Of a stretch of DNA of 64,000 bases, positions 1-64,000 are shown one piece after another. Source of the DNA: Promethearchaeota archaeon. Its GTDB lineage: Archaea > Asgardarchaeota > Lokiarchaeia > Sigyniarchaeales > SOKP01. The notes beneath the pieces were generated by a model. The model searched no databases and was not told the DNA's origin. It saw only the letters and a list, made by a program, of their open reading frames with translations. The DNA lies in the NCBI GenBank assembly GCA_019058445.1, contig JAHPZA010000002.1, positions 1-64,000 of the forward strand, written 5' to 3'. The position numbers were made by a program, and so were the translations under genes. How positions within the stretch are numbered: the first letter of the stretch is position 1; every line of letters begins with the position of its first letter.

Positions 1-223
1 TATCTATCTCGTATGCCGTTATGTTTCTAAAATTATTTTGAATTAAGTACTTTAAAAAAATACCCTTTCCAGCCGAAGGTTCTAAGACTTTAATATCAAG
101 ATTAGTACTGTAAGAATTTCTAAATTTTAAACAATTTTTAACCATAAATTTTGCGATATACTTAGGAGTATAAACTTGTCCAATTGAATTTTTTTCTAAA
201 TTTGTATTTTTATCTAAAACCAT
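1..223 (-). CDS. N6-adenine DNA methyltransferase (TaqI/Eco57I-like, gamma class), N-terminal part; runs off the window edge
   Basis: Not in ORF track. Manual translation from ATG at 223: MVLDKNTNLEKNSIGQVYTPKYIAKFMV...KVLEPSAGKGIFLKYLIQNNFRNITAYEID, containing motif X (GQVYTP), SAM-binding motif I (EPSAGKGIF) and motif II (AYEID). Confidence 0.85.
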   Translation of the reverse strand, partial: MVLDKNTNLEKNSIGQVYTPKYIAKFMVKNCLKFRNSYSTNLDIKVLEPSAGKGIFLKYLIQNNFRNITAYEID

Positions 224-347
224 TTGATTATAATATTAACTTTTAATAGCTATATAGATGTTGGTCAGTAATAATTTTTAAAAGAAATATAAAAAAAGGA
301 TTTTACAACGAATAAGGAATTATATAAATGAATCAAGCTCATTTATT

Positions 348-1880
348 TTAATGATGATGATGTTCTGTTTTTATATTTATCGGCCTTAAGGAGCCTATTG
401 CCCATCCTGCAACTTCATTAAGGGAGGGATGTATAACCATGGATTGGTAAATCGGCATAAATGAACCTGCTTCTGGACATGCCCGTTCTAATTTTGTACC
501 CGGAGCTTGTTCAGATTTTTCTGGTAATGTACATGTAAATCCCGCATTCATTAAATAAACAAAAGGTTGGACCAATACTGCTGCATTCGGACCGACGACA
601 TGCGCTCCTAAAATCCTATAAAATTTATCCACAACTAATTTGACAAATCCATCATCAACATCCCCATTCTCGAAACCCATAGCAAAACCCTTAGCAACCG
701 TGGAATAATTCTTTTTTGCTACGAAAATTTCGTGTCCTTTCTCAATAGCTTCAGTCTCGGTCATTCCAACATGTCCTACTTGAGGATACGAGAAAATTGC
801 CCATGGGACTGTGGAATAGTCCGTCTGCATTTTTTGTTCTCCAAAAATATTATTACTACAAATCTCGGCTTCATAATTCGCTTTATGACGAAATTGATAA
901 AGTCCATTTGCATCCCCAATACACCATATATTTTTTTTAGAAGTCTCTAAAAATTCATTAGTTTTTATCCACCCGCGGTTATCATTTTCGACGCCTGATT
1001 TCTCAACCTTTAAAATATCGGCATTTGATTTACGCCCCGCGGCAATCATGATTTCTTCCGCTTGAACAGTTTTTCTTTCACCCGTATTTACATTTTCTAT
1101 AGTTAAAATTTTCATTTTTTTCTTCTCATCAGCCTTTATCGCTCTGTAATTAAGTAAAACAGTCATATGTTTCCTAAAATTTTGCTCTAAAAATTCGCTG
1201 ATTTCTGGTTCTTCAGTCACTACTAAGCGTGGCAACATCTCAACAATCGTAACTTCAGTTCCCATGGCAGAAAATATATGAGCAAATTCAGCGGCAATCA
1301 CTCCACCACCAATTATGATAAGGCTTTTCCAAGGCTTTTCTGGAAATTTATTACCGAAAAAATTCTCATTAGTTATATAATCAATTTTATCAATCCCTTC
1401 AATAGGAGGGATAAAAGAACGAGCTCCAGATGCTATCACAAATTTTTCGGCCTTAAATTCTCCAATTTTCTTTTTTCCATCATTACTTTTAACTGCCATT
1501 TCATATTCTCCAATAAATTCACCAATTCCACGATATAATTTAAGATTTGATACACTCGATAAACCCTCTTCCATCATTTTACTTTCATCAATCTGACTCC
1601 ACATTCGCTTGGCTATTAAACTCCAATTAATTTTCTCTAAAGTAAAATGAATTCCTACTTTTTTAGCATGTTGAGCCTCTCGGATTAAATCTGCGGGATG
1701 AACAAGTACTTTAGACGGAATGCACCCTCGAGTCAAACAGGTTCCGCCTAATTTTGTATCTTCAATTAGCGCACATTTAAGTCCCATATTTAGACCAACA
1801 TTTAAAATACTAAGCCCGGCTCCGCTCCCTATAACTACTAAATCATATGATTCCATAAATTCAATTTTTTTTTCTAACAT
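348..1880 (-). CDS. Class I pyridine nucleotide-disulfide oxidoreductase (dihydrolipoamide dehydrogenase/mycothione reductase-like)
   Basis: FAD-binding IGSGAG, redox-active GGTCLTRGCIPSK, NAD-binding IIGGGVIAAE, C-terminal HPSLNE. Confidence 0.85.
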   Translation of the reverse strand: MLEKKIEFMESYDLVVIGSGAGLSILNVGLNMGLKCALIEDTKLGGTCLTRGCIPSKVLVHPADLIREAQHAKKVGIHFTLEKINWSLIAKRMWSQIDESKMMEEGLSSVSNLKLYRGIGEFIGEYEMAVKSNDGKKKIGEFKAEKFVIASGARSFIPPIEGIDKIDYITNENFFGNKFPEKPWKSLIIIGGGVIAAEFAHIFSAMGTEVTIVEMLPRLVVTEEPEISEFLEQNFRKHMTVLLNYRAIKADEKKKMKILTIENVNTGERKTVQAEEIMIAAGRKSNADILKVEKSGVENDNRGWIKTNEFLETSKKNIWCIGDANGLYQFRHKANYEAEICSNNIFGEQKMQTDYSTVPWAIFSYPQVGHVGMTETEAIEKGHEIFVAKKNYSTVAKGFAMGFENGDVDDGFVKLVVDKFYRILGAHVVGPNAAVLVQPFVYLMNAGFTCTLPEKSEQAPGTKLERACPEAGSFMPIYQSMVIHPSLNEVAGWAIGSLRPINIKTEHHHH

Positions 1881-1994
1881 TTAAAGTTTATATTAATGTT
1901 TTAAAAGATGATTTACTCCTCATAACAAATCAAAAGCCCCAAAATTCGAATTTATAAATATCTATTACTTAAAAGAAGTTAAATAATAACCTAG

Positions 1995-2747
1995 TTAAAC
2001 ATCCTCGGGAATTAGCAGTATAAAATTACTCCCTTTTGAAGTATCTCCTTTTATCCTATTTTCAACCCATATTTTCCCATTATAGCTTTCGATAATTTTT
2101 TTAACTAATGATAAACCTAATCCCATTCCCTTTCCACTTTTTGCATTGTTATTCCCATCTTGAAATATGACTTTCTTTTTTTTGTGTGGAATACCAATAC
2201 CATTATCCAAAATTTGGATTTTTATATACTTTTTCCTATTGAATTCCTGCTTACTGATTTTTATCATAATCTCAACAACCTGATTGGTTGTATATTGTAC
2301 AGCATTTATTAGGATGTTTTCAAATACGTCCAGCAGAAACTCATTTGCCAAAACAATGTGATTTTTATCACTAATCTCTACCTTAAATTGAATCTCACGT
2401 TGCCGAAACCTATTTAAAATGTATTCAATTGCGTCTTTTAATAATTCATGGGGGTCTTTAGGACCTAATTTGAATTCTGTATCTTCTAATTGGGTCAATT
2501 TTCTGATATTAGAGATTAGTTTCTCTCCCCTTATAATTTGTTCCTTAATAATTTCACTTAACTCATTAATTTTTTTAGTTTTGGAATGATCATCAGAATA
2601 AATGGAAATAAGTTCACAGGAAGAGCTAATATTTTGAAGTATATTATTAATATCGTGAGCAAGCAAGTCCTTATAGAAACTAACACGATTATACGCCTTG
2701 CGAAAATTTATTTCATGTTCTTCCATTTTTTTTTCCGATTTTATCAA
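1995..2747 (-). CDS. Histidine kinase (HisKA + HATPase) with no sensor domain
   Basis: H-box LLAHDINN, N-box ENILINAVQY, G1 DNGIGIP, G2 GMGLGLSL; in-frame stop at 2781-2783 limits any N-terminal extension. Confidence 0.85.
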   Translation of the reverse strand: MIKSEKKMEEHEINFRKAYNRVSFYKDLLAHDINNILQNISSSCELISIYSDDHSKTKKINELSEIIKEQIIRGEKLISNIRKLTQLEDTEFKLGPKDPHELLKDAIEYILNRFRQREIQFKVEISDKNHIVLANEFLLDVFENILINAVQYTTNQVVEIMIKISKQEFNRKKYIKIQILDNGIGIPHKKKKVIFQDGNNNAKSGKGMGLGLSLVKKIIESYNGKIWVENRIKGDTSKGSNFILLIPEDV

Positions 2748-3016
2748 TTTAAATCCAATATCACTACTTTTCGAAATTGTCTACAAAAATGTGCGTTTAG
2801 TTTAATATTTATTTATTTAAATAAATTATAAATTTACGAGTTAAAAAATTTTTAGTTTGTTTATAATTGTTTTTATACAAATATCACACAATTTAAATAT
2901 TCTAAATGAAAACTTTTTAGGTCTAAAATAACGAATTAGACTATTTTAAATACGGAAATTGCTATAAAATAAGAAATAAAAAAGAGAATAATAATTTTTT
3001 TATTATTCTCTTTAAT

Positions 3017-3934
3017 TTAACCTTTAATTACTTCTACTAATTTTGGGAAAATTCTGGGGTAATGTACTGCCATGCAGTGAACGCCATCCAAGAGATTCTT
3101 GGATTTGAGCTCGGTGATAAAAGGTTTGAAGAACTCATAATTAGCTTGATCATACGCTTCTTTTTGAGCTTTTTTATCGGTGATATCTGTTTTAATACCC
3201 TTCCATTTGGAAAGTACATCCTTTGGAACATCTACTCCAGGTACAAATGTGTCAAAACCTTTAGCAATCCCATAACTCTTCATAGGAAACAATCCAAGTA
3301 GGACTGGTACACCATACTTTTTAATTCCTCTTAGAAACTCAATTGTTCTATCTAAATCATAGACCACTTGAGTTTGAATAAATTCGGCTCCTGCTTCTGC
3401 TTTTCTTCCAATTTTTAAGATTTCTGCTTCCATTGGGTCTGCATTTGGATTTGCAGCAGCACCTACATGCAAAGTTGGAGGACATTCAATTTCATGACCA
3501 TTAATGGATTTCTTATCGACCATCTCACGTACGAGTTTTACAAATGTTGCAGAGTCAAGGTCGAAAACAGGCTTCGCTTCTTTCACATCTCCCAGATTTG
3601 TATGATCTCCTGTTAACGAGAGTACATTTCTAATCCCTAAAGCATGAGCCCCCATAACCATTCCGGCAAGACCTAATTTATTAACATCTCGTACGGTTTG
3701 TTGCCAAATAATTTCTAATCCAGTCTCGCGTTGAACGATTGCTGACGCCGCTAAACTATTAATTGTGACGATACCTAAAGGACTATCGGTCATGTTTGCT
3801 GCTACTACATAGGGAGCCATCTCTTTTGCTTCTTGAATAGTGTGAGAGAGATCACACGTTTTTTCCGGCTCAAGTTCCCCAGTGAGTATGAACTCACCCT
3901 TTTCTAACATTTCTCCTAATTTTGAATACGCCAT
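3017..3934 (-). CDS. metF: Methylenetetrahydrofolate reductase, MetF subunit (copy 1)
   Basis: TGELEP, NMTDSP, TVRDVN, LTGDH, FIQTQ motifs of the FAD TIM-barrel MTHFR; directly downstream of metV. Confidence 0.9.
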   Translation of the reverse strand: MAYSKLGEMLEKGEFILTGELEPEKTCDLSHTIQEAKEMAPYVVAANMTDSPLGIVTINSLAASAIVQRETGLEIIWQQTVRDVNKLGLAGMVMGAHALGIRNVLSLTGDHTNLGDVKEAKPVFDLDSATFVKLVREMVDKKSINGHEIECPPTLHVGAAANPNADPMEAEILKIGRKAEAGAEFIQTQVVYDLDRTIEFLRGIKKYGVPVLLGLFPMKSYGIAKGFDTFVPGVDVPKDVLSKWKGIKTDITDKKAQKEAYDQANYEFFKPFITELKSKNLLDGVHCMAVHYPRIFPKLVEVIKG

Positions 3935-3950
3935 TCTTTTTTATCACCTC

Positions 3951-4616
3951 TTACCTAAACACTACCTCTCTTTGATGTCCTGATTCACTCCAGTCTCTTG
4001 GCTCTCTTAATTTAGTATATAAGTCTAATTTCCCCAATTCCTTCAAACGATTGTAAATCAAAACCCAACCGCAATCTCTTTCATAATTTCCGACTTCGCA
4101 TTTTCCATTGACCATTCCCCCGCAAGGACCATTCATCAGCCCTTTAGCACAGGTTGCGATTGGACATATCCCTCCTGTTTCGTTTAAAAGACAATCACCA
4201 CAGCCCTGACATCGCATATAAAATCGTCCGATTCTTTCAGTCATACCCATAAATTGGGTGTCATTAGCAGTTATGACGGGCTTTTTTGGATATTTATTAC
4301 TTAATACTTCAACTATCGATTGAGTACCAAGACCACAGCTTGCCGTCAAAATTGCGTCTGCTTCAGCGATTTCATTGTCCATCTTTCTTAGATCTTTTTT
4401 CATCACTCGATTATCGCACACTTCTTCTATTACAGCCCCAACAACTATGTCATATCCTTTTTCCTCTAAGATATCTGACCAATATTTCAAACCTTCTGTA
4501 CCGCCAGTTTGGCATAAAGCGGCACATGTTCCACAGGATATAATAGCGATCTTGTTTACGTCTTTCAATGCTTCTAATACTTCAGGAACTTCCTTCTTCG
4601 TTGTTATTACAACCAA
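3951..4616 (-). CDS. metV: MetV, Fe-S/Zn subunit of MetVF-type MTHFR (copy 1)
   Basis: CGTCAALC, CQGCGDC, GICPIATCAKGLMNGPCGG, CEV..RDCGW (MTHFR_C domain); TTG start preceded by GGTGA SD. Confidence 0.9.
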   Translation of the reverse strand: MVVITTKKEVPEVLEALKDVNKIAIISCGTCAALCQTGGTEGLKYWSDILEEKGYDIVVGAVIEEVCDNRVMKKDLRKMDNEIAEADAILTASCGLGTQSIVEVLSNKYPKKPVITANDTQFMGMTERIGRFYMRCQGCGDCLLNETGGICPIATCAKGLMNGPCGGMVNGKCEVGNYERDCGWVLIYNRLKELGKLDLYTKLREPRDWSESGHQREVVFR

Positions 4617-4960
4617 TTTGCTATTTTCACCATCTTTTACAATTTTGTATTTATCTTTTTATATAAATATAATATCCTATGATAAAAAAAGTAAAACAAA
4701 TATTAAAATGTGATCAATTTTTAACGCAAATGATCATTTTTTCTGAAATCCAAAATTTAAATTATTTGATTTCGAAACGAAATGATAAAGTTTAAAAATA
4801 AGTTTTATCAAAATTTTAAGACTAAATATGTTTACAGCAGAATTATTTTGACAAAAAAAATTATCTAATTGATTTTCTGCGAAATTCTGTATTTAATATA
4901 AATAATAATTGAAAAAAGAAAAACTAACATTAAAAATAATAAAAAAAAAAAGAATATTAA

Positions 4961-6457
4961 TTACGTCCCTGGAATACCTCCACCACCAGAAAGCGCTCTG
5001 GACAGAGGTGTTGCTAATCCGCCAAGAATTGATCCCATAGAGGTTAACTTCTTGAGCTGACTTAAGAGATCTTTTGTAACCTTCACGGCTCTCGTTTTTC
5101 CTTCTATTATTATTCCTTCTTCGGTTTCTAAGAATATTTGAATAGTTTGTTCTCCTAATTCTTTTGGTTCTAAAGAGAGCCAAGTAGTATCTCCGTTCTC
5201 TAACATAGTGGATAATACGCTAGCAATATCAGTTGTGTCTTTAGCAATTAATGGGATGGGTTTAGTGGGGATTTCAAATGATCCTCTCCCTTCGACTTCA
5301 ATATCTATTTTCACCTCATCAGGGTCGAACCCAGGAGCGATTATTCTCAGTTTATATTTTTTACTGTCTTTATCATTATTATAGAGAAAGACCATTATAT
5401 TTAACTCAGTACCCTTGAACACTACTTCTTGCGCTGAACTATCCATATATATTTTATCTTTAGAAACCCGTTCAATATTATCGGCTAAGTCAAGCTGGAG
5501 GCGGTCAATTATGGCAAAAAAGCCAGGATTATATATCTTGATAAATCTGAAAAGTTTGGCAACATCGTTAAGAGAAAAATACCATGCAGTACCTATCAAT
5601 AACCCTTTTTCAATATCAAATGTTTCCGCATCGACGTTAATAACTTCTTTTAATTCATTGGAAAATTGTTCTTTAGTTAGAACTCCTTGATAATGTAAGT
5701 AATACAAAAATAAAATACGTTCCATGGCAAATGTTATGGGTAATTCGTCCGGTTCATTTTGTTTGATCTTTTGTACAAACCCGGGAACTAAAATTTGGTT
5801 AATTCCTGCCACATATTCATCCCATTTCAGATACGTTACAGGATCTAAATGATTTGCAAAAATTTCTGAAAAGAAGTTATCAAGAAAGATGGAGTGTGTT
5901 GCAGGCCTGTAGAAATCGGATAATCCATTTACATCATGTATATTGAGGTTTAGAGATTTGACTAACAATGCTAATCCAAAACCAAATAAGGCAAATCCGA
6001 TTGCAGCATACCCTATCTCAAGTAAGCCTATAAGTAGCATTGATAAGAATAACCCTAAAGCAACAAAACACAAGACTGCAATGATTTTTAGGAAATTTAT
6101 TACTCCTTTAACGTTGTTGTACAGTAAATCAAAACCTTCCAAGCTATCAATAGGTCTTCCTCTTTTCCTCTCAAACTCTAATCGCTTGTTTAATGAGGTT
6201 TTTGTAAATGAAGCACCATAAAATAACATAATCGAATTAATCGCGTAAATAAATAAGATAAAATAGAAAACACCTGCCACGATGAAATCTACTAATTTTA
6301 CTACACTAAGAATCGCGAGGATTGTAAGGATTACCATAATCCAAGGAAGTATTAAAAGGAGATACCTTCCTATCCCGCTCATATATTTCGTTAGTTTCTT
6401 TTGCGTACGTTCTCTTTTAATTGTTTTTGCTAATTCCTTTTTTATTTGTTCTTCCAT
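4961..6457 (-). CDS. Conserved hypothetical membrane protein (about 4 N-terminal TM helices, large soluble C-terminal region); paralog of 39686-41212
   Basis: 498-aa ORF with hydrophobic segments; shares RLxFERKRGRPI, SLNLNIxDVNGLxDFYxP, NHLDPVT, IIAPGFDP, VEGRGSF, GEQTIQIFLET and LGGLAxPLSR with 39686-41212. Confidence 0.8.
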   Translation of the reverse strand: MEEQIKKELAKTIKRERTQKKLTKYMSGIGRYLLLILPWIMVILTILAILSVVKLVDFIVAGVFYFILFIYAINSIMLFYGASFTKTSLNKRLEFERKRGRPIDSLEGFDLLYNNVKGVINFLKIIAVLCFVALGLFLSMLLIGLLEIGYAAIGFALFGFGLALLVKSLNLNIHDVNGLSDFYRPATHSIFLDNFFSEIFANHLDPVTYLKWDEYVAGINQILVPGFVQKIKQNEPDELPITFAMERILFLYYLHYQGVLTKEQFSNELKEVINVDAETFDIEKGLLIGTAWYFSLNDVAKLFRFIKIYNPGFFAIIDRLQLDLADNIERVSKDKIYMDSSAQEVVFKGTELNIMVFLYNNDKDSKKYKLRIIAPGFDPDEVKIDIEVEGRGSFEIPTKPIPLIAKDTTDIASVLSTMLENGDTTWLSLEPKELGEQTIQIFLETEEGIIIEGKTRAVKVTKDLLSQLKKLTSMGSILGGLATPLSRALSGGGGIPGT

Positions 6458-6626
6458 TTAAATTTCAACCTTTTATTGGAGTTTTTTTTTAGATAAGTAG
6501 TTAGTTAGAATAATAGAACTCGTTATTTATAATATTATTGCATTTACAATAAAGATTAAAGAAGACAAACTAATTAACTAAATAGTAGTAAAATAATTGT
6601 TTATTTGAAATTAACAGATATAGCTT

Positions 6627-7757
6627 TTAGTGAGTTTTTTTTAATTTTTTCTTAGTTTCTAATATGTTTGCATATAATTCTTCTTCGGTTTCTGGTGGTA
6701 TTGTTATCTTCTCTTTCTTCTGAAGTTGTATAGCTTCCACTGGACACGTGATTACACAATTTCCACATCCCACACAGCGCTTTTGGATTACTTTAGAAAC
6801 ATCATCAACAATTTTTATGGCGTTCAGTTGACAACGATCTATACAAATCCCACATCCCGTACAAACATCTGGATCTACTTCAGCATAATAATTTGTAGCA
6901 TGAAATTTGGTAGGACGGGAGAGTAAATTCATGCCCACTAAAAACATACAACAATCTTGACAACAGCAGCAAATAAAACTCGGATTTTTAGAATTTCCAG
7001 CATTCAGGACTAAACCATCTTTCTTCACTTTTTCTAAGGTTTCAAGTGCCTCCTCTTTGGTAATTTGACGACCTAATCCTTGATCAATATAATGCTGCGC
7101 AAATTCATTAAATATTAAACACGTTTCTCGCAGATCAGTTTGTTTACAAGGGTGATTAAAGAGTTCTGTGACTTTTCGGCACATACAGGTCGCAGTTGCC
7201 AATGGTCCTTCGACATTTTCAATCACCTTTCTTACTTCCTCATAACTCGGAGCGTAATGCTCTGGAGTTAGGCTTTTCTCGACAGGAATAGTACGAAATT
7301 GGGAAATTTTTGTGCCGAAGAATTCCATACTGTAGCCCTCTTTCATAAATTGTGAAAATTCTCGAAGCCACTTTTTATTAATATTGTTCAGTTGTAATTC
7401 ATAAATCCCAATGGCAAACATCGCATTTGCATAATATTTTTTACCATTCTCCTCTTGGAACATAATGGTCCCTTTCTGAAACATCGTATCTAAGATTTGC
7501 TCTAACTCTTCAATTGACATTCCCGATTCTTTCACACGCTCATAAATGACATCTAAAGACTCAAAATCTTTGGACCAAGCAAATTTTAATTTTGTTGCAA
7601 TTTTTGCCTCTTCAGGAGTGAAGAAATTTTTTAATAAACGAATGTCTACACCTGATTTTGTTCGAGGAAAACCAACAGGCATCTCATCGAGATGTTGCTG
7701 TAGTGCTCTATATGCTGAATCATCATCAGAAGTATTATTTATTTCGTCTAAAGTCAT
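6627..7757 (-). CDS. Multi-Fe-S protein with C-terminal 2[4Fe-4S] ferredoxin domain
   Basis: CMCR..HPC..ETC, ICCCCQDCC, CTGCGICIDRC and CVGCGNCVITCP. Confidence 0.8.
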   Translation of the reverse strand: MTLDEINNTSDDDSAYRALQQHLDEMPVGFPRTKSGVDIRLLKNFFTPEEAKIATKLKFAWSKDFESLDVIYERVKESGMSIEELEQILDTMFQKGTIMFQEENGKKYYANAMFAIGIYELQLNNINKKWLREFSQFMKEGYSMEFFGTKISQFRTIPVEKSLTPEHYAPSYEEVRKVIENVEGPLATATCMCRKVTELFNHPCKQTDLRETCLIFNEFAQHYIDQGLGRQITKEEALETLEKVKKDGLVLNAGNSKNPSFICCCCQDCCMFLVGMNLLSRPTKFHATNYYAEVDPDVCTGCGICIDRCQLNAIKIVDDVSKVIQKRCVGCGNCVITCPVEAIQLQKKEKITIPPETEEELYANILETKKKLKKTH

Positions 7758-7941
7758 ATTTTCATGAATTTATTTAGGAATTAATTAAATTAGAAAATAA
7801 ATACTGTCTAAAAAAGTTGTTTTTTAAAATAAAACAAAAGAAAACATAAAGAGGAGCTAAAAGAGAAATAATTTAAATTTTTAATTAAATTATAAATTAC
7901 TAATAATTTTGAATTTAACAAAATAAGAGCGGAATTTAAAA

Positions 7942-8595
7942 TTGATATACCAATTTTCTGAAAATGAAGTAAAAGATTTCTATAATATCTTTTATAGATA
8001 TCATTCTGCCCTATGGCCGATGATAATCATAACTTATATTTTAGGGATTATAATCATAATTCTAGCAGTAAGGAAATCAGATAATTCAAGCAAAATAATT
8101 TCAGCGATCTTGGCGTTCTTATGGATATGGGTAGGTATTTTTTTCTTTTTAATCTATGGTTTATCGGTAAACCCACAATTTTATCTTGTCTCCGGGATTC
8201 TTTTTATCATTCAATCCATTTTATTCCTATATTATGGTGTTTTTAAAGAAAGAATTTACTTCAGAGTTGAAAAAGAAATTTATTCTTTCATAGGAATACT
8301 AATAATAATATATGCGCTAATTATTTATCCATTGATTGAAATCTTCACAGGTCATGTGTATCCCGCAGCCCCCATCTTTGGAATGGATCCTTGCCCCGTT
8401 TGTATATTTACATTTGGAGTTTTATTATTAACAGATAAAAAGATTCCCCTAAGATTAGTGATAATCCCATTTCTTTGGTCGCTATCAGGAGTTTTGGCTG
8501 TTGTTGGATATCATGTATGGGCAGATATTGGAGAATTAGTCTCAGGCATTCTTGGACTGATTTTAATTATTTATCGCAATAAAAAAATAGAATGA
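7942..8595 (+). CDS. DUF6064-like integral membrane protein
   Basis: Polytopic hydrophobic ORF with F..Y...WP.., LW.WVG..F, FG..PCP..IFTFG.L, IP..W motifs. Confidence 0.65.
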   Translation: MIYQFSENEVKDFYNIFYRYHSALWPMIIITYILGIIIIILAVRKSDNSSKIISAILAFLWIWVGIFFFLIYGLSVNPQFYLVSGILFIIQSILFLYYGVFKERIYFRVEKEIYSFIGILIIIYALIIYPLIEIFTGHVYPAAPIFGMDPCPVCIFTFGVLLLTDKKIPLRLVIIPFLWSLSGVLAVVGYHVWADIGELVSGILGLILIIYRNKKIE

Positions 8596-9131
8596 AATTT
8601 GAATTTCTATTTAAGTACTTTAAGTTCGTCATATTTTTAAAAATTTCAAAAAAAACCATTCTTTTTGTATTAGAATTCGTAATAATTTTGGGTAATATGA
8701 GTTAAAAATAAAGTTCTGATCATAATAGTGAAAAAAATAGGAAATTAGTTATAAAACCTGATCAAAAATCAAGAATTTTTACCAAGATTTCGACTATTTT
8801 TTTCGACTATTTTATGACTGAATCATTATTAAATCTTATGGAAAAGTGCGGTTTTGGTCGTTATATTTACTTTTTCGGTAGAGAAGCATCATGTAAAAAT
8901 ATTTTGAAGGATATAATTTTGTTAAGAAACATTAATGTAGTATTCATTTCTTTTTTTCGTAATAAGTATAACTGAAAATTATCACATTCCAACAACAATT
9001 CTGAAAAAAGTAAAAGACTTTCTGAATTTTGCCCGAAAACATTTAAATACTCAGCGGATTTTATAGTAAATAGGAAAAAAAATAATAAAAATTAACAGAA
9101 AAAATAATAAAAATTGGATGTGATAAAAAAA

Positions 9132-9470
9132 ATGGAAATTTTGTTTCAAAAGCTAAAAGAAGAAGGTATAACTGACGAACAACGCACAAAAATATATTCG
9201 TATGCGACCAATGTCAGTAAAAGCACGTTAGATGAAGTATGCCCATTTTTATTGAGAATTGCATTAGAATCAGAAAAAGGTCCTCTAAAAAACACATTAG
9301 GTCAGGTTATCTTTCATTTACAAAAGAATGACAGGATAAACACGGTAATTGGCCTTCAAAAATTAGTTGATGCTTGCATCATTGTGAATCCTGAGGAAAT
9401 GTTTAAGGTACTTGAAACTTCTGATGATGATGCTAAAGAATTAGCCAAAAACATTAAATCTGTTCTATAA
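9132..9470 (+). CDS. Hypothetical helical protein
   Basis: ORF-track 9114-9470; ATG at 9132 follows an SD-like GGATGTGA, so it is the more likely start. Confidence 0.6.
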   Translation: MEILFQKLKEEGITDEQRTKIYSYATNVSKSTLDEVCPFLLRIALESEKGPLKNTLGQVIFHLQKNDRINTVIGLQKLVDACIIVNPEEMFKVLETSDDDAKELAKNIKSVL

Positions 9471-9608
9471 AAAATCTTTTTTTCTTACTTTTTTATTTAT
9501 TGAGTTTGGGATGATAAAAACTAATTATATTCCAAATAGGAAAGTAAAAATTACTTCTTTATTTATACTATATAAGAAACATAAAATTAACTTCAAATGG
9601 TTTAAAGT

Positions 9609-10637
9609 TTGTTTGCCCACAATTTTAAATTAGAGATAAATAAAATAGAAGATATAGTTCAAATTCAAATAACCGTACCTTGGGCTGTTAAGTATGTGAG
9701 TGTATATCTATTTAAGGTAGATGATTCTTACGTGCTATTTGACGCTGGTTTGGATATGGGTAATTGGCCTAAGCTCTTTTTTTCGGCTCTTAAAGAAATT
9801 GGGGTATCAATAAAGGAAATTGAGTATGTATTTATCTCACATGAGCACACGGACCATACTGGTTTAATGCGAAGGTTTAAACGTTTTAATCCAAACATTC
9901 AAATAATGATGTCAGAGGCGGCTCATGAGACCCTTAAATGGGAAACTAACCCTGATAACTATGATGAATTGGTAGAGGGTGCAAAAAAGATGGTCCAACA
10001 GGTAATTAGTTACGGGATAGATGAAAACCAAGGAAATAGATTAATAGATTGGTTTACGATGTGGCCAAAACTTAGGAAATATCATGAGCCTGACAGACTT
10101 TTACATGATGGGGACGAAATTTCTTTTAAAACCAACAAATTAAAAGTAATTTGGACTCCTGGACATGCGTTAGGGCATATATGTGTTTTTGATCAAAATA
10201 AGAAGTATTTATTTTCAGGGGACCATATCCTCTCGCGAATAACCCCTCACATAGGAAACTTTCTTGTTAACCCGGAGATTGAAGAAAAATATGATTTTGA
10301 GGATATACTAAAACATTATTTAAATTCTTTAAATAGAATTGATGAGTTAAATCCAAAAATAATATTTCCAGCTCATCAGGACATAATATATAATCCTCAT
10401 GAACGAATACAAGAAATAATTGCACATCATGATAGAAGATTAAGAGAAATTTCAAGTGTTATAAAGAATAAACCCTTGACCCCTTATAAAATCTCATTAC
10501 TCCATTTTGGGGATGATTTAGACGAGATGAACTCTTTTTTAGCTCTTAGCGAAGTTATGGGGCATCTGATTTATTTAGAAAAGCAGGATAAAGTAAAAAG
10601 AATTGAGAAAAACAACAAAATATTCTTTGTAAGCTAA
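9609..10637 (+). CDS. Metallo-beta-lactamase-fold hydrolase with C-terminal wHTH (LACTB2-like)
   Basis: SHEHTDHTG (HxHxDH), TPGHALGH, SGDH, PAH. Confidence 0.85.
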   Translation: MFAHNFKLEINKIEDIVQIQITVPWAVKYVSVYLFKVDDSYVLFDAGLDMGNWPKLFFSALKEIGVSIKEIEYVFISHEHTDHTGLMRRFKRFNPNIQIMMSEAAHETLKWETNPDNYDELVEGAKKMVQQVISYGIDENQGNRLIDWFTMWPKLRKYHEPDRLLHDGDEISFKTNKLKVIWTPGHALGHICVFDQNKKYLFSGDHILSRITPHIGNFLVNPEIEEKYDFEDILKHYLNSLNRIDELNPKIIFPAHQDIIYNPHERIQEIIAHHDRRLREISSVIKNKPLTPYKISLLHFGDDLDEMNSFLALSEVMGHLIYLEKQDKVKRIEKNNKIFFVS

Positions 10638-10688
10638 GACCAGTTCAAATTTTGATTTTTTATCTTTAAAATCGAGGAGTACAACGAT

Positions 10689-11165
10689 TTATATCAATTT
10701 TCCTCCATTTTGCGAGAGTGATTTAATCGGTTTTAACACTACACATACTCGCTCAACACTTTTAATATCAGTACGAGCTCGAAATGATTCTATTAAAGCA
10801 TCTAATTCATTTATGTCAGGCACATTAATTTTTACTAACACACCACATTGACCAGCCAGGAAATAAACCTCCTCGCACTGTGGCAGGATCTGAGTTTCTC
10901 TTAACAACTCTTTTATCTCAGATTCAGATTTTGGAATAAGAGTAACAAATGCTAAAATACATCTTTCATCTTCTCTGCAAATCTTAATAGTAAATTTTTC
11001 GATAATGTTATCTTCTTGCAGTTTCACAACACGTTTTCTTACAGTGGATTCAGAAATGGCCAATCCTTCCTCAGCTAATTTTTCGGATATTTCTTTATAT
11101 GACCTTCTTGAATCCTCTATTAACATTTCAAGGATTCGCTTATCCTTCGTATCTAAATTTCTCAT
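10689..11165 (-). CDS. Lrp/AsnC family transcriptional regulator, last gene of the hdr-metVF operon
   Basis: LDTKDKRILEML.EDSRRSYKEI..SESTVRKRVVKL HTH followed by a RAM-like domain. Confidence 0.9.
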   Translation of the reverse strand: MRNLDTKDKRILEMLIEDSRRSYKEISEKLAEEGLAISESTVRKRVVKLQEDNIIEKFTIKICREDERCILAFVTLIPKSESEIKELLRETQILPQCEEVYFLAGQCGVLVKINVPDINELDALIESFRARTDIKSVERVCVVLKPIKSLSQNGGKLI

Positions 11166-11241
11166 TTTTCCTCTTCTTTTCCAATAATTATAAAAATATA
11201 AAAAAAATTTGGTTTGAAATTTTAAAAAAAATAATTCAATA

Positions 11242-12180
11242 TTAATAATCTTTTAGTAGAGGGCCAAATAGCCTTTCATATTCTACTGCCATACAATGAA
11301 TTCCAGCAGCCTTAGTACTTTTCTTTATCTCTTTAATGAAAGGTTCAAAGAACTCAATGTTAATCTTATCTAGCGCTGCATACTTTCCTTTTTTATCTCC
11401 TTTATTATCTTTTTCTGCTTTCTTTAGCGCTTTAAGTAAATCTTTAGGGACTGACACTCCCGGGATATAATTATCAAAGTACCACGCGATTCCATAAGAT
11501 TTCAATGGAAAAATACCTAATAACACAGGCACATTAAACTGTTCAAGGTCTTTCAGAAAATCCTTTGCTTCATCAATATCAAATGCAGTTTGAGTTTGGA
11601 TAAAATCAATACCCTGTTCCACTTTTCGCCCTACTTTCAGGATTTCAGGTTCCCTTGGGTTGCTATTTGGATTTGCAACGCATCCGAAGTTCATTTCGAT
11701 CTTTCCACCTACGATTTCATTTCCCTCATAGTCAGTACCTTTATCTATCATAATTGAAAGCATTTCACAGAATTGGGTGCTATCAATATCGTATACGGGC
11801 CTTCCCCTTTTATGATCTCCTAAAGCAGTATGATCCCCAGTTAATACTAAAATATTTTTCAGTCCTAATACTGCTCCAGCAATCACATCCCCGAAAAGTG
11901 CGACACGATTACGATCTCTCACAGTTACTTGCCATACTGCTTCTAAACCCACTTTTTCTTGTACCATATAGCTGGGTACTAATGAAGACATGTATGCATC
12001 TCCTTGGGGACCGTCTGTAACGTTTGCAGCCACTATTTTTCCCGTTTTCTTCATTTCTTCCGCGCCATGAAGAATTTCACTGAGATCCAGAATTTTTTTA
12101 GGTTCTAATTCCCCAGTAATTACAAATTTACCAGATTCAATTGCTTTACATAAATTACTAAATGCCGGTCTTTTTGCCAT
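11242..12180 (-). CDS. metF: Methylenetetrahydrofolate reductase, MetF subunit (copy 2, Hdr-associated)
   Basis: TGELEP, NVTDGP, VRDRNR, LTGDH, FIQTQ; abuts metV. Confidence 0.9.
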   Translation of the reverse strand: MAKRPAFSNLCKAIESGKFVITGELEPKKILDLSEILHGAEEMKKTGKIVAANVTDGPQGDAYMSSLVPSYMVQEKVGLEAVWQVTVRDRNRVALFGDVIAGAVLGLKNILVLTGDHTALGDHKRGRPVYDIDSTQFCEMLSIMIDKGTDYEGNEIVGGKIEMNFGCVANPNSNPREPEILKVGRKVEQGIDFIQTQTAFDIDEAKDFLKDLEQFNVPVLLGIFPLKSYGIAWYFDNYIPGVSVPKDLLKALKKAEKDNKGDKKGKYAALDKINIEFFEPFIKEIKKSTKAAGIHCMAVEYERLFGPLLKDY

Positions 12181-12879
12181 TTACTCTTTCTCCTCCTCCT
12201 TTTTTTCTTCTTCATTCGTATATTCTTTATAAATTGGTTTATACCCCGGACTGGTGGAACCTCTGAAATCGCGTGGACCACGGTATTTCTTAAAAAGATC
12301 GAGTCTATTGAATTTTTTTAATCTTTTCCAAATCTCCACCCAAGCACATGGTATTGTATATCCACCCACTTCACACATACCATCTACCATACCTCCACAC
12401 GGTCCATTACTTAGATGTTTCGCACAACCAGCACGAGGACATATTCCACCTGTCTCACCTATAATACAATCTCCACATGCTTCACAGTATTCTATGTAAA
12501 AGTTTTCACCACTATTCTGGACCCCTCCAAATTGACTGTTTTGGGCGGGGAATGTCATGATATTATCAAGTACCTTATTCATCATAACAACACCCAGTCC
12601 ACAGGCCAATGTTAAAATTGCTTCATAATCTTCAACATATGGACGGCATGTAGTAGCCGCAATTCGATCATCACATTGTCTTAAAACTGTAATTGCTTTC
12701 CATTGTAATTTCTTTCCTTCGGTGCGTGCTTTTAATTCTAAAAGCTGACCAAGAACTTTTGCTTCATTGAGAGATCTTGGAGGTTGACAGCAACCATCAC
12801 AGCCAGCAATCAAGATTTTGTTATAAGGCTTTATTAATTCATATATTTCGTTTATATCTTTTTGTTCAGTAATTATCAT
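12181..12879 (-). CDS. metV: MetV subunit (copy 2, Hdr-associated)
   Basis: GCDGC, RQCD, CEACGDC, ICPRAGCAKHLSNGPCGG, CEV..PCAW. Confidence 0.9.
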   Translation of the reverse strand: MIITEQKDINEIYELIKPYNKILIAGCDGCCQPPRSLNEAKVLGQLLELKARTEGKKLQWKAITVLRQCDDRIAATTCRPYVEDYEAILTLACGLGVVMMNKVLDNIMTFPAQNSQFGGVQNSGENFYIEYCEACGDCIIGETGGICPRAGCAKHLSNGPCGGMVDGMCEVGGYTIPCAWVEIWKRLKKFNRLDLFKKYRGPRDFRGSTSPGYKPIYKEYTNEEEKKEEEKE

Positions 12880-12962
12880 TTTACATTACTCTTTTCTGTA
12901 ACATATTTTTTCTTAAATTTTATTTTTTTATAGCTAATTTTATGTTAAAAAAATCACATTAA

Positions 12963-13844
12963 TTAGGTTGTTAATTTTTCAATTAACTTATTTGGTTTTA
13001 CACTTCTTTGTTTAAGGCTTAGATCTTCTAATTCAACCCCCAAAGCAATAGCCATGATTTCTGCTAAATAGAGGACAGGTATATCTAATTCTTTACCCTT
13101 TTTTCGGGCAACAATTTTCTCTTTCCTATCAATTTGTGTGGTACACGCAGGACAAACAGCAATAAGGGCATCCACTTCTTCTTCAAGTTCACATAGTTCC
13201 GTCATTTTTTCTTCTACTAGATTTTCACCAATTTCTTCTTGTAATCGCGCGCAATAACCGCAGCATTCTAATTTAGTGGCAAAATCAACCGTTTTGGCAC
13301 CTAGAGCTTCGAGGATTAAATCAATTTTTTCTGGTTTTTCAGGATGGTCAAATTGCATAATCTTACTAGGTCTTATAAGATGGCAACCATAATGAACCGC
13401 AAGATTCAAGTCATCTAACGGTTTTACTGCTAATTCCTTTAATTTATCCAACCACTCTGGTTGACTGAATATTTCAACAAAATGATAGACTTTTGTTTTA
13501 CCCGTGTATTTATAATTAATTTTCTTTAGAATAGCATTAATTTTTTCCAAATATTTTTCATCCTCTTCTAATAAGACACTCACTGTTTTCAACGTTTCAT
13601 AGCAACCAGAACAAATTGTCAATATATCTAAACCCATTTTTTCAGCAATAGCTAAATTTCTTGCGCCTAAAGTCATCCACGTATCAATATTTAGCGATTG
13701 TAAAGAAACAGGTTCAGGACAACAGCTAACTCCATCCATTTCTTTCAATTTCACGTCCAAAATACTTGCTACATCTCTGAAAGCTTTCTCTAGATGAGGT
13801 AACTTTAGAGGTATTGTACAACCTAAGAAAAATGCATACTCCAT
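12963..13844 (-). CDS. hdrB: Heterodisulfide reductase subunit B
   Basis: Two CCG domains: FLGC, SCCP, CSGC, HYGCH, ECCG, CPAC. Confidence 0.9.
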   Translation of the reverse strand: MEYAFFLGCTIPLKLPHLEKAFRDVASILDVKLKEMDGVSCCPEPVSLQSLNIDTWMTLGARNLAIAEKMGLDILTICSGCYETLKTVSVLLEEDEKYLEKINAILKKINYKYTGKTKVYHFVEIFSQPEWLDKLKELAVKPLDDLNLAVHYGCHLIRPSKIMQFDHPEKPEKIDLILEALGAKTVDFATKLECCGYCARLQEEIGENLVEEKMTELCELEEEVDALIAVCPACTTQIDRKEKIVARKKGKELDIPVLYLAEIMAIALGVELEDLSLKQRSVKPNKLIEKLTT

Positions 13845-14377
13845 TATTTATCACCCTCCTTTTTTTTTGCAAGATCACCTAATCCTGTTTCCTCGATAAT
13901 ATATCTAATCTCATCAAGATTCGGTGGAAGAATTTGAGGCAAACCCATTCTATTTCTCCTTCTATCAATATTATCTTTTAATCCACCGGTGTATGGTACC
14001 ACAAATCCATTATCATAGATTGTAACCACCGTTCCCGAGTATTCTTTTGGAATTTTTCCCTCTTTTACAGCCATATTTCGTAAAAGTGCTAATATGAAAG
14101 AATAATCTACATTCTTAGGGCATCTCTCCGTACATCTATGGCATAAGGAACAAGTCCAGATAGCTTGACTGGACAACACTTCCTCCTTTAAACCTAATAG
14201 GCATGAAGCAACCACTCTGTGAGGTTGTAGATCTACATATTCTGTAACCGTGCAACCGGAACTGCATACTCCACATTGAATACATTTTAATAACGATTTA
14301 GCACCTACTTTTTCACTAATCTCATAGCGAAAATTGTGGTCCAATTCTTTAGCATTTTTTTTAAGCATTTCGGTCAT
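13844..14377 (-). CDS. hdrC: Heterodisulfide reductase subunit C
   Basis: CIQCGVCSSGC and WTCSLCHRCTERCP; 1-nt overlap with hdrB. Confidence 0.9.
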   Translation of the reverse strand: MTEMLKKNAKELDHNFRYEISEKVGAKSLLKCIQCGVCSSGCTVTEYVDLQPHRVVASCLLGLKEEVLSSQAIWTCSLCHRCTERCPKNVDYSFILALLRNMAVKEGKIPKEYSGTVVTIYDNGFVVPYTGGLKDNIDRRRNRMGLPQILPPNLDEIRYIIEETGLGDLAKKKEGDK

Positions 14378-14379
14378 TT

Positions 14380-17300
14380 TTAAGCTCCCTCCTTTGCCTT
14401 TTCTTTTTTAGGTTCAATTTTATCACCCGTTTTTGATAAGGGCCCTAATTCTTTTATTTTATTGACAAATTCAGTGACAACCTGAGAAAATCTCTTCCCT
14501 TCACTTGCAGATACCCATTCTAATCGATAGCGTTCAGGATTAATACCTACTTTTTCTAAAATTTCATGTATTTCATTATACCGTCTGAGCATGTCATAAT
14601 TACCCTCTAAATAATGGCAATCACCTATGTGACACCCACCAATAAGCACTCCATCAGCACCCTCTAAAAATGCTTGTAATATAAAGTGTTTTGGTATTCT
14701 TCCAGTACACATTACTCTGATGGGTCTAATATTCGTTGGATATTGGAAACGACTTACTCCGCAAGTATCCGCACCCGCATAACTACACCAATTACATAGG
14801 AAAGCCACAATTCTTGGTCTCTCATCTACAAATTCACCTTGTACTGCCTCATGAATCATAGGATTTATCTGATCGTCTGAAAAGTGACTCATAGTAATTG
14901 CTCCCGCTGGACATGCCGCAGAACAATCACCACAACCCTTACATAAGAGAGGGTTAGACTGAGAGACCAATACTTCATTGTCAAAATTCACACCTATTGC
15001 TCCAAAATTACAAACTTCTTCACATTTCTGACATGCAATACATAAAGCTGGATTAACTACTGAAACCAATGGCTCGTTTTCAACTTCACCAGAAATTAGA
15101 GGAATAAGCGCATGTGCTGCTGCACCACGTCCCTGCGAAATTGAATCAGCAATTCCCTTTGGACTATGGCAGGTTCCCGCTAGATAAATTCCATCGGTTG
15201 CAAAATCAACAGGTCTCAACTTAACATGAGCCTCTAAGAAGAAACCGTTCTGATCTCTAGCACATTTAATCATTTCGCCTAATTTTTGATTATCATTAGG
15301 TATTAAAGGTGTAGAAAGAACCACCTTATCAGCATCAATTATAAGATCAGTTTGCGTTAATATATCTTTGACATTTACCTTTAATTTTCCATTGGCTGTA
15401 TCGACAGTAGGATAATCATTGAATCGTATATAATTTACTTTTTCACGAGCTTTCCAGTAATAAGGTTCCTCATCAGTTCCAACACGTATATCCCGATATA
15501 ACACATAAATATTTGTGTTCGGATAGGTCTCTTTTACATATAATGCGTGTCGGATTGATTCAGAACAACAAATTAATGAACAATAAGTAACTCCATTACC
15601 TCCTTCTGGCTGCCTTGAACCAACACAGTGAATGAAGACAAGGTTTTCCCCATCTTTTAACTCATTATTCTTCAGTTTTTCAGATAACTCCAGTTGAGTT
15701 ATGACATTTGGATTTTCTCCGTAATGATACCATCCCTCAGGTTTATACTCATATGCTCCCGTAGCTGTAATGATAACTCCAACATTCAAATCCAACTCTT
15801 TTTCTTCAGCATTATTCTTTACTTTTACCTTGAAATCTCCAATAGATCCCTTAACATCCTGAACTTCGGAGTTTAAATAGGTTGTGATATTTTTTTGCGC
15901 GTTGAATTCTTTCAATTTTTCATCTAAGAACTCTTTCGAGTCGATCCTATCGAAATTGATTTTGTAAATTAAATTTAACTGCCCACCTAACTTATCATCT
16001 TTCTCAACAAGATGGACTTTAAAACCCTTTCCTGCAATTTCCATCGCAGCGCTTATTCCTGCAACACCTCCTCCTACTACGAGAGCTTCAGGAACCACAT
16101 CACCTTTGATTTTATATTCAGATCTTTGTGCTGTGACACGGGCTACACCCATCCTAATAAGATCTTTTGCTTTATCAGTCGCTTTAGGATTATCATTCAT
16201 GTGAACCCAGGAGTCCAACTCACGAATACTTACGAAATTAAAAAGATATTCATTTAATCCCGCTTCTCGTATTGTTTTTTGGAATAAGGGTTCATGAGTT
16301 CTAGGGGTACATGCCGCAACTACAACTCGGTTTAAATCAAGTTCTTCTATCTTTTCTTTAATAATGTCTTGCGTTAATTGGGAACAACTGTATTTATTTT
16401 CCATTGAATAGACCACATTAGGAAGAGTATTCGCATAGTCAACTAATGCTGGTACGTCCATATATCCGGCTATATTAATCCCACATCGACACACAAATAC
16501 TCCGATACGAGGTTCATCACTTGGTAATACATCTTTCAGCGGTGGAAGTTCTACTTTTTGCTCTTCTTCGCTTAGAGGTACCGCATACGAGGCAGCAAGT
16601 GCTGCAGCTCCGCCAGCTTTAGCTACTGAATTAGCAATATCATCAGGAGATTGACAGCAACCAGTTACTAAAACCCCTTCCCGAGTAGATCTTAGATCTT
16701 CTGAAGAGTTTTTAGTTTTAAAGAAACCAAAATCATTTTGTTCAATTCCCAGTAGTTTCGCTAATTCATTAGCATCTTTACGAGGAGTGACGGCATTTGC
16801 TAACACAACAAGGTCAAATTCACTCACTTCAACATCCCCAGTATCCAGGTTGGCATGCTTAACCAGTAAATTGTGATTATCTGGATTTTCACGTATATCT
16901 CCCGGAATACCATGATAATAATTTAACCCGTATTCATTCTTTGCTCTTTCAATAAATTCATCTTGATTCTTACCAATCACTCTAATATCATTGAAAAAGA
17001 TGGTAACTTTCGTATCCGGGGCATGTTCTCTAGTTACTACACCTTCCTTTGCCATATACATACAACAGAACTTGGAGCAATACGCGCATATATCTTCATT
17101 TCTCGATCCCACACATGCCACAAATGCGATATTATGAGCATGCTCTTGATCTGAAGGCCGTAATAATTCTCCGCCAGTAGGGCCAGACGCACTCAATAAT
17201 CTTTCATACTGCATGGCATTTACCACATTAGGATATTCTCCATAGTGATATCGATCTAATATAGATGAGTCTATTTGATCAAATCCAGTTGCCACTATAA

Positions 17301-17877
17301 TTGAAGCTACGTTATATTCTACAATCTCATCTTTATCTTCCCAATTAATCGCTCCTGCTTCACATTCTTTTTCGCAGAGCTGACAGGCGCCTTTTGTGAG
17401 ATATAGACATTTATCTGCATCAATAACAGCTTTTCTGGGTACAGCCTGGGGAAATGGAATATAAATTGCAGTTCGGTTTCCCATTGCTTCTTCAAACTCA
17501 GAGGGTATTTTCTTCATGGGACATTTTTCACTACAAGATCCACAGCCTGTACAAGCATTCCAATCCACGTATCGAGCTTTTTTAAGAACTTTTACCTTAA
17601 AATCTCCTGCTTTCCCCGAAATATCTTGAACTTCTGAATATGCCAGTAATTCTACATTTGGATGACGACTTACTTCGACCATTTTCGGAGCTAAAATGCA
17701 TATTGAACAATCCAAAGTAGGGAAAGTTTTATCTAACTGTGCCATTCTTCCTCCAACGGATGAGGTTTTTTCTACAAGTATGACTTTGTATCCTTGTTCA
17801 CCAAGTGTCAAAGAAGCTTCGATTCCCGAAATTCCGCCTCCTATAACCATTATCGAACTTAGTTTATTTTCTGTCAT
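14380..17877 (-). CDS. hdrA: Large HdrA (two tandem FAD modules) fused to C-terminal MvhD
   Basis: GGGISG..GGRMAQLDKTFPTLDC, ferredoxin insert, CVGSR..YCSKFCC, then GVFVCRCGINI, GGGVAG, HCVGSR..YCSLICC, EAHVKLRPVD, 2x[4Fe-4S], then MvhD FLCNWCSYAGAD, RVMCTGR, GCHIGDCHY, WVSASEG. Confidence 0.92.
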   Translation of the reverse strand: MTENKLSSIMVIGGGISGIEASLTLGEQGYKVILVEKTSSVGGRMAQLDKTFPTLDCSICILAPKMVEVSRHPNVELLAYSEVQDISGKAGDFKVKVLKKARYVDWNACTGCGSCSEKCPMKKIPSEFEEAMGNRTAIYIPFPQAVPRKAVIDADKCLYLTKGACQLCEKECEAGAINWEDKDEIVEYNVASIIVATGFDQIDSSILDRYHYGEYPNVVNAMQYERLLSASGPTGGELLRPSDQEHAHNIAFVACVGSRNEDICAYCSKFCCMYMAKEGVVTREHAPDTKVTIFFNDIRVIGKNQDEFIERAKNEYGLNYYHGIPGDIRENPDNHNLLVKHANLDTGDVEVSEFDLVVLANAVTPRKDANELAKLLGIEQNDFGFFKTKNSSEDLRSTREGVLVTGCCQSPDDIANSVAKAGGAAALAASYAVPLSEEEQKVELPPLKDVLPSDEPRIGVFVCRCGINIAGYMDVPALVDYANTLPNVVYSMENKYSCSQLTQDIIKEKIEELDLNRVVVAACTPRTHEPLFQKTIREAGLNEYLFNFVSIRELDSWVHMNDNPKATDKAKDLIRMGVARVTAQRSEYKIKGDVVPEALVVGGGVAGISAAMEIAGKGFKVHLVEKDDKLGGQLNLIYKINFDRIDSKEFLDEKLKEFNAQKNITTYLNSEVQDVKGSIGDFKVKVKNNAEEKELDLNVGVIITATGAYEYKPEGWYHYGENPNVITQLELSEKLKNNELKDGENLVFIHCVGSRQPEGGNGVTYCSLICCSESIRHALYVKETYPNTNIYVLYRDIRVGTDEEPYYWKAREKVNYIRFNDYPTVDTANGKLKVNVKDILTQTDLIIDADKVVLSTPLIPNDNQKLGEMIKCARDQNGFFLEAHVKLRPVDFATDGIYLAGTCHSPKGIADSISQGRGAAAHALIPLISGEVENEPLVSVVNPALCIACQKCEEVCNFGAIGVNFDNEVLVSQSNPLLCKGCGDCSAACPAGAITMSHFSDDQINPMIHEAVQGEFVDERPRIVAFLCNWCSYAGADTCGVSRFQYPTNIRPIRVMCTGRIPKHFILQAFLEGADGVLIGGCHIGDCHYLEGNYDMLRRYNEIHEILEKVGINPERYRLEWVSASEGKRFSQVVTEFVNKIKELGPLSKTGDKIEPKKEKAKEGA

Positions 17878-18400
17878 ATTTTTTCAGTTTCATCAATTTT
17901 TTATTAAAATATTATATTTTCAAAAACAATTTACCAAAATTAATAATTAAAAAAAAAGGATATTATTAAATTTGGTAATAACTAGATATTTATTTTTGTA
18001 TTATGCTGTGGAAATATTTAAATATTTTCTATAATTGCATTTTTCAGTCATTAACAACGAGAATTAGTCTTAAAAAGTTACTTTTCGATCAAAAAATCTA
18101 GATAAAAAATCCGTTTTCAGCAATAATTTATATAATTTTTAAATAGACGCTCTAAATAACGTTTTTTTTGAGGTATATGGGTATTTTTATTTTCGATAAA
18201 AATGACTATTTCGTGATTTTTTATAAGATTTTGATTAAGGTAATATCATTAAATCTTTATTAATACAGAATTAAATAATTAAAAGAGCAACGAAGTTTTA
18301 ATAAACCTAAAGATCAATATATTTACAAGAAAAAAAAACATTTCAAAATTTCATTGTTCGAATAAACGTACAATAATGATATATATCCTGGTGATGGTTA

Positions 18401-19084
18401 ATTAAAATAGTTGTGGTTGGCCCTCTTCAGTCTGGAAAATCCAGTTATATCAAGTTCTTAGATGAGAAAGCATTAAATGTGCAAGTTAAAGGACAGAATA
18501 ACAAATTTTATACTGTTGCAATGGATTTAGCTTCATTAAGACTAAATGGTTTTGATGTGTTTTTATTTGGTACTCCTGGTCTTCTTCGATTTAGGGTAAT
18601 GAGAGAATTAATATGCAGTGGGGCAGATGGATTTGTATTTGTATTTGATGCTGCTCATCCTGAAAAAGATGATGATGCAATATCGATTCTAAACAGCGTT
18701 CGTAATTCTATTAAATCGGACATTCCAATTATTTATCTAGCAAATAAACAGGATCTTGAAGGAGCAAGATCTCCAGAAGTAATTAAAGCTCAAAACAATC
18801 TACCTGACGATTGTAAAATTTTTCCCACGAATACGAAGAATGGATTGAATATAAATGAATCAATAAAATATTTGGTTAACGAAATATTTGATAGATATAA
18901 AGAATTACTTCAAACTCTCCAAAAATATGAAAATGATATTCAGGGATTAGCAGAGAAGTTGAATAAAAACAAATCGGAAATGCGAGATTTTTTAAATAAT
19001 CTTGAGTTAAAACGCTTTATCGATATAGATAGGATAAATCGAACTTATGTTGTAAAAAAAGGATTAAAGAAGATAAGCTCTTAG
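18401..19084 (+). CDS. MglA/CvnD-like small GTPase with C-terminal winged-helix-like extension
   Basis: G1 GPLQSGKSS, G2 TVAMD, G3 FGTPG, G4 NKQD; beta-1 strand IKIVVVG starts upstream of the ORF-track GTG (18413), probably at ATT 18401. Confidence 0.8.
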   Translation: MKIVVVGPLQSGKSSYIKFLDEKALNVQVKGQNNKFYTVAMDLASLRLNGFDVFLFGTPGLLRFRVMRELICSGADGFVFVFDAAHPEKDDDAISILNSVRNSIKSDIPIIYLANKQDLEGARSPEVIKAQNNLPDDCKIFPTNTKNGLNINESIKYLVNEIFDRYKELLQTLQKYENDIQGLAEKLNKNKSEMRDFLNNLELKRFIDIDRINRTYVVKKGLKKISS

Positions 19085-19226
19085 ATTTTTATCTTTTAAA
19101 TTTTAACTGAATCTTTCCATTTAAAATACCAATAACAAATTTATTTTTGCAAAGAACTAATTATATATTTAAGACTTTAACACTATAATAGATATAAGCA
19201 TATAGCTCGTGAAATAGTGTTTAAGT

Positions 19227-20393
19227 ATGCCAAAATCACGCTCCGAAGATACACTCATTCTTTTTGCCCTTACTCCGGGTATTAGCATTATGACGCCGGT
19301 TTATAATGCTTTAAGGCTATTAGGCAATTTGAAAAAAGATGCGGATCCAAGCAGCCGATTTAATATTATATTCTTCCAGGAAGATGGACCTAACTATTTA
19401 GAGAATTTCACTTTAAATGCTGAATATATGGTCATGGCTCTTAAATCTTTAGAACCTGTAATTGTTAAAGGAAATGTCGGGGGAGGTATATTCCTAGGAA
19501 TATCTATTATAATTGATGTGTTCAAAAAAGTCTCTGAAAAAAGCTTTCGTTTAATCATTTTAACGGATTCAGGCACCCCTAAAATTGCTAAATTATATGT
19601 TCCCGTTTTAGAAACGATGATCGATCAAATAAAAGGGATGCCCTTTTTTATTGACACTATCCGAATTGATGTAGAAGATCAAGATGAGGATGCTAAGATG
19701 ATGAGATTAGCAGCTTTATGTGATGGAAGTATCAATCGAATCAATGATATTTACTCTTTGCCATCCTTATTAGAAGTCTTAGCATGGAAAAGAAAAACTA
19801 CTCAAGAAAGTATCACAAATAGATATCATTATAATATCCCTATAGAGAATCAACAATTTTACATTAATTTGGCTGATAATCCGCAGGAAGTGAAAAAACC
19901 AGAAACATGCTCAATTTGTTTTAAAAAGGATTATAATGCCATGGTAAAATGTCCCAATTGTGGAGTTGTCACACATAAAATATGTTGGGCGCTATGGGCA
20001 GAAGACTCATCAATAGGAATTTCCCATATCTTTAGGTGCCATAATTGCTATAATTTAATTAAATTAGAAAAGGATTTTATTGAAAAAGTGAAATTAGCTA
20101 AATCAGTAAAAGAAGCGAAAATTCTCCCACATAAAGATCTTTCAGATATCAAAGATTATCTAGAAAGCTTAGAGAAAGATGGTGGGCCAAATATTCTTCA
20201 TATTCATGATCCTATGGGTATCCCAGCAGAAGAATTTATAGAGGAGAAGTTGCATACTGAAGAGGAGATTTCACAAAACAGAGGAGGATCTGAAAATGAA
20301 GAGGAAGTAAAGTTTATTCTTTGCCCCCATTGTTTTAAAATGATCACCAATCAATATAAAAGATGCCCTAACTGTCATAAAAATATTAAATAA
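19227..20393 (+). CDS. vWA-like domain + C4HC3 (PHD/RINGv-type) zinc finger + C-terminal zinc ribbon
   Basis: vWA-like beta/alpha pattern (RFNIIFF, RLIILTD, FFIDTIRI); CSIC-x10-CPNC-x4-H-x2-C-x17-CHNC; CPHC..CPNC. Confidence 0.7.
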   Translation: MPKSRSEDTLILFALTPGISIMTPVYNALRLLGNLKKDADPSSRFNIIFFQEDGPNYLENFTLNAEYMVMALKSLEPVIVKGNVGGGIFLGISIIIDVFKKVSEKSFRLIILTDSGTPKIAKLYVPVLETMIDQIKGMPFFIDTIRIDVEDQDEDAKMMRLAALCDGSINRINDIYSLPSLLEVLAWKRKTTQESITNRYHYNIPIENQQFYINLADNPQEVKKPETCSICFKKDYNAMVKCPNCGVVTHKICWALWAEDSSIGISHIFRCHNCYNLIKLEKDFIEKVKLAKSVKEAKILPHKDLSDIKDYLESLEKDGGPNILHIHDPMGIPAEEFIEEKLHTEEEISQNRGGSENEEEVKFILCPHCFKMITNQYKRCPNCHKNIK

Positions 20394-20500
20394 GAAGCAT
20401 TTCTCCAGATAAAATTGGAGAATATTCATATAAAAAATCAAATTTATATATCAATCATAAAAAAAATGATAATGTTATTAAAATATAAAACAACAAAAAT

Positions 20501-22405
20501 TTAGAGATCAAAAGGGGAGACTGTCTCTGTGTTATGTTGACTTAGCAACTCTTTGAGTTTTTTCCTCTGATCTTCCAATAAAGCCCAGAAAAACTTAGGA
20601 ATTCCTTCATCTTTCTTGTACATAGCCTCTACCCTGTCTAATTTTTCAAGTAAACGCGAGATTCTAATTGAGAATTGCTCCTCATATTCTTTTTTACTGT
20701 AATCTTTATTTAAGTATAATTTAAATAGATCTCTTAAATCATGATATTTTGGTATAAATCCCACCGGTGTTTGAATTGCCTCAAATTCATTATGTGTCCT
20801 TCCCTCTGCCCATATGACCCAAACAAGCTTGTCCAACATTCCGTTTAAATATTTTCCTTCTTCATTTTTTAGAAAATAATTTGTAGCAAAAACTTTTGGA
20901 CAAACTTTCAAGTTATTACCAAACGTACGATGGTTATCCAAATATTTTCCTAACGGGACCACGACGAAATCTAAATTAGCCATCGGACTTGGTCTTCTCA
21001 CTCCCTCCGTACCAAGTGTAGCAGACGTAGTTTCAGATTCAATCGCGGCTCCAATAAAGACTCCATGCTCCCAATTAAGGCTTTCAATTATTGGTGGCAT
21101 AGTATCGCTATCTCTTCCCCCATAAAAAATACCTTCAATAGGGACCCCCTCGGGGCTGTCCAAATTTACATCGGCATTTGAAAGTTCATTAATTCGTATC
21201 GTATATCTTGCGTTAGGATGTGCATGAGGAATAAATTTGCCATCCTCATCAACTTTACCCTTTTTCCATTTCCCTGAAAAGTTTATTCCCTTTTTGGGTA
21301 TAGGTCTTCCATCACCTATCCAGTATGGGAATCCCTCTGTAATGAGCACATTCGAAAAGATTGTCTCTCTCGGAGTAGTCAGGGCTTCATAAATTACCGG
21401 ATCATCATCTGGATTTACGTCTTTAATGATTCCAAAAAGACCTTGCTCAATATTTACTGCGTGCGCATAACCATCATCCCATGGACGCAGATACGCAATA
21501 TCATCTCCAACTACTGTCTGACCGGGTAGCATTGCAGTACTCGTTTTTCCACAGGCAGAAGGATATGCTCCACAAAAGTAGGAAACTCTATTTTTTTCAT
21601 TTGGATGAACTCCGAGAATAAAATAATGCTCGGTCAGCCAATCCTCGTTATTTGCTTTAGCTATTCCTAATCTTAAGGCTAACTTTTTTAGGCCTAGACT
21701 ATTGCCCGCATATTGGTTATTAACCGATAAAACCCGTCCCTCTTGTAAATCTACATATATTCGACGTTTATCTAGGTTTTTTGTAACTGGAGGATTACCA
21801 GTCAATTCTCCTGCAGAGTGGATGAAATAGAAAAAATCCTCTGAGCCCTCAAGCTTTTTGAATTCTTCATATCCTGCTCTATAGAGAATGTCTTCTGAAT
21901 GTGCAACATAAAAAGAATCTGTAAGTTGAAGGGCTAAAATTGAAAATTTAGAGTTCTTCGGACCAAGACAAAAAAATCTTATAATACATTCATGTCCCTC
22001 CATGCAACCATCCATAATCTCTAAGATTTCTTTAAGCCCCTCGTCTCTATCAATATTATTTATCCATTGGCTCATATATTCTCCTTCAGGAACTAATACT
22101 CTCGTGTTCGCCTTATCTCTTGCCTGGTCATGATAACTCATTGTAAAAAATCCATCATAATGTATAGTATGCCCTTCTGTGTTAAGTTTTTCTTCCTCGT
22201 ATATGTTTATAGCTGTTTGCCTTACATAATTGATATCCTCTTTAGAATCAGTAATTACCGTAACTTTACTTGGTTTACAAAGTGCAAGAAATTCATTTAC
22301 AACTCGCAATACCTTTTCATTATTTAACGCTTCTAATTTCGCTAGATTTTCTTGATCCATCACGTTATTACTATCAAAATTAGGTTTTATTTTTAATATA
22401 CCCAT
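20501..22405 (-). CDS. pckG: Phosphoenolpyruvate carboxykinase (GTP)
   Basis: YAGNSLGLKKLALR, WLTEH, AYPSACGKTSTAM, VGDDIA, HPNARY, YGGRD. Confidence 0.95.
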   Translation of the reverse strand: MGILKIKPNFDSNNVMDQENLAKLEALNNEKVLRVVNEFLALCKPSKVTVITDSKEDINYVRQTAINIYEEEKLNTEGHTIHYDGFFTMSYHDQARDKANTRVLVPEGEYMSQWINNIDRDEGLKEILEIMDGCMEGHECIIRFFCLGPKNSKFSILALQLTDSFYVAHSEDILYRAGYEEFKKLEGSEDFFYFIHSAGELTGNPPVTKNLDKRRIYVDLQEGRVLSVNNQYAGNSLGLKKLALRLGIAKANNEDWLTEHYFILGVHPNEKNRVSYFCGAYPSACGKTSTAMLPGQTVVGDDIAYLRPWDDGYAHAVNIEQGLFGIIKDVNPDDDPVIYEALTTPRETIFSNVLITEGFPYWIGDGRPIPKKGINFSGKWKKGKVDEDGKFIPHAHPNARYTIRINELSNADVNLDSPEGVPIEGIFYGGRDSDTMPPIIESLNWEHGVFIGAAIESETTSATLGTEGVRRPSPMANLDFVVVPLGKYLDNHRTFGNNLKVCPKVFATNYFLKNEEGKYLNGMLDKLVWVIWAEGRTHNEFEAIQTPVGFIPKYHDLRDLFKLYLNKDYSKKEYEEQFSIRISRLLEKLDRVEAMYKKDEGIPKFFWALLEDQRKKLKELLSQHNTETVSPFDL

Positions 22406-22647
22406 TATAGTTCATTATTTTTTGTTCTTCTCTAGATTAATATGTTCAATTATTAAAAAATGTTTAGTAATTTTAAAAAAAAATATACAAAGTAATATTG
22501 AATTATTTTCTATCTGAATATTATATAACGCCCTCATATAGTGAACAAATTTCAATTAATTATTTCTTCCTTTTTTAAACTTATTGATCTTAATGAAATT
22601 TGTTCAAAATAAGCTATATTAATATAATAATAAAGGCTGTTATAATC

Positions 22648-22935
22648 CTAAAAGATCTCTTTCCTTATTTTATCTAGAACTTTGGGTAAAATTTCGTCAG
22701 TAATTTGTTTTTTAATCTTCGGTAAAACGACATCTGTAATCAACTTATCAATAATAGCTGCAAGTTCTACTTTTATCACTTCAATGGTGGCCTTTAGAAG
22801 CATATCTTCAATTTCCTTTTTAATTTTTACGGATATCTGGTCTTTAAAAGACTCTTTCACTTTTTCCATTCCTGACTCCTGCAACATATCCTTTAACTTT
22901 TTCCCGATTAGATCTTTAAATTTTTCTTGGCTCAT
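22648..22935 (-). CDS. Small helical hypothetical protein with 11-aa amphipathic repeats
   Basis: 95-aa ORF; ITDVVLPKIKK / ITDEILPKVLD repeat. Confidence 0.6.
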   Translation of the reverse strand: MSQEKFKDLIGKKLKDMLQESGMEKVKESFKDQISVKIKKEIEDMLLKATIEVIKVELAAIIDKLITDVVLPKIKKQITDEILPKVLDKIRKEIF

Positions 22936-23007
22936 AGGTTTAACATAATGATTTTAAATTTTTATAAATTGTCTAATTATTTTATCAATCAAATTTAGGA
23001 GGAGGGC

Positions 23008-23060
23008 TTAGGGATACAAAGTTTTTGTAGAAAATTGGTATGCATAAAATAAATGAATTA
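23008..23060 (+). repeat. Degenerate direct repeat copy A (partner 23937-23990)
   Basis: ttagggatac-aaagtttttgtagaaaattggtatgcataaaataaatgaatta; shares a perfect 17-mer ataaaataaatgaatta plus flanking matches with copy B. Confidence 0.7.
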
Positions 23061-23132
23061 CAGAAATATCTTATTTGTGAAATGAATATTTTAAATATAT
23101 TAAGAATGAAAATAAATTAAATAGGTGTTTGT

Positions 23133-23915
23133 ATGAATATTAATCAGAAACAGAAAAGAATACTAATTTGTGTTATATATAATCTTATCTTAGAATTCTG
23201 GGTTCATAGCATATTAGGATTTTTAAATCCAGTTCTCACAATTTCGCTACTATTATTATATCTTTCGTATTTCAGCATGCTGGAGGATTTAATTGTAAGG
23301 TATAAATTGAGAGATCATCATGTTTTGCTCATTGGATTTATATTTGGATTATTTCATGAAATATTTACTACTGGAAGCGTGTTCAATGAACCTAATTTCT
23401 TAGGAATCAATATTGTAATTCTAATTTTAGCAAATGTCTTTTGGTGGGGTATACTTCAAAGTATTTTTGCACTTTATTTTGCTAATACTCTTGTAGAAAG
23501 AAGTGAGGTTGACAAGGAAATGGGACCTATAGGATGGATTTTGGCTTTAAGCTTTAATCTTTTGTTATTTTTGGGTAGATTTTTAGAAGGTACATTACCT
23601 CCAGGTTCAGTGCTCGGCTATATTTTTAGTTTAATTATAATGAGTGTTGCTGTATTTTTATTTATTTTCATAAAGAAGCCAGAAGAAACATTAGAAATTG
23701 AATCAATTAAATTTATTGACATTCTCTTAAAGTTTCAAATAGCTTTATGTTTAGTAATGGGCTTCATTCTGATATTCTTCATTGGCATAATAGCATTGTA
23801 TTTATTCATTATGTGGTCGGTGTTTGTAGGTATTGTTTACATAATTTATGCTATTAAAAGAAAACGGTTTATTGGGATAATTAAACTTAAGAAAAAAATT
23901 CAAGAAGTAGAATAA
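23133..23915 (+). CDS. Hypothetical polytopic membrane protein
   Basis: 260-aa ORF with ~8 hydrophobic segments; AGGTG SD upstream. Confidence 0.7.
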   Translation: MNINQKQKRILICVIYNLILEFWVHSILGFLNPVLTISLLLLYLSYFSMLEDLIVRYKLRDHHVLLIGFIFGLFHEIFTTGSVFNEPNFLGINIVILILANVFWWGILQSIFALYFANTLVERSEVDKEMGPIGWILALSFNLLLFLGRFLEGTLPPGSVLGYIFSLIIMSVAVFLFIFIKKPEETLEIESIKFIDILLKFQIALCLVMGFILIFFIGIIALYLFIMWSVFVGIVYIIYAIKRKRFIGIIKLKKKIQEVE

Positions 23916-23936
23916 TTAGAAAAATCGCAATAGCGG

Positions 23937-23990
23937 TTAGGGAAAGTTAACCTTTTGTACATAATTGGCATTTATAAAATAAATGAATTA
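23937..23990 (+). repeat. Degenerate direct repeat copy B (partner 23008-23060)
   Basis: ttagggaaagttaaccttttgtacataattggcatttataaaataaatgaatta. Confidence 0.7.
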
Positions 23991-24083
23991 TAATTATATA
24001 GAATTGATGATGTAAAATACTCAAATATTATATGGTCTAATTATAGTATAAAAAAATAAAAAAAAGTCAGGGTTAAATTAAAA

Positions 24084-24401
24084 ATGTCAACATATTTAAT
24101 CAGTCAAGAATTGGTGCTTGGCATACAAATCATAAGCATTATAGGATTTATATTTTTAGGGGTATATACTTTATATTCATATCAGAAATTAAGAAATCTT
24201 ACTTTACTCTATATTTCCTTAGCTTTTTTCGTGATAGGTATTTCGATATTACTAAAAATTACTATTTTACCATTCGCAGAAAATATGCTGATAGAAGAAG
24301 CAATTTTAGAATCGATTTTTGAGGGAACTCAATTTTTAGCAGCATTTTTCTTTTTCTATGGATTAAGAATAATAAAGCGAAAAGGGGAGGGTGGTAACTA
24401 A
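24084..24401 (+). CDS. Small 3-TM membrane protein
   Basis: Three hydrophobic helices; Y.K.RN..LLY.S.AF pattern. Confidence 0.7.
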   Translation: MSTYLISQELVLGIQIISIIGFIFLGVYTLYSYQKLRNLTLLYISLAFFVIGISILLKITILPFAENMLIEEAILESIFEGTQFLAAFFFFYGLRIIKRKGEGGN

Positions 24402-24703
24402 TGGTTTTAGATTTTCCACATCTGCTGGAATATAGTGTTGAGATAGGATATGGCATAATATATTTAATTTTAGCAATTACAACATATCAAAAGTATAAAA
24501 AAACTGAAAACAAATTAGCATTATACTTCTTCGTGGCTTTTATTTGCTTAGGGCTTTCAGGATTATATGGAGGAATAGCAGGAATACTAAATAAAACCGG
24601 ATTCGAAATGATTCCAATATTCGGTGACAAAGTGCTTGAAATATATGAGGGTTTGGCTTTAATAGCATTGGGATTTTTTATTATTGGCCTTATTAGAATT
24701 TAA
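24401..24703 (+). CDS. Small 3-TM membrane protein, distant paralog of the preceding gene
   Basis: TAATG overlap with the upstream stop; GGAGGGTGG SD; YQKYKKTENKLALYFFVAF pattern. Confidence 0.7.
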   Translation: MVLDFPHLLEYSVEIGYGIIYLILAITTYQKYKKTENKLALYFFVAFICLGLSGLYGGIAGILNKTGFEMIPIFGDKVLEIYEGLALIALGFFIIGLIRI

Positions 24704-24723
24704 ACGGAATACAGGGAATTAAA

Positions 24724-25170
24724 GTGGTTAAAGAATTTTGGATAATTGACACCAGCGGAATTTGTCTTTTCCATAGAGCTATTCATGGAAAAACAAATAT
24801 TATGGATGAAAAGTTTAAGATTCAGATTGATGAACAGTTATTTAGTGGGCTCCTTTCAGGCATAATGAGTTTTACAGAAGAGGTATCTCAGGAACAAATT
24901 AAAAAAATTGAATTAAATGAGGGAAAATTTTTATTTTTCGCCAGACAAAATCTTATTTTTATAGTAAGAGCAGACCTAAATACTTCAGATAAAAATGTAA
25001 AAAAAAAAATTCAAGTAATCCAAGATTTGTTCATAAAAAAGTATAGTAAAGAATTAGACGCTTTTGATGGTGATGTCTCTTCATTTAGATTTTTTGAACA
25101 TGATTTAGAAGAAGTATTTGCAAAAATTTCAAAAACGGAGAAATGGGGTAAAGGATTAATAGATTTATAG
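24724..25170 (+). CDS. Stand-alone longin/roadblock-fold protein (Asgard ESP type)
   Basis: FWIIDTSGICLFHR beta-hairpin, QLFSGLLSGIMSF helix, LIFIVRAD strand, final helix IQDLFIKKY. Confidence 0.75.
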   Translation: MVKEFWIIDTSGICLFHRAIHGKTNIMDEKFKIQIDEQLFSGLLSGIMSFTEEVSQEQIKKIELNEGKFLFFARQNLIFIVRADLNTSDKNVKKKIQVIQDLFIKKYSKELDAFDGDVSSFRFFEHDLEEVFAKISKTEKWGKGLIDL

Positions 25171-25250
25171 ATTTTTGATATCTTTATCTAAATATCAATT
25201 AATTTTATTATATCTAAATTAAAAAAAAATATCTTAAGCGCTCCCTTAAC

Positions 25251-25970
25251 CTATTTTTGTAGAGCTTCTAGAGCGATTTTAGTTGAGACTTCAGCTTCCT
25301 CAACGGTAACCATCCCAATTGCCACCGCACAGATATTATGTTTCGAGATATACTCGTATGCTTCTTTTGGCTCTAATTTCCCCGCAGCAAGTGTTTTCAT
25401 TCCGACAAAATATAAATCTTTATGTTTATCAACAATTTTCTCTAATGCTTCTTTATCTCCCATATATAATCCGTTGGCGTTTAGTGGAGTTAAAAATGCT
25501 TTCACTTGGGGTAACTTCTCTATGGCATATTCAAGCGTAGGAGCAGGATTATGTAAAGCGATTCCCGGAATTACTCCTCGTGATTCGATTTCTTCTACAA
25601 GTTTATTGAGTCTTTCATCCATTTTATCAGCTACCATACCATGTGCGAAAATTATTTTTGCCTCCACATCAATTAATTCATCAATTTTAGGATCATCTGG
25701 TCCTGGAAATGTAGAACCCGTAACAACATAATCAGAATGAGTTTCTTTCATTACTTTTATGGCATCTATGACTGCCTCACCAGGTACAGCTTCAATACCT
25801 CGTCCCCCTGCTTTATAACAAGCTTCCATTATTTCTAACATAGCATTCGCATCATTCATAAATTTTTTCCTGTAGACACGAGCATTTCTCCCAAATTGGG
25901 TTGCACCTAAAAACGGCGAGGTCCCAGTAGAGACAAGTGTAATATCTTCTCCTTCAATTTTACAAAAAAT
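25251..25970 (-). CDS. Conserved archaeal TIM-barrel/aldo-keto-reductase-like hypothetical protein
   Basis: ORF-track 25251-25859 extends 37 in-frame codons to ATT 25970, adding GTSPFLGATQFG; C-terminal GMKTLAAGKL, AIGMVT.EEA. Confidence 0.7.
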   Translation of the reverse strand: MFCKIEGEDITLVSTGTSPFLGATQFGRNARVYRKKFMNDANAMLEIMEACYKAGGRGIEAVPGEAVIDAIKVMKETHSDYVVTGSTFPGPDDPKIDELIDVEAKIIFAHGMVADKMDERLNKLVEEIESRGVIPGIALHNPAPTLEYAIEKLPQVKAFLTPLNANGLYMGDKEALEKIVDKHKDLYFVGMKTLAAGKLEPKEAYEYISKHNICAVAIGMVTVEEAEVSTKIALEALQK

Positions 25971-26075
25971 CTAGCTTACACCTCATTAAAATTTAGTTAA
26001 AAAAAGAATTATTTTATACTATAGTAAAAAAAAAAGATTATTAATTGTTATTAAATTTTCTATTTATTTTCAAAA

Positions 26076-27341
26076 TTATAGTGGAATTCTGCCCCAATCA
26101 GAATCTCTGGTATTTCCAATTCCGAAATAACCTTTTCTGCAGCCTTGTGAAACGAAAAATGCTAATGTACACACAGAAGTTAGATCATTAGGTATAGGAT
26201 ACCGACAGATAGATGCTTCAGTACCATCATAATAACTAAGTATGTTCATAAGCTCTTTAACGGATAATTTTCCATCTTCGTTAAGTTCTTGTTGGGTCAG
26301 TTCTTCTGCTTTTTGTTGTCGCTCAATTGAAAAAAGGGGATCAAGTAAAAAAATTTTCAACTCCTCAGAAATATAAGTGTTGGTTCTTACAGCAAATCCA
26401 TGTTTATTTATCGTTTCTTCAATCTTCAAGCTAGGAATTGTTTCGCTTACGATAAGATTGCCTCTTTTATCTGAAAACATATAGTTCCAAGAGCAACAAT
26501 AAGATGAAGTCATCAGCTCTGAAAATTCTTTGGCAGTCTTGCAGGTTTCAAATGCGATTCTGCTTTTAATACAGGTGGGAATTCCAAATTCAGCAACTTT
26601 CCAAGTTTGAACAAGATTAACTGTTGAGGATACACGCCTATTTTTTCCAATTGGTAATACCGCAGCACCCATTCTGAGTGAAAAAGCAGTTTGTTTGCCA
26701 ATTACCGTATGTTTTACGAAATTGAGTGTTGGGTAGAATAAAAGTCCGAAGTCCATGGTCTGTCCTATAGTGACAGATGTTTTAGAATTTTTAGCGCTGA
26801 TGGCTGTACAAGCATGTAAAGCGGGATCTACTCCGATCATTTGAGGAATAAGTATACCATAATACAAGTCAAGAAATACCACTTGTAATAAAATATCAGT
26901 ATAGGATAAGGTTGGTATTGCATCTGCTATACCAGTTAATTCCATTTTATATTCCTCTGGAATAAATTGGTCATAAATATAGGCTAAATAAATAACCTGG
27001 TTTATATCTAAATTATAGGAAGCAATTAAATTCTTTAAGATGTAATCCATGGTAAGGATTTCATTCGCAAGATTTTGCCCTTCGAGGTATCCTAACTCAT
27101 AGTAAGTAGTTGTGATTATATGCAGATATTTTTGTCTGTTATCTTCTTTCCACTTAGCGTAAGAGCAGAAACAAGATGATTCTACAGTAAGATCCTCTCC
27201 AGTATTAGGGGCATTATCATTTGGTTTAGAAGAATTTTTATTATTGTTTTCTGAAGCTAATGCAATTGAAGTGAATCCAAAAAGTGTTGTGGCTAACAAT
27301 ATGGCTATAATTGGAAATACAACATATTGTATTTTTTTCAT
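26076..27341 (-). CDS. Secreted C45-family Ntn hydrolase (acyl-CoA:6-APA acyltransferase-like)
   Basis: N-terminal signal peptide; YELGYLEG, MELTGIADA, nucleophile HA|CTAISA, GQTMDF, RTN. Confidence 0.75.
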   Translation of the reverse strand: MKKIQYVVFPIIAILLATTLFGFTSIALASENNNKNSSKPNDNAPNTGEDLTVESSCFCSYAKWKEDNRQKYLHIITTTYYELGYLEGQNLANEILTMDYILKNLIASYNLDINQVIYLAYIYDQFIPEEYKMELTGIADAIPTLSYTDILLQVVFLDLYYGILIPQMIGVDPALHACTAISAKNSKTSVTIGQTMDFGLLFYPTLNFVKHTVIGKQTAFSLRMGAAVLPIGKNRRVSSTVNLVQTWKVAEFGIPTCIKSRIAFETCKTAKEFSELMTSSYCCSWNYMFSDKRGNLIVSETIPSLKIEETINKHGFAVRTNTYISEELKIFLLDPLFSIERQQKAEELTQQELNEDGKLSVKELMNILSYYDGTEASICRYPIPNDLTSVCTLAFFVSQGCRKGYFGIGNTRDSDWGRIPL

Positions 27342-27515
27342 TTTATCACATCCATATTTTAATTTGATTTTTCAATTTTTTCTTCAATTTAGGTTATTTT
27401 TTATGGAAATCAAAATATAAAAAGCACGATAAAATGGCAAAAAGAATTAAAATTTAAAGAAAAGAAGATAATCTTCTCAAATTAAAAGTCTTTTAAAAGT
27501 CTTTTATAAAGATTT

Positions 27516-28364
27516 TCAATCTTGAGTAAGTATACGAATAATATTTGGAAAGATATACTCGCAAATGTTTAAACTAGAGCCACCATGAGTATTGATGATA
27601 TAACGACCACTGCAAATCTCGCTTGTTTTTTTTTTAATCATTTTTACTAATTTTAGAAAAAATTCTTTAGATAATCCGCGATTTCCATAATCACTGACAG
27701 CGGTATCATGTCCCAGCAAGTGGATAATAATGTTGGGTTTAAAATTTTCAACTCTTCGAATGAATTCTTCTTCTACTAATCCTAAATACTCTGCATCGTT
27801 CGTATTGTATCCAGAATTTACACATATTTTTGTGCCATTATCCTCAATAATATTTGAGGAGCAAAAACATACATGTAATACATCATGATTTCCAAAGGTC
27901 ACATCCCTAGTTCCATTCCCATGATGTGAGTCGGTATCAATTATAGCGATTTTTAATCCTGGAAATTTTTTCTGAAGATTGACCACAACGGGACCAGATA
28001 CAGAACAATAGGTACCTCCCCATGCATAATCTCTTTCTGCATGATGACCCGCTGCCACGCCAAATACCAAGGCATTTCGAAGCGTACCTTTCATAATCAT
28101 TTGACTTGCCTGAACACATCCACCAACAGTTAAATAGGCCCCTTCGCAGTACCATTGCTTTTTTAAATCTTCCAAAAAACGTGGAGTATGAACTTCTAAT
28201 AATAATTCATCGTTAACTTTCTTAGGTTCTATTAGTTTTACATTTGGCAATTCAAGTTCAGCTATCATTACTTCTGGATAATTTCGGAATTTATCATTGA
28301 TGATATGCCATACTTTTTGGCTGAACACTTCATGGAAAAATACTCCAGTAGGTATAGGTTTCAC
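27516..28364 (-). CDS. Histone deacetylase/acetylpolyamine amidohydrolase family protein
   Basis: LEVHT, AGHHAE, DTDSHHGNGT, LGHDT; HGGS in place of EGGY. Confidence 0.85.
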   Translation of the reverse strand: MKPIPTGVFFHEVFSQKVWHIINDKFRNYPEVMIAELELPNVKLIEPKKVNDELLLEVHTPRFLEDLKKQWYCEGAYLTVGGCVQASQMIMKGTLRNALVFGVAAGHHAERDYAWGGTYCSVSGPVVVNLQKKFPGLKIAIIDTDSHHGNGTRDVTFGNHDVLHVCFCSSNIIEDNGTKICVNSGYNTNDAEYLGLVEEEFIRRVENFKPNIIIHLLGHDTAVSDYGNRGLSKEFFLKLVKMIKKKTSEICSGRYIINTHGGSSLNICEYIFPNIIRILTQD

Positions 28365-28486
28365 CTTGATCTATTGATTTTATAGGAAGAACTGATAAAA
28401 ATCATTATTTATAATAATTTTATTAAAAATTGGAATTTTTATATTAATATTCTTTTCGAAAAAAAATTGAAGGGGATAATTGGAAT

Positions 28487-30250
28487 ATGTCTAAAGAGAA
28501 TACGAATAAAATAGAAATTAGGGATGGAAAAAGATATTTTGAAGATGCTTGGATGGAAAAAAAAGGGGATCTCTATGTTATGCACTTAAAAGGCTCACCT
28601 TATGAAATAGGATATCAGCATGGCATGTTAATGAGTGAGGAGATTAAACAGGGAGCAGTGGAATTCTATGCTGATCCCATTATGGGAGGGAGAAAAAGTA
28701 GATCTCCACTAATTTGGTTGATTCGTCAATATCTAAATAAAAAGGTATATAATCCAATAAAAAAAGCCCAGACAGCGGAACTTTTAGAGCAACTTAAGGG
28801 TATAGCAGATGGAAGTGGGATTTCTTACAAAACAATTTTTAAAGCAAATCATCATACTGCAGTTACAATGGTAATGACTCCAGTACTAATCAAAAAATAT
28901 CTAAAAAATTTCAATAAAATGGGAATAAAAGTCGGAGGATGTAGTACTTTTGTCGCTACAAAAGAAGCTACCTCAAACGGAAAGACGATAGTAGGGAGAA
29001 ATACTGATTATGGAGGAATTGAGCACTGGCCTAAATTTCAAACGGTATCCTTTGTCGAGCCGGAAGAAGGCTTAAAGTATGTTCAAATTGGTACTGCGGG
29101 TATAATTATGTGGGCACCTGGTATGAATGAAAAAGGAATCGTTGTTTGTGCGCATTACATGATTTATGACGATATTATGCCGAATGGTTTAAGTATTGCA
29201 GCCTTCACAGACGAAATTTTGCGTAAAGCAGAAAAGTTAGATGATGCCTTAAATATATTGAATAATAATCCGCGTGGAGTCTCAGGGGGATTTGTAATAA
29301 CGGATGGGAATAAAAAAGATGCTTTTGCAGCAGAAGTAAGTACTGGAAAAGCTACCATTAGACGGATGGAAAACAATAGAGTAATTATGACTAATATGGC
29401 AGTTTCAGAAGAGAAGCGTCAAATTGATTTTGTATCCAGATTTAATCTCAATGAAGGATGCCCAGGTCGATATCGCAGATTAATGCACCTTATTGATGAA
29501 AATTATGGAAATATTGATGCGAATAAAGCTGCGGAGTTTATGGGCGATCATGTACGTTTTACGACAGGAAGCGAACGGTGTGCATATGGAATAGTAGCCG
29601 TAGACGATAATGTGAATTCGATGGTTTTTTCACCGGAAGAGTTAAGACTCTGGATTGCTGCGGGACCGGCACCGGTTTGTAATAATCCCTATATAGGATT
29701 TGATTTTAAAGAAGAAATAAACGGAAATCAATCAAAAATATCACCTGAGATTCTGGAGGGCTACCAATTTGAGAATTTAAAAAAGCGCATTGGAATGCAA
29801 AAGTTTAATCAAGCCTATATCATCCATGAAGCGAATCCATCTCAAGTGAATGAGATGATTCATTTAATCAAAGAAGCTATTGAACAAGATCCAGAAGAAG
29901 TCATATATTACCAAATGGTGGCAAAATTATTACTCCATGAGGGTAATTATAATGAAGCTATCAATTTTGTTGAAAATGCTCTTAACTTAAAACAATCGTT
30001 AAATGAGAAAGCTCATAACCGTCTTCTTCTAGGAATTCTATATGATCTTAAAGGGGATCGAGAAAAAGCACTCGAATATTATAAAGAAATAAGAGTATTA
30101 ACAAAAAGAGAAGTCCGGGATCCGTGGTTTAAAGTTAATGCCATGATAGACACATTTGCTCAAGTTTATATCAAAAAGCCGTTCACTAAAAAAAATCTAA
30201 AAGATCGCTCAGTTTTAATTGATTTCTCACAAGGTTCAGGAATAGAATGA
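28487..30250 (+). CDS. C45-family Ntn hydrolase with C-terminal TPR repeats
   Basis: GSPYEIGYQHG, LKGIADGSG, GG|CSTFVA, GRNTDY, GMNEKG, MTN; TPR-like AIEQDP..YYQMVAKLL..GNYNEA. Confidence 0.8.
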   Translation: MSKENTNKIEIRDGKRYFEDAWMEKKGDLYVMHLKGSPYEIGYQHGMLMSEEIKQGAVEFYADPIMGGRKSRSPLIWLIRQYLNKKVYNPIKKAQTAELLEQLKGIADGSGISYKTIFKANHHTAVTMVMTPVLIKKYLKNFNKMGIKVGGCSTFVATKEATSNGKTIVGRNTDYGGIEHWPKFQTVSFVEPEEGLKYVQIGTAGIIMWAPGMNEKGIVVCAHYMIYDDIMPNGLSIAAFTDEILRKAEKLDDALNILNNNPRGVSGGFVITDGNKKDAFAAEVSTGKATIRRMENNRVIMTNMAVSEEKRQIDFVSRFNLNEGCPGRYRRLMHLIDENYGNIDANKAAEFMGDHVRFTTGSERCAYGIVAVDDNVNSMVFSPEELRLWIAAGPAPVCNNPYIGFDFKEEINGNQSKISPEILEGYQFENLKKRIGMQKFNQAYIIHEANPSQVNEMIHLIKEAIEQDPEEVIYYQMVAKLLLHEGNYNEAINFVENALNLKQSLNEKAHNRLLLGILYDLKGDREKALEYYKEIRVLTKREVRDPWFKVNAMIDTFAQVYIKKPFTKKNLKDRSVLIDFSQGSGIE

Positions 30251-30296
30251 AAAAAAAGTTTTTTAGTAAAATAAACTCTCTTTTTAAAATTTTTTT

Positions 30297-31682
30297 TCAT
30301 TTAAAGTTCGGTAAATATTCCCCTTGTACTTTCATCATCTCATTATATATATTTTCAGCTATTTCAAAACTTCCGCAGTTTACGTCCATGGCAATACAGG
30401 CAATAGCAAGATCTTTTGATTCTTTGAGAACCGCTTCGACACAAACATCTTGAATCGAAGCTTCGATTCTTAACAGTGCTGTGATATTTTTCGGAATATG
30501 TCCAAGTTTAATCCCATGAACACCATCTTTATCAGCGATTCCGGAACATTCGATGACTAAATCCTGCGGGAGATTTTCGATTATCCCATCATTCGGAATA
30601 TTGACCGCAATCTCATGCGTTTTTTTATCTTTGATAATCTCTTCAATAATCGGTATTGCTCTCTCTCCAGATGGTACATCTATCAGAATTCCTTTCTCAG
30701 GATATTTTCCTCTTAAAAGCTTTTTGTAGTATCTTTGATATCTTTTATTCATCCAGATTTTACCAGCTTCCATCCTTTTGATCCAATCATCTAGATCCTC
30801 ATATTTGGTATGATTTGAACCTATTTGCACATATTCACAGAGATGATTATCTCCAACATAAGGGAAACATCCAAAGCGTTTATAGACCTCGAAAGTTAAG
30901 TCAGCATACTTAAACCTATCCCATTTATCTTGATAGAAATTCATACATCTTGAGTTAAATTTAGGCAATAAATTTTCACCAGTTCGTTTGTCATTTAATC
31001 CGAGTATAAACGCAAAATGATTTAATCCACCAACCGTAATTTTAGTATTAATAGAGGTATCTTTGCGTAGTTTTTTTTTATCATCCTCAGATAATGCATT
31101 CAGTTTATCTGGTTGCAGTTTATCATTTAGGATATAAGGAAGATCCGGTAATAGTAAATGGATTTGATGACAAAGTCCCACGGAATTTAATTCTGGAACA
31201 GCTCTTTTAATCGCCAAACAAATTCGAGACATAGGATTGGAATAATTTATGAAAAATACATGAGGATTTGCCATAAATGCTGCCTTAGCGATTTTTACGC
31301 ATTCAGGGATTTGTCGTGCTGAGTGAAAAAATCCTCCAGGCCCTCCATTTTCGGCCATCATTTCTGTAGTCCCATAACTATGTGGTATCCTATGGTCTAT
31401 CCAGCGATATTTAAATCTATCTCCGTGTTCAATAGATAAAATCACGAAATCCGCATCTTTTACTCCTGTTTTTAAGTCAGTTGTTTTCTCTATGTTAAAT
31501 ATTTCTCCTCTCATTTTATTTTCTTGATCGATGATGTCATAAATCATATTCAACTTTCTTTCATCAATATCGACTAACGTAATGGTCGATCCAGGTAAAA
31601 TTTTGCTCAAATATATATCACTAAGAGATACTGGTCCAAAAGCAGCGCTACCTGCACCAAAAAGGGCAATCTTTTTATCCAT
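30297..31682 (-). CDS. Glycoside hydrolase family 4 (NAD/Mn-dependent alpha-galactosidase/glucosidase-like)
   Basis: GAGSAAF, GPGGFF, NYSNP, GLCH, GLNH, VNIPN.G.I.NLP. Confidence 0.9.
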   Translation of the reverse strand: MDKKIALFGAGSAAFGPVSLSDIYLSKILPGSTITLVDIDERKLNMIYDIIDQENKMRGEIFNIEKTTDLKTGVKDADFVILSIEHGDRFKYRWIDHRIPHSYGTTEMMAENGGPGGFFHSARQIPECVKIAKAAFMANPHVFFINYSNPMSRICLAIKRAVPELNSVGLCHQIHLLLPDLPYILNDKLQPDKLNALSEDDKKKLRKDTSINTKITVGGLNHFAFILGLNDKRTGENLLPKFNSRCMNFYQDKWDRFKYADLTFEVYKRFGCFPYVGDNHLCEYVQIGSNHTKYEDLDDWIKRMEAGKIWMNKRYQRYYKKLLRGKYPEKGILIDVPSGERAIPIIEEIIKDKKTHEIAVNIPNDGIIENLPQDLVIECSGIADKDGVHGIKLGHIPKNITALLRIEASIQDVCVEAVLKESKDLAIACIAMDVNCGSFEIAENIYNEMMKVQGEYLPNFK

Positions 31683-31791
31683 ATATCGGAAAATTGTAAA
31701 TTTCTATTAAAGTATTTTATTATATTTAATCAATTTAAAAATAGTAAAAATAGTAAAAAGATAGAAAAAAATAGAGTAAATAAACTTAATT

Positions 31792-33384
31792 TTAAGGGCT
31801 AAAACCTGATTCTGCTGCACTGCTTGCTCTAATAATTCGATCTACTCGCAGTATTAAATTAGCTAGCTCACTACCTGACTTTATAAGGTAAGTAATTAAT
31901 TCGGCAGGCTCAACAATTCCTCTTTGAAAATTGTCTCCAATAGTATTAGTGATAGTATCAATTCCAATCCATTTGTCATTATCGGTTTTATGGGCTGCAC
32001 GTAATTCAGTTAATTTTTCGATCTCTTCAAGACCGGCATTTCTGATTAAAGTTTTGGGAACTTCTTCAAGCGCGAGTGCAAAAGCACTAACAGCTAATTG
32101 CTCCTTACCAGAAATCTCGTTGGCATAGGCTCTTAATCTTTTCGCAAGTTCGATATATACTGCTCCACCTCCGGCAACAACCATTTGTGTATCAATAATT
32201 TTCGCAATAACAGAAAGTACATCATTTAATGAAATTTCAGCAGTAGTCAAAACATTTTCAATGCCTCCTTTAAGTAATATGGATACACTTTTAGGATTTT
32301 TACATCCTTCGAAAAAGGTATAATCAGTATCTCCTATCTTTTCGAATTTAACAGTATCCGCATATCCTAAGTCATTTTCAGATAATAGTTTAATATCATC
32401 GATAAAATTCGCACCAGTGGCTTTTAAAACTGCTTTATAATCCTTCTCTCCTACATTTTTTATAGCAGCAATGCCCTCTTTTGCTAAATATGCCCCGAAT
32501 TTATCAGAAATATCATTGTTATTTACAATCATAGTGGTGCCTAAATCTTTAAAGATTTTCATATAGTCCTGAAGAATTTGATCTTCTTGGTCCAAAAATT
32601 TTTGAATATCTTCGGGATTATAAATCTGAATTTGAGCATCAAATTCGGTTTTGGTGATATCTAATTTTTTTCTAATGACAGCTATTTTTACATCTTTTAA
32701 AGAATCTGGCATGCTCGGATTAACTTTTTCCTTATCAATATAGACACCGGATATGAGCTCAGAATCTTTAAGAGACTTTCCTTGAGCCTTTACGATTTTG
32801 ATATCATCTATTTTATTGTAAACATTTTCATCTTCTATATGCTTAACTGCTCTCAGAGCCAAATCTGCGAAAAAATCTTTTAATGGAGCAATGTCTTGTG
32901 AATTCATAGCAGTCAATGCTGCATTTTTGAGGACAGCATTATCATCTTTTGAAATTTTAGTTGCTATTTCTTTTACAATTTTAATCGCCTTGTCAGCTGC
33001 TAATTTGTAGCCATGAGTAATATGTTTTGGATGAATGTCCTGTTCGATTAAATCTAATGCATTTTGAAGGAGAGTTGCAGCAAAAATAACTGCAGATGTT
33101 GTGCCATCTCCTATTTCTTCGTCAATTGCTTTTGCTACGTTTACCATCATTATTGCTGACACATTTTCAATATCCAGTTTCTTTAAAATCTCTGCTCCAT
33201 CATTGGTTATGGTAATATCACCCATGGAATCCACCAGCATTTTTGCCATTCCTTTTGGTCCTAGAGTAGACTTAACTGTTTCTGCGATTGCCATCATAGC
33301 ATTAATATTTTGAATACGTGCTTCTTTTTCCCTAACTTCCTCGGAACCTTCCTTTAGAACTATTACGGGTACACCAAAAGACAT
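31792..33384 (-). CDS. Thermosome (group II chaperonin) subunit
   Basis: STLGPKGM, ITNDGA, GDGTTS, VAGGGA, ILRVD. Confidence 0.95.
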   Translation of the reverse strand: MSFGVPVIVLKEGSEEVREKEARIQNINAMMAIAETVKSTLGPKGMAKMLVDSMGDITITNDGAEILKKLDIENVSAIMMVNVAKAIDEEIGDGTTSAVIFAATLLQNALDLIEQDIHPKHITHGYKLAADKAIKIVKEIATKISKDDNAVLKNAALTAMNSQDIAPLKDFFADLALRAVKHIEDENVYNKIDDIKIVKAQGKSLKDSELISGVYIDKEKVNPSMPDSLKDVKIAVIRKKLDITKTEFDAQIQIYNPEDIQKFLDQEDQILQDYMKIFKDLGTTMIVNNNDISDKFGAYLAKEGIAAIKNVGEKDYKAVLKATGANFIDDIKLLSENDLGYADTVKFEKIGDTDYTFFEGCKNPKSVSILLKGGIENVLTTAEISLNDVLSVIAKIIDTQMVVAGGGAVYIELAKRLRAYANEISGKEQLAVSAFALALEEVPKTLIRNAGLEEIEKLTELRAAHKTDNDKWIGIDTITNTIGDNFQRGIVEPAELITYLIKSGSELANLILRVDRIIRASSAAESGFSP

Positions 33385-33635
33385 CTTAATTCATCCTTTT
33401 GATATTTTAATTTAATTCAATTATATTATGTTAGATCTATCGAATACATAATCAAATAAAGATTTTATGATTTGGGGATCTTTAAATACTGTTTTTTTTT
33501 TAATAATGTTCAATTTGAAATACTGAAAAGTTTTAAATATTGAAAAATGTTAATTTAACTGTAAAATTTCAAAAAATTTTACAAAAAACCTTCAACAGAT
33601 CCTAATTATATAAAACTACTCATATTTGACTTTGG

Positions 33636-34112
33636 TTGTACATATTGAAAAAGGAACTCGATGAAATTGATCGAAATATTTTGAGTATTTTACAAGAAGA
33701 TGCCAGAAAATCGTATCGTGAAATTCAGAACGAACTGAATATTTCGATTGGAACAATTCATAATCGCATATCAAAATTAAAAGAGAGAGGCGTGATCTCA
33801 GGCTATACGCTTAAATTAAATAATGCAGAATTAGGCTATAAACTAACATTCCTCATCAGAATCCAGGTGGACGGAAAATTCACTCCAGAAATATTAGAAG
33901 ATATTTCAAAGATTCCTGAGGTTTGTTCTGTATTTCATACAACGGGAGAACAATCTGCGGCTTTAATATGCCGATTTAAAGAATCGGACGAGGTACATCA
34001 ATTTATAAGGGAACTGAATGAGAGAGAACACATCGTTAAAACTAACTCAAACATGGTATTAAAAGAATATAAAAATTCTGCGTATGTCGAAATACCTAAA
34101 ACCGAGACATAA
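33636..34112 (+). CDS. Lrp/AsnC family transcriptional regulator
   Basis: LDEIDRNILSILQEDARKSYREI..ISIGTIHNRISKL; TTGE in the RAM domain. Confidence 0.9.
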   Translation: MYILKKELDEIDRNILSILQEDARKSYREIQNELNISIGTIHNRISKLKERGVISGYTLKLNNAELGYKLTFLIRIQVDGKFTPEILEDISKIPEVCSVFHTTGEQSAALICRFKESDEVHQFIRELNEREHIVKTNSNMVLKEYKNSAYVEIPKTET

Positions 34113-34169
34113 ATGAATCCTTGCTAATTATAATCGGAAGTTTGAATTTCCTTTAATCACTTGATGTTA

Positions 34170-34568
34170 TTAATCCTCGGCATTAAAATCTAATGCGACA
34201 GAATTAATACAATATCGTAAATTTGTAGGTTTTGGGCCATCGTTAAAAACATGCCCTAAATGACCTTGGCATTTACTACAGAGAACTTCGGTCCTTACCA
34301 TCCCATAGCTTAGATCGCTTTTATTTTCAATACTATCTGATGTTATAGGTTCATAAAAGCTCGGCCAACCCGTCCCAGAATCAAATTTTGTTTCAGAATC
34401 GAATAGAGGAGTACCACATCCGGCACATTTATAAATTCCCTTTTTATGGTTATTCCAATATTTACCAGTAAAGGGGGATTCTGTCCCTTTTTGTCGCAAG
34501 ATATAATACTGTTCGTCAGTTAAAATTTTCTTCCATTTATCTTTTATACTTTCTTCAGTTGATTTCAT
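34170..34568 (-). CDS. msrB: Peptide-methionine (R)-S-oxide reductase
   Basis: [43 protein letters not shown]; ATG at 34568 preferred over the upstream TTG. Confidence 0.95.
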
Positions 34569-34668
34569 AGGATAAATATAGAAAGAAAGCTTTAACAATG
34601 AATTTATTTTAAAAAATCGATAAAAAAGTAATCTTAATTTAGTAAGTAAGAAGAAATGAAATGACTAT

Positions 34669-35082
34669 TTATTTTTTATAAACGTCATCAGGATTAAATA
34701 CGGGTTTTCCTCGAGTGATAAGTTTTCCCTCAACGAATTCTCTGTGAAAACATGAATAAAATCCCGTGTGACAAGCCGCTACTTTCTGTTTTACTTTTAA
34801 AAGAATTGTATCGCGATAACAATCAATAAAAATGTTTTGAATTTCTTGAATGTGTCCACTTTCCTCTCCTTTTTTCCACAATTTTTTACGTGATCGTGAA
34901 TAATAGCATGCAATGCCCGTTTCTAAAGATTGACGTACGGCTTCCTCATTTGCAAAGGCGAGCATTAAAACTTCATTAGTTTTATAATCCTGTGCGATCA
35001 TCGGGACTACTCCACCTTCAATTTTTGAAAAATCTAATAATTCAATGAATTTATCAATTTCATTCTGAGAAAATTTCTTCAT
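34669..35082 (-). CDS. hisI: Phosphoribosyl-AMP cyclohydrolase
   Basis: YYSRSR.KLWKKGEESGH, ACHTGFYSCF; metal motif reads DCYRD; likely start MKKFSQ (35082). Confidence 0.9.
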   Translation of the reverse strand: MKKFSQNEIDKFIELLDFSKIEGGVVPMIAQDYKTNEVLMLAFANEEAVRQSLETGIACYYSRSRKKLWKKGEESGHIQEIQNIFIDCYRDTILLKVKQKVAACHTGFYSCFHREFVEGKLITRGKPVFNPDDVYKK

Positions 35083-35171
35083 AATATTATCAAGTGAACG
35101 GTAACAAAAAAAATTCTTTATTTTATGATTTATTATAATAATTATCACTTTAGGAAAATATTTTGATTACT

Positions 35172-36314
35172 ATGGCTAAAAAGCAAAAAGAGTTTTATAT
35201 GGATCCATGGAGCGCACAAAGTATTGACGAAGAAGATTATGAGCGGCTGATAAAAGAATTTGGTATTGAACGTGTTGGAGAAATAGAGCGGCAAAAATTA
35301 ATTGATAACCGGTTTATCCGACGAAAAATTATATTTGGACACCGTTCACTCGAAGATATTTTTAAAGCAGTAGAAAAGAAGCAACCGTGGGCGGTGATGA
35401 GTGGTATTAAACCTTCTGGTCCATTTCATTTAGGAACGTTAACCACTGCCTTAGAAATTGTTGAATTTCAAAAAATGGGGGGGAAAGCTTATTATTGTAT
35501 AGCAGATATCGAATCCTGGGAAGATAATGGAATCCCTTATGAGGATGCAGAAGAAGATGGAATAGATAATCTCGCCGATATTTTAGCTTTAGGCTTGGAT
35601 CCTTCTCCAGATAAAGCCTATATATGGAGACAGTCTCAAGAGCCAGTAGTAAAAGATGCATGTTTTAAAGTAGGACGTCTCTTAACTCAAAATATGGTAA
35701 ATGCAATATATGGTGAAAAACCTTTTGGACTTTATCTTGCAGCATTGGTACAAGTCGGAGATATATTGTTACCTCAAATATTAGACGCTCCTCAGCCAAC
35801 GGTTGTTCCTGTGGGTATTGATCAAGACCCTCACATAAGATTAACCCGAGATTTAACACGCAGATACTATAAAGAAATTAAGAAGGGTGAAAAAATAGTC
35901 CGGAATGCATTTTTCCTTCCAGGAGCAACATATCATAAATTATTAGCTGGTTTAGATGGTACCGATAAAATGTCCAAAAGAAATCCGAATAGTTATTTTA
36001 CGTTTAATGAACCAATAGAATCCATAACCAAAAAATTGAAAGGTGCCCTTACAGGTGGAAGAAGGAATAAAAAGGAGCAGCAAGAATTAGGGGGAGAACC
36101 CCAAAAATGCATGATTTACAAAATTTTAACCTATCATTTTGAAGAAGATGATGAGAAATTAGCTGATGATTTTGAGAAATGTGTGAAAGGAGAACTCATG
36201 TGCGGTGAACATAAGAAAGAATGTATTGAAAAAGTTATTAAATTCATAGAAAATCATCGAGAGAAAAAGGAAAAGTGTATAGATAAGGCAAGAGAACTTT
36301 TAAAGGTAGATTAA
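35172..36314 (+). CDS. trpS: Tryptophanyl-tRNA synthetase (archaeal type)
   Basis: DPW, RRKIIFGHR, PSGPFHLG (HIGH), QVGDIL.PQ, VPVGIDQDPH, KMSKR, TGGR, CGEHK. Confidence 0.92.
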   Translation: MAKKQKEFYMDPWSAQSIDEEDYERLIKEFGIERVGEIERQKLIDNRFIRRKIIFGHRSLEDIFKAVEKKQPWAVMSGIKPSGPFHLGTLTTALEIVEFQKMGGKAYYCIADIESWEDNGIPYEDAEEDGIDNLADILALGLDPSPDKAYIWRQSQEPVVKDACFKVGRLLTQNMVNAIYGEKPFGLYLAALVQVGDILLPQILDAPQPTVVPVGIDQDPHIRLTRDLTRRYYKEIKKGEKIVRNAFFLPGATYHKLLAGLDGTDKMSKRNPNSYFTFNEPIESITKKLKGALTGGRRNKKEQQELGGEPQKCMIYKILTYHFEEDDEKLADDFEKCVKGELMCGEHKKECIEKVIKFIENHREKKEKCIDKARELLKVD

Positions 36315-36381
36315 GCTAATTTTGATTTTTTAAATACTTTTTAAAAGATTTATTTTAGGAATTTTTATTCTTAATGATAAT

Positions 36382-37314
36382 TCAGGGCAGTATTGCATCT
36401 AAAATCTTGGATATATCTTCTACTAAATCGGAAAATTTATCTAATAACTTTTCTTTAAATTTTTCTTCAAGTACTATAGATATATAGTAAGGATTGTTTC
36501 TAATCTTAATTTTATGTAAGTATGACAGCAATTTATTCTCAAGATCAAAGAAGTTATAATCTGAGTTATAATCCTCTTCTTGCATTCTCTTTAGTAGAAA
36601 GAGATGTTCTTTAATCGATTCTAGTAATTCAATATATATTTCGGGATCGATTAATTCCCGATAAAATTCACTTATAATTATTCCATTCTGGTCGAATAGG
36701 ATTAGCGAAGTTGCGTCTAATCTGTTTACTAAATAATCTTCCACTAATAATGATAGTTCAAAAAATTTCTCATCAAAAATAGAGAGCCCATAGGAAATCA
36801 AATGAATTATTGAGATGATATCGTAGATGGAGGTTTGTTGAAATAAGATTTTAAAGGTTGAGTAATTTTCTGTAATAAATTCACGTAATTCGTTAATTGA
36901 ATCGTGAATCTCATCAATGGTTCTTAGTTCGGGATCGTACTTATGAAATGAGACAATGATTGGTATATCCATCTCATTACTCATAAAGTATTGTAAAATA
37001 ACGTCTAAATACGAAAGAGATGTCTCAAATCGTTCTTTATCTTGAATATCAATTACATACACCAGTAAGTCAGTACCATCAAAATATGCATCTTGGTTTT
37101 TTCGATAATGTTTTCTGTAGATTTTTTGACCGCCCATATCCCAAAAAAAACAGAGATTGCCCAAGAATTCTGTTTGGTGATATTGCACTCTTATAGTAGG
37201 TTTTAATTCCATTATCTCTTGTTGGAAGTTATATTTCTTGTCAAGAGCGGTAAGTATACTCGTTTTTCCCGCGTTATCAAGCCCGCTGACAATTATTTTA
37301 ATCGCATTTTTCAT
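36382..37314 (-). CDS. Rag/Gtr-like small GTPase with C-terminal roadblock/longin domain
   Basis: G1 GLDNAGKTS, PT (G2), WDMGGQ, Rag-type G4 HKYD and G5 TSIYD; C-terminal LILFDQNGIIISEFY. Confidence 0.8.
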   Translation of the reverse strand: MKNAIKIIVSGLDNAGKTSILTALDKKYNFQQEIMELKPTIRVQYHQTEFLGNLCFFWDMGGQKIYRKHYRKNQDAYFDGTDLLVYVIDIQDKERFETSLSYLDVILQYFMSNEMDIPIIVSFHKYDPELRTIDEIHDSINELREFITENYSTFKILFQQTSIYDIISIIHLISYGLSIFDEKFFELSLLVEDYLVNRLDATSLILFDQNGIIISEFYRELIDPEIYIELLESIKEHLFLLKRMQEEDYNSDYNFFDLENKLLSYLHKIKIRNNPYYISIVLEEKFKEKLLDKFSDLVEDISKILDAILP

Positions 37315-37572
37315 CGAGACCACTTTCTCTTACAAATATTCATGAAATTTTTTAAACCTAATTATATAATTTGAATTCCTTAATAAAATATTATTGAATT
37401 TTTTAGTAATAAATCTAGTATTTAACCTTTGGAGAAATATTTGTTTATCTTTTCGTTCATTTATGTTCTTTTAGTAATATTATCATGATATTTCTGTCTT
37501 ATATCAATCATATACTCTTTTTTTAATACCGCTCACTTTTCATTCTTTAATCAATAGTATGAAACATATAAG

Positions 37573-37842
37573 TTGAGGCAAATGATTGAGATAGATTTAG
37601 ATTTGAAATTGGATAATAAATTTATGAAGAATTTGAATTATCAGATAGGTAAAAATGGTGTATTTTATAAGAAGCTTCCTATGTACTATGAACAATTATG
37701 TGACTTTAAAGCTCAATTCGGGGTAGAGGAAACAATCAAAATACTAAAGAAAAATTTTGAAGCAAAAAGACTAAGAGATGCATATGCAACAGTTATAGCC
37801 GAGTTTAAAGAATTATTAAATCAATATAATGAAAACAAGTAG
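37573..37842 (+). CDS. Hypothetical protein
   Basis: 89-aa ORF with coding-like composition; no motif recognised. Confidence 0.5.
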   Translation: MRQMIEIDLDLKLDNKFMKNLNYQIGKNGVFYKKLPMYYEQLCDFKAQFGVEETIKILKKNFEAKRLRDAYATVIAEFKELLNQYNENK

Positions 37843-38071
37843 TTTTTCCTGAGAGTTTTTTATTCCATACTGATTTCCATTTATTTCTTCAAAGATCATA
37901 AAAATCTTAATCCCATTTTAATTTAGGATTTCATTTTTATCGAAAATAGAAATCTTCTTTTTAAAGAAAGAGAATTTCGATCTGATATCACAAAATTATG
38001 TAAAAAACTCTAATTTTTATACAAAATCTTTTATCAAATTATCATAGATTTATAGAAGGTATGATAAGGAA

Positions 38072-38431
38072 ATGCATGATCGATTGAAATGGCTAGATCA
38101 CAACGGAAAAAAAATACTCTATAATGACTACCGAAACCTTGCTGGAGATGAAATGTTAAAACCCATAGAAGACATGAGTGGGGAAATTGCTTCTTTAGGG
38201 AAAAAAGATTTATTAATTTTATTAGATTTTAGAAATTCATTTGCCAATAAAGCCAATATTGAAGCACTAAGAAAATCTGGAGAAAGAAACAAAGCTTTTT
38301 ACAAAAAAACAGCAGTTCTCGGAATTACGGGTATAAAAAAGATTTTCCTTGAAATGATCAATAGACTTACTAATATAGGAGCAAAACCTTTCAATAGCGA
38401 AGAAGATGCAAAAAATTGGTTAGTAGCTTAA
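38072..38431 (+). CDS. Hypothetical protein, SpoIIAA/STAS-SEC14-like alpha/beta fold possible
   Basis: GKKILYNDY, LILLDFRN, KTAVLGITG.KK, F.SEEDAKNWL pattern. Confidence 0.6.
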   Translation: MHDRLKWLDHNGKKILYNDYRNLAGDEMLKPIEDMSGEIASLGKKDLLILLDFRNSFANKANIEALRKSGERNKAFYKKTAVLGITGIKKIFLEMINRLTNIGAKPFNSEEDAKNWLVA

Positions 38432-38507
38432 ATAAATCATAAGTTTTCTTATATTTTTTTTTAATATTGTAGTGCACATTATTTTAGATTTGTACATTCT
38501 TGAGAAG

Positions 38508-38930
38508 TTACTCACCAATCATCATACAATAAATTTCCCTGTTTCTCCCTTTTTCGTCGCATTCAATAAAAATAATCTGCTGCCACGTCCCTAAGAGTAA
38601 TCTTTGATTTTGAAAGGGAAATGTCATAGAAGTTTTGAGAAGAAAGCTTCGTAAATGTCCAGCTCCATTATGGTCTCCCCAGGTTCGATGATGTTTATAA
38701 TTTTTGTCGTAAGGGATAATTTTTTCAAGGAATTCTTCTATGTCATTTTTTACTAAGCCGGGCTCATACTCAGTCGTGGAGATTGCTCCCGTTGAGCCTC
38801 CAACATGAACATTAACTATTCCATCTCTGATATTACTAGAATTTATAGCATTTCGGACTTGTGGAGTTATATCAATTATATCACAATATGCATTTGTTCG
38901 CAATTTAAACGATTTTAAATCGACTGTCAT
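38508..38930 (-). CDS. yjbQ: YjbQ/UPF0047 family (secondary thiamine-phosphate synthase)
   Basis: DITPQV, GSTGAI..EYEPG, Y.HH...D.NG.GHLRS, LGTWQQI.F.E.D. Confidence 0.9.
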   Translation of the reverse strand: MTVDLKSFKLRTNAYCDIIDITPQVRNAINSSNIRDGIVNVHVGGSTGAISTTEYEPGLVKNDIEEFLEKIIPYDKNYKHHRTWGDHNGAGHLRSFLLKTSMTFPFQNQRLLLGTWQQIIFIECDEKGRNREIYCMMIGE

Positions 38931-39110
38931 AAGATGTTAATTGTATTACCATTTATTAATACATGGAAATGGATTCAGACAATCATTAAATTTAATTTTA
39001 GAAAAAGTAAATATAAGAAATTGGATTCAATCAAATTAATAAAAGTTTTTTTAGCAATTTTGCTTTATTCTTTTTATAATTAGAAATTATTATTAAAAAA
39101 TAGTAAAACT

Positions 39111-39539
39111 ATGAACAATAGATTAAAAGAATTTTTCAAGAAAATACACGATTCAAAGAATACTTTACCTCTCTACGCTACCATTATGATTCGTCCAGGT
39201 AAAAATATTATGGATTTTAAGATAAAAAAAGAAGAATCTAATATTTTAAAAATCATCGCACACGAATCTGATAGGAGAGGTTGGTTTTTACATTCTTATC
39301 ATATACCTCTTATAAATTTGGGTTTACCTAAAGACTCTAATCCGAATAATAAAGAGATTTTAGAGATTCTTAATAATCCCCGAGAAATTACTGCAGATAA
39401 AGCGACAAAGAACTTAATGGAAGAGATCTTGAGAAAATATACCGAGGTTCTTTCTGAAAGAAAAAAGCATTATTTCAGGACTAAGAGATTTAAGAAAAAG
39501 AAGGAATATAAAACAGGGACACAGTTGAAAGGATTTTAA
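39111..39539 (+). CDS. Hypothetical basic protein
   Basis: 142-aa ORF with Lys/Arg-rich C-terminus; no motif recognised. Confidence 0.55.
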   Translation: MNNRLKEFFKKIHDSKNTLPLYATIMIRPGKNIMDFKIKKEESNILKIIAHESDRRGWFLHSYHIPLINLGLPKDSNPNNKEILEILNNPREITADKATKNLMEEILRKYTEVLSERKKHYFRTKRFKKKKEYKTGTQLKGF

Positions 39540-39685
39540 TTTAGAAAGACCCTATCCAATAAGCACTCTTCTCAAGGGCAAAGCTCTTGACTTATCTGTA
39601 TTTCATTTTACATTAAAATTATATATATATGAATTCTATTATTCTTGCAATCTTTTTTAAATATTTTAAATAGGATGAGAAATAT

Positions 39686-41212
39686 ATGGAAGCTTTCATA
39701 AAAAAACAATTTGTAATATTATTGAAATTAGAAAAGCACCAAAAAAAAATAACGAAATACATGATAAAGATTGGAAAATGGTTGCTGTTTATACTACCGA
39801 TTATTTTAATAGTTATTACATTATTAACTCTTTTTCTGTATCCAAAATTACCAGAAGCAATTAAGTTTTCAGAGCAAACTGCTGAATATCAAATGTTATA
39901 TATCATATACCTAATTACGCTCGGACTTTATTTTTTTAATTCACTCATGTTAATTTTATGTGCATCGTGGACAGACAAATCTCTTGAGGCGCGGTTACAA
40001 TTTGAGAGAAAAAGAGGGAGACCCATAGAGAGTCTTAAAGGCTTCAAATTTCTTGCTCACAACATAAAGAGAGTAACTAGTTTATTTAGATTTATTTCAT
40101 TCATATGCATGGTCTCGGTAATCTTATTTATCGTAATGTTGGTAATAGGGGATCTTACCCTTGGATTTGCCGCTGCTGGTTTTTCTCTTGTGGGATTAGG
40201 ATTAGCACTTTTGATCCGAAGTCTGAATTTAAACATAAATGACGTGAACGGTTTGCAAGATTTTTACAAGCCGAATACTCATTCAATTTTCCTCGATAAT
40301 TTTCTCTCAGAAATACTTTCCAATCATCTGGATCCCGTGACATTTCTCAAATGGGACGAATTTAAAGAGGGTATAAATGAGCTTTTAAAACCAAAATTTG
40401 TGGAAATGGTGAAGAAAAAAGAAAAAAAAGAAAAACCGGTAACCTTTGCATTAGAAAAGCTTTTATTTTTATATTATCTAAGATTTCAAGATGTACTTAG
40501 TGAGAAACATTTTCTTAAGGAATTAAACGAGATTATTGACTTGGATTCTGAGAAATTTGGAGTAGATGAGGGACTTCAAATAAACAGAAACCGATATTTT
40601 GATCGAAAAGATATTTACAAGGTATTTGATTACATTAAAAAATACAATCCCGGTTCATTTAATATCCTTGATAGGCTCCAATTGGAGCTTTCGGATAACA
40701 TTGAACGCTTAAGAGAAGATAAAATATATATGGATTATGCTACACAAGAAGTGGTTTTTTTAGGGGATGAACTTAACATAATGGTTTTTCTTTTCAACAA
40801 TGCTCCCAAAGTTAAGGAATATCGGTTAAAGATCATTGCTCCAGGTTTCGATCCAAAGGAATTGTCATTTGATATTAAAGTAGAGGGAAGGGGAAGTTTT
40901 ACCATACCTGAGGATTCAATCCCATTAACTGCAAGCGATGGAAATCCTGATATTGTTGGTGTGCTATCTGGAATGATAGAAAACGGCGATACTATGTGGC
41001 TTGCACTCGAACCGAGGATTGTTGGGGAACAAACCATACAAATTTTTCTTGAAACATCAGGCGGCGAAATTATCGAAGGACAGACCTGTTCAATAAAAGT
41101 CTCGAAAGATATTAGAGCTAAGATCAAGAAACTATCTTCCATTGGCTCACTTTTAGGAGGTTTAGCAGTACCCCTTTCAAGGGTTATAAGTACGGGCGGA
41201 TTGCCCTTTTAA
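39686..41212 (+). CDS. Conserved hypothetical membrane protein; paralog of 4961-6457
   Basis: Colinear similarity to 4961-6457 over the full length. Confidence 0.8.
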   Translation: MEAFIKKQFVILLKLEKHQKKITKYMIKIGKWLLFILPIILIVITLLTLFLYPKLPEAIKFSEQTAEYQMLYIIYLITLGLYFFNSLMLILCASWTDKSLEARLQFERKRGRPIESLKGFKFLAHNIKRVTSLFRFISFICMVSVILFIVMLVIGDLTLGFAAAGFSLVGLGLALLIRSLNLNINDVNGLQDFYKPNTHSIFLDNFLSEILSNHLDPVTFLKWDEFKEGINELLKPKFVEMVKKKEKKEKPVTFALEKLLFLYYLRFQDVLSEKHFLKELNEIIDLDSEKFGVDEGLQINRNRYFDRKDIYKVFDYIKKYNPGSFNILDRLQLELSDNIERLREDKIYMDYATQEVVFLGDELNIMVFLFNNAPKVKEYRLKIIAPGFDPKELSFDIKVEGRGSFTIPEDSIPLTASDGNPDIVGVLSGMIENGDTMWLALEPRIVGEQTIQIFLETSGGEIIEGQTCSIKVSKDIRAKIKKLSSIGSLLGGLAVPLSRVISTGGLPF

Positions 41213-41272
41213 ATGAAATTGAGAATATTAATTTCTTTTTTTTTAATCTCTATTTTATTATCTATTAGATTT

Positions 41273-42139
41273 TCAGCCTCTTAAAGGCATTCCTTCAAGA
41301 TCTATTATTTCATTCTTTTGAGGTTTTTTTCCTCTATAAGGATTTTTCCTATCCTCAACCTTTCTTCCAAAGGTTAAATAACCCGAATGGCCAATCATTC
41401 TTACTTCAGGACGAGTTGCATTCTCTTTTACTTGAATTTTTCTTTTAATTAATTCGTAGGTATTAACCTCATAAAAATTATTATTCATTAAAGCTAAGGT
41501 TGTTTTTTTAACTTGTTCTATTGTAGGAGAGAAGGATGCTAATGTACCACTCAATTTCAAATAATCCTTCACTTTTTCTATGGCTTCCCAAGGCGTAGCC
41601 ATATCTAAAACTATAGAATCCACATTTTTATGTCCAAAATCGTCCTTCAGAATATCTCCATATTTGATTGTTATCCATTCTTCTAAATTTGCCCTTAGAA
41701 CGTTCTTTTTTGCCCTTTTCAGAGATTTTTCCCTAATATCATAGGAGTAGATATGACCGTTGGGCTTCACGTAATTTCCTAATATACATGTTAAAGCCCC
41801 GGATCCACAACCCGCTTCTATGACCAAACTCCCAGGTCCGATTCCAGTATAAAGTAAAATCAATCCAGCATCCTCTGGGTAAATAATCTGGGTTTTTCTA
41901 CTCATATGAAGAATATAATCAGAAGGCAAGGGTTTAAATATATAAAATTTATATCCTTGGCTCTCTAGAGGTTTTGAAAAAACACACGAGCCAAATGGTT
42001 TACCAATAATATCATCAAATTCAATGATTCCTTTATGTGTATGAAATTGCCCTCCAGCAGTTACTTGAACCATCCACCTTCTCCGATTATCAAGTATTAA
42101 AAAGACTAAGTCGTTCTCTCGTATTAGTTCAGTTCCCAT
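41273..42139 (-). CDS. trmI: tRNA (adenine-57/58-N1)-methyltransferase
   Basis: FHTHKG, RKTQIIYP.DAG.I, EAGCGSGALT, LDM..PW, FSPTIEQV, RP...MIGHSGYL. Confidence 0.93.
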   Translation of the reverse strand: MGTELIRENDLVFLILDNRRRWMVQVTAGGQFHTHKGIIEFDDIIGKPFGSCVFSKPLESQGYKFYIFKPLPSDYILHMSRKTQIIYPEDAGLILLYTGIGPGSLVIEAGCGSGALTCILGNYVKPNGHIYSYDIREKSLKRAKKNVLRANLEEWITIKYGDILKDDFGHKNVDSIVLDMATPWEAIEKVKDYLKLSGTLASFSPTIEQVKKTTLALMNNNFYEVNTYELIKRKIQVKENATRPEVRMIGHSGYLTFGRKVEDRKNPYRGKKPQKNEIIDLEGMPLRG

Positions 42140-42328
42140 AATTTACTCCTTTTTTGATTTCAATATTAATATCTTATATGAGTGCCCTTCTTAAATTTTT
42201 TCTGATGGAATAATAAAATTACCATAAAACCGATTTTTATAAATTTCAAACAAAACATATAAAAAAAATCTTAAATTACACATATCTATAAAATTCTTTT
42301 CTATAAATATTCTTGAATGAATTAATTC

Positions 42329-43255
42329 ATGAGTAAAGATAAAACCAATAAACCTCGACTTTCTTATAAAGATCTTCAAGGGAAAATAGAAGAGTTTAAG
42401 AATAAGAGAGACGATTTAAATAAAAAGACAAAAGAGTATATTAACAATTTACAAGAAATTGAATCTGAAATTAATAATGTTCTAAGAACTGCTCGAGATG
42501 TATATAAGAAGAAACGAGATTATTGGAATAGTAAAGTAAAATTATTAAAGAAAAAAAAGATAGAATATAAAAATATTTTTGATAAGCTGGTTGAGGAAAA
42601 GAAAAGGCTTCAAAAGGGAAGCTCAGGTAGTAATGCATCAAAAAGTTTTGTTTCAATTAAACAAATTGATCGTAAAATCGAAAATTTAGAACGTATTATT
42701 GAGACTGAAAACTTAGATATAGCCGAAGAGAATGAAATCGTTGATAAAATCAAACAATTAGCGGAAAGTAAACAAGAGCAATTAATTGCCCAACAGAATG
42801 ATGGATCTTATAAAATTGAAAGAAAAATCGAAATTGTAAAAATTAACTTAAATAAAATTTACGAGCAATTGAATAAGTGGTCAAATAAGAGTCAAAAAAA
42901 CCATGCAAAAATGCAAGAATTATACCAGAAAGCCAATGAATTAAAAAATAAAAAGAAACAAATGGAAGAGGAACTTATTGAGAATAAAAAAACCGCAGAT
43001 CAATTTCATTTTCAGTACTTAGATGCAATGAGCCAGAAAAAGAAAATGGATAAAGGGAGAAGACCTTATAAGCAAAAAGGAGCTAAATATCCGCCTCGAA
43101 AGCAAAAACCAAGGCATCGAGCGCCAAGCAAAAATAAAGAATTACTTGAAAAAATTAAACAAGATAAACTTGCCACTGCTTTAGAAAAACAAAAAGCGGG
43201 TAAAAAGCTAAATTTATTTGAAGCAAGACTCATCTTAGAACAAAATAAGGGCTAA
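42329..43255 (+). CDS. Archaeal conserved coiled-coil protein (COG1340-like)
   Basis: Long heptad repeats, KRDDLN, IENLERIIET..L....ENEIV, C-terminal GKKLNLFE. Confidence 0.7.
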   Translation: MSKDKTNKPRLSYKDLQGKIEEFKNKRDDLNKKTKEYINNLQEIESEINNVLRTARDVYKKKRDYWNSKVKLLKKKKIEYKNIFDKLVEEKKRLQKGSSGSNASKSFVSIKQIDRKIENLERIIETENLDIAEENEIVDKIKQLAESKQEQLIAQQNDGSYKIERKIEIVKINLNKIYEQLNKWSNKSQKNHAKMQELYQKANELKNKKKQMEEELIENKKTADQFHFQYLDAMSQKKKMDKGRRPYKQKGAKYPPRKQKPRHRAPSKNKELLEKIKQDKLATALEKQKAGKKLNLFEARLILEQNKG

Positions 43256-43390
43256 AATACCTTGTTTTGATAAAAAAAACTTGTTCTTTAGTATTACATT
43301 AATAAGAGAACTGTATTTTATTAAAAAACCTTTAATGTTAGGATAGATTTTTTTATCTAATTTTCATTAATAAAATGGAAAGGATTAACG

Positions 43391-44719
43391 TTGAGCAAGA
43401 AATTAGCTGAGATTCGTTCGATTTTAGAAGAACATCATGCCATGATTAGTAAAGCAATTCCGCTTATTGCTTCTGAAAATATCACTAGCCCGGCTGTAGA
43501 TGAAGCGTGTATTTGTGATTTTTCGCATCGGTATGCTGAAGGTTGGCCAGGTTCACGAGTATATGCTGGTTGTAAATACATTGATAAGATTGAAGTGTTA
43601 TGTCAAGATTTAATGAAAGAGTATTTTCAGTGTAACTTTGCCGATGTGAGACCTGTATCGGGAGTTATGGCAAATTTAGTATTATATAACGCATTCACCT
43701 CAAGAAACAATGGAAAAATGTGCGCTATGCCAATACCTAAAGGAGGTCATATATCTCATGCTCCCTTTCAAGCATCTTCAGGTCGTTTAATTTATGGCAC
43801 TGCAGGTACCGTTCGAGGTCTTGAGGTCAAGTATCTTGCATTTGATGAAGAAAACATGAATATTGATCCAGACGGTTCCATTAAAATTATTAGGGAATTT
43901 AAACCAGAATTAATCTTATTTGGGGCATCAGTTTTTCTATTTCCACACCCTGTAAAAGAGTTAAGGGAAGTAGCAAACGAAGTTGGGGCTTCAATAGGAT
44001 ATGATGGCGCACATGTAGCTGGTTTAATAGGTTCTGGATATTTTCAAGATCCGCTACGGGAAGGAGCTGATGCGCTGTCTTTGTCATGTCATAAAACCCT
44101 CCCGGGACCTCAGACTGGAGCGGTTATTGCGGATCGAGAGGACTTAATAGAAGATTTAAAAAATGCTGCATTTCCTGCGCTCTTTTCAAATCATCATTTG
44201 CATAATGTAGCCGGATTGGCTGTGGCACTCACTGAAATGCTTGAATTTGGGAAGGATTATCATAAGAATGTCATTGAAAACGCAAAAGCCTTTGCTCAGG
44301 CATTACACGAACGAGGTTTCAAGGTATTATGTGAACATCTTGGATTTACAGAATCTCATCAAGTGGTTGTAGACATCGCAGAATTCGGGAAAACTGTTGG
44401 ATTGGGAGGGGATATCGAAAGAATTTTAGAGGAGGCAAATATAATTATTAACCGAAATCTTTTGCCCTGGGATATAAGAGAAGGTAGGCATTATATGAAT
44501 CCCGGAGGTCTACGCCTCGGTACCTCTGAAGTCACGCGATTAGGCATGGGAAAAAGCGAGATGGGTGATATCGCTGAGTTTTTTAAGAAATTAATAATTG
44601 ATAAACAAAGTCCGGCAAAAGTAAAACCTGAAGTCGCAGAGTTTAGGAAAGAGTTTAACGAAGTGAAGTACTGCTTTCAAACTCCAAATAAAGCTTATGA
44701 ATATCTCAAGCTTTTTTAA
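43391..44719 (+). CDS. glyA: Serine hydroxymethyltransferase (archaeal type)
   Basis: LIASEN, RYAEG, GGHISH, YDGAHVAGL, SCHKTLPGPQ (PLP Lys), NRNLLPWD, GLRLGT. Confidence 0.95.
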   Translation: MSKKLAEIRSILEEHHAMISKAIPLIASENITSPAVDEACICDFSHRYAEGWPGSRVYAGCKYIDKIEVLCQDLMKEYFQCNFADVRPVSGVMANLVLYNAFTSRNNGKMCAMPIPKGGHISHAPFQASSGRLIYGTAGTVRGLEVKYLAFDEENMNIDPDGSIKIIREFKPELILFGASVFLFPHPVKELREVANEVGASIGYDGAHVAGLIGSGYFQDPLREGADALSLSCHKTLPGPQTGAVIADREDLIEDLKNAAFPALFSNHHLHNVAGLAVALTEMLEFGKDYHKNVIENAKAFAQALHERGFKVLCEHLGFTESHQVVVDIAEFGKTVGLGGDIERILEEANIIINRNLLPWDIREGRHYMNPGGLRLGTSEVTRLGMGKSEMGDIAEFFKKLIIDKQSPAKVKPEVAEFRKEFNEVKYCFQTPNKAYEYLKLF

Positions 44720-44809
44720 TTTCCATTAGGATGTTCTGAAACTTTTAGTAAAACTTATTTTTTAGTGTGTATTTTAGTAAGTATTCATATCATCAGAGTT
44801 TTGAATTTT

Positions 44810-45634
44810 ATGAACATTGAAGTACTTGAAAAAAACGATAATAGACTTGTTTTTGTTGTTAGTGGGATTTCAATAGAAATGGTAAATGCGATTCGAAGGA
44901 TTATTATGACCGAAATTCCCGTAATGGCAGTTGACGAGGTTATAATTTTAAAAAACGATTCCCCTCTTTATGATGAAATAGTTGCACATAGATTGGGATT
45001 GATTCCTTTAAAAACAAATTTAGATAATTACAATTTACCAAGAGACTGTGAGTGTGGTGGTTACGGGTGCGCTCTATGTCAAGTATCCTTAACCTGTGAA
45101 ATCACAAATACCACTAATAAACCAATGGTAATAAATTCGGGTGATTTAAATTCTAATGATCCTGATATTGTACCAGTACATAATGAAATTCCAATTTTGA
45201 AGATAGATAAAAATTCTAAAGTGATTATAGAAGCTTATGCGATTCTTGGGACAGGAAAAGATCATGCAAAGTTTTCAGCTGTGTCTAATTGCGCATATCG
45301 GTTTTATCCTGTCATTGAATTTGATGAGTCGAAAATAACTAAACAAGATGAGCAATCCTTAATTGTAAAATTATGTCCAGAAAAATTATTTGAAATATCG
45401 AATAAAAAGCTCAAATTAAAGGAAGATTATTGGAGAACGTGTACGTTATGCAAATCATGCGAACAAAACTCCGATGGAAAAATCAAGGTGAGTTGGAAGG
45501 ATAATACCTATATTTTTACCATTGAAAGTGATGGAGTGCTTCCTTTTGATGTGTTAATTAAAAAAACCTTTGAAATTTTCTTAAGTAAAATTGCTGAATT
45601 TTCTGAAAAACTAGAAGAGATTGAAATCTCTTAA
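44810..45634 (+). CDS. rpoD: DNA-directed RNA polymerase subunit D (Rpo3)
   Basis: NAIRR....EIP.MAVDEV....N.S.LYDEIVAHRLGLIPL, G.GKDHAKF, F.IESDG; Cys loop CECGGYGCALC and Fe-S-like CP..CTLCKSC; ATG 44810 preferred as start. Confidence 0.95.
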   Translation: MNIEVLEKNDNRLVFVVSGISIEMVNAIRRIIMTEIPVMAVDEVIILKNDSPLYDEIVAHRLGLIPLKTNLDNYNLPRDCECGGYGCALCQVSLTCEITNTTNKPMVINSGDLNSNDPDIVPVHNEIPILKIDKNSKVIIEAYAILGTGKDHAKFSAVSNCAYRFYPVIEFDESKITKQDEQSLIVKLCPEKLFEISNKKLKLKEDYWRTCTLCKSCEQNSDGKIKVSWKDNTYIFTIESDGVLPFDVLIKKTFEIFLSKIAEFSEKLEEIEIS

Positions 45635-45681
45635 AAGATTATAAAAAATTTATTAAATTATAGTATATTTAAAGAATTAAA

Positions 45682-46038
45682 ATGTCGCATAAAATTTCCG
45701 GTCCATCTGACTACTATATAAGGAAGCTGATACGAGATTTACATAAAACAAAGAGGAGAATTTGGAAAAAAGTCTCAAAAAAGTTATCAGGTCCAAGGAA
45801 AAACCGAATTGAGGCCAATTTATATCGGATCAATAAGAAAACCAAAAACAACGACGTAATAGTTGTTCCGGGAAAAATCTTAGGAATAGGAGATTTAGAT
45901 CATAAACTAACCATAGCATGCTTGAATTCTTCAAAGTCAGCTCAAAAAAAAATTGAAACTTCTGGAAGCAAATTAATTTCGATTGATGAATTATTAGAAC
46001 AAAACCCTCAGGGGGATAAAGTTAAGATTTTTTATTAG
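45682..46038 (+). CDS. rpl18e: 50S ribosomal protein L18e
   Basis: IWKKV...L..PR.NR...NL.RIN, VVPGKILG.G, S.SA..KI...G. Confidence 0.93.
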   Translation: MSHKISGPSDYYIRKLIRDLHKTKRRIWKKVSKKLSGPRKNRIEANLYRINKKTKNNDVIVVPGKILGIGDLDHKLTIACLNSSKSAQKKIETSGSKLISIDELLEQNPQGDKVKIFY

Positions 46039-46072
46039 AAATGAATAAAGTATCAAAAAGAGCGTATTTACT

Positions 46073-46543
46073 ATGTTAGAGTATCAATTATTGGATGCGA
46101 AAAATAAAATCTTAGGTCGCTTTTGCAGCCAAGTTGCTAAAAAAGCGCTTTTAGGGGAACACTTAGTTATCATTAATGCGAAAGATGCCATAATAAGCGG
46201 GGCTAAAAGTAATATTCATGAAAAATATTTAGCGAGACTTAATATCAGTACAGCCACTAATCCAAGAAGAGGACCGTTTTGGCCAAGAAGACCTGATACC
46301 CTAATGAGAGATATTATCAAAAAGATGCTTCCAAGAAAAAAATTAAGAGGCAAGGAAGCTCTAAGGCGAGTTCATATATATATTGAGGATATTCCAGAAC
46401 GTTTTAGACATAGATACAAGAATTTATCTCCAAGTGACATAATGAATGCTGATAAAACGCGTTTGTCTTATTATAACAAATTTATCACACTGGAAAATTT
46501 ATGTCTCAGAATTGGATGGAAAAAAAGAGAAATTGAGGCGTAG
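46073..46543 (+). CDS. rpl13: 50S ribosomal protein L13 (uL13)
   Basis: DA...ILGR..S.VAK..L.GE..VIINA, NPRRGPF.PRRPD, MLP.K..RGK.AL.R. Confidence 0.95.
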   Translation: MLEYQLLDAKNKILGRFCSQVAKKALLGEHLVIINAKDAIISGAKSNIHEKYLARLNISTATNPRRGPFWPRRPDTLMRDIIKKMLPRKKLRGKEALRRVHIYIEDIPERFRHRYKNLSPSDIMNADKTRLSYYNKFITLENLCLRIGWKKREIEA

Positions 46544-46547
46544 CTAA

Positions 46548-46964
46548 ATGTCTGAAAAAGTAAAACATGTACAATCATCAGGTAAAAGAAAAACCGCTAT
46601 CGCAAGAGCAGTTTTAAAATACCCTGCGAAAGGTCAAATAAAGATTAATAATGTTCCCTTAGAACTATATGAACCAGAAATAGCAAGATATAGAATCCAG
46701 GAAGTTTTAGAGGTTGGTAAGCATCCAAAATTGGAAAAATGTGATATCAAAATACGGGTATCAGGTGGGGGTACAATGGGACAAACAGACGCAGTAAGAA
46801 TTGCTATTGCTAAAATCATAAATAAATTCATAGGGACAAAGACTATAGAACGAGCTTTTAGAGATTATGATGATCATCTTCTTAGTGGAGATTCAAGAAG
46901 AACTGAGCCTAAAAAGTTTGGAGGCAAAAAAGCTCGAGCAAGACGTCAAAAATCTTTTCGTTAA
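46548..46964 (+). CDS. rps9: 30S ribosomal protein S9 (uS9)
   Basis: GKRKTAIARA, V.GGG..GQ.DAVR.AIAK, D.RRTEPKKFGG.KARARRQKSFR. Confidence 0.97.
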   Translation: MSEKVKHVQSSGKRKTAIARAVLKYPAKGQIKINNVPLELYEPEIARYRIQEVLEVGKHPKLEKCDIKIRVSGGGTMGQTDAVRIAIAKIINKFIGTKTIERAFRDYDDHLLSGDSRRTEPKKFGGKKARARRQKSFR

Positions 46965-47021
46965 AGCTTTTTAAAACTAGGCTAATTATCTTATTTTAAA
47001 AATTTTTAAAATTATGAATAT

Positions 47022-48347
47022 TTAAGTTATTATATCGATATTTGCTCCAAGAGAGTTCAAATCGTTAATAAAATTGGGGTATGAATCACTTATAATGTCT
47101 ATGTTATGCATAATTGAGCTATTATTCGAATATAGTGCAGCTATAGCACAAGCCATAGCAATTCTATGGTCATCTTCATGATTTATTGTAGATCCATTCA
47201 AACTGCTATGATATACTGTGATTCCATCTTCATTTTCATCGACTTTAACTCCCATTTTGGCTAGTTCTCTGGCCATAACAGAAATTCTATCAGATTCTTT
47301 AAGTCTTAAATTTGAAGCATTAATGAGTGTTGTTTTCCCCTCAGCAATTGCGCCAACAACACATAATAAAGGGAATAAATCCGGTATTTCATTGCAGTCA
47401 ACCTCTATTCCTTGTAACGGGAGTTTTGAAGTATTACCGTTAATAATAACTTGATTTTGCTGTTCATTGATTTGAATATTTGCCCCCATTTCTTGTAAAA
47501 TTTCAATTATTTTTTTATCTCCTTGCGGATTTAGGGGATTTAAGTTATTAATGGTAACTATAGAATTTTCGGGAGAAATTGCGACAGCTGCTATAATAAT
47601 AGCTGCCGAGGAGTAATCTCCCGGAATCTCATAGACTTGGGACCTATATCTTTGACCACAGGGGATATAATATTTTCCTTTCTTTTCATTATCAAGTTTT
47701 TCCAATATATTTATACCAAATGAAGATAATACATCCAAAGTAACTTTAACATAGGGATAAGAAACTAAGGGAGTTGTAAGCTCAATCTCAATTCCATCAT
47801 CATTTTCACATTCTAAAAGTGTGCTAATAAACAATAGTGCTGTAATGAATTGGGAACTAATATCTCCTGGAATTTTCACTAAATCGCATTCATTACTAAT
47901 CCTTTTAACATGTAGCTGGTCTTTCTCAAGTTTATATTCTGCTCCTAAGTTTTTTAAACTTTCCAATAAGGGACGAATAGGACGATTCCTTTTTAAAAAT
48001 TCTCCCGTAAAAGTCAAACCATCTTTCACTATAAGACTTAAGGCACTAAAAATTCTTAGGGAAGTTCCCGAATTTTTACAGTCTATAATCTCCTTATAAG
48101 AATCAAAAGAATCTCTTTTTTTTTCCACGATATATATATTTTTTGATTCTTTTAAAATCTGTACTCCTAATAGTTTTAAAATTTCAAGAGTTATTCTTAC
48201 ATCTCCAGAAGTTAATGGATTTTTAATAATTGAAACTCCCTCAGCAAGACTAGCAGCTATAAATGCTCTATGAGAATAACTTTTCGAAGGAGAAGCTTTA
48301 ATTTCACCATTTAGAGTTTTTGAGGGAGTTATTTTTATTGTATTCAT
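47022..48347 (-). CDS. aroA: 3-phosphoshikimate 1-carboxyvinyltransferase (EPSP synthase)
   Basis: PSKSYSHRA, NSGTSLR, SSQFITALL, PGDYSSA, QGDK, PDLFP, LRLKESDRI, DDHRIAMA, SYPNF. Confidence 0.95.
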   Translation of the reverse strand: MNTIKITPSKTLNGEIKASPSKSYSHRAFIAASLAEGVSIIKNPLTSGDVRITLEILKLLGVQILKESKNIYIVEKKRDSFDSYKEIIDCKNSGTSLRIFSALSLIVKDGLTFTGEFLKRNRPIRPLLESLKNLGAEYKLEKDQLHVKRISNECDLVKIPGDISSQFITALLFISTLLECENDDGIEIELTTPLVSYPYVKVTLDVLSSFGINILEKLDNEKKGKYYIPCGQRYRSQVYEIPGDYSSAAIIIAAVAISPENSIVTINNLNPLNPQGDKKIIEILQEMGANIQINEQQNQVIINGNTSKLPLQGIEVDCNEIPDLFPLLCVVGAIAEGKTTLINASNLRLKESDRISVMARELAKMGVKVDENEDGITVYHSSLNGSTINHEDDHRIAMACAIAALYSNNSSIMHNIDIISDSYPNFINDLNSLGANIDIIT

Positions 48348-48448
48348 CAAATAAAGAATAGAATGGTAAGGATTTAATATTAATTAACTGATTTTTTTGA
48401 CATTTTTGACGTATAACTTTATTAAAAATAGTACTGTCAAATAATATA

Positions 48449-50209
48449 ATGGTAAAGGGTAAAAACAAAATAAGTAGAAGATCATTTATCCTCATTATAC
48501 CTATTATTTTATTAGGTGTTTTCTCATCCCTTTTACTTATAAATAGAAGTCAAGGGTACTTATATTATGAACGAATCGAATTTGAATATAATAATACAAC
48601 TTTCCATGCAAATTTATATCATCCTTCTAAAGATATTGATTTCCAAGACAAACATCCATTAGTGATTTATATTCATGGATTTAGCAGTCAAAAAGATATG
48701 GATTCGCGTGTTCCTTTAGAACTTACCAAAAGGGGATTCTATGTCGCATGCATTGATATGCCTGGTCATGGAGAAAATGCGAATTCAGACTTGTTAGATA
48801 CTGATGAAGATGGTGAATTCGTAACAACACAAATGTGTTCAAAATTATTAGATAAGATTGAAAATTTACGGGCTTATTCTCAGATTGATGAAGATCAAAT
48901 TGGTTTATTAGGACATTCTTATGGGGGTTATGTTGCTCTTATGAATGGTCTATATGATGATCGTTTCGAAGTTACGATAACATGGGCAGGAGTTGCGGAT
49001 GTAATGAGACCATATAAGGAATATGGAAAATTAGGTTATGAGATTGATAAGGATGATAAAGAATTACTCCACGAAAATAATCCTGTAGAAGTTATGAACA
49101 ATGGTTCGAAACAACCGGAAAATTTATTCTTGATAGTCCATAAGGAAGATAGTGGCCAGTATAAATATAATAAAAGGTTACAAGATCTAACTGATTGTAA
49201 ATGGGAAGCGTTTGATTATCCTGTAAGTGGTACAGGGGAAGCACACCTTCTATTACATAAAAATGTTATAATTAAAACTATAAATTGGTTTGAAAACAAG
49301 TTTTTTGATTCAACATCTAAGAACGGGCCCATTCAACTCTCATCTCAATATAATTTCTATCTAATCATTTTGACATTACTAGCAAGTTTGTTAACGATTT
49401 TTTCGCTAATGATTTATTTTTCAAAATATCTTCTAAAAAACGAGCTGATTAGTATTCGATCCCCCCCCAAAAAGAGTATTTCGACAGAATCCAAAATGCC
49501 GGAAAGTTCAGTTGATTCAGATAAGAAAAAGAATATGATAATTTTTTCTATATCAATTCCTATTTTTATAAGTATATGGATTTTATGTGCTTTTTTATTC
49601 GGAGTTTATGCTTCATGGTTTCTTTTTGCCCCCTGCATTACAATCTTAGTTTATTTTTTATTTTTTAGGAGAATTTTACATAAAAAGGGTCAAGACCGAG
49701 AGAATAAAGGAAGCCTTAAAGATTCTTTTAAATCTGAAATCTCAATGAGATCGGCTGTGTATGGTGCTTTTTGTTCTGCGCTGTTCTTGGGATTTTATTT
49801 TGCTTTTGCACTATTTTACCCTTTTTTGTTGTATTATCCTCATAGTATTCTTGCTGTTATTCTTACGTTAATGTTTTTTCCGGTATATTTATCTACGGAG
49901 ATCTTATACAGAAAAATTTTATACCCTTCATCGCAATTTATAAAATCTAAAAAAATGCGAACGTGCATTATTAGCATTATAACGATATTTATACAGCTTT
50001 TTCTGATGGTTTATTATTTAATGTTTTTACCATTTCCAGTTTCCATTGTTGTTACTATTGCATTTATGTTTTCATCACTAATGAATGGAATTATATATCA
50101 TAAAACGGAAAAAATTGGGCCAACACTTTTAAATACTTTAATAATTATGAGTATATTTGTTGGCGCTTCATGGTCTTTCATTTTAAACATTCTTTCGATG
50201 GTATCTTAA
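48449..50209 (+). CDS. Membrane-anchored alpha/beta hydrolase with C-terminal multi-TM domain (copy 1)
   Basis: N-terminal TM; IHGFSS, DMPGHGE, nucleophile GHSYGG, EAH; ~7-8 C-terminal TM helices. Confidence 0.85.
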   Translation: MVKGKNKISRRSFILIIPIILLGVFSSLLLINRSQGYLYYERIEFEYNNTTFHANLYHPSKDIDFQDKHPLVIYIHGFSSQKDMDSRVPLELTKRGFYVACIDMPGHGENANSDLLDTDEDGEFVTTQMCSKLLDKIENLRAYSQIDEDQIGLLGHSYGGYVALMNGLYDDRFEVTITWAGVADVMRPYKEYGKLGYEIDKDDKELLHENNPVEVMNNGSKQPENLFLIVHKEDSGQYKYNKRLQDLTDCKWEAFDYPVSGTGEAHLLLHKNVIIKTINWFENKFFDSTSKNGPIQLSSQYNFYLIILTLLASLLTIFSLMIYFSKYLLKNELISIRSPPKKSISTESKMPESSVDSDKKKNMIIFSISIPIFISIWILCAFLFGVYASWFLFAPCITILVYFLFFRRILHKKGQDRENKGSLKDSFKSEISMRSAVYGAFCSALFLGFYFAFALFYPFLLYYPHSILAVILTLMFFPVYLSTEILYRKILYPSSQFIKSKKMRTCIISIITIFIQLFLMVYYLMFLPFPVSIVVTIAFMFSSLMNGIIYHKTEKIGPTLLNTLIIMSIFVGASWSFILNILSMVS

Positions 50210-50389
50210 AGGTATATCGAAATCTAAACAAGAGTATAAAAAAAATTTAGAGCTTTATTCCTTTTTTTAATTCAATAGCAATCACATTTAGTTGATTTCT
50301 AATGGAATATTTATATAATAAAATAACAAATTCCTCAACATAAGCGAAAAAAATAAATTTATTATATAGAAACAGTAAAATCGAGAATT

Positions 50390-51790
50390 ATGAATGAAAA
50401 TGTAAATGAACATCATCTTACCAAAAAAACTAAAATAGGATATAGTTTTGGGTATTTAGGAATTGTGCTTGCCAATTGGACGTTTGCGACGTATATTTTC
50501 TTCTTTTACGCTTCTGTGGTTGGTCTAGATCCTATATGGATTGGTGTTGCTCTTGGAATCCTCGGGATTTGGGATATGGTAAATGATCCAATTATGGGAC
50601 ATATCTCAGATAAAACGAAAACGAAGTGGGGAAGAAGACGACCATATTTAATATTTGGAACTGTACCTCTTGTAATATCGTTTATCCTTCTATGGTGGAA
50701 TCCCTTTAGTGATTGGTTTATGATCTTTCTGTATTTTTTAATTATCATGCTAGTTTTTGAATGGATGTTTACCATGGTTAGTCTTTCTCATAGCGCGTTA
50801 TATCCGGAATTGACGTCTGATATAGATGAACGCTTGGAAATTGCAGGTTATTTAGAATTTTTTGACCTGATAGCATTAATACTAGGGTATGTTCTTTCCC
50901 TAATTATAGTAGGAATCTTTCTAGGAATTGGTTTTACCCCTGCAATGGCATGGCTAATGATGTCTGTAATCCTAGGAATTTTTATGGCTATTTCAGTTTT
51001 TATTGCATCAGCTTCAACAAAAGAGCAGGAAATCTTCTATAAAGCAGAAACCTTGCCATTTTTCAAGGCATTAAAAATAACATGGAAAAATAAAGCCTTT
51101 CGAGTAGTTGTATTGGCATGGTTATGCATTTCAATAGCCTATGTCATAATTTCAGCTACGGCTATTTTCTTTACAATTTATATCTTAAGAATGAGTGAGT
51201 TAGAGACTGCTTTATCTTTACTTTCTATTTTCCTTACAGCTATTCCTTGCCTACTGTTATGGTATAAATTAAGTCAGAAATATGGAACGGTAAAAGCAAC
51301 CATGGCAGCTATGTTTATTTTTGGATTTTCTTTGTTCCTTTTATTCTTTGTAATTAATTTAATAATGTTTGTTATAGCAATCGCGATTATAGGAATAGGC
51401 ATCGCGGGAGTGATACTATTACCCCAAACGTTATATGCAGATGTCATAGATGAGGATGAGACGATAACAGGAGTTCGTAGGGAAGGCATGTTTTCGGGAA
51501 TTCGAGCGTTTATTGTGAAAGCCTCCGTGTCTTTCTCGTATGTAACGATGGCAATTGTTCTTCAAGTATCTGGATTTCAATCGGGAGCTAGGACACAAAC
51601 AGAATCGGCTCTTATGGGAATTCGGGTGCTTATCAGCATTGTTCCAGCAGCGTTCTTATTTATTGGAATCCTCATCTACACTCAATATCCGCTGAAAGGA
51701 GATCGCTTAAGAAAGGTAAAGGAAGAAGTACTTCGGATGCACGAAGAGAAAAAAAAAGCGTTTGAACAACAAAAAAAGTTAGGAGTTTAA
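50390..51790 (+). CDS. MFS transporter, glycoside-pentoside-hexuronide (MelB/GPH) family
   Basis: WD.VNDP.MG.ISD.T.TKWGRRRPY, ALYPELT.D..ER, ADVIDEDE..TG.RREG.F, YPL. Confidence 0.9.
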   Translation: MNENVNEHHLTKKTKIGYSFGYLGIVLANWTFATYIFFFYASVVGLDPIWIGVALGILGIWDMVNDPIMGHISDKTKTKWGRRRPYLIFGTVPLVISFILLWWNPFSDWFMIFLYFLIIMLVFEWMFTMVSLSHSALYPELTSDIDERLEIAGYLEFFDLIALILGYVLSLIIVGIFLGIGFTPAMAWLMMSVILGIFMAISVFIASASTKEQEIFYKAETLPFFKALKITWKNKAFRVVVLAWLCISIAYVIISATAIFFTIYILRMSELETALSLLSIFLTAIPCLLLWYKLSQKYGTVKATMAAMFIFGFSLFLLFFVINLIMFVIAIAIIGIGIAGVILLPQTLYADVIDEDETITGVRREGMFSGIRAFIVKASVSFSYVTMAIVLQVSGFQSGARTQTESALMGIRVLISIVPAAFLFIGILIYTQYPLKGDRLRKVKEEVLRMHEEKKKAFEQQKKLGV

Positions 51791-51811
51791 ATTTTTGATT
51801 TTTTGATTTTT

Positions 51812-51939
51812 TTACTTAATTATTGATACACCCTTAACAAGACTAGCAGCTATGAATGCTCTATGAGAGTAGCTTTAGAATGAGAAGCATTAATTTCACC
51901 GTTTAAACTTTTTGCGGGAGTAATTTTAATTGAAGCCAT
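51812..51939 (-). pseudogene. aroA: Frameshifted remnant of the first ~42 codons of aroA
   Basis: Reads MASIKITPAKSLNGEINASHSK-(1-nt deletion)-SYSHRAFIAASLVKGVSIIK* versus aroA MNTIKITPSKTLNGEIKASPSKSYSHRAFIAASLAEGVSIIKN; promoter-side similarity continues to ~51990. Confidence 0.9.
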
Positions 51940-52037
51940 TACGTAAGTAATAGATACATTAAGATTTAATATGAATTAAAGATTTTTATTTACAGAGCAT
52001 AACATTATTATTAAAAATCTTAAAGAGTAATCCTTAA

Positions 52038-53798
52038 ATGGTAAATGGGATAAAAAAAATGCGAAAGCGTTCACTTTTATTATTAATGCCTATTTTATTA
52101 TTAGGCTCATTTTTATCGCTTTTAGCAATTTCCCGAAGCCAGAGTTATTTATATTATGAACGAATTGAATTTAACTATGATGGTACAACATACCACGCTA
52201 ATTTATACCATCCTACTAAAAAGATTGATTTTCAGGATAAACACCCGCTAGTTATTCATATTCATGGATTTAGTAGTCAGAAAGATACGGATTTTCGTGG
52301 TCCTTTAGAACTTACCAAGAGGGGATTCTATGTCGCATCTGTTGATATGCCAGGTCATGGAGAAAGTGCGAATTCACACTTATTAAATACTGATGAAAAT
52401 GGTGAATTAGTAACGACTCAACTGTGTTCAAAATTACTGGATAAGATTGAAAAGTTACGCATTTATTCAAAAATTGATGAAGACCAAATAGGTTTATTAG
52501 GGGAATCTTTTGGGGGTTATGTTGCCCTTATGAATGGTCTTTATGATGATCGATTTAAAGTTACGATAACATGGTCGGCAGTTACGGATGTATTGAAAAT
52601 ATTTAAATTATATGAGGCACCAGGTTACGAGTTTGATAAAGATGATAAAGAATTACTAAAAGAAAATAATCCTGTAGATGTTATGAACAACGGTTCAAAA
52701 CAACCGGATAATTTGTTTTTGATTGTCCATAAAAAAGATTACTTTTATAAATATAATAAAGAGTTACAAAATCTAACTGATTGTAAATGGGAAGTGTTTG
52801 ATTATCCTGTTAGTAGTGTGAGTGAAGCACACGCTATTCTACATAAAAATCTCGTAATTAAAACTATAAATTGGTTTGAAAACAAATTTTTCGATTCAAC
52901 ATCTAAGAACGGCCCAATTCAGCTCTCATATGAATATAATTTCTATCTAATCATTTTGACATTACTAGCAAGTTTGTTAACGATATTTTCGCTAATGATT
53001 TATTTCTCAAAATATCTTCTAAAAAACGAGCTGATTAATATTCAAGCCCCACCCAAAAAGAGTATTGCGACAGAATCCAAAACACCAGAAAGTTCATACA
53101 GTTTAGATAAGAAAAAGAACATCATAATTTTTTCTCTATCAATTCCAATTTTTCTAAGTATATGGATTTTAAGCACTTTATTCTTCGGATGGTGGGCTTC
53201 ATGGTTTCTCTATGCTCCCGCCATTATAATCTTAGTTTATTTTTTAGTTTTTAGAAAAATTTTACATAAAAAGGATCAAGACCAAGAGAAAAAATTTAGC
53301 CTTAAAGATTTTTTTAAATCAGAAATCTCAATAAGATCAATAGCATATGGTGCTTTTTGTTCTGCGCTATTCCTAGGATTTTATTTTGCCTTTGCGTTAT
53401 TTCAACCTTTTTTGTTGTTTTATCCTCACAACATTCTTGCTGTTATTCTATCGTTATGGTTTGTTCCGGTTTATTTATCAACGGAGATATTTTACAGAAA
53501 AATATTATATCCCTCATCATCATTCATAAAATCTAAAAAAACGCGGACCTGTATTATCAGTCTTATTACAATATTTATTCAATTGTTTCTGATGGTTTAT
53601 TATATAATGCTGTTTTTACCATTTAACATTTCCTTTGTTATTACTGTAGCATTTATGTTCTCATCACTAATGAATGGAATTATATATCATAAAACGGAAA
53701 AAATAGGGGCAACACTGTTAAATACTATTATTATTGTGAGTATCTTTGTTGGAGCTTCAGTGTCTTTCTTATTAAACATGTATTCGATGTTTTCTTAA
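52038..53798 (+). CDS. Membrane-anchored alpha/beta hydrolase (copy 2), close paralog of 48449-50209
   Basis: Same length (586 aa), long identical blocks; nucleophile elbow GESFGG. Confidence 0.85.
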   Translation: MVNGIKKMRKRSLLLLMPILLLGSFLSLLAISRSQSYLYYERIEFNYDGTTYHANLYHPTKKIDFQDKHPLVIHIHGFSSQKDTDFRGPLELTKRGFYVASVDMPGHGESANSHLLNTDENGELVTTQLCSKLLDKIEKLRIYSKIDEDQIGLLGESFGGYVALMNGLYDDRFKVTITWSAVTDVLKIFKLYEAPGYEFDKDDKELLKENNPVDVMNNGSKQPDNLFLIVHKKDYFYKYNKELQNLTDCKWEVFDYPVSSVSEAHAILHKNLVIKTINWFENKFFDSTSKNGPIQLSYEYNFYLIILTLLASLLTIFSLMIYFSKYLLKNELINIQAPPKKSIATESKTPESSYSLDKKKNIIIFSLSIPIFLSIWILSTLFFGWWASWFLYAPAIIILVYFLVFRKILHKKDQDQEKKFSLKDFFKSEISIRSIAYGAFCSALFLGFYFAFALFQPFLLFYPHNILAVILSLWFVPVYLSTEIFYRKILYPSSSFIKSKKTRTCIISLITIFIQLFLMVYYIMLFLPFNISFVITVAFMFSSLMNGIIYHKTEKIGATLLNTIIIVSIFVGASVSFLLNMYSMFS

Positions 53799-54110
53799 AG
53801 GATATAAGAATACTTATAAGAAATTAAGAACCAATAGTCTGTAATTATTTTTTTTATTCTAAAAATATTTTTTTAACTAATAGAAAATATCATTGTAATA
53901 AATATTAAAAATCTTTATTCAAGTTTATTTTTAGCAGTCTTTAGAGTTCCTAGAAGCCGGATTGTTTTATTAAAATTCTAATTACTCGCTCAATTTAAAT
54001 ACTACTTTATTTATCTAAAATTAAAAGAATTACTTATTGTAAAATAAAGGTGGTTAAAGAAAGAATTAATTTATATCAAAATGAATCAGCATTGGAACTC
54101 TATTTTTATC

Positions 54111-54301
54111 CTCAGAGGACTTCCCTCATTTGTGAATATTTACTCCCATATCGGGGGACATACAGCGAAAGCCCATCTGGCATAGTACCGGGATGATGAC
54201 CTTTCGGAATATGAAGTAGTCCGAAATGCCTTTCGGCTATCGGATAGGGGCTACCGGTTTTAGCCCTCATGAATAAGACGGCACCGACCGTAACCTTCAT
54301 G
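54111..54301. ncRNA. Putative structured non-coding RNA of unknown family
   Basis: 93/190 G+C (54111-54300) between very AT-rich flanks; several helices (TCCGA/TCGGA with inner GCC/GGC, GGGCTA/TAGCCC, ACGG/CCGT, ATGAAG/CTTCAT); TATA-like boxes on both sides. Confidence 0.65.
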
Positions 54302-54450
54302 TAAAAATTTTTTAGTAAAATTAGTTAATATTATTTAATAATTTTAATAAAAAAGATAACCTAATCAATTAAAATGGTTTAAATATAATTATATAAATTA
54401 AGAGTAAGTAAAATAGCAATTTCCATATAAAATTAAAAGCTGAAAATATT

Positions 54451-55560
54451 TTGGGAGAAAATACTTTTGGGACGAGATTTAAGATAACCTCGTTCGGAGA
54501 GAGCCACGGAAAAGTCATAGGAGTTGTTGTGGATGGTGTTCCAGCAGGATTGGAGTTTGATTTAGAGTATATTCAGATTGAATTAAATAAACGCAGACCA
54601 GGTCAATCTCATTTAACAACTTCTCGCTCTGAATCTGATAAAGCTAAGGTTTTATCCGGAATCTTCAATGGGAAAACTACCGGAGCACCTATTTGCTTAA
54701 TTGTTGAAAATAAGGATGTAGACTCGTCAAAGTATGAAAAATTCAAAAATTTTTTACGACCATCTCAAATAGATTATTCTGCCCTGACTAAATATGGTGG
54801 ATTTGCAGATTATAAAGGATCAGGTCGATTTTCAGGTCGAGTTACGGCAGGATTTGTGATGGCTGGAGCAATTGCTAAGCAAATTTTATCGGAATATGAT
54901 ATTGGCATATTTGCATATACGAAAAGTATTGGCAACATTATTGATACTGAAGATTATCATGTTGATGACATTCAAAAGATTACAGATTTACGAGAAAAAT
55001 CTCCTGTAAGAGCTTTAAATTCGAAACAATCTAAATTGATGGAGCAAATAATAGAAGAAGTAAAAAATCAAAAAGATTCCATTGGAGGAATTATTAAATG
55101 TATTGTGAATAATTTTCCTGAAGGAATTGGGGGACCAATATTTAATAGTCTTGAATCAAATATAAGTAAAGCGATATTTTCTATCCCAGCAATAAAAGGT
55201 ATAGAATTTGGAGCAGGATTCCGAGCGGCTACAATGAAGGGCTCTGAACATAATGATCCATGGATCATTAGAGATGGAAAAATCCAAACAACTCAAAATA
55301 ATTCAGGAGGCATAATAGGGGGTATTTCTACGGGTATGCCTATTGAATTTAAAGTAGCAGTAAAGCCAACAGCGACAATTGGAATTCCTCAAAAAACAGT
55401 AAACATTAAAACTATGGAAAACACTGAAATAGAGATTACCGGAAGACATGATCCATGTATTGTTCCGAGAGCGATTGTAGTCATAGAAGCCATGACGGCT
55501 ATTGTTTTGCTAGATTTCTTATTAATTGAAGGAATAGTCCCATCAGTACTAAAATCTTAA
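54451..55560 (+). CDS. aroC: Chorismate synthase
   Basis: FGESHG, RRPGQS..TT.R.E.D, TTGAPI, GRFSGR.TA, DSIGG, SIPAIKGIEFG.GF, GSEHND, N.SGGI.GGIS.G, KPT.TI, GRHDPC. Confidence 0.95.
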   Translation: MGENTFGTRFKITSFGESHGKVIGVVVDGVPAGLEFDLEYIQIELNKRRPGQSHLTTSRSESDKAKVLSGIFNGKTTGAPICLIVENKDVDSSKYEKFKNFLRPSQIDYSALTKYGGFADYKGSGRFSGRVTAGFVMAGAIAKQILSEYDIGIFAYTKSIGNIIDTEDYHVDDIQKITDLREKSPVRALNSKQSKLMEQIIEEVKNQKDSIGGIIKCIVNNFPEGIGGPIFNSLESNISKAIFSIPAIKGIEFGAGFRAATMKGSEHNDPWIIRDGKIQTTQNNSGGIIGGISTGMPIEFKVAVKPTATIGIPQKTVNIKTMENTEIEITGRHDPCIVPRAIVVIEAMTAIVLLDFLLIEGIVPSVLKS

Positions 55561-55590
55561 ACCAGAATAACTCACAGAGAAAGAATGAGA

Positions 55591-56841
55591 TTAATCCGTT
55601 AATTTTCTTATTTTTTCTTGAATTCTCTTTAATTCTCTCTTTAATTGTCTTTCTCTAGATCTAAGCTGTTTTTTTATTTTTGGCTTTATTTCTGATTCTG
55701 GGAGGGAGAGAATGGAAGGAGTCTTTTGTTTTGTATTATAACCGAGTTCTTGAAAAATAACCTTAATTTCAGGATTTAAAAATTCAGAAATGTTAACAAC
55801 ACGTTTTTCTTTAATAGATTTTTCAGCTGCGAAGGCGGGAACACTTGCTTCTCTTCCGATTGATAAATTGGCATATGGGTGTTTTCTCGTTTTAATACAT
55901 TCAAGAAAACTCCTTCGTTCTGCTTGAACTCCAATGTGAACAAGTCCTTCGTTATCTGAATAATAATCCACATCCACTTCTTCTAATTTATTACCTTCGG
56001 AAATAAGTAGTTTTTCATCATTCTTAGCTAATGCCCATATCCCATTATCACCAATTACTCCAATTTCGAGTCCTTCAATTGGTTGGATTTCATACATGCA
56101 TAATCCTAAATTTGCTTTTGCTCCATTTTCATATTCAATCAACACATTTGCATGATCAAGAATACTAGGATTTTTAAGTACTAATCCCTGGTACCTCGAG
56201 TATGAACACTGGATTCCATGACCTGGTTTAACTACATGTTGTCCGCCCATTGCAAACACTCGCTCGGGAGGTGATTGAATAAACCAATTAAAAAGATCAA
56301 AATGATGACAATTTTTATCTAAAAGAGCCCCTCCTGACTTCTTTTCATCAAAAAACCATGGACTTGGAAAATTTTCTCTATATTCTTTACAGTATGTCAT
56401 CATCACCTTTCCAAATGTCCCTTTTTCGATTAATAGCGCTAAAGTCCGACACAGATTAGAATACCGATACTCCAACCCAATCTGAATAATTCTATCTGTT
56501 TTTGCATACTCTTTAATTATATTATCAGTCGCTTCAATAGTCGGAGCAATGGGTTTTTCCAGAAAAATATCTTTATTAGCTCTTAAGGCATCAATTGTTA
56601 TTTGAGTATGGAAGTTACTTGGTGTAGCAATTACAATGGCATCTATATCCGACATTTTCAATAAATCCTTATAATCTTTAAGAAAAGCCGGACTACTTCC
56701 ATGGATAGATGATTGACTCATTTTAAGTTGTCTTTCGTTTGGATCAGCAACAGCTAAAATTTGGCTCTCAGATAATCTGTCAAAGCCCATACAATGATCC
56801 CATCCATGAATTCCAGCTCCAATTATTCCAATATTTATCAT
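55591..56841 (-). CDS. Gfo/Idh/MocA family oxidoreductase with C-terminal coiled-coil tail
   Basis: GIIGAG, D.DAIVIATP..FH, LEKP, SGGALLDKNCHHFD. Confidence 0.88.
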   Translation of the reverse strand: MINIGIIGAGIHGWDHCMGFDRLSESQILAVADPNERQLKMSQSSIHGSSPAFLKDYKDLLKMSDIDAIVIATPSNFHTQITIDALRANKDIFLEKPIAPTIEATDNIIKEYAKTDRIIQIGLEYRYSNLCRTLALLIEKGTFGKVMMTYCKEYRENFPSPWFFDEKKSGGALLDKNCHHFDLFNWFIQSPPERVFAMGGQHVVKPGHGIQCSYSRYQGLVLKNPSILDHANVLIEYENGAKANLGLCMYEIQPIEGLEIGVIGDNGIWALAKNDEKLLISEGNKLEEVDVDYYSDNEGLVHIGVQAERRSFLECIKTRKHPYANLSIGREASVPAFAAEKSIKEKRVVNISEFLNPEIKVIFQELGYNTKQKTPSILSLPESEIKPKIKKQLRSRERQLKRELKRIQEKIRKLTD

Positions 56842-57004
56842 AATATCCGCCTATATTGATCTTGAATTAATTTAATTAGTTCAAACTTAAAGACTTTTTT
56901 TTAATTATTTGGTTAATCAAATCATTTCGTTTTGAATAATTTTATTATGTGGGAGTATCTTTAATAAATTATATTTTAAAATTAAAGTTGGGATATAATA
57001 TATC

Positions 57005-57238
57005 ATGAGTAAAAAAATCGACACGTCCGAGCAGTTCATTGAGTTTTACAAGAAAAAAGGGGATTATCTTATCACTCTCGTAGATAATCATTATATGAAT
57101 AAAGAATATAAGAAATGTCTTGAATTATTAAATCAAGCATACGCCATGTACCAGAAAGGGAATTGTTCGGAAGATATGGCAACTACGAAGAAAAGATTTG
57201 ATGAAATAAAAACAACCCATTTTAAAAAAAAAGATTAA
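57005..57238 (+). CDS. Small helical (TPR-like) hypothetical protein
   Basis: 77-aa ORF; KEYKKCLELLNQAYAMYQKG. Confidence 0.55.
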   Translation: MSKKIDTSEQFIEFYKKKGDYLITLVDNHYMNKEYKKCLELLNQAYAMYQKGNCSEDMATTKKRFDEIKTTHFKKKD

Positions 57239-57731
57239 CATTCCGTTGTTTTGATTTTAATCTCTCCATAATTTTTTCTATGTGGGTTCCTTTCCAATAT
57301 ACTTTTTTGCACTTTGTACATTGATAGAACTCTTCGAAATATTTAAACGTTTCAGGTTTTACTTCGTTTATTATTAGGTTCTTATCATTCACTTTTTCTA
57401 ATTCCGAATTGCACATGGAACATCGGGCTTTTTGCATATCAAAATTGAAGTTTAACTGTAATTTTTTTTTAAGTTGATCTAAATAATTATACACCCCTTC
57501 ACCTTCTAAGAATATGCTTCGATCTCTATTTTTTTTGTAAAAAGCATAATCTCTAGTAATAATAATACGATTATTTTCAATTGCATATTCTGCAAGTTTT
57601 TCATCTGGAACTGGGACAATACCAAATACACCTTCTAGATCGTCAGCATACACAGTATCATAACCAAATATGCGTAGGAAGCGAGTAAGTCTGCCATACA
57701 TCGCATCTGTTAAAAACTTAATCTCGTTCAT
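57222..57731 (-). CDS. Mut7-C (PIN-fold RNase) domain protein with Zn ribbon
   Basis: FLTDAMYGRL.RFLR.FGYDT, RIIITRD, RCSMCN..L, FYQC.KC.KVYW.GTH. Confidence 0.9.
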   Translation of the reverse strand: MNEIKFLTDAMYGRLTRFLRIFGYDTVYADDLEGVFGIVPVPDEKLAEYAIENNRIIITRDYAFYKKNRDRSIFLEGEGVYNYLDQLKKKLQLNFNFDMQKARCSMCNSELEKVNDKNLIINEVKPETFKYFEEFYQCTKCKKVYWKGTHIEKIMERLKSKQRNVNLFF

Positions 57732-57823
57732 CTCTATTAAATAAATATAAGGTTTAATATTTAAAATTCTAATTTGAGAATAAGTTCAAAAAATAAAATT
57801 TGTTTCTCAACTTATTATAGCGT

Positions 57824-58483
57824 TTAACTTTTTTTTTGAATTATTATAGCTCTACAAAAACTACTATCTAAGTTGTGTATTTTTATTGGTAATGCCATCA
57901 CGTAAAAACGGTCTTGAGTTATTTTATCTAGATTATCAACAATCTCAACAAAACAAACATCCTGACTCATTAATATATCATGGAATTCTCGAATTTCTTC
58001 CACATCCTTTCCGAGTCGGATATTGTCCAATACAAGAAGTTTTGGTTTGAATTTAACCATCCATCTTGCAGCTTCAGCGGTTAATTGTGGCAATTCACCT
58101 TTATCGCCAATATAAAGCTGTTGTTTAGTAAGTTTAATGCCAGTATCATTCCTGATAACAATAATATCACCATTTTTAATATTCTTTTCCAAGCTATCTT
58201 TACATGTTTTTTCTGTTATTAATTTATCCCTTACGGGAAATAAAATTCCTGGTCCATGAAAATGATTTAATGGGTAATCTGTGATTGTTTTTCCATCATC
58301 ATAGAAATGAGCCCCCACTTCCACATGAGTTCCCACATGAGAATGAGTTTTTAGAATATCATATCTAATTGTTCTATCTTGTAGTAATGCTTTCTGAATA
58401 GCAAATGGCCGGTCTGGATTTTCACCGGGTATTATGGTATAGGAAATATCAATAATATCAAATTCTTCTAAATTAAATGTCAT
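57824..58483 (-). CDS. Cyclase family metal-dependent hydrolase (kynurenine formamidase-like)
   Basis: IDIS, HVGTHVEVGAH (HxGTHxDxPxH variant), H..L, E...NL, ALPIK....DSS.CRA. Confidence 0.85.
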   Translation of the reverse strand: MTFNLEEFDIIDISYTIIPGENPDRPFAIQKALLQDRTIRYDILKTHSHVGTHVEVGAHFYDDGKTITDYPLNHFHGPGILFPVRDKLITEKTCKDSLEKNIKNGDIIVIRNDTGIKLTKQQLYIGDKGELPQLTAEAARWMVKFKPKLLVLDNIRLGKDVEEIREFHDILMSQDVCFVEIVDNLDKITQDRFYVMALPIKIHNLDSSFCRAIIIQKKS

Positions 58484-58597
58484 TTTAATCATTCTTGTTA
58501 ATTCTATTCATTTTAATATATTATATATTCATTTTTATTAAGTTTTTTTTTAAAATAAGAAAAAAAAAGATTTCATTTTTAATATGTGTTATTTCTT

Positions 58598-59863
58598 TTA
58601 CAAATTTTTCTCTAACCGAGTCTCACTTTTAACAAAAAACATTAGAATGAGGGCTATTGCATATATTAATGCGGTATTTAGGAGCATATAATACCAACTT
58701 GTTAAATCTGTGAATAAGCCTATTAATGCCGGACCAAAGGCGGCTGCTGCATAGTAGAACAAATAATATATCCCTGTATGAGTTCCAATCTCTTTTGATG
58801 AAGGTGCTTTTCCCCATATAATAACGATCATATTAATATTTATCATCGCCCAACCTATTGATAATAAGATAATAACGATAATCAACATCAATAAGGTTTG
58901 AATTAAGAATCCAAGTATCATACTACAAACAATTAAAATAAAGCCTAATTTTATAAATAAGAGTCTATTATATTTTTCGGCTAAAACAGAAAGGGGATAA
59001 GCAAATATTAAAAATGCAACACCTCCGTATAATGTAAGACTTCCTGCGGTTCCTCTTGATAAGCCATACACTTCCATAGCATAGGGGGTGAGAAGAGCTC
59101 TCACTCCTGACCAGGCAAGTGACGCACAAAATATCGCAAATAGAATGATAAGGGTGCTCTTATCTTTTTCTTTTCGAATACTTCTAAATGTGTCTCTAAA
59201 AGTTATTTTTTCCTTTTGTTGAGCATGTTCTAAACCAAGTTCTTCTTCTTTTAAGATGAGTTGATATGACTTAGCGTTTTTTTCCTTCACAGTAGCTAAT
59301 ATGATAAATAAACAAAGAATCGATATAATACCGGTGATTATAAACGCTAACTGTAAACTTACGTCTACAACAAGGAGGCTTATTAAAGCGGCAACAATGA
59401 TAGTTACACTTGTCATTATCTTTCCAAATGCGTTGGCTTTACTTCTATGCTCTTCTGGGATAAAATCAGGCAAAAGAGATTCAGAAGGAGCTTTGAATAG
59501 TAGCATTACTGTAACATAACCTAATATGAAGATCATAAGGGTGAGAAGAGATGTTTCAAAGGCTATTAATATAAAAAATATTGCAGCAAGAGGAATCCCC
59601 ACCATTATATAAGGTATTCTTCTCCCAAATCTGGTTCTGGTATTATCTGAGTGTTTACCGATAAGGGGTTCAACAAATAGCCCTAAAAGGTTATCTAATC
59701 CCATAATTAAACCAACAATGGCAACGCTAGTAATGTATTTTAATAGGCTTACAGGGACCTGACTGTCATAGAAATTCCACGTAATTTCTTGAGCAAAAAT
59801 CGCTATTGAGATAAAAAAGGCCATTTTTGCGGGAAATTTTTCTTTAGTTTTAGTTTCTGACAT
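58598..59863 (-). CDS. MFS transporter (sugar/oligosaccharide, GPH/SLC45-like)
   Basis: MGLDN...LF..P.IG..SD.TRTRFGRR.PY, L.PD..P...RSKAN; about 12 TM helices. Confidence 0.88.
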   Translation of the reverse strand: MSETKTKEKFPAKMAFFISIAIFAQEITWNFYDSQVPVSLLKYITSVAIVGLIMGLDNLLGLFVEPLIGKHSDNTRTRFGRRIPYIMVGIPLAAIFFILIAFETSLLTLMIFILGYVTVMLLFKAPSESLLPDFIPEEHRSKANAFGKIMTSVTIIVAALISLLVVDVSLQLAFIITGIISILCLFIILATVKEKNAKSYQLILKEEELGLEHAQQKEKITFRDTFRSIRKEKDKSTLIILFAIFCASLAWSGVRALLTPYAMEVYGLSRGTAGSLTLYGGVAFLIFAYPLSVLAEKYNRLLFIKLGFILIVCSMILGFLIQTLLMLIIVIILLSIGWAMININMIVIIWGKAPSSKEIGTHTGIYYLFYYAAAAFGPALIGLFTDLTSWYYMLLNTALIYAIALILMFFVKSETRLEKNL

Positions 59864-59909
59864 TTTAATCTTTACTCTTTATAGTTAATAAAATAAATTT
59901 TTTTTTTAA

Positions 59910-60044
59910 TAAAATTTAATCGAATATTAGATAGATTAATATTTATTAAGTTCAAAATATATTTAAATGTTTCATTAAAATTTAATCGAATATTAGATAC
60001 ATTAATATTTAATCGAATATTAGATACATTAAGTTCAAAAATAT
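59910..60044. promoter_or_regulatory. Triplicated near-palindromic operator-like repeat in the divergent MFS/atuA promoter
   Basis: TTTAATCGAATATTAGATA at 59915, 59981 and 60008; copies 1 and 2 match at 34/35 nt (59910-59944 vs 59976-60010); core ATCGAATATTAGAT is a palindrome with one mismatched pair. Confidence 0.7.
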
Positions 60045-60076
60045 CTGATCTTTAAAAAATAATAAAGTGTATTATA

Positions 60077-61444
60077 ATGGAAGTTCGTGTTATTGCTCCA
60101 AATGGTACCATTGGTGCTGGTTATAAAGAAAAATCGCTTGAGAGAGGAATTGCTTTAAAGCCTCATGTTATTGCATGTGATGGGGGCTCAACAGATTCAG
60201 GACCAAGTTATTTGGGATCTGGAACTCCGAAATCATCACGTCAAGCGGTTAAACGAGATCTTCGATATATGTTTTTGGGTAGAGAGGAATTAGGAGTTCC
60301 ATTAATTATCGGTTCTTGTGGTACCAGCGGTGCAGATGTGGGTGTTGATTGGGTGCGCGATATTTGTCTTGAAATCGCAGCTGAGGAGAATCTTCATTTC
60401 AAATTAGCTGTAATAAAAAGCGATCAAAACAAAGAATATCTTAAGAAAAAATTGAAAGAAGGCAGAATTAAACCGTTAACACCCGCACCTGAGATTAGTG
60501 AAAGTATTATAGATAAAGCCAGCCGGATCGTTGGTGTGATGGGATATGAACAAATTGATAGAGCCTTATCTGAAGGAGCAGAAGTTATTTTGGCTGGTCG
60601 TGCGACCGACACTGCATTATTTGCAGCAATCCCTTTACGTATGGGTGCAGATCCAGGTCCTACATGGCATATGGCTAAGACTATAGAATGCGGGGCCGCT
60701 TGTGCTGTTGTACCAGCTGCTGATGGCATGTATGCAGTTATTAAGGATAATGAATTTACTATTGAACCACTTGATTTGGAATCAAGGGTTACACCTTTAA
60801 CAGTTGCCTCACATATGCTTTATGAAAATTCAAGTCCGTTTTTATTACGAGAACCAGGAGGATGGCTCGATACTACTAATTCCCAATATAAAGCGATAGA
60901 TGACCGATCGGTAAGCGTATCAGGATCTGTTTTTAGGAAAGCAGAAACCTATACCATCAAGCTAGAAGCAGCAGAATTAATAGGATATCAATCAATAATT
61001 ATTGGTGGGATTCGAGATCCATACATTATAAGACGTCTAGACGAATTAATCCCTTTTTTACAAGGGTATTTTAAACTTAAAGTCCGCAAATTGTTCGAGG
61101 GGAAAGTAAAAAAGAAAGATTACAAATTACATTTTCGAATCTACGGTCGGGATGGAGTTATGGGACCTTATGAACCGCTAAAAGACAATGTTGGGCATGA
61201 AGTCGGAATTCTTATTACCGTCACCGCAAAAACTCAACAGTTGGCGTCCGATATTGCAAAATTTGTGGCTTGGATGTCTGCTCATGTTCCAATACCAGAA
61301 TGGCAGGGGATTATTAGTAGCATTGCATATCCTTTTTCACCACCAGAAATAGAAAGAGGAGCTGTTTACCGCTTTAGTTTAAATCACGTTGTTGAGCCTG
61401 ATAATCCACTTGAAATGTTTCGTTTTAACTATGAGGAGGTGTGA
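60077..61444 (+). CDS. AtuA/DUF1446-family protein
   Basis: IACDGGSTDSGP.YLG, PLIIGSCG..G, GA.VI.AGR..D, WH.AK..ECGA, ASHMLYEN..P, KLE.A...GY......IRDP. Confidence 0.85.
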   Translation: MEVRVIAPNGTIGAGYKEKSLERGIALKPHVIACDGGSTDSGPSYLGSGTPKSSRQAVKRDLRYMFLGREELGVPLIIGSCGTSGADVGVDWVRDICLEIAAEENLHFKLAVIKSDQNKEYLKKKLKEGRIKPLTPAPEISESIIDKASRIVGVMGYEQIDRALSEGAEVILAGRATDTALFAAIPLRMGADPGPTWHMAKTIECGAACAVVPAADGMYAVIKDNEFTIEPLDLESRVTPLTVASHMLYENSSPFLLREPGGWLDTTNSQYKAIDDRSVSVSGSVFRKAETYTIKLEAAELIGYQSIIIGGIRDPYIIRRLDELIPFLQGYFKLKVRKLFEGKVKKKDYKLHFRIYGRDGVMGPYEPLKDNVGHEVGILITVTAKTQQLASDIAKFVAWMSAHVPIPEWQGIISSIAYPFSPPEIERGAVYRFSLNHVVEPDNPLEMFRFNYEEV

Positions 61445-61764
61445 AAAATATTAAAACATTAGGAGAACTTGCTAAGATAATTAGGTCAAAAAACGCAGGA
61501 CCTTTTGCCATAACATTTGATATAATGTTTGCAACTGAAAAAGATTATAATCTTGTTGTAAAGTCCAATATTTTAACCGTTGAAAGATTCAGCAATTTAT
61601 TTAACATCCCCCCCGAAGATATTCAATTCTACCTTGTTAAAAACGCTTATGCAATAAAGATATCCATGCCAAGACCTTATTTTCAGGGTGATCTTGAGGA
61701 TGGAGATAATTATGCTGGTCAACAATATCCTCCTTTGATAGGGATAGAAATTCCAGGGACCTAA
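61441..61764 (+). CDS. DUF4387 family protein (partner of the AtuA-like protein)
   Basis: LA..IRSKNAGPF.ITFDIMF, AIKIS.PR...G...D.D...GQQ..PL; GTGA overlap with the upstream gene, GAGGAG SD. Confidence 0.85.
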   Translation: MKNIKTLGELAKIIRSKNAGPFAITFDIMFATEKDYNLVVKSNILTVERFSNLFNIPPEDIQFYLVKNAYAIKISMPRPYFQGDLEDGDNYAGQQYPPLIGIEIPGT

Positions 61765-61799
61765 CCCTAAAATATACTTTTATATACTGGCAATACTAA

Positions 61800-62546
61800 T
61801 TGATTACTATCATGCCAATTGAAGGATTAACTGAGTTAGAGATTATTAACGGGATTTTTACCTCGATTTTCGTTTTTGTTTCAATTTTAATTGGATTAAG
61901 GATAATATTAAAATACAATAAACATCAAATAAAAGAACTAATAACAGTAGGAATTAGTATGATTTTTCTCTCTACCCATTGGTGGGGAAATTCTTTCTCG
62001 TTTTTATTATATATAGCTTTTAATTATGAACTTGAAACGGTCACCCACCTTATTATTGAAAATATTTTTACCCCGATCGCATTGATTTTATGGGTATATT
62101 CCGTTTGCTCACTTGCATATCCTACAAAAATCAGAATATCGCTTTTAATCATTACACCAGTGTGCATTATATATTATGTGTTTTTATTTATCGGGCTTAT
62201 AGTCGACCCAGAAATTCTTGTAATACCTTTAAGTAGATTTGATACAAGATCTACAATCCTTTTGCTGTGTTTAAAAATATCTGCCTTATTTGTATTTACA
62301 ACCTATACAGTTCTATTTGGGTTAAATTTGATCAAAGATGGAGATAAAATAATTCAATGGAAAGGTAAATTTTTATTTTTAGCTATTGCTTTATATTCTC
62401 TCGGTGGAATCGGCTCAATGTTCTTATTTTCATTAGCAGAATTAGTAATTTTAAGATTGTTATTGATATTAAGCTCAATTCTATTTTATTTTAGTTTTTT
62501 CATACCTGATCCCTTGAGAAAATGGGTAATTAAGAATGAAGATTAA
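61800..62546 (+). CDS. Seven-TM integral membrane protein (Asgard-type, unknown function)
   Basis: Seven hydrophobic segments; C-terminal F..P..L motif; ATG 61812 is an alternative start. Confidence 0.7.
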   Translation: MITIMPIEGLTELEIINGIFTSIFVFVSILIGLRIILKYNKHQIKELITVGISMIFLSTHWWGNSFSFLLYIAFNYELETVTHLIIENIFTPIALILWVYSVCSLAYPTKIRISLLIITPVCIIYYVFLFIGLIVDPEILVIPLSRFDTRSTILLLCLKISALFVFTTYTVLFGLNLIKDGDKIIQWKGKFLFLAIALYSLGGIGSMFLFSLAELVILRLLLILSSILFYFSFFIPDPLRKWVIKNED

Positions 62547-62599
62547 TAACATGAGGTAATGTATTGATTTGGTAAGAAGTCGTAAATGGTGATAAAAAC

Positions 62600-63370
62600 A
62601 TACAAAAGAAAGATACTAAATTAGATTCTCATAGGGAAGGCTCTCATGATAAGTTAGATATTCAAAAACAAAAAGATGATTTAATCCTAAATATAGAAAT
62701 CATGAAATTAATGAGTAGTCTTACTCGATTCCGTATTTTGCTACTCTTATTAATTTATCCTAAATTAAGTTTATCTGAGTTCAGCAATTTACTAGGACGT
62801 ACTAAATCCACAATACATCATCATTTAAAAAAATTTGAAAATTTAGATATATTAAGTACTAGCAGAAAGCCGGTTCCATCGTATATTGATGCTAAAATAT
62901 ACGCTTTAAAACCAGATTTCCTAAAAATATTAAATTTAAAGTTTGAGGATTTTAAAAAATTTTCTGCAAAAGAAAAACAAACGATTTTACCTTATGTTTT
63001 ATCGAAAGACATAGAGATATTTGAAGTGATTAAGAATCTATTTGAACAAGTAGTTTTACTCTATAAGACCATTGATAAAGCTGGTATTACTAGTGATCAG
63101 AAATCATCTAATGAGTATTCGAATTTTTATATGAGTAGTCCTATAAAATACGACATTTGGTTTCTTAATAAAGAAGAACTTGAATTATTCAATGATTCTT
63201 TATTAGATTTTAAGAATAAATTAAATAAAATGCACAAGGAAGATAATAAGCAAAATAAAAATGATAGAAAACCTTTTCTGATTTTAAATTCAATTTTTCC
63301 AATGGAAAAATTACTAAAATATGATTCTGATACAAAAAAATTCATTAAGTTCTATAAAGCACTAGAATAA
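62600..63370 (+). CDS. ArsR-like winged-helix transcriptional regulator
   Basis: TRFRILLLL...PKLSLSEFS.LLGRTKSTIHHHLKK; ORF-track start is 62702, but the frame is open back past ATA 62600, which follows a GGTGA SD. Confidence 0.8.
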   Translation: MQKKDTKLDSHREGSHDKLDIQKQKDDLILNIEIMKLMSSLTRFRILLLLLIYPKLSLSEFSNLLGRTKSTIHHHLKKFENLDILSTSRKPVPSYIDAKIYALKPDFLKILNLKFEDFKKFSAKEKQTILPYVLSKDIEIFEVIKNLFEQVVLLYKTIDKAGITSDQKSSNEYSNFYMSSPIKYDIWFLNKEELELFNDSLLDFKNKLNKMHKEDNKQNKNDRKPFLILNSIFPMEKLLKYDSDTKKFIKFYKALE

Positions 63371-63483
63371 AGGCGTTAAAGTTAACCAAATGAATTCTCA
63401 TCTCACATATATATTTCATTGGAAGATTATTTAAATTGTCTAATGAATTAATTAAAGTAAAATATATACTGGTGATTATCAAA

Positions 63484-64000
63484 TTGGAAACAAAATCTTT
63501 AATGGAGAAAGCAGTAAAGTTTCATGGGCATTCTTGCCCTGGTGTTACAATTGGCGTATTAGTTTCAAAATATATATTGGAGCATGATAATGATTTTAGT
63601 ATAGATGAAGAACTGGTTGCTGTTGTTGAAAACGATAATTGCAGTGTTGATGCACTTCAAGCTTTATTAGGGACTACCTATGGCAAAGGGAATTTAATTC
63701 ATCTTGATTACGGTAAAAATAATTTTACTTTTTATAATAGAGATAATAAAAAGGCAGTGAAGCTATCTCTGAAGAATCTTAGTTTTGGAGATAGAAATTT
63801 GCCCCGGGAAGAGAGAATCCAAAAGCTTCTTAATACAAATCCCGAAGATATTTTCAACATTGAAGAAGTAAAATTTGATCCACCGCAGTTCGCTCAAATT
63901 CACGAATCGATATTATGCGAAAACTGCGGAGATCCTACAATGAGCACACGTATTAAAGAATTTAAGGGTAAAAAACTATGTATCCCTTGTTATGAAAAAT
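63484..64000 (+). CDS. FmdE/FwdE family protein with C-terminal zinc finger; truncated by the window edge
   Basis: Not in ORF track. TTG at 63484 after GGTGA; FHGHSCPG, VENDNCSVDALQ...GTTYGKGN, CENCGD...LCIPC. Confidence 0.9.
   Translation, partial: METKSLMEKAVKFHGHSCPGVTIGVLVSKYILEHDNDFSIDEELVAVVENDNCSVDALQALLGTTYGKGNLIHLDYGKNNFTFYNRDNKKAVKLSLKNLSFGDRNLPREERIQKLLNTNPEDIFNIEEVKFDPPQFAQIHESILCENCGDPTMSTRIKEFKGKKLCIPCYEK

Follow-up and report, generated by a model that had tools for sequence, protein, structure and literature searches.

A GC-rich island upstream of aroC and its relatives

Given that a GC-rich island interrupts the AT-rich spacer upstream of aroC in this archaeal genome, we questioned whether the island is an orphan structured RNA, as the initial annotation of the locus had proposed from the sequence alone, or part of a larger and dispersed system. 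Within the window (the whole 64,000-nucleotide stretch that was analysed), 93 of the 190 positions between 54111 and 54300 are G or C, against a mean of 32% for the window and 20% and 13% for the flanks at 53800–54100 and 54313–54450, respectively, which bears out the compositional contrast first noted. An Rfam search, suggested at the outset, returned nothing for the GC island at the gathering score and nothing real at E ≤ 10; the sole permissive match (CRISPR-DR49, E = 7) lay in the AT-rich spacer and was judged to be chance. ARAGORN found no tRNA in the island.

Two well-known RNAs were also considered by name. A divergent SRP RNA was considered because the Rfam model Archaea_SRP found no SRP RNA in the source genome (G000), even at E ≤ 10. 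This identity was rejected, as two relatives (G002 and G012) hold the element plus an SRP RNA elsewhere and the island has no Rfam match. RNase P RNA was rejected on the same lack of a match and on the location of the genome's RNase P RNA at C3:7495–7803. The missing SRP RNA is likely an assembly gap. SRP RNAs of relatives scored 46–89 bits, every one under the 96.5-bit gathering score, and the Archaea_SRP model evidently fits this clade poorly.

The folding energy of the island was ordinary for its composition (z = −1.45 on the plus strand and −1.75 on the minus strand, neither significant). Thermodynamic stability was therefore dropped as proof of structure, and the case for structure has to rest on comparison with other sequences. 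A blastn search of the island against 60 relatives gave a handful of real matches, with different neighbouring genes each time. A covariance model (R1) built on 54211–54317 of the window scored 105 bits on the window copy and, searched across 151 Asgard genomes of the same class, recovered more than 100 copies in 37 of them, with at most 17 per genome and none in most genomes. One is a second match in the source genome (G000:C9:482873–482982). Relatives carry more than 100 copies and its own genome a second one, so the island cannot be called an orphan. Copy numbers rise in bursts (17 matches in G012, 15 in G138, 10 in G026 and 8 in G079), with zero in most genomes of the same family.

The initial annotation had preferred a free RNA to a leader of aroC, and this preference holds: an aroC leader or riboswitch is excluded by neighbours that differ in every genome and by a same-genus genome (G003) that has aroC without the element.

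Compensatory changes define a structured RNA on the plus strand

We assessed how differences between copies fall on the proposed helices. Seven aligned copies contained compensatory changes, along with G-U pairs possible on the plus strand only. In the 3' domain (54208–54317), 92% of cells were paired and 12 of the 22 pairs carried double changes; none of 500 shuffles reached the observed value, and slid controls were 29–43% paired. With 38 copies, 82% of cells were paired overall and 31 pairs were doubly changed, with pairing of 90–96% in the scaffold helices and 68% in a right-end hairpin (15 pairs with double changes). A homologue search across Asgard genomes and a test of covariation had been put forward as checks; homologues and compensatory pairing were both found.

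Several hairpins read from the single sequence gained support from compensatory changes in homologues: TCCGA/TCGGA with its inner GCC/GGC (54219–54245; helix 54219–54224/54240–54245, inner helix 54228–54230/54235–54237), GGGCTA/TAGCCC (54248–54266; helix 54248–54253/54261–54266), ACGG/CCGT (54278–54291; helix 54278–54281/54288–54291) and, further upstream, CTCCC/GGGGG (54143–54157), which was 94% paired with 2 double changes. A single-pair "helix 2" is G-C in six of the seven copies and G-U in the other. Other parts of the first fold gave way. The alignments do not support the proposed closing helix ATGAAG (54211)/CTTCAT (54295), which competes with a covarying helix between 54268–54273 (CATGAA) and 54296–54301, nor the proposed pseudoknot of CCGGT with ACCGG (54187), in which ACCGG sits in a variable stem that is absent from many copies. 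The CATC..GATG hairpin turned out to be part of a long variable stem (54160–54209), which some copies have, with complementary arms, and others lack. A candidate pseudoknot instead pairs loop GGTT (54256–54259) with the terminal AACC (54358–54361); this pairing is 97% kept and almost invariant, and it stays a candidate because a sole double change, in L066, compensates. The T run noted directly after the fold (54308–54313) forms the 5' side of the right-end hairpin; the feature itself extends to 54361. In the G057 and G061 copies, the sequence after 54307 is not conserved as a T run.

The strand, left ambiguous at first, is the plus strand: G-U pairs occur only there, a TATA-like box upstream is conserved and tnpB of full-length copies has the same orientation. 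The 62-aa ORF on the minus strand (54112–54300) is judged spurious. It matched no Pfam family, it runs antisense to the plus-strand RNA whose pairs need G-U, and it is not kept in homologues, where the corresponding frames span 18–46 aa with different ends; conservation of this protein had been named as the finding that would speak against an RNA.

The scaffold is shared with tnpB and points to an IS607-type parent

The second copy in the source genome (C9:482873–482982) covers the end of an intact 425-aa ORF, namely its final ~43 codons, and ~50 nt past the stop. This ORF (C9:481726–483000) is a TnpB (OrfB_IS605, 9e-17; Cas12f1-like TNB domain, 7e-12; NCBIfam guided_TnpB, 1e-45). An intact TnpB (~425–433 aa) reads through the scaffold in ~14 of 40 inspected copies, the rest being gene-less or C-terminal fragments. 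Across 38 copies, homology breaks off sharply at GATAACC with few exceptions, the flanks beyond being unrelated, and gene-less and full-length copies have in common a left end of TCATC or TCATT preceded by ATA.

The type of the parent is indicated by locus L054 of G025, where a serine-recombinase ORF overlaps the start of tnpB (Resolvase, 6.5e-13; NCBIfam transpos_IS607, 6e-30), implying an IS607-type element. Its transpos_IS607 score of 104 bits falls just short of the 110-bit cut-off, a shortfall explained by truncation of the ORF at the end of the contig. The remaining full-length copies examined are tnpB-only. Membership of the IS200/IS605 family with its Y1 TnpA was rejected, since no HUH Y1 transposase (Y1_Tnp) was found in the source genome (92.6% complete) or beside the full-length copies examined; IS607 TnpA was likewise not found in the source genome at this completeness.

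The source genome encodes one cognate TnpB (C9:481726–483000) and two to three further TnpB genes at 45–48% identity. The scaffold belonging to the C9 TnpB is only ~72–76% identical to that of the window and has a different inner hairpin. TnpB-carrying relatives are Promethearchaeota, Sifarchaeum and Borrarchaeum MAGs, from which the assignment to Asgard archaea is reasonable.

The C9 TnpB (L069 2854–4131, corresponding to G000:C9:481726–483000) and 11 orthologues carry Gly in place of the canonical RuvC-II Glu (motif ICLGxL). In the same 12 members the CxxC...CxxC zinc ribbon is absent, and the RuvC-I Asp and NADVN are kept. TnpB clades with a "rearranged" RuvC-II are held to be probably active (PMC10691335); the Asgard family resembles these clades, and its nuclease activity is assumed by analogy.

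An empty site delimits a 472-bp gene-less element

In the same-genus genome G003 (contig C81), a left flank ending ...AGAAAATA is joined straight to (G)AATCAATTAAAATGG, and these junction sequences correspond to 53842–53889 and to 54362 onward in the window. The insert is therefore 53890–54361 (472 bp), and target duplication is absent. The nearest copy (L056, in G128) is 77% identical over ~480 nt and has the same limits. A global MAFFT alignment had placed the AT-rich left flank of G003 on the right-end hairpin; this placement was overruled by local alignment, in which that flank scored 56 against the left flank of the window and 20 against the right-end region.

The spacer between hydrolase gene and aroC in G003 (L080 ~1000–1480; G003:C81 ~8100–8590) is about as long as that of the window, and its content is unrelated, more GC-rich and coding-like in appearance. 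Beside the insertion site, the window carries two 586-aa alpha/beta-hydrolase (Peptidase_S9-like) genes (48449–50209 and 52038–53798) with an MFS transporter gene between them; the 3' parts of the pair are 84% identical in DNA, a local duplication.

The element opens with a left end (53890–53945, inner limit approximate) that starts TCAT.. after ATA, as in other copies, and continues into an AT-rich subterminal region like the right-end hairpin; left-end and right-end regions cross-match in blastn. Further in, a conserved AAAGGTGG motif (54046–54053) and a TATA-like box, TTTATATC (54070–54077), keep their positions among gene-less copies, the box lying 11–14 nt before GCATTGG. Together, 54046–54077 may be read from sequence as a putative internal promoter. 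Gene-less copies (window, L039, L040 and L056) share an extended motif, AAAGGTGG(A/T)T.AAAGAAAG, ~20 nt before the TATA-like box. It is not conserved as a frame for translation, and it could be a binding site of a regulator or recombinase or be left over from the tnpA/tnpB junction.

A 5' module specific to gene-less copies follows (54089–54210), which alignments resolve into GCATTGG, hairpins at 54115–54127 and 54143–54157, and the variable stem, the latter missing from the G026 and G079 copies. Derivation of this module from the tnpB interior was rejected, with nil similarity. The core scaffold (54211–54317), homologous to the last ~43 tnpB codons, contains the covarying helices described above. 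The old TnpB frame is stopped here by TAG at 54261–54263, where the TnpB-linked copy has CAG, and the changed base is still paired in its hairpin. The AT-rich right-end hairpin (54308–54354) is conserved in all copies, with compensated versions containing G and C in G057 and G061, and the terminal GATAACC occupies 54355–54361. By analogy with reRNA (PMC8612924), flanking DNA read past the right end (54362–54381) is the predicted guide segment. Every other match to this predicted guide in the source genome has at least 3 mismatches, which is about what a reversed-pattern control gave. All of these features lie on the plus strand. TnpB similarity is absent within 1.5 kb upstream of the scaffold, and we therefore file the element as a standalone omegaRNA variant, there being no tnpB in cis.

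In ISDra2-type systems, the reRNA consists of the tnpB 3' end, the right end and a guide of ~16 nt from the flank (Karvelis et al. 2021, PMC8612924). Homology to the tnpB 3' end and to a right transposon end matches this definition of a TnpB reRNA or omegaRNA, and the family is co-linear with the tnpB 3' end and right end, has a scaffold ending at the element boundary and conserves its structure. As far as sequence comparison can tell, the structured GC island is almost certainly the scaffold of a TnpB omegaRNA on a 472-bp protein-less IS607-type derivative. Of the initial proposal of an undescribed structured RNA (ribozyme, scaffold or mobile-element-derived), the genuine structure and the mobile-element option stand; the RNA belongs to a class that has been described, and no sign of a ribozyme was seen.

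Gene-less copies as candidate guide RNAs acting in trans

Gene-less copies of ~500 bp in G012 are ~90% identical and lie in different flanks, indicating that such elements move as units. The window element has both parent ends and no ORF, with dispersed copies and presence/absence polymorphism, as expected of a non-autonomous (MITE-like) mini-element. In the scaffold tree, the window copy falls in a clade (support 98/99) of 8 gene-less copies, each from a different genome, that span at least 5 genera, its closest relative being G128 at 85% identity. Across this clade, 90.8% of cells are paired, 12 pairs are double-changed and mean column identity is 65% (slid controls, 29–49%), figures that describe the clade and say nothing direct about the window copy itself. 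The kept pairing, together with unit movement in G012, favours a standalone omegaRNA over decaying scrap, and an omegaRNA element working in trans with TnpB is the best reading, which we hold to be probable. Expression and activity of this particular copy today are a matter of even chances.

The history and mechanism that we propose run as follows. An IS607-type (TnpA serine recombinase plus TnpB) derivative inserted between the hydrolase gene and aroC. In full-length relatives, the RNA overlaps the last ~43 tnpB codons and runs through the right-end hairpin to GATAACC, and the ~16–20 flanking bases past GATAACC would serve as guide. The window copy has lost tnpB, keeps both ends and the scaffold, and has gained the 5' module behind a conserved TATA-like box. 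Plus-strand transcription would start at ~54100 and read through into the flank, and the RNA would be taken up in trans by a TnpB compatible with it, one cognate gene lying on another contig. TnpB would then be directed to the empty insertion site (the flank with its 5'-ATA-type motif), which would favour retention or re-copying, as in the retention model of TnpB (PMC8612924; 10.1101/2023.03.14.532601). ATA is a putative target-adjacent motif on the basis of flank conservation 5' of the left end only. The run of five to six T residues at 54308–54313, within the scaffold, could stop archaeal transcription short of the guide, and the window copy may be immobile now, given that searches of the source genome turned up neither type of TnpA.

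The same observations raise the question of whether the window copy, with the same origin, is an inert relic that is neither mobilised nor a guide RNA and has merely inherited its structure. It is the single gene-less copy in a source genome where neither type of TnpA was found, its TnpB frame is broken, it contains the internal T run, and its nearest relative is just 77–85% identical, so the insertion is not recent. However, at such divergence neutral decay should have eroded the pairing and the box, and the gene-less clade instead holds 91% pairing, 12 compensated pairs at a mean column identity of 65% and a conserved promoter-like box. We consider a relic unlikely for this reason. Going beyond the omegaRNA reading in the other direction, the gene-less clade might form a long-lived guide-RNA lineage selected in its own right and exploited, beyond transposon retention, by the host or by the zinc-finger-less, RuvC-II-rearranged Asgard TnpB. 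To this we give little credence; if true, possible roles would include transcriptional control of neighbours such as aroC or, should the T run terminate transcription, that of a guide-less decoy titrating TnpB.

A domesticated guide RNA, taken over by the host (for instance together with a TnpB-like protein) and regulating aroC or another target in the manner of TldR, has a precedent in TldR itself (PMC10705468), and the element does lie ~90 nt upstream of aroC, with a predicted guide that overlaps the aroC upstream region and a partner TnpB family whose RuvC-II site is non-canonical. It is nonetheless very improbable, as the neighbours are different in every genome, G003, of the same genus, has an empty site, the element is multi-copy and mobile in other genomes, and the predicted guide matches its own flank only. 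An independent ncRNA or ribozyme unrelated to transposons, or a small minus-strand protein, would suit the lack of an Rfam match and the open 62-aa frame, yet is scarcely credible in the face of an RNA directly homologous to tnpB coding sequence and a transposon end, a minus-strand ORF that is not conserved and G-U pairs that require the plus strand.

Comparison with known guide-RNA and mini-element systems

The element is of a kind already described, a clean but ordinary example of an effector-less omegaRNA element. It resembles the ISDra2 reRNA (IS200/IS605–IS607, PMC8612924) in an RNA co-linear with the tnpB 3' end and right end, in a multi-hairpin scaffold with a flank-derived guide (predicted here), and in insertion beside a short motif without target duplication. 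Unlike ISDra2, the window family has a serine recombinase (IS607 type) as its associated transposase and lacks both sequence similarity to ISDra2 and an Rfam family, and the window copy lacks a tnpB in cis and brings an additional 5' module and a TATA-like box of its own. The RAGATH-18-derived reRNAs of IS607 TnpB (PMC11061315) likewise combine an IS607-type TnpB with a structured RNA at the right end, whereas the window scaffold is a different one that matches no Rfam family, RAGATH motifs included.

In the account that PMC10691335 gives of Altae-Tran 2021, standalone omegaRNAs without effector and transposase act in trans. As described in that account, the OMEGA omegaRNA loci of Altae-Tran et al. 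2021 share with the window element the absence of effector and transposase and the presence of an effector locus in the same genome; those loci were shown experimentally in bacteria, whereas the window element comes from an Asgard archaeon and its trans action is predicted.

The comparison bears on how such loci are read. What stood out as a GC-rich "orphan RNA" against the AT-rich background of an Asgard genome is explained here as transposon guide-RNA baggage, and screens for GC-island ncRNAs in such genomes will meet the same false lead repeatedly. Also documented is an omegaRNA scaffold family outside Rfam, with a covariation-backed structure, defined ends and an empty site. It is partnered by a clade of Asgard TnpB proteins whose catalytic site is non-canonical, and both may be of interest to cataloguers of OMEGA systems or compact editors.

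MITE- and PATE-type derivatives of the IS200/IS605 family are non-autonomous elements mobilised in trans. The window element is like them in being short and protein-less, in keeping both parent ends and in belonging to a family that is multi-copy in some genomes; unlike them, it keeps a selected RNA scaffold besides the ends.

A shorter element occurs in G007. At L087 ~1500–1746 (G007:C84 ~4170–4416), a ~250-bp mini-element without scaffold has ends nearly identical to those of the window element, its right end being 98% identical over 40 nt, and transposon ends by themselves have apparently been propagated too.
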